566 nucleotides of DNA from a phage. The stretch lies in the sequence record EF517028.1. One strand, 5' to 3'. Positions within the stretch are counted from its first letter, which is position 1; each line of letters opens with the position of its first letter. This document shows, piece after piece, positions 1-566 of the stretch. Under the pieces are notes generated by a model. It made no database searches. It was not told the origin of the DNA and saw only the letters and a program-made list of their open reading frames with translations. A program made the position numbers and the translations under genes.

Positions 1-1
1 C

Positions 2-106
2 TGGGAAAAAGAAAACCCGCCAGTACAAGCAACTGGGTGTATAGCTTGCTTAGAGAAAGATGACCGTTATCCACACACACCTGTAACAAAGAAGCTAACG
101 ATATGA
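2..106 (+). CDS. 5'-partial ORF in frame +2 ending at TGA 104-106. Probably the N-terminal extension of the gene 1.7 long form displaced into another frame, or else a separate small upstream gene translationally coupled through ATGA.
   Basis: Frame +2 is open from the left edge for 34 codons: WEKENPPVQATGCIACLEKDDRYPHTPVTKKLTI*. Its stop overlaps ATG 103 (ATGA at 103-106). It contains a CxxC pair and an in-phase copy of the 12-nt repeat encoding LEKD, which is also present in the kinase body. An open frame of this length is only weakly significant on its own. Confidence 0.4.
   Translation, partial: WEKENPPVQATGCIACLEKDDRYPHTPVTKKLTI
49..60 (+). repeat. Copy 1 of a 12-nt exact direct repeat, CTTAGAGAAAGA
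   Basis: Identical 12-mer at 49-60 and 495-506. Copy 1 is read in frame +2 as (L)EKD within ACLEKDD. Confidence 0.8.
72..80 (+). repeat. Short dinucleotide tract, (CA)4 plus C
   Basis: CACACACAC at 72-80 read directly. It lies between the frame +1 stop (61-63) and ATG 103, which is the interval where the frame break must occur. Confidence 0.8.
89..94 (+). promoter_or_regulatory. Weak Shine-Dalgarno-like element (AAGAAG) for initiation at ATG 103
   Basis: AAGAAG matches AAGGAG at 5 of 6 positions and sits 8 nt upstream of ATG 103. Confidence 0.35.
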
Positions 107-566
107 CCGAACGTGAACAAGAGATGATTATTAAGTTGATAGACAATAATGAAGGTCGCCCAGATGATTTGAATGGCTGCGGAATTCTCTGCTCCAATGT
201 TCCTTGCCACCTCTGCCTCGCAAATAACGATCAAAAGATAACCTTAGGTGAAATCCGAGCGATGGACCCACGTAAATCACATCTGAATAAACCTGAGGTA
301 ACTCCTACAAATGATCAACCTTCCACTGAGACAATCGAAGGTGTCACTAAGTCTTCCCACTATATGCTGTTTGACGACATTGAGGCTATCGAAGTGATTG
401 CTCGTTCAATGACCGTTGAGCAGTTCAAGGGATACTGCTTCGGTAACATCTTAAAGTACAGACTACGTGCTGGTAAGAAGTCAGAGTTAGCGTACTTAGA
501 GAAAGACCTAGCGAAAGCAGACTTCTATAAAGAATTCTTTGAGAAACATAAGGATAAATGTTATGC
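103..566 (+). CDS. 1.7: Nucleotide (dGMP/dTMP) kinase, T7 gp1.7-like, 3'-partial. Starts at ATG 103 (equivalent to the internal start giving the short form in T7); predicted stop just beyond the window, about 568-570.
   Basis: Frame +1 is open from ATG 103 to the window end (154 complete codons) with no stop. Translation: MTEREQEMIIKLIDNNEGRPDDLNGCGILCSNVPCHLCLANNDQKITLGEIRAMDPRKSHLNKPEVTPTNDQPSTETIEGVTKSSHYMLFDDIEAIEVIARSMTVEQFKGYCFGNILKYRLRAGKKSELAYLEKDLAKADFYKEFFEKHKDKCY. The C-terminal part carries what I recall as the DUF3310 / T7 gp1.7 pattern (HY..IE.I..., G.CFGN..KY.LR.G.K, DL.KA..Y). In-frame TGA at 61-63 sets the upstream limit, and a weak SD-like AAGAAG lies at 89-94. The family assignment is from memory, not a search. 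Confidence 0.85.
   Translation, partial: MTEREQEMIIKLIDNNEGRPDDLNGCGILCSNVPCHLCLANNDQKITLGEIRAMDPRKSHLNKPEVTPTNDQPSTETIEGVTKSSHYMLFDDIEAIEVIARSMTVEQFKGYCFGNILKYRLRAGKKSELAYLEKDLAKADFYKEFFEKHKDKCY
495..506 (+). repeat. Copy 2 of a 12-nt exact direct repeat, CTTAGAGAAAGA
   Basis: Identical 12-mer at 49-60 and 495-506. Copy 2 is read in frame +1 as (L)EKD within AYLEKDL. Confidence 0.8.
549..553 (+). promoter_or_regulatory. Shine-Dalgarno (AAGGA) for a downstream gene starting at ATG 563
   Basis: AAGGA at 549-553 lies 9 nt upstream of ATG 563-565 (frame +2), inside the 3' end of the kinase ORF. This is the overlapping-gene arrangement typical of T7-like early regions. Confidence 0.45.
563..566 (+). 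CDS. Probable start of a small downstream gene overlapping the 3' end of gene 1.7 (position analogous to T7 gene 1.8); only 4 nt are in the window.
   Basis: ATG at 563-565 is preceded by a well-spaced AAGGA. The frame (+2) differs from the kinase frame, so the two genes would overlap by a few nt. It cannot be assessed further from 4 nt. Confidence 0.3.

What the first reader, a model, noticed from the sequence alone, without database searches (positions are those of the whole stretch)
61..106. Frame break between the gene 1.7 N-terminal extension and the kinase body, probably at the (CA)4 tract
Seen in sequence: the kinase frame (+1) has a TGA at 61-63, so it can only start at ATG 103. The upstream coding signal is in frame +2, open from the left edge and ending at TGA 104-106. 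Deleting one CA unit from CACACACAC (72-80), or any net -2/+1 change in 64-102, would fuse the two frames into ...CLEKDDRYPHTCNKEANDMTEREQ.... Established knowledge, from memory: T7 gp1.7 is made in a long form (about 22 kDa, 196 aa as I recall) and a short form (about 18 kDa) from an in-frame internal start, and the C-terminal half is enough for activity. The numbers fit: 155 codons from ATG 103 plus 41 upstream codons (8 of them left of the window) gives 196. Inference: this copy has a frameshift in the N-terminal extension, whether from a natural variant, dinucleotide slippage or a sequencing/assembly error, and would still make the active short form.
Basis: partly seen in the sequence, partly recalled or inferred. 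Interest (0 to 1): 0.7.

Follow-up and report, generated by a model that had tools for sequence, protein, structure and literature searches.

The report
CA-repeat frameshift in T7 gene 1.7
This is a heavily mutated copy of phage T7's non-essential nucleotide-kinase gene in which one extra CA in a short CA repeat cuts off the N-terminal extension; the mutation is ordinary, but the same repeat has expanded independently in several wild T7-like phages.

Summary
The window is T7 gene 1.7 (codons 9-196) plus the start of gene 1.8, 97.3% identical to T7. Its only indel against T7 is one extra CA: T7 has (CA)3 and the window has (CA)4 at 72-79. This moves the N-terminal extension into frame +2, which ends at TGA 104-106. 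The 155-codon kinase body can then start only at ATG 103.

1. Twelve of the 13 substitutions are G:C>A:T changes running from T7 to the window. This matches the mutagenised T7 isolates AY264775-8 and not natural relatives, so the copy most likely comes from a chemically mutagenised T7 line.
2. G92A destroys the internal Shine-Dalgarno (AAGGAG>AAGAAG; duplex -7.9 to -1.0 kcal/mol). P125S, L186F and P80L hit invariant or near-invariant residues. Production of an active short form is therefore not assured, although the ATGA stop/start overlap could allow reinitiation.
3. The same tract has expanded independently at least three more times in natural T7-like phages, including GenBank isolates R1, LNA5 and SHAK9454. 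In those lineages the short ORF stays under purifying selection.

Verdict: a real slippage frameshift in a known gene, of low to moderate interest.

The parts
2..106 (+). Truncated N-terminal ORF in frame +2. It comprises gp1.7 codons 9-34 (2-79), then 8 out-of-frame codons PVTKKLTI (80-103), then stop TGA 104-106, which overlaps ATG 103-105 (ATGA).
   Evidence: Translation. Residues 9-34 are identical to T7 gp1.7.
61..63 (+). TGA in the kinase frame (+1). It is created by the frame shift and blocks any extension of the kinase ORF upstream of ATG 103.
72..79 (+). (CA)4 tract, followed by C80. T7 and all T7 strains have (CA)3, so the extra CA is the frameshift.
   Evidence: Alignment. Tract states in 20 sequences.
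89..94 (+). Internal Shine-Dalgarno of the short form, degraded from AAGGAG (T7) to AAGAAG by G92A. It lies 8 nt upstream of ATG 103.
   Evidence: Anti-SD duplex energy is -7.9 kcal/mol in T7 and -1.0 in the window. All 19 relatives keep AAGGAG.
103..566 (+). Short-form gp1.7 ORF (T7 residues 42-196, 155 codons). The last codon GC- is cut by the window end and the stop lies outside the window.
   Evidence: The Pfam DUF3310 match scores 79.5 bits against a cut-off of 24.
343..531 (+). DUF3310 (PF11753) core domain of the kinase, short-form residues 81-143. It contains P125S at base 352.
92..535 (+). Thirteen substitutions relative to T7. G>A at 92, 310, 318 and 325. C>T at 129, 201, 218, 277, 315, 352, 363 and 535. 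T>A at 183. Amino-acid changes in T7 numbering: G38E, P80L, P100S, D111N, A116T, P125S and L186F.
551..565 (+). Start of gene 1.8: SD AAGGA at 551-555 and ATG at 563-565, overlapping the end of gene 1.7.
   Evidence: T7 annotation transferred by alignment. SD duplex energy -6.0 kcal/mol.

Best explanation
The window is gene 1.7 (dTMP/dGMP nucleotide kinase, DUF3310) of a direct descendant of phage T7. Slipped-strand mispairing during replication added one CA unit to the (CA)3 tract at codons 33-35. Ribosomes that start at the gene's normal first ATG, which lies left of the window, now read 34 native codons and 8 wrong ones and stop at TGA 104-106, so the 22-kDa long isoform is lost. The 155-codon body (ATG 103) is intact as an ORF. 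Its own ribosome-binding site has been destroyed by G92A, so any short form must come mainly from termination-reinitiation at the ATGA overlap or from weak SD-independent initiation. The copy also carries 12 one-directional G:C>A:T substitutions, about half of them amino-acid changing and three at invariant or near-invariant residues. It therefore most likely comes from a chemically mutagenised (nitrosoguanidine-type) laboratory T7 line, in which this non-essential gene is drifting without selection. What is shown: the homology, the exact indel, the loss of the SD, the mutational spectrum, and the recurrence of the same expansion in nature. What is inferred: slippage as the mechanism, the mutagenised origin, reinitiation, and reduced or absent kinase activity.
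For: Identity and indel:
- The window is 97.3% identical to T7 gene 1.7 over 566 nt, and the only indel is +CA in CACACAC.
- No T7 strain in a collection of 50,697 phage records shares the insertion or any of the 13 substitutions; the best identity found is that of wild-type T7.

Mutational spectrum:
- Four G>A, eight C>T and one T>A, with no A:T>G:C change. A 12:0 split has binomial p = 0.0005.
- The mutagenised T7 isolates K and P (AY264775, AY264777) show the same pure G>A/C>T spectrum in this gene, at other sites.
- Natural relatives differ from T7 with more A:T>G:C than G:C>A:T changes and about 45% transversions.
- The base 5' of the mutated G is G in 6 of 12 cases against a background of 0.21 (p = 0.02). 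It is a purine in 23 of 29 cases pooled with K and P (p = 0.004).
- G:C>A:T changes dominate nitrosoguanidine and hydroxylamine mutagenesis of T7 (PMC6042481).

Selection and function:
- Gene 1.7 is non-essential (PMC7697293).
- Seven of the 12 G:C>A:T changes are non-synonymous, against 67% expected for unselected G:C>A:T changes (p = 0.55).
- SD duplex energy falls from -7.9 to -1.0 kcal/mol.
- Conservation at the substituted residues is given.

Slippage as the mechanism:
- The same tract is 9 nt (+2) in phages R1, LNA5 and SHAK9454 and in contigs from runs ERR2029892, ERR779990, ERR15156825 and ERR477264. It is 11 nt (+4) in SRR17497105.
- These fall in at least three further separate clades. 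Every pure (CA)4 or (CA)5 allele sits beside or in the same clade as relatives with a perfect (CA)3; within the R1/LNA5/SHAK9454/ERR2029892 clade two tracts have since acquired a substitution (CACACACGC, CATACACAC).
Against: - The source record was not found in any collection, so the provenance is inferred only from the spectrum.
- Five of the 13 derived states also occur in natural relatives, against 2 of 17 in the K and P lines. This is not significant (Fisher p = 0.19) but leaves some room for a natural origin.
- No reads are available, so a sequencing or assembly error at the tract cannot be formally excluded.
- Reinitiation at ATGA without an SD is plausible but was not measured.
- The gene's own first ATG and its SD lie outside the window, so their state in this copy is unknown.
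Confidence: 0.78

Rival explanations
1. The extra CA is a sequencing or assembly artefact, and the real phage has (CA)3 and an intact 196-codon gene.
For: No reads could be inspected. The allele is private among T7 strains.
Against: Gain of a whole unit in a repeat of only 3 units is not a typical error of Sanger or Illumina data. The same gene also carries an SD-destroying change and substitutions at invariant residues, so it is visibly unconstrained. Identical +CA alleles exist in independent natural genomes from different laboratories, countries and runs, which shows the change is biologically ordinary and viable.
Confidence: 0.08
2. The window comes from a natural close relative of T7, not a mutagenised laboratory line, and the (CA)4 allele is a natural polymorphism.
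For: Natural (CA)4 and (CA)5 alleles exist in other T7-like phages. Five of 13 derived states, including P100S and A116T, are seen in natural relatives such as N30, EG1 and K1F.
Against: All 12 transitions run G:C>A:T from T7 to the window and none runs the other way, so T7 itself behaves as the ancestor (p = 0.0005). Natural relatives show both directions and many transversions. The window-specific haplotype is absent from IMG/VR, JGI metagenomes and GTDB genomes. Changes at residues invariant in 120 homologues, together with loss of a universally conserved SD, are not expected in a wild phage.
Confidence: 0.1
3. The frame break is compensated by programmed -1 ribosomal frameshifting, or by transcriptional slippage, within 64-102, so a near-native long form is still made.
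For: A -1 shift anywhere in 64-102 would restore the frame. There is one single-tRNA slip candidate, A-AAG at 88-91.
Against: There is no X XXY YYZ heptamer in the zero frame within 64-102. The only canonical heptamer (AAACCCG, around bases 13-19) lies upstream of the frame +1 TGA at 61-63. No downstream structure is predicted (MFE -1.9 kcal/mol for 60-140). There is no Rfam match. In natural +2 lineages the N-terminal ORF decays (ERR2029892 has lost its ATG and CxxC; R1 has R30H), so it is not being read through into a selected product.
Confidence: 0.02
4. The CA tract acts as a selectable switch. Expansions are retained because losing the long isoform is advantageous under some conditions, for example on hosts whose defences sense gp1.7, rather than being neutral accidents.
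For: There are at least four independent expansions at one 7-nt tract, and no other kind of disruption of the extension was seen in the sample. Frameshifted natural lineages persist and keep the short ORF under purifying selection, with dN/dS of 0.02-0.36. gp1.7 activates the Avs5 defence protein (PMC11897194). Many relatives lack the extension altogether.
Against: Three to five repeat units is far below the length of known contingency loci. No reversion to an in-frame tract was seen inside the frameshifted clade; instead the tract acquired substitutions (CACACACGC, CATACACAC) that would stabilise it. Only 3 of about 216 isolate genomes with the extension carry the +2 allele. My sample of metagenomic contigs was chosen through proteins of about 155 aa and is therefore biased towards frameshifts. 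For the window itself, drift under mutagenesis is sufficient.
Confidence: 0.1

Closest known systems
Phage T7 gene 1.7 (gp1.7 nucleotide kinase; AY264774 8167-8757, NC_001604)
   Same: It is 97.3% identical in DNA, occupies the same position upstream of gene 1.8, has the same internal Met42 start codon and the same DUF3310 domain.
   Different: The window has +CA at codons 33-35, so there is no 196-aa product. The internal SD is AAGAAG instead of AAGGAG. There are seven amino-acid substitutions, three of them at invariant or near-invariant positions.
Mutagenised T7 isolates K, K115, P and P82 (AY264775-AY264778; Bull et al. 2003 J Mol Evol 57:241). The experimental design is from memory; the paper was not held.
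   Same: In gene 1.7 the K- and P-line alleles each carry 8-9 substitutions relative to T7 that are G>A or C>T, at a density similar to the window's 13 and with the same 5'-purine context. P82 adds one G>T.
   Different: The sites differ; only C315T is shared, with P. None has the CA insertion. K has an in-frame 3-nt deletion instead. All four keep the AAGGAG SD and a gene 1.7 annotated at full length, 195 or 196 codons.
Natural +2 alleles of gene 1.7: Escherichia phages vB_EcoP-R1 (OQ703102), vB_EcoP_LNA5 (MZ311861) and vB_EcoM_SHAK9454 (OR594184), and Logan contigs from ERR779990, ERR15156825, ERR477264 and ERR2029892
   Same: The same tract has expanded to 9 nt ((CA)4 or a derivative). The N-terminal ORF is truncated in the same way, ending ...YPHTPV(T/I)KEL..*, with its TGA overlapping the internal ATG. 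The kinase is left as an ORF of 155-158 codons, and in R1 it is annotated from the internal ATG.
   Different: They are only about 80-88% identical to the window and sit in other clades, so they are independent events. They keep the AAGGAG SD and the conserved residues, and their short ORF is under purifying selection.
Natural stand-alone short gp1.7 genes, for example phage K1F gene 1.7 (155 aa)
   Same: The protein starts at the position equivalent to T7 Met42 and has the same body and DUF3310 domain. Of 120 homologue representatives, 51 start there, although in three of the eleven loci whose upstream DNA was read the extension was intact and the gene caller had simply chosen the internal ATG.
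   Different: K1F has no remnant of the N-terminal extension. Its ATG directly follows gene 1.6 and has a strong SD (AAGGAGGT).
Simple-sequence-repeat phase variation (bacterial contingency loci)
   Same: A frame change caused by gain of repeat units in a coding dinucleotide repeat, recurring at one site.
   Different: The tract has only 3-5 units. No reversions were observed, and there is no evidence of high-frequency switching.

Membership tests
T7 gp1.7 / DUF3310 nucleotide kinase | Significant match to Pfam PF11753 (DUF3310) above the gathering score | tested here: met
   79.5 bits against a cut-off of 24, at residues 81-143 of the short ORF.
T7 gp1.7 / DUF3310 nucleotide kinase | Orthologous position in the T7 class II region, between gene 1.6 and gene 1.8 | tested here: met
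   Collinear 97.3% alignment to T7 8190-8753. The gene 1.8 start lies at 563-565. Gene 1.6 lies left of the window.
T7 gp1.7 / DUF3310 nucleotide kinase | Single continuous ORF encoding the long (196-aa) form | tested here: not met
   The +CA insertion separates codons 1-34 from codons 42-196.
T7 gp1.7 / DUF3310 nucleotide kinase | Internal start for the short form: Met42 preceded by AAGGAG | tested here: inconclusive
   The ATG is present. The SD is mutated to AAGAAG, with duplex energy -1.0 against -7.9 kcal/mol. An ATGA overlap with the upstream stop could substitute for it.
T7 gp1.7 / DUF3310 nucleotide kinase | dTMP/dGMP kinase activity | not testable with these tools
   P125S, L186F and P80L fall at positions conserved in 120/120, 118/120 and 116/120 homologues. 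The effect on activity is unknown.
Slipped-strand (repeat-unit) frameshift mutation | The indel lies in a perfect tandem repeat and equals a whole number of units relative to the ancestor | tested here: met
   (CA)3 to (CA)4 relative to T7.
Slipped-strand (repeat-unit) frameshift mutation | Independent recurrence at the same tract, and absence where the repeat is interrupted | tested here: met
   At least four independent expansions, to (CA)4 or (CA)5. The seven sampled sequences whose 7-nt tract is not a perfect (CA)3 (CACATAC in five, TACATAC and CGCACAC in one each) are all unexpanded.
Slipped-strand (repeat-unit) frameshift mutation | Read-level confirmation that the allele is real | not testable with these tools
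   The source record and its reads are unavailable.
Chemically mutagenised (nitrosoguanidine-type) T7 lineage | Substitutions almost exclusively G:C>A:T, polarised from wild-type T7 | tested here: met
   12 of 13, with none in the reverse direction. Known mutagenised isolates show the same pattern and natural relatives do not. Literature: PMC6042481.
Chemically mutagenised (nitrosoguanidine-type) T7 lineage | 5'-purine (especially 5'-G) context of the mutated G | tested here: inconclusive
   5'-G in 6 of 12 against a background of 0.21 (p = 0.02). 5'-purine in 9 of 12 against 0.54 (p = 0.12). Pooled with K and P, 23 of 29 (p = 0.004). The sample is small. That this context is typical of nitrosoguanidine is from memory.
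Chemically mutagenised (nitrosoguanidine-type) T7 lineage | Documented provenance | not testable with these tools
   The sequence was not found in any collection searched.
Programmed -1 ribosomal frameshift site | Slippery heptamer X XXY YYZ in the upstream frame within the overlap (64-102) | tested here: not met
   None found. The only candidate is a single A-AAG slip.
Programmed -1 ribosomal frameshift site | Stimulatory downstream structure or upstream SD-like element | tested here: not met
   MFE of 60-140 is -1.9 kcal/mol. No Rfam match above noise.
Contingency locus (SSR phase variation) | Long repeat tract with reversible ON/OFF switching seen among close relatives | tested here: not met
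   The tract has 3-5 units. Within the frameshifted Kayfunavirus clade no reversion was seen and the tract became interrupted.

The most novel reading that the evidence does not exclude
The (CA)3 tract at codons 33-35 of T7-type gene 1.7 is a recurrent, possibly selected, switch that turns off the long isoform while leaving the kinase body expressed through the internal start and the ATGA overlap. The long isoform carries a conserved CxxC...HxC motif. Under this reading, T7-like phages repeatedly shed the extension when it is costly, for example when host defences such as Avs5 sense gp1.7. The window would be a laboratory replay of that natural event.
Probability: 0.1. Interest if true: 0.55.

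Novelty: new member of a known kind. Interest (0 to 1): 0.3.

Why it matters
For the window itself the result matters mainly for annotation. The locus should be called a frameshifted gene 1.7, meaning a truncated leader ORF plus a 155-codon kinase ORF with a damaged ribosome-binding site. It should not be called two genes or an intact kinase. The G:C>A:T signature also flags the source as a mutagenised T7 derivative.

The wider point is modest but new as far as I could find. The same 7-nt CA tract has expanded independently in several wild T7-like phages, including three GenBank isolates. Their kinase bodies remain under purifying selection while the N-terminal extension decays. This is natural genetic evidence that the Cys/His-containing extension of gp1.7 is dispensable and the short form is the functional unit. 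It also offers ready-made allele pairs, (CA)3 against (CA)4, for testing what the long isoform does, including whether it affects recognition by Avs5.

Tried and rejected
- **Finding the source.** I used exact-pattern scans across the tract and across a window-specific haplotype in IMG/VR, JGI metagenomes and GTDB genomes. I ran megablast against E. coli genomes and plasmids. I looked up the presumed 155-aa product by exact sequence among 15 billion proteins. All were negative.
- **A conclusion I withdrew.** I first concluded from identity bands that no phage record carries (CA)4. That was too strong. A tblastn search with the frameshift peptide found three distant isolates with the +2 allele. 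The statement holds only for T7 strains and other close relatives.
- **Papers.** Tran et al. 2008, 2010 and 2012 and Springman et al. 2010 could not be read. The two-isoform statement therefore rests on memory. The computed masses are 22,184 Da (196 aa) and 17,711 Da (155 aa). The first agrees with the about 22.18 kDa I recall. The second is 71 Da below the 17,782 I recall, so that number should not be trusted.
- **Programmed frameshifting.** Rejected, because there is no heptamer and no structure.
- **RNA element.** Rejected; the only Rfam match has E = 0.68.
- **Solved structure of gp1.7.** None found in the PDB by sequence.
- **Recombination with a natural (CA)4 phage as the source of the insertion.** Rejected, because both flanks of the tract are T7-specific (window 1-91 is otherwise identical to T7), so the exchanged tract would have to be shorter than about 30 nt.
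- **Substitution-free stretch at 364-534.** It is not significant as evidence of selection (p = 0.15).
- **Nei-Gojobori dN/dS for T7 against the window (0.25).** Not used as evidence of selection, because the method ignores the transition-only spectrum. The spectrum-aware test is neutral.

Full report
**1. What is in the window**

The 566 bases align end to end with phage T7 gene 1.7 (AY264774 8190-8753) at 97.3% identity. The window starts at the last base of codon 8. It ends two bases into the last sense codon (196) of gene 1.7, inside the start of gene 1.8 (ATG 563-565).

The pairwise alignment shows 13 substitutions and one indel. T7 reads TATC-CACACAC-CTG and the window reads TATC-CACACACAC-CTG. 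This is one extra CA unit, so (CA)3 has become (CA)4 at 72-79.

- Frame +2 is open from base 2. It encodes gp1.7 residues 9-34 without a single amino-acid change, then eight wrong codons (PVTKKLTI), then TGA at 104-106.
- Frame +1, the kinase frame, has TGA at 61-63. No start codon lies between that and ATG 103.
- T7 gp1.7 is 196 aa, the internal Met is residue 42, and the remainder is 155 aa.

**2. Where the copy comes from**

No collection holds this sequence. I searched phage genomes, plasmids, complete E. coli genomes, IMG/VR, JGI metagenomes, GTDB genomes and the 15-billion-protein collection.

Its nearest relatives are wild-type T7 strains. None of them shares any of the 13 substitutions, because none scores above the wild-type identity.

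The substitutions form a striking set.
- Four are G>A, eight are C>T and one is T>A.
- All 12 transitions therefore run from G:C in T7 to A:T in the window, and none runs the other way (binomial p = 0.0005).
- Four natural relatives (13a, SYGE1, N30, EG1) differ from T7 with more A:T>G:C than G:C>A:T changes and with about 45% transversions.

The mutagenised T7 isolates K, K115, P and P82 (AY264775-8) behave like the window. In the same gene the K and P alleles each carry 8-9 substitutions that are G>A or C>T, at different sites; P82 adds one G>T.

The base 5' of the mutated G is G in 6 of 12 window changes, against a background of 0.21. It is a purine in 23 of 29 changes when the window is pooled with K and P. 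From memory, this is the context preference of nitrosoguanidine.

A paper from the same laboratory states that G:C>A:T changes dominate nitrosoguanidine and hydroxylamine mutagenesis of T7 (PMC6042481).

I conclude that T7 itself is effectively the ancestor, and that the copy most likely comes from a chemically mutagenised T7 line. This is an inference from the spectrum, because the provenance could not be looked up.

A mild caveat applies. Five of the 13 derived states also occur in natural relatives, against 2 of 17 for K and P. The difference is not significant (p = 0.19).

**3. State of the gene**

Gene 1.7 is non-essential (PMC7697293). The pattern fits an unconstrained gene. Seven of the 12 G:C>A:T changes alter the protein, against 67% expected for random G:C>A:T changes in this gene (p = 0.55).

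First, G92A lies in the Shine-Dalgarno of the internal start.
- T7 and all 19 relatives examined have AAGGAG 8 nt upstream of the ATG. The window has AAGAAG.
- The predicted anti-SD duplex weakens from -7.9 to -1.0 kcal/mol.

Second, three of the six substitutions in the short ORF hit highly conserved positions among 120 homologue representatives.
- P125S: Pro in 120 of 120, inside the DUF3310 domain.
- L186F: Leu in 118 of 120.
- P80L: Pro in 116 of 120.

The statement that this copy would still make an active short form is therefore not secure.

One feature works in its favour. The stop of the truncated leader ORF overlaps the internal ATG (ATGA, 103-106). This is the classic arrangement for termination-reinitiation, so ribosomes loaded at the strong first RBS of gene 1.7 could restart there. 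That RBS scores -12.7 kcal/mol in T7 and lies outside the window. This step is inferred, not shown.

**4. The same tract has expanded repeatedly in nature**

I followed up 155-aa homologues and found that P0054 is encoded on contigs from three sequencing runs. Upstream of the ATG, all three carry the identical TATCCACACACACCTG. This gives a leader ORF MSGCIACLEKDDRYPHTPVTKELKV* whose TGA overlaps the ATG.

Two of these contigs differ at 105 of 1454 aligned bases. Sixteen of those differences lie inside the short ORF, and it still translates to the same protein.

A tblastn search with the frameshift peptide then found three GenBank isolates with the +2 allele.
- vB_EcoP-R1, where the kinase is annotated from the internal ATG.
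- vB_EcoP_LNA5.
- vB_EcoM_SHAK9454, whose tract is now CACACACGC.

Two more contigs add to the series.
- ERR2029892 has CATACACAC (+2), and its extension has decayed: there is no ATG and the CxxC motif is lost.
- SRR17497105 has (CA)5 (+4), whereas its near relative ZH4 has (CA)3.

I mapped tract length on a neighbour-joining tree of the kinase body. The expansions fall in at least four separate places:
- the window, next to T7;
- the P0054 pair;
- the R1/LNA5/SHAK9454/ERR2029892 clade;
- SRR17497105.

Every pure (CA)4 or (CA)5 allele has a perfect (CA)3 in its sister or clade. The seven sampled sequences with an imperfect 7-nt tract (CACATAC, TACATAC, CGCACAC) are all unexpanded.

Within frameshifted lineages the short ORF has dN/dS of 0.02-0.36, so it remains under purifying selection. 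All of them keep AAGGAG.

This supports replication slippage as the mechanism. It also shows that loss of the long form is tolerated in the wild.

My sample of metagenomic contigs was chosen through short proteins and is therefore biased. Among isolate genomes, only 3 of about 216 with the extension carry the +2 allele.

**5. The N-terminal extension is dispensable**

- Fifty-one of 120 homologue representatives start at the Met42 position. Met42 is conserved in 117 of 120.
- Some of those 51 truly lack the extension, for example K1F, P0069 and P0076, where the ATG overlaps the gene 1.6 stop.
- Others have an intact extension, and the gene caller simply chose the internal ATG.
- The extension carries C21-x-x-C24...H33-x-C35. 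This motif is conserved in nearly all representatives that have the extension. The CA tract encodes H33 and T34, so the frameshift removes C35.

**6. Rival explanations**

- A sequencing artefact cannot be excluded without reads. It is unlikely for the gain of a whole unit in a three-unit repeat, in a gene that is visibly unconstrained.
- A natural origin is disfavoured by the one-directional spectrum.
- Programmed frameshifting is rejected. There is no slippery heptamer in 64-102, no downstream structure and no Rfam match. The leader ORF also decays in natural +2 lineages.
- A selected switch (contingency-type) reading is not excluded, because gp1.7 activates the Avs5 defence protein (PMC11897194). 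However, the tract is short and no reversions were seen, and within the frameshifted clade the tract became interrupted. For the window, drift under mutagenesis is sufficient.

**7. Comparison with what is known, and verdict**

The locus is a frameshifted allele of a well-studied gene. The mutation type, repeat-unit slippage, is textbook.

The literature claims about two gp1.7 isoforms could not be read here. They rest on memory. The computed masses are 22,184 and 17,711 Da.

What is new is small. It consists of the exact allele, the accompanying loss of the internal SD, the mutagenesis signature, and the recurrence of CA expansion at this site in wild T7-like phages. I found no description of that recurrence.

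I rate the finding as a new member of a known kind, with interest about 0.3.

Noticed in passing
window 62-82 (codons 21-35 of gp1.7) and 178-216: The N-terminal extension carries a conserved C21-x-x-C24...H33-x-C35 motif, present in 60-66 of the roughly 66 representatives that have the extension. The kinase body has a second Cys cluster (C66, C70, C75, C78). Both look like zinc-binding motifs. The CA tract encodes H33-T34, so the frameshift removes C35.
   Followed up: partly
L013 (Erwinia phage FE44, NC_022744) 678-1100; L014 (phage P694, NC_028863) 554-1063: gp1.7 is modular in nature. FE44 joins the T7-type extension (MGLLDGAAWEKENPP...YPHTC) to a different, shorter Cys-rich middle segment. 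P694 carries two copies of the DDRYPH-containing module. Nucleotide similarity to the window stops at about base 72-78, which is at the CA tract.
   Followed up: partly
L003 (AY264775, T7 isolate K) against window 9-11: The mutagenised isolate K (and K115) has an in-frame 3-nt deletion (AAG) in the AAAAAGAAAA run of the same gene. This is a second indel at a simple-sequence site in a mutagenised T7 line. Isolate P shares C315T with the window, a parallel hit.
   Followed up: no
L026 (ERZ28588653 scaffold_85) 170-300; L010 (phage SYGE1): These relatives have one extra G or A in the GGGAAAAAG run at codons 9-11 and use a different upstream ATG (MVQLG...). The extreme N-terminus of the extension therefore also varies by homopolymer length. 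L026 has also lost two of the four Cys/His ligands (C21R, C35Y).
   Followed up: partly
L029 (ERR2029892_738) 200-300: In this +2 lineage the extension is decayed: the ATG is lost, CxxC has become C-I-S-F, and the tract is CATACACAC. The 158-aa kinase ORF with its AAGGAG SD is intact. This looks like an old frameshift followed by pseudogenisation of the leader.
   Followed up: partly
L031 (OR594184 SHAK9454) and L032 (MZ311861 LNA5): Both GenBank records that carry the +2 allele are flagged UNVERIFIED and come from one laboratory in Brisbane. In SHAK9454 the feature under the region is labelled 'hypothetical protein, phrog 16385' and its neighbours are labelled endonuclease and amidase. That does not match the usual gene order around gene 1.7, so the annotation or the coordinates of that record look unreliable.
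   Followed up: no
window 551-566: The gene 1.8 start (SD AAGGA 551-555, ATG 563-565) overlaps the last codons of gene 1.7. The 1.6/1.7 junction (TGATG) and the 1.7/1.8 junction (ATGCATAA) in T7 are also overlaps. Stop/start coupling is therefore the norm in this operon, which makes reinitiation at the new ATGA plausible.
   Followed up: partly
T7 gp1.7, computed masses: The computed average mass of the 155-aa short form is 17,711 Da, and 22,184 Da for the 196-aa form. My recollection of the published short-form mass (17,782) differs by 71 Da, about one Ala. Either the memory is wrong or the published short form does not start exactly at Met42. I could not check this because the papers were not held.
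   Followed up: no

What the first reader, a model, noticed from the sequence alone, without database searches (positions are those of the whole stretch)
49..506. 12-nt exact direct repeat encoding LEKD in two different frames
CTTAGAGAAAGA occurs at 49-60 and 495-506. By my rough estimate an exact 12-mer pair is expected about 0.01 times by chance in 566 bp. Each copy is in codon phase with its local ORF: ACLEKDD in frame +2 upstream and AYLEKDL in frame +1 in the kinase. This is independent evidence that frame +2 upstream is real coding sequence. It also suggests an internal duplication or recurring helical motif within gp1.7, and it is a potential substrate for recombinational deletion of the intervening 446 bp.
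Basis: seen in the sequence. Interest (0 to 1): 0.45.

Follow-up and report, generated by a model that had tools for sequence, protein, structure and literature searches.

The report
Chance repeat in T7 gene 1.7
The 12-base repeat is real, but it is just two places where phage T7's nucleotide-kinase gene spells Leu-Glu-Lys-Asp with the same codons. The copies sit in different reading frames only because this copy of the gene carries a 2-base insertion, so the finding is ordinary.

Summary
The window is gene 1.7 of a T7 derivative, 97.3% identical to T7. Both copies are already in reference T7, 444 nt apart in one frame of a single 196-codon ORF (L25EKD28, L173EKD176).

They fall in two frames here only because a CA was inserted in a (CA)3 tract (window 72-79). 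This splits the gene into a dead N-terminal stub (stop 104-106) and the known 17-kDa short form (ATG 103-105).

The two LEKD sites belong to unrelated modules: an accessory CxxC..DDRYPHxC module and the last helix of the DUF3310 kinase domain. Profile comparison aligns only 7 columns (probability 0.3%). Distant versions of the N module read SFDD or AFDD instead. Internal duplication is therefore not supported.

About 1.3 such local 12-mer pairs are expected per T7 genome. T7 codon-pair bias (TTA-GAG, GAG-AAR) makes a match likelier. A third in-phase copy sits in T7 gene 5.5.

Deletion between the copies is mechanistically plausible, since T7 deletes between 7-10 bp repeats. No such variant was found.

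Side finding: 12 of 13 substitutions versus T7 are G:C>A:T, some at invariant residues.

The parts
49..60 (+). Copy 1 of CTTAGAGAAAGA. It reads xxC TTA GAG AAA GAt, i.e. (C)LEKD, equivalent to T7 gp1.7 residues 24-28. It directly follows the CxxC of the N-terminal Cys/His module.
495..506 (+). Copy 2 of CTTAGAGAAAGA. It reads xxC TTA GAG AAA GAc, i.e. (Y)LEKD, equivalent to T7 gp1.7 residues 172-176. It lies inside the DUF3310 domain, at the start of the last predicted helix.
42..60 (+). Extended copy 1, TAGCTTGCTTAGAGAAAGA. It matches 488-506 (TAGCGTACTTAGAGAAAGA) at 17 of 19 positions.
72..79 (+). (CA)4 tract. T7 has (CA)3 here (CCACACACC). The extra CA shifts the reading frame from +2 to +1, and this is why the two repeat copies lie in different frames.
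2..106 (+). Remnant of the 5' part of gene 1.7 in frame +2. It matches T7 codons 9-33, then gives 9 out-of-frame codons (PVTKKLTI) and a TGA stop at 104-106. The last Cys of CxxC..HxC is lost (HTC becomes HTP).
103..566 (+). ORF for the short (17-kDa) form of gp1.7 in frame +1, starting at the ATG equivalent to T7 Met42. It overlaps the upstream stop as ATGA and runs off the window end, two codons before the T7 stop.
88..96 (+). Internal ribosome-binding site of the short form. T7 has AAAGGAGCT and the window has AAAGAAGCT (G>A at 92), so the Shine-Dalgarno match is weakened.
   Evidence: sequence read directly
343..531 (+). DUF3310 (PF11753) domain of the kinase, residues 81-143 of the short form.
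563..565 (+). Start codon of gene 1.8, overlapping the end of gene 1.7 as in T7.

Best explanation
The repeat is an incidental coincidence with no function of its own. The window is gene 1.7 (nucleotide kinase) of a T7 derivative. T7 itself carries both copies, 148 codons apart in the same frame of one 196-codon gene. Each copy encodes Leu-Glu-Lys-Asp in a different, unrelated protein module.

Copy 1 follows the CxxC of a small accessory N-terminal module (CxxC-x4-DDRYPHxC). That module is present in roughly half of the relatives and absent, moved or duplicated in the others. Copy 2 opens the last helix of the conserved DUF3310 kinase domain.

Each site is held by selection on its own module. 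The shared codons follow from T7's strong codon-pair habits (TTA or CTT before GAG; GAG before Lys) plus chance.

The copies are in different frames in this window only because a CA unit was added to a (CA)3 tract between copy 1 and Met42. That frameshift kills the long 22-kDa form. It leaves the ORF of the known 17-kDa form, whose ATG overlaps the new upstream stop (ATGA).

Shown here: the homology, the frameshift, the module architecture, the lack of profile similarity, and the chance rates. Inferred: that the codon identity is coincidental, and that the short form is still made.
For: Identity of the window: it is 97.3% identical to T7 8190-8753, covering gene 1.7 and the start of gene 1.8.

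Repeat in T7: T7 has the same two 12-mers at 8238 and 8682. They are 444 nt apart and in frame.

Frameshift: the only indel against T7 is CA in the CA tract. None of about 107 matching phage records has it. In all 25 relatives with both motifs the sites share a frame.

Short form: the 155-aa product from Met42 is a named NCBI protein, 'nucleotide kinase gp1.7 17-kDa' (ADE21720.1). 65 of the 120 closest cluster representatives lack the N module. T7 lab lineages lost the long form independently, by -1 in an A5 run and by a 100-nt deletion.

Unrelated modules: hhalign of N against C gives 7 columns, probability 0.3%. The N site reads LEKD, LEND, LESD or IEND in T7/T3-like phages but SFDD or AFDD in Klebsiella-phage versions, where the nucleotide match to the C site falls to 7-9 of 19.

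C site: it is conserved in its own right, with LEKD or MEKD in 113 of 120 proteins.

Chance rates: P = 0.014 per window. 1.33 local 12-mer pairs are expected per T7 genome and 5 unexplained pairs are observed. 18 of 51 T7 proteins contain an internal repeated tetrapeptide.

Codon-pair bias: TTA-GAG is the second commonest Leu-Glu pair, and GAG is used in 38 of 42 Glu-Lys pairs.

No RNA or regulatory signal: fold z-score is -0.9, there is no Rfam hit, and there are no promoter or terminator signals above background.
Against: The extended 17/19 match is the only local pair of that quality in T7 that is not a known promoter, RBS or tandem array. Codon-permuted genomes give one in only about 18% of trials.

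T7 holds a third exact, in-phase copy in gene 5.5 (A-I-LEKD-M). LEKD occurs only three times in the T7 proteome, each time as A-x-LEKD with TTA GAG AAA. Coding 12-mer triples average 0.15 per codon-permuted genome, and T7 has two.

The minor Leu codon TTA (15% of T7 Leu codons) is almost fixed at the C site across distant relatives, at 65 of 67. Together these leave room for short-patch copying or for a nucleotide-level constraint.
Confidence: 0.72

Rival explanations
1. Short-patch templated copying. In a T7/T3-like ancestor, a stretch of about 19 nt (A-x-LEKD) was copied between the C-terminal helix of gp1.7, the N module and perhaps gene 5.5, by template switching or micro gene conversion during T7's highly recombinogenic replication. 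On this reading the similarity is homology at the nucleotide level, not chance.
For: The match is 17/19, not just 12/12. The two sites match at 13-17 of 19 in every T7/T3-like relative that has the LExD form. There are three exact in-phase copies in T7, all A-x-LEKD with identical codons. The codon-permutation null rarely gives such triples. The N module is plainly mobile and rearranging: it is duplicated in P0116 and sits at variable distances from the C site.
Against: Genome-wide, one 17/19 coding pair is expected in about 18% of codon-permuted genomes. That null ignores codon-pair bias, which raises the chance of identical LEK codons from 0.05 to roughly 0.13 (my estimate from the counts). 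Flanks beyond 19 nt show no similarity. At protein level the match is not significant. No mechanism-specific scar was seen.
Confidence: 0.15
2. The 12-mer is a nucleotide-level functional element, such as a protein-binding or RNA signal, repeated in early and middle genes, and the LEKD coding is secondary.
For: There is near-total codon invariance at the C site across 77 distinct relatives: TTA 65/67, GAG 76/76, GAC 76/77. T7 has 5 matches with at most 1 mismatch, against 0.34 expected.
Against: Other patches of the same domain (aa 151-159) are equally invariant at codon level. The third base of the Lys codon varies freely, AAA 46 and AAG 30. Relatives of gene 5.5 use TTG or ATC at that position. 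No structure or Rfam signal was found. No known T7 promoter, RNase III site or origin lies at these positions (my knowledge of the T7 map). Many relatives lack copy 1 altogether.
Confidence: 0.05
3. One reading: an internal duplication, or a structurally equivalent repeated helix, within gp1.7.
For: A-x-LEKD is shared at both sites. The C site is helical in the model, and a short helix is drawn at 22-25.
Against: The profile comparison aligns only 7 columns, probability 0.3%. The N site lies in a Cys/His knuckle context and the C site in an all-helical domain. The N module is optional and is not LEKD in divergent forms. The N-module model is unreliable, with pLDDT below 50.
Confidence: 0.04
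4. On the 'two frames' aspect only: the CA insertion is a sequencing or assembly error, and the real phage has both copies in one frame, as in T7.
For: Dinucleotide tracts are error-prone. The insertion is unique among all matching phage records. The source sequence could not be found in any collection.
Against: The same gene also carries a G>A that weakens the internal Shine-Dalgarno, plus substitutions at invariant or near-invariant residues (P125S, L186F, P80L). This fits real decay of a dispensable gene. Independent T7 lineages have really lost the long form. Gene 1.7 is non-essential (PMC9712115).
Confidence: 0.3

Closest known systems
Bacteriophage T7 gene 1.7 / gp1.7 nucleotide kinase (NUCK_BPT7; AAP33921.1), including its 17-kDa internal-start form (ADE21720.1)
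   Same: 97.3% nucleotide identity across the whole window. The same gene order, with the gene 1.8 start overlapping the 3' end. The same DUF3310 domain. The same two CTTAGAGAAAGA copies encoding L25EKD28 and L173EKD176.
   Different: A CA insertion frameshifts the long form. The internal Shine-Dalgarno changes from GGAG to GAAG. There are 7 amino-acid changes, including P125S at a position invariant in 120/120 representatives and 77/77 viral loci.
Natural short gp1.7 homologues that start at the Met42-equivalent (e.g. phage K1F gp1.7, 155 aa; P0056, P0065)
   Same: The window's intact ORF (ATG 103 onward) has exactly this architecture: a Cys-rich middle region plus DUF3310, without the N module.
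   Different: Those phages simply lack the N-module DNA. The window retains it as a frameshifted stub that still carries copy 1.
Short direct repeats as deletion end-points in T7 (Studier et al. 1979 and Kong & Masker 1994, as cited in PMC5630979; Table 2 of PMC8923235)
   Same: A perfect 12-bp direct repeat flanks 434 bp of non-essential coding DNA. Documented T7 deletions used 7-10 bp homologies across 769-1489 bp.
   Different: No deletion at this pair has been seen in any database searched. The one natural-looking deletion found in this region (T7_1t1, 100 nt) has no flanking repeat.

Membership tests
T7 gp1.7 nucleotide kinase / DUF3310 (PF11753) | Significant match to the DUF3310 profile | tested here: met
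   E = 1.9e-22, 79.5 bits against a cut-off of 24, residues 81-143 of the window's short-form ORF; phrog_2585 'nucleotide kinase' for the T7 protein.
T7 gp1.7 nucleotide kinase / DUF3310 (PF11753) | Orthologous position: the same DNA and the same neighbours as T7 gene 1.7 | tested here: met
   97.3% identity to T7 8190-8753. The gene 1.8 ATG is at window 563-565. Upstream neighbours lie outside the window.
T7 gp1.7 nucleotide kinase / DUF3310 (PF11753) | Intact full-length (196-codon) reading frame | tested here: not met
   the CA insertion at 72-79 shifts the frame, and the upstream frame stops at 104-106.
T7 gp1.7 nucleotide kinase / DUF3310 (PF11753) | Intact short-form ORF from the Met42 equivalent (the 17-kDa product) | tested here: met
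   the frame is open from ATG 103 to the window end; the T7 155-aa product is on record as 'gp1.7 17-kDa'.
T7 gp1.7 nucleotide kinase / DUF3310 (PF11753) | Family-invariant residues retained | tested here: not met
   P125 (120/120) is Ser in the window, and the near-invariant L186 and P80 are Phe and Leu. All other invariant positions are kept.
T7 gp1.7 nucleotide kinase / DUF3310 (PF11753) | dTMP/dGMP kinase activity | not testable with these tools
   Needs enzymology. Activity is reported for T7 gp1.7 (cited in PMC11897194 and PMC7693777).
Internal protein repeat / domain duplication | Profile-level similarity of the two segments extending beyond the shared motif | tested here: not met
   hhalign gives 7 aligned columns, probability 0.33%, E 0.18.
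Internal protein repeat / domain duplication | Both motif copies conserved together across homologues | tested here: not met
   the C site is near-universal. The N module is absent in 65 of 120 representatives, and it reads SFDD or AFDD in divergent modules.
Internal protein repeat / domain duplication | Equivalent structural positions of the two segments | tested here: inconclusive
   the C site lies in helix 170-190 (pLDDT about 67-71). The N module has pLDDT below 50.
Direct-repeat deletion substrate in T7 | Exact direct repeat of at least 7 bp flanking dispensable DNA | tested here: met
   (12 bp exact, 446 nt start to start). Gene 1.7 is non-essential (PMC9712115). Precedent homologies are 7-10 bp (PMC8923235, Table 2).
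Direct-repeat deletion substrate in T7 | Deletion variants with the predicted junction exist | tested here: not met
   (IMG/VR, junction DNA: none). (phage records: every listed hit matched as two pieces 444 nt apart; only the top 30 of 106 records were listed, but a full single-piece match would rank first). (four predicted junction proteins are absent from a collection of about 15 billion proteins).

The most novel reading that the evidence does not exclude
The A-x-LEKD-coding 12-19-mer occurs three times in T7 (twice in gene 1.7, once in gene 5.5), always in phase and with identical codons. On the most novel reading, this reflects short-patch templated copying between unrelated genes during T7 replication, or a nucleotide-level signal, rather than coincidence. 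That would be a small-scale mechanism for seeding identical peptide motifs into different phage proteins.
Probability: 0.1. Interest if true: 0.4.

Novelty: already known. Interest (0 to 1): 0.12.

Why it matters
It matters little. The gene, its two protein products and both repeat copies are already in the reference T7 sequence, and the repeat needs no special explanation.

The practical lessons are three. First, a 1% per-window chance figure becomes about one expected case per phage genome. Second, 'same peptide in two frames' should prompt a search for a frameshift before any structural story. Third, this copy of gene 1.7 looks like a decaying or mutagenised allele that retains only the short-form ORF. 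That could interest people studying gp1.7 as a trigger of the Avs5 defence system, or studying mutational spectra in T7.

Tried and rejected
- **Source of the window.** Exact-pattern scans for the CA-insertion context and for a window-specific 33-mer found nothing in IMG/VR, JGI metagenomes or GTDB genomes. A megablast against E. coli genomes also found nothing. An exact protein look-up of the window's two ORFs, with guessed termini, found nothing.
- **Deletion junction.** It was absent from IMG/VR, from phage records and from the protein collection.
- **RNA explanations.** The hairpin whose arms flank copy 2 (476-491 / 511-526) folds no better than shuffles, z = -0.9. There was no Rfam hit above noise and no promoter or terminator signal above background.
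- **Solved structures.** None exist for the family by sequence.
- **Structure prediction.** The AlphaFold model (mean pLDDT 59.6) was too weak in the N module to compare the two LEKD positions. I did not run fold searches on it.
- **Primary gp1.7 papers.** Tran et al. 2008, 2010 and 2012 and Kong & Masker 1994 are not held in the library. My recollection that gp1.7 purifies as forms of about 22.2 and 17.8 kDa rests on memory. It is supported by the NCBI product name and by computed masses of 22,184 and 17,711 Da. The latter is about 70 Da off the remembered value.
- **Recoding.** I considered programmed frameshifting or transcriptional slippage at the CA tract as a way to restore the long form. 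I rejected it because there is no slippery heptamer or homopolymer run (sequence inspection only).

Full report
**Observation**

The 12-mer CTTAGAGAAAGA is exact at 49-60 and 495-506. It is the longest exact direct repeat in the window. Without gaps it extends to 19 nt at 17/19 identity, 42-60 versus 488-506.

A direct repeat of 12 nt or more appeared in 1.36% of 5000 dinucleotide-preserving shuffles of the window. It appeared in 1.48% of codon permutations of T7 gene 1.7.

Frame +2 reads WEKENPPVQATGCIACLEKDDRYPHTPVTKKLTI*. Frame +1 reads ...MTEREQEM...SELAYLEKDLAKADFYKEFFEKHKDKCY. Both copies are in phase as xxC TTA GAG AAA GAx.

**What the window is**

Megablast places the whole window on T7 8190-8753 at 97.3% identity. 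That span is gene 1.7 plus the first bases of gene 1.8.

The pairwise alignment shows 13 substitutions and one indel. The indel is an extra CA in a CA tract: T7 has CCACACACC and the window has CCACACACACC, at window 71-81.

T7 gene 1.7 is a single 196-codon ORF. It contains the same two 12-mers, 444 nt (148 codons) apart, encoding L25EKD28 and L173EKD176 in one frame.

So 'LEKD in two different frames' is a consequence of the frameshift. It is not a property of the gene. In all 25 IMG/VR relatives that carry both motifs, the two sites share a frame, and their separations (219-546 nt) are all multiples of three. No phage record among about 107 matches has the CA insertion.

**Consequences of the frameshift**

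The upstream frame now ends at TGA 104-106, overlapping ATG 103-105 as ATGA. That ATG is Met42 of T7 gp1.7.

The 155-aa product from Met42 is on record at NCBI as 'nucleotide kinase gp1.7 17-kDa [Escherichia phage T7]' (ADE21720.1). Computed masses are 22,184 Da for the full protein and 17,711 Da from Met42.

65 of the 120 closest cluster representatives lack the N-terminal module. Many of them are 155-158 aa proteins beginning at or near the Met42 equivalent, K1F gp1.7 among them.

T7 lab lineages have lost the long form independently. Logan assemblies L016 and L019 have a -1 in the A5 run. 'Mutant T7 clone T7_1t1' has a 100-nt deletion.

The window therefore keeps the short-form kinase ORF and carries the N-terminal part as a dead stub. 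In that stub HTC becomes HTP, losing the last Cys of the motif. The internal Shine-Dalgarno is weakened, GGAG to GAAG at position 92. Whether the short form is still made is inferred, not shown.

**Are the two LEKD segments related?**

Copy 2 lies in DUF3310 (PF11753), at T7 residues 122-184. It falls at the start of predicted helix 170-190.

Copy 1 follows the CxxC of a small module, C-x-A-C-LEKD-DRYPHTC. That module is present in 55 of 120 representatives and duplicated in P0116. It sits at varying distances from the kinase domain.

Profile-profile comparison of N-module and C-domain alignments aligns only the 7 motif columns, with probability 0.33% and E 0.18.

In T7/T3-like phages the N site reads LEKD, LEND, LESD or IEND. 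In Klebsiella-phage versions of the module it reads SFDD or AFDD, and the nucleotide match to the C site drops to 7-9 of 19. The invariant part of the module is C..C....DDRYPHxC, not LEKD.

The AlphaFold model (mean pLDDT 59.6) has the N module below pLDDT 50. Structural equivalence therefore could not be tested. No solved structure of the family exists by sequence. Internal duplication is not supported.

**Conservation at nucleotide level**

The N copy [CT]TTAGAGAA[AGTC]GA[TC] is kept in every relative that has the LExD form.

The C copy is nearly invariant at codon level across 77 distinct relatives down to about 45% protein identity. Counts are TTA 65/67, GAG 76/76, GAC 76/77, and Lys AAA 46 / AAG 30. 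Most close relatives have AAG. The exact 12-mer pair is therefore restricted to T7 and a few others, such as L006/L025.

However, each is conserved within its own module. Another patch of the domain (aa 151-159) is just as invariant at codon level.

**Is it more than chance?**

Across the whole T7 genome there are 12 local exact pairs of 12 nt or more within 554 nt. Seven are terminal-repeat arrays or promoters. Five, including this one, are unexplained coding 12-mers. Shuffled genomes give 1.33.

The 17/19 extension is rarer. Of 10 such local pairs in T7, this is the only one that is not a known regulatory or tandem repeat. Codon-permuted genomes produce an extra coding pair in 11 of 60 trials.

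Unexpectedly, T7 has a third exact, in-phase copy at 16923-16934 in gene 5.5 (VQAILEKDMLHL). LEKD occurs only these three times in the T7 proteome, always as A-x-LEKD. Relatives of gp5.5 keep [LI]EKD with TTA, TTG or ATC.

Coding 12-mer triples average 0.15 per codon-permuted genome. T7 has two, the other being TGACCCTGAGAAG.

Against reading much into this: 18 of 51 T7 proteins contain an internal repeated tetrapeptide. T7 codon-pair use is also strongly skewed. TTA-GAG is the second commonest Leu-Glu pair, and GAG precedes Lys in 38 of 42 cases. By my estimate, this raises the chance of identical LEK codons from 0.05 to roughly 0.13, and my permutation nulls ignore it.

My judgement is coincidence plus independent constraint at about 0.7. 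Short-patch copying is at about 0.15. A nucleotide-level signal is at about 0.05. No RNA structure, Rfam family, promoter or terminator explains the motif.

**Deletion substrate**

Deletion between the copies would remove 446 nt, including the CA insertion. It would leave an in-frame fusion...GCIACLEKDLAKADFYKEFFEKHKDKCY. In T7 the product would be a 48-codon ORF.

There is direct precedent. T7 lines fixed deletions of 769-1489 bp between 7-10 bp homologies (PMC8923235, Table 2). Direct repeats have long been used to isolate T7 deletion mutants (Studier 1979 and Kong & Masker 1994, as cited in PMC5630979). Gene 1.7 is non-essential (PMC9712115).

No junction was found in IMG/VR, in phage records or as a predicted protein among about 15 billion sequences. 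The idea is plausible but has not been observed.

**Comparison with what is known**

Everything here belongs to T7 gene 1.7. gp1.7 is a non-essential dTMP/dGMP kinase (PMC7693777, PMC9712115). It was recently reported as an activator of the EfAvs5 defence protein (PMC11897194).

The window meets the family tests for the profile match, the orthologous position and the short-form ORF. It fails on the intact long ORF and on one invariant residue, P125S.

**Side observation**

Twelve of the 13 substitutions relative to T7 are G:C>A:T (8 C>T, 4 G>A), and one is T>A. At 7 sites all or nearly all outgroups agree with T7, so the change is derived in the window lineage, and all 7 are G:C>A:T.

Singleton changes in nine natural relatives are only 28% G:C>A:T, 15 of 54. 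T7 itself has none, and the window has 5 of 5.

Several changes hit otherwise invariant or near-invariant residues: P125S, L186F and P80L. One hits the internal Shine-Dalgarno.

This looks like a T7 lineage exposed to a G:C>A:T mutagen or to heat, both of which are discussed for T7 and T4 in PMC8923235, or else like sequence damage. With only 566 nt and no identifiable source, I could not take it further.

**Verdict**

The feature is ordinary and lies within an already known gene. Interest is low.

Noticed in passing
window 71-106: A CA insertion in a (CA)3 tract frameshifts gene 1.7. The new upstream stop TGA (104-106) overlaps the Met42 ATG (103-105) as ATGA, an arrangement that could allow termination-reinitiation for the 17-kDa short form. 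No other phage record has this insertion.
   Followed up: yes
window 92, 129, 183, 201, 218, 277, 310, 315, 318, 325, 352, 363, 535: 12 of the 13 substitutions versus T7 are G:C>A:T transitions. Natural relatives show about 28% of this class among singleton changes. The changes include P125S (invariant in 120/120), L186F, P80L, and loss of the internal Shine-Dalgarno G. This suggests a mutagenised, heat-damaged or decaying T7 allele.
   Followed up: partly
L015 (T7 AY264774) 16923-16934, gene 5.5: A third exact copy of CTTAGAGAAAGA, again in phase (A-I-LEKD-M, gp5.5 residues 23-29). LEKD occurs only three times in the T7 proteome, always as A-x-LEKD with TTA GAG AAA. Relatives of gp5.5 keep [LI]EKD with TTA, TTG or ATC.
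   Followed up: partly
L015 15478, 23663, 32095 (T7 genes 5, 10A, 16): TGACCCTGAGAAG is the only other non-regulatory 12-mer or longer present three times on the T7 + strand. Two such triples occurred in only 2 of 300 codon-permuted genomes.
   Followed up: no
window 430-456 and 496-513 (gp1.7 aa 151-159 and 173-178): Patches of near-total codon-level invariance across 77 distinct relatives. Examples are GGG 70/77, TGC 74/75, AAC 73/76, ATC 69/71, TTA 65/67, GAG 76/76 and GAC 76/77. This is stronger than in the rest of the DUF3310 domain, and the cause is unknown.
   Followed up: partly
P0116; L031-L100: The N-terminal CxxC-x4-DDRYPHxC module behaves as a mobile accessory unit. It is absent in about half of the homologues and duplicated in P0116. 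It is fused directly to DUF3310 in some (distance 219 nt). In Klebsiella-phage types it sits 291 nt upstream of the C site and reads SFDD or AFDD in place of LEKD. It has no Pfam family of its own.
   Followed up: partly
L016, L019 (Logan ERR13249017/52); L017, L018, L101 (OL964748/9): Independent T7 lineages have lost the long gp1.7 form, by a -1 frameshift in the GGGAAAAAG run and by a 100-nt deletion with no flanking direct repeat. The 155-aa ORF is carried on at least 64 contigs.
   Followed up: partly
window 324-340 and 378-394: A second direct repeat, 17 nt at 82% identity (CACTGAGACAATCGAAG / CATTGAGGCTATCGAAG), 54 nt apart and in frame. It encodes ..ETIEG.. and ..EAIEV.. on either side of the start of DUF3310.
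   Followed up: no
L047 and L100: Some natural relatives show a stop codon immediately before the Met of an MTE... start (RS*MTEREIQ in L047, RS*MTEVAV in L100). A separate upstream ORF abutting the kinase start therefore also occurs in nature.
   Followed up: no

What the first reader, a model, noticed from the sequence alone, without database searches (positions are those of the whole stretch)
178..216. Four-cysteine cluster (C-x3-C-x4-C-x2-C) in the kinase N-terminal region
Translation of 178-216 gives CGILCSNVPCHLC, four Cys within 13 residues with a His beside the third. The upstream frame +2 peptide adds a CxxC (GCIAC, codons at 38-49) that would join the same protein if the frames were fused. 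This spacing is typical of small zinc-binding knuckles. As I recall, gp1.7 kinase activity is reported not to need a metal ion and the protein lacks canonical nucleotide-binding motifs, so a Cys-rich module would be structural or would mediate binding to a partner or nucleic acid.
Basis: partly seen in the sequence, partly recalled or inferred. Interest (0 to 1): 0.5.

Follow-up and report, generated by a model that had tools for sequence, protein, structure and literature searches.

The report
Conserved four-cysteine mini-domain in T7 gp1.7
The four cysteines are real and are the invariant core of a small, undescribed, probably zinc-stapled domain at the front of the phage T7 nucleotide kinase gp1.7; it looks like an accessory module, not part of the kinase core, and metal binding is still untested.

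Summary
The window is gene 1.7 of a T7 derivative, 97.3% identical to T7 in DNA. Bases 178-216 do encode CGILCSNVPCHLC, which corresponds to T7 gp1.7 Cys67, 71, 76 and 79.

- **Conservation:** the four Cys are present in 119-120 of 121 close homologues. In 24 divergent copies (22-73% identity) the only invariant positions are these four Cys and one Asn. The neighbouring His varies. Cys codons switch between TGC and TGT.
- **Fold:** AlphaFold gives residues 1-60 of the ORF as a confident stand-alone helical mini-domain (pLDDT 88.6). A disordered linker joins it to the DUF3310 kinase core.
- **Known families:** nothing matches in Pfam, NCBIfam or PDB. The spacing and predicted fold fit no classical zinc knuckle, zinc ribbon or ferredoxin motif.
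- **Distribution:** only 14 of 150 diverse DUF3310 representatives carry the module. One carries it twice. Pectobacterium phage Q19 encodes it as a separate 72-residue protein.

I read it as a structural Zn(Cys)4 accessory domain for assembly or partner binding. Confidence is about 0.55, and no metal data were available.

The upstream CxxC belongs to a separate, movable C-x2-C-x8-H-x-C module. In this window a 2-bp CA insertion cuts it off. The downstream ORF has the same N-terminus (MTEREQ) as natural 155-residue homologues.

The parts
103..566 (+). Gene 1.7 ORF starting at MTEREQ (154 codons inside the window). It runs off the 3' end, one sense codon plus the stop before the T7 gene ends.
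   Evidence: Pfam DUF3310 E=1.9e-22. phrog_2585 'nucleotide kinase' covers residues 1-154. Many natural homologues start at this Met (155 aa, e.g. K1F).
103..276 (+). Cys4 mini-domain (ORF residues 1-58): helix 3-15, a Cys-bearing loop with short helical turns, and helix 48-53.
   Evidence: AlphaFold on 24 divergent copies gives pLDDT 88.6 and pTM 0.75. The same region scores pLDDT 71-90 in the whole-protein model. hhalign to the stand-alone Q19 protein gives 98.2% probability.
178..216 (+). The four-cysteine cluster C26-x3-C30-x4-C35-x2-C38 (the finding).
   Evidence: Invariant in alignments A2 and A3. Present in 119-120 of 121 close homologues. Synonymous TGC/TGT changes occur across phages.
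148..150 (+). Codon for Asn16, the only invariant non-Cys residue of the module.
217..219 (+). Codon 39 is Leu here. It is Pro in T7 and in 117 of 121 homologues (the 'C-P' that ends the cluster). This is a derived C>T change.
256..258 (+). Codon for Arg52 of the TLGE[IV]R helix, conserved in at least 90% of divergent modules.
277..342 (+). Pro/Thr/acidic linker (residues 59-80), predicted disordered. Its length varies and some homologues carry extra Cys/His inserts here.
   Evidence: pLDDT below 50 for residues 60-94. Sequences.
343..531 (+). DUF3310 (PF11753) match, the conserved core shared with all homologues.
   Evidence: residues 81-143. Most of the 150 representatives match only query residues about 78-154.
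2..106 (+). Frame-2 remnant of the T7-type N-terminal extension: C-x2-C at 38-49 and His at 74-76. It ends at TGA 104-106, which overlaps ATG 103-105 (ATGA).
72..80 (.). CA-repeat run carrying a 2-bp insertion relative to T7. This breaks the frame between the extension and the rest of gp1.7.
   Evidence: Not found in 107 phage records or in IMG/VR.
82..84 (+). TGT codon equivalent to T7 Cys35, the last ligand of the C-x2-C-x8-H-x-C module. It is now out of frame with the CxxC...H part.
89..94 (+). AAGAAG, where T7 has the Shine-Dalgarno-like AAGGAG upstream of the internal ATG. G92A weakens it.
   Evidence: The ribosome-binding role is inferred.

Best explanation
The four cysteines are the metal ligands of a small independent domain of about 55 residues at the N-terminus of the Studiervirinae-type gp1.7 nucleotide kinase. 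Most likely they hold one structural Zn2+ in a tetrahedral Cys4 site. That site would staple together a helix, a Cys-bearing loop and a second helix, which otherwise have little hydrophobic core. A disordered linker of about 20-35 residues tethers this domain to the DUF3310 core. The domain is an accessory module, probably for assembly of the gp1.7 oligomer or for docking to a partner protein. It is not part of the phosphotransfer machinery, so it does not conflict with the reported metal-independent kinase activity.

- **Shown here:** the cluster exists, it is invariant, it sits in a confidently predicted autonomous domain, and the domain is modular (absent, duplicated or free-standing in relatives).
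- **Inferred:** that a metal is bound, that the metal is zinc, and that the role is assembly or partner binding.
For: - **Conservation in close homologues:** C26/C30/C35/C38 are present in 119-120 of 121 sequences at 55-90% identity, while the residues between them vary freely. 116 of 120 keep the full pattern, and the four exceptions are rare variants (clusters of 1-11 member sequences).
- **Conservation in divergent copies:** in 24 modules at 22-73% identity the only invariant columns are N16 and the four Cys. P39 and R52 are at least 90% conserved.
- **Selection at protein level:** Cys codons interchange between TGC and TGT across phages.
- **Autonomous fold:** the module alone folds with pLDDT 88.6 and pTM 0.75. 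A beta-bridge between residues 24 and 47 closes a loop that holds all four Cys. The linker scores pLDDT below 50.
- **Modularity:** only 14 of 150 representatives at 50% identity have the module. P0128 has two tandem copies. Phage Q19 encodes it as a separate 72-aa protein at the gp1.7 position.
- **Not needed for the core:** some DUF3310 proteins are barely longer than the core, for example P0153, whose match starts at residue 5.
- **Literature:** gp1.7 is cited as independent of divalent cations (PMC7693777).
Against: - No metal measurement was available, and I could not inspect model coordinates, so the convergence of the four thiols is not verified.
- C-x3-C-x4-C-x2-C-P is not a named zinc motif in the searchable literature. 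The Pro after the last Cys is reminiscent of ferredoxin Fe-S motifs.
- Tran et al. 2012 (PMID 22761426) lists a co-author I recall, from memory only, as a metal-analysis (ICP-MS) specialist, so it may report the metal content of gp1.7. I could not read it. If it found no zinc, this explanation would be seriously weakened.
- The assembly or partner-binding role has no direct evidence.
Confidence: 0.55

Rival explanations
1. The four Cys bind an iron-sulfur cluster (or a rubredoxin-like Fe). The module would then be a redox or oxygen sensor that modulates the kinase or its oligomeric state.
For: All four ligands are Cys, and His never replaces them. A near-invariant Pro follows the last Cys, as in ferredoxin C-x2-C-x2-C-x3-C-P motifs (the motif comparison is from general knowledge). 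The context is helical, not a beta-knuckle.
Against: No Fe-S Pfam family matches. The only trace is a single Fer2 hit in 1 of 24 members at E=0.062, which is noise. The spacing differs from ferredoxin, radical-SAM, WhiB and EndoIII-type motifs (general knowledge). As far as I recall, no coloured protein was reported for purified gp1.7, but I could not check this.
Confidence: 0.1
2. The module is part of the kinase mechanism. It would contribute to the nucleotide or phosphate-donor site, or to allosteric dTTP binding, perhaps across subunits. The Cys4 site would hold that element in shape, and the invariant Asn16 and Arg52 would contact the nucleotide.
For: Asn16 is invariant and Arg52 nearly so within the module. 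The module is always on the same chain as DUF3310 except in Q19.
Against: About 90% of diverse DUF3310 representatives lack the module, and some are core-only. The linker is long and disordered. The module is exchangeable with unrelated N-terminal domains. Whether the module-less relatives are kinases is unknown.
Confidence: 0.12
3. The module binds no metal. The Cys form disulfides or act as a thiol redox switch, for example through interplay with host thioredoxin.
For: Four invariant Cys could form two disulfides. T7 biology already involves host thioredoxin (general knowledge).
Against: The protein is cytoplasmic and made in a reducing compartment. Strict four-Cys invariance with a flexible spacer before the second Cys (x3 to x10) is more typical of metal ligation.
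Confidence: 0.06
4. The module is a small helix-turn-helix-like DNA- or RNA-binding domain that tethers the kinase to nucleic acid.
Confidence: 0.05
5. The cluster is a chance clustering of Cys with no function.
For: Given 6 Cys in 154 residues, shuffles give such a cluster 1.8% of the time.
Against: The four Cys are invariant across 22-73% identity while everything between them varies, and their codons change synonymously.
Confidence: 0.01

Closest known systems
T7 gp1.7 nucleotide (dTMP/dGMP) kinase, Pfam DUF3310 (PF11753), phrog_2585
   Same: The window is this gene: 97.3% nucleotide identity to T7 8189-8752, the DUF3310 match, and full-length coverage by phrog_2585.
   Different: Relative to T7, a 2-bp insertion separates the first 33 residues. 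There are also 13 substitutions, including P80L next to the cluster. The Pfam model covers only the C-terminal core. The Cys4 module has no model of its own.
Retroviral-type CCHC zinc knuckle (C-x2-C-x4-H-x4-C, PF00098)
   Same: Four potential ligands lie within 13-14 consecutive residues in a very small module.
   Different: The ligand set is all Cys, the spacing differs, and the spacer after the first Cys varies (x3-x10). The predicted context is helical. There is no Pfam match.
Cys4 zinc ribbon of the T7 gp4 primase, and zinc ribbons or treble clefs in general
   Same: A Cys4 site in a T7 replication or nucleotide-metabolism protein, presumably a structural metal site.
Ferredoxin-type [4Fe-4S] motif C-x2-C-x2-C-x3-C-P
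   Same: Four Cys lie within about 13 residues, followed by a conserved Pro.
   Different: The order and spacing of ligands differ. No Fer4-type Pfam hit was found.
Pectobacterium phage Q19 orf13 (AZV02346.1, 72 aa) and phrog_14146
   Same: It is the same Cys4 module with all invariant positions: hhalign probability 98.2% and Foldseek probability 1.00.
   Different: It is free-standing, with no DUF3310 on the same chain. The downstream orf14 is not demonstrably DUF3310.

Membership tests
T7 gp1.7 / DUF3310 nucleotide kinase | Significant match to PF11753 above the gathering score | tested here: met
   79.5 bits against a cut-off of 24, E=1.9e-22, residues 81-143.
T7 gp1.7 / DUF3310 nucleotide kinase | Orthology and collinearity with T7 gene 1.7 | tested here: met
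   97.3% identity over all 566 bases to T7 8189-8752, inside the annotated gene 1.7.
T7 gp1.7 / DUF3310 nucleotide kinase | dTMP/dGMP kinase activity without a divalent metal | not testable with these tools
   Known only from citations (PMC7693777; PMC11897194). The primary papers were not readable.
T7 gp1.7 / DUF3310 nucleotide kinase | Intact full-length (196-aa) reading frame as in T7 | tested here: not met
   A 2-bp CA insertion breaks the frame. The 154-codon ORF from ATG 103 is intact and has the same N-terminus (MTEREQ) as the natural 155-aa form.
Zinc knuckle (zf-CCHC, PF00098) | C-x2-C-x4-H-x4-C spacing and a profile match | tested here: not met
   The spacing is C-x3-C-x4-C-x2-C. The adjacent His is not conserved. 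No Pfam hit even at E up to 10.
Zinc ribbon / treble clef / rubredoxin-like knuckle pairs | Two CxxC (CPxCG-like) knuckles on beta-hairpins | tested here: not met
Ferredoxin-type 4Fe-4S domain | C-x2-C-x2-C-x3-C-P motif and a Fer4 profile match | tested here: not met
   The spacing differs, and no Fer4 family appears in the Pfam scan of 24 members.
Structural Zn(Cys)4 site (generic) | Four invariant thiol ligands in a small domain | tested here: met
Structural Zn(Cys)4 site (generic) | The four S atoms converge to about 3.7 A in the structure, with stoichiometric bound Zn | not testable with these tools
TetR-type helix-turn-helix domain | Significant structural or sequence similarity, and a basic DNA-binding surface | tested here: not met

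The most novel reading that the evidence does not exclude
The Cys4 module may not be a passive zinc staple. It could be a redox-active or Fe-S-binding sensor, or the surface that host immune sensors such as Avs5 recognise. In that case it would couple the activity, oligomerisation or detectability of the T7 nucleotide kinase to the state of the infected cell. That would explain why it can be duplicated, swapped or encoded alone.
Probability: 0.08. Interest if true: 0.65.

Novelty: new variant of a known kind. Interest (0 to 1): 0.35.

Why it matters
gp1.7 is a known enzyme with an unexplained mechanism. By sequence-profile search no solved structure of it or a relative was found, no canonical nucleotide-binding motif is detected, and kinase activity is reported to need no metal. 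It has recently been identified as an activator of the Avs5 defence protein (PMC11897194), and it was mutated in T7 phages that escape retron Ec48 (bioRxiv 2020.06.21.156273).

This work separates the protein into three parts: a conserved but optional Cys4 mini-domain, a disordered linker, and the widespread DUF3310 core. That gives clear constructs for structural and biochemical work. It also removes the apparent conflict between a metal-independent kinase and a protein with a conserved metal-ligand set. The mini-domain has no Pfam model, so it could be defined as a new small domain family.

The gain is incremental. Small Cys4 domains are common in phage proteins.

Tried and rejected
- **Primary papers:** Tran et al. 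2008, 2010, 2012 and 2014 on gp1.7 are not held in the library. Whether metal content has already been measured is therefore unknown to me.
- **Literature links:** searches linking DUF3310 or gp1.7 to zinc, or looking for the motif spacing, found nothing relevant.
- **Solved structures by sequence:** the ORF, the family profile A2 and the module profile A3 gave no PDB hits even at E up to 10.
- **Foldseek of the whole-protein model against PDB:** nothing found. The model has two domains with a floppy linker.
- **afdb50:** the library was unavailable.
- **Database searches with the module:** profile A3 returned only a frameshifted gp1.7 fragment, P0271. Q19 orf13 returned only its own cluster. 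The IMG/VR scans with the module failed or were empty. The module's spread outside gp1.7 is therefore poorly sampled.
- **Is Q19 orf14 a divergent DUF3310 (a split gene)?** Not supported. hhalign probability is below 1%, and only a GNxLK match is shared.
- **Nucleic-acid-level features in the window:** none. There was one sub-threshold Rfam hit, and promoter-like and terminator-like sites were at the shuffle expectation. The minus-strand ORFs are 55 aa or shorter.
- **Programmed frameshifting at the CA run:** rejected. There is no slippery heptamer, and no other record has the insertion.

Full report
**What the window is.** The 566 bases align end to end with phage T7 positions 8189-8752 at 97.3% identity, inside annotated gene 1.7. 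T7 gp1.7 is 196 residues. The window starts 23 bases into that gene and stops one sense codon before its stop. Pfam detects only DUF3310 (PF11753), at residues 81-143 of the ORF that begins at ATG 103 (E=1.9e-22). PHROG family 2585, 'nucleotide kinase', covers the whole ORF. NCBIfam finds nothing.

**The observation.** Bases 178-216 translate in frame 1 to CGILCSNVPCHLC. These are Cys26, 30, 35 and 38 of the window ORF and Cys67, 71, 76 and 79 of T7 gp1.7. The upstream GCIAC is at 38-49 in frame 2. Composition gives weak support: shuffles of the ORF give such a cluster 1.8% of the time.

**Conservation.**
- Among 120 homologues at 55-90% identity plus the window, the four positions are Cys in 119, 120, 120 and 120 of 121 sequences. 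The residues between them vary freely.
- The His next to the third Cys is His in only 20 of 121 sequences (Ser 36, Gly 33), so it is not a ligand. A Pro after the last Cys occurs in 117 of 121.
- 116 of 120 homologues keep the full pattern. The four exceptions are rare variants (clusters of 1-11 member sequences) with a deletion or a single substitution.
- A full HMMER scan of 1.84 billion representatives found 1486 relatives. Most of the best 150 match only query residues about 78-154, the DUF3310 core. Only 14 of those 150 carry the cluster, always as C-x(3-10)-C-x4-C-x2-C-P.
- In an alignment of 24 such modules at 22-73% identity, the only invariant columns are Asn16 and the four Cys. Pro39 and Arg52 are at least 90% conserved.
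- At the DNA level the Cys codons switch between TGC and TGT in phages Yanou, EG1, K11, CLB_P1 and Q19 while the residue stays Cys.

This is strong purifying selection on exactly the four thiols.

**Anatomy.**
- AlphaFold on the 154-residue ORF gives a confident N-terminal region (pLDDT 71-90 for residues 1-60), a disordered stretch (below 50 for residues 60-94) and a moderately confident helical C-terminal core.
- The first 62 residues, folded with only the 24 divergent modules as the alignment, give pLDDT 88.6 and pTM 0.75. The model has helix 3-15, short helical turns at 25-27, 35-37 and 39-42, helix 48-53, and a beta-bridge between residues 24 and 47 that closes a loop holding all four Cys.
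- I could not read coordinates, so the convergence of the thiols is inferred, not measured.

**The module is separable from the kinase core.**
- One representative, P0128, has two tandem copies.
- Others replace it with unrelated N-terminal domains or have none at all.
- The Foldseek search of viral models found a 72-residue protein of Pectobacterium phage Q19. This is orf13, at the gp1.6-gp2 position of that genome. It contains the whole module and nothing else, and hhalign gives 98.2% probability and E=3.5e-14.
- The paper describing Q19 says the nucleotide kinase gene is missing from that phage (PMC7693777).
- A tblastn search found the module in 323 phage records. In the listed rows that carry a specific annotation it lies under a 'nucleotide kinase' or gp1.7 gene. 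Only Q19 and PcaP1EGY match over the full stand-alone protein.

**Comparison with known families.**
- No Pfam model matches the module in any of 24 members, even at E up to 10.
- Sequence profiles of the module and of the whole family hit no PDB chain.
- The spacing is not that of the CCHC knuckle, the zinc ribbon or the ferredoxin motif, and it is not a named motif in the searchable literature.
- The module is acidic on average, which argues against general nucleic-acid binding.

So it works like a small Cys4 metal-stapled domain, but it is not a member of any curated family.

**The upstream CxxC.** In T7 it is in frame, within GCIACLEKDDRYPHTC. That pattern, C-x2-C-x8-H-x-C, recurs as its own unit:
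- It occurs in 53 of 120 close homologues.
- It lies before the Cys4 module in T7-like proteins, between the Cys4 module and DUF3310 in P0124 and P0137, and without any Cys4 module in P0121, P0136 and P0228.
- It is therefore a second, dispensable mini-module, not extra ligands for the cluster.
- Two other Cys/His mini-patterns occur upstream of DUF3310 in other relatives.

**The frame break.**
- The window has CCACACACACC where T7 has CCACACACC. The insertion falls in the Pro-His-Thr-Cys codons, so the last Cys of the CCHC unit (TGT at 82-84) leaves the frame.
- The upstream frame then ends at TGA 104-106, overlapping ATG 103-105. From that ATG the ORF is intact. It has the same N-terminus (MTEREQ) as natural 155-residue homologues such as K1F gp1.7.
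- The ATGA overlap could allow reinitiation of translation. This is an inference.
- T7 has AAGGAG upstream of this ATG. The window has AAGAAG.
- From memory only: the abstract of Tran et al. 2012 mentions two molecular-weight forms of gp1.7 with similar activity. If the shorter form starts at this Met, the window would keep the short form. I could not check this.
- gp1.7 is non-essential in the laboratory (PMC9712115).

**Mechanism and its status.** The best reading is a structural Zn(Cys)4 site in an accessory domain that serves assembly or partner docking. It fits the invariance pattern, the small size, the closed loop, the modularity and the metal-independent catalysis cited for gp1.7. Metal binding, metal identity and the partner are all inferred. 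The rivals are Fe-S binding, a role in the nucleotide site, a thiol switch and nucleic-acid binding. None is excluded by experiment. The computational evidence makes each of them less likely.

**Verdict.** 'Zinc knuckle' should be replaced by 'undescribed helical Cys4 mini-domain, probably zinc-binding'. The gene is known and the kind of feature is ordinary. The domain itself appears to be undescribed in Pfam, in PDB and in the literature I could search.

Noticed in passing
window 92-535 (13 substitutions) and 72-73 (insertion): Relative to wild-type T7, 12 of 13 substitutions are G:C>A:T transitions (8 C>T, 4 G>A), and one is T>A. T7 isolate K115 (AY264776) has 8 different substitutions in the same gene, all G>A or C>T, plus a 3-bp deletion, and shares none with the window. 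At every window-specific site K115 agrees with wild-type T7. The window therefore looks like an independent, heavily mutagenised T7 lineage and not a natural relative. From memory, K115 comes from a mutagen-driven mutation-accumulation experiment. No record in the phage collection is closer than 97.3%.
   Followed up: partly
window 182-187 and 532-537: Two of the 13 substitutions (T183A and C535T) each create a GAATTC (EcoRI) site that T7 lacks at these places. This may be coincidence.
   Followed up: no
window 103-106: After the 2-bp insertion, the stop of the upstream frame (TGA 104-106) overlaps the ATG (103-105) of the downstream ORF as ATGA. This is the usual arrangement for translational coupling. 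At the same time the upstream AAGGAG of T7 is weakened to AAGAAG (G92A).
   Followed up: partly
window 217-219: The near-invariant Pro that follows the last Cys (117 of 121 homologues, and T7) is Leu in this window. A few natural homologues also have Leu, for example P0017.
   Followed up: partly
window 42-60 and 488-506: A 19-nt direct repeat (89% identical) encodes IACLEKD in the N-terminal CCHC unit and LAYLEKD in the DUF3310 core. The stretches 42-60 and 488-506 are identical in T7, so it is also present there. Its origin is unexplained.
   Followed up: no
L002 (Pectobacterium phage Q19, MK290739) 5933-6494: orf13 is a free-standing Cys4 module. The overlapping downstream orf14 (119 aa) matches several PHROGs of unknown function and the C-terminal part of a '3'-phosphatase, 5'-polynucleotide kinase' PHROG. 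It shares only a GNxLK motif with DUF3310. It may be a replacement of the kinase domain by another nucleotide-related domain.
   Followed up: partly
homologues P0005, P0012, P0123, P0134, P0140, P0146, P0172: DUF3310 proteins carry a repertoire of other tiny Cys/His cassettes upstream of the core, sometimes in tandem: H-x3-C-x8-C-x-C-G, and C-x-C...DGHALDC inserted in the linker. The N-terminal region of this family appears to be a shuffling ground for mini metal-binding modules.
   Followed up: partly
P0271: A metagenomic gp1.7 fragment of 93 aa keeps the Cys4 module but is frameshifted inside the DUF3310 core. It is a second example of a disrupted gene 1.7. Frameshifts in gene 1.7 may also be among the mutations in T7 escapers of retron Ec48 (bioRxiv 2020.06.21.156273), but that table is held only as an image.
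   Followed up: no
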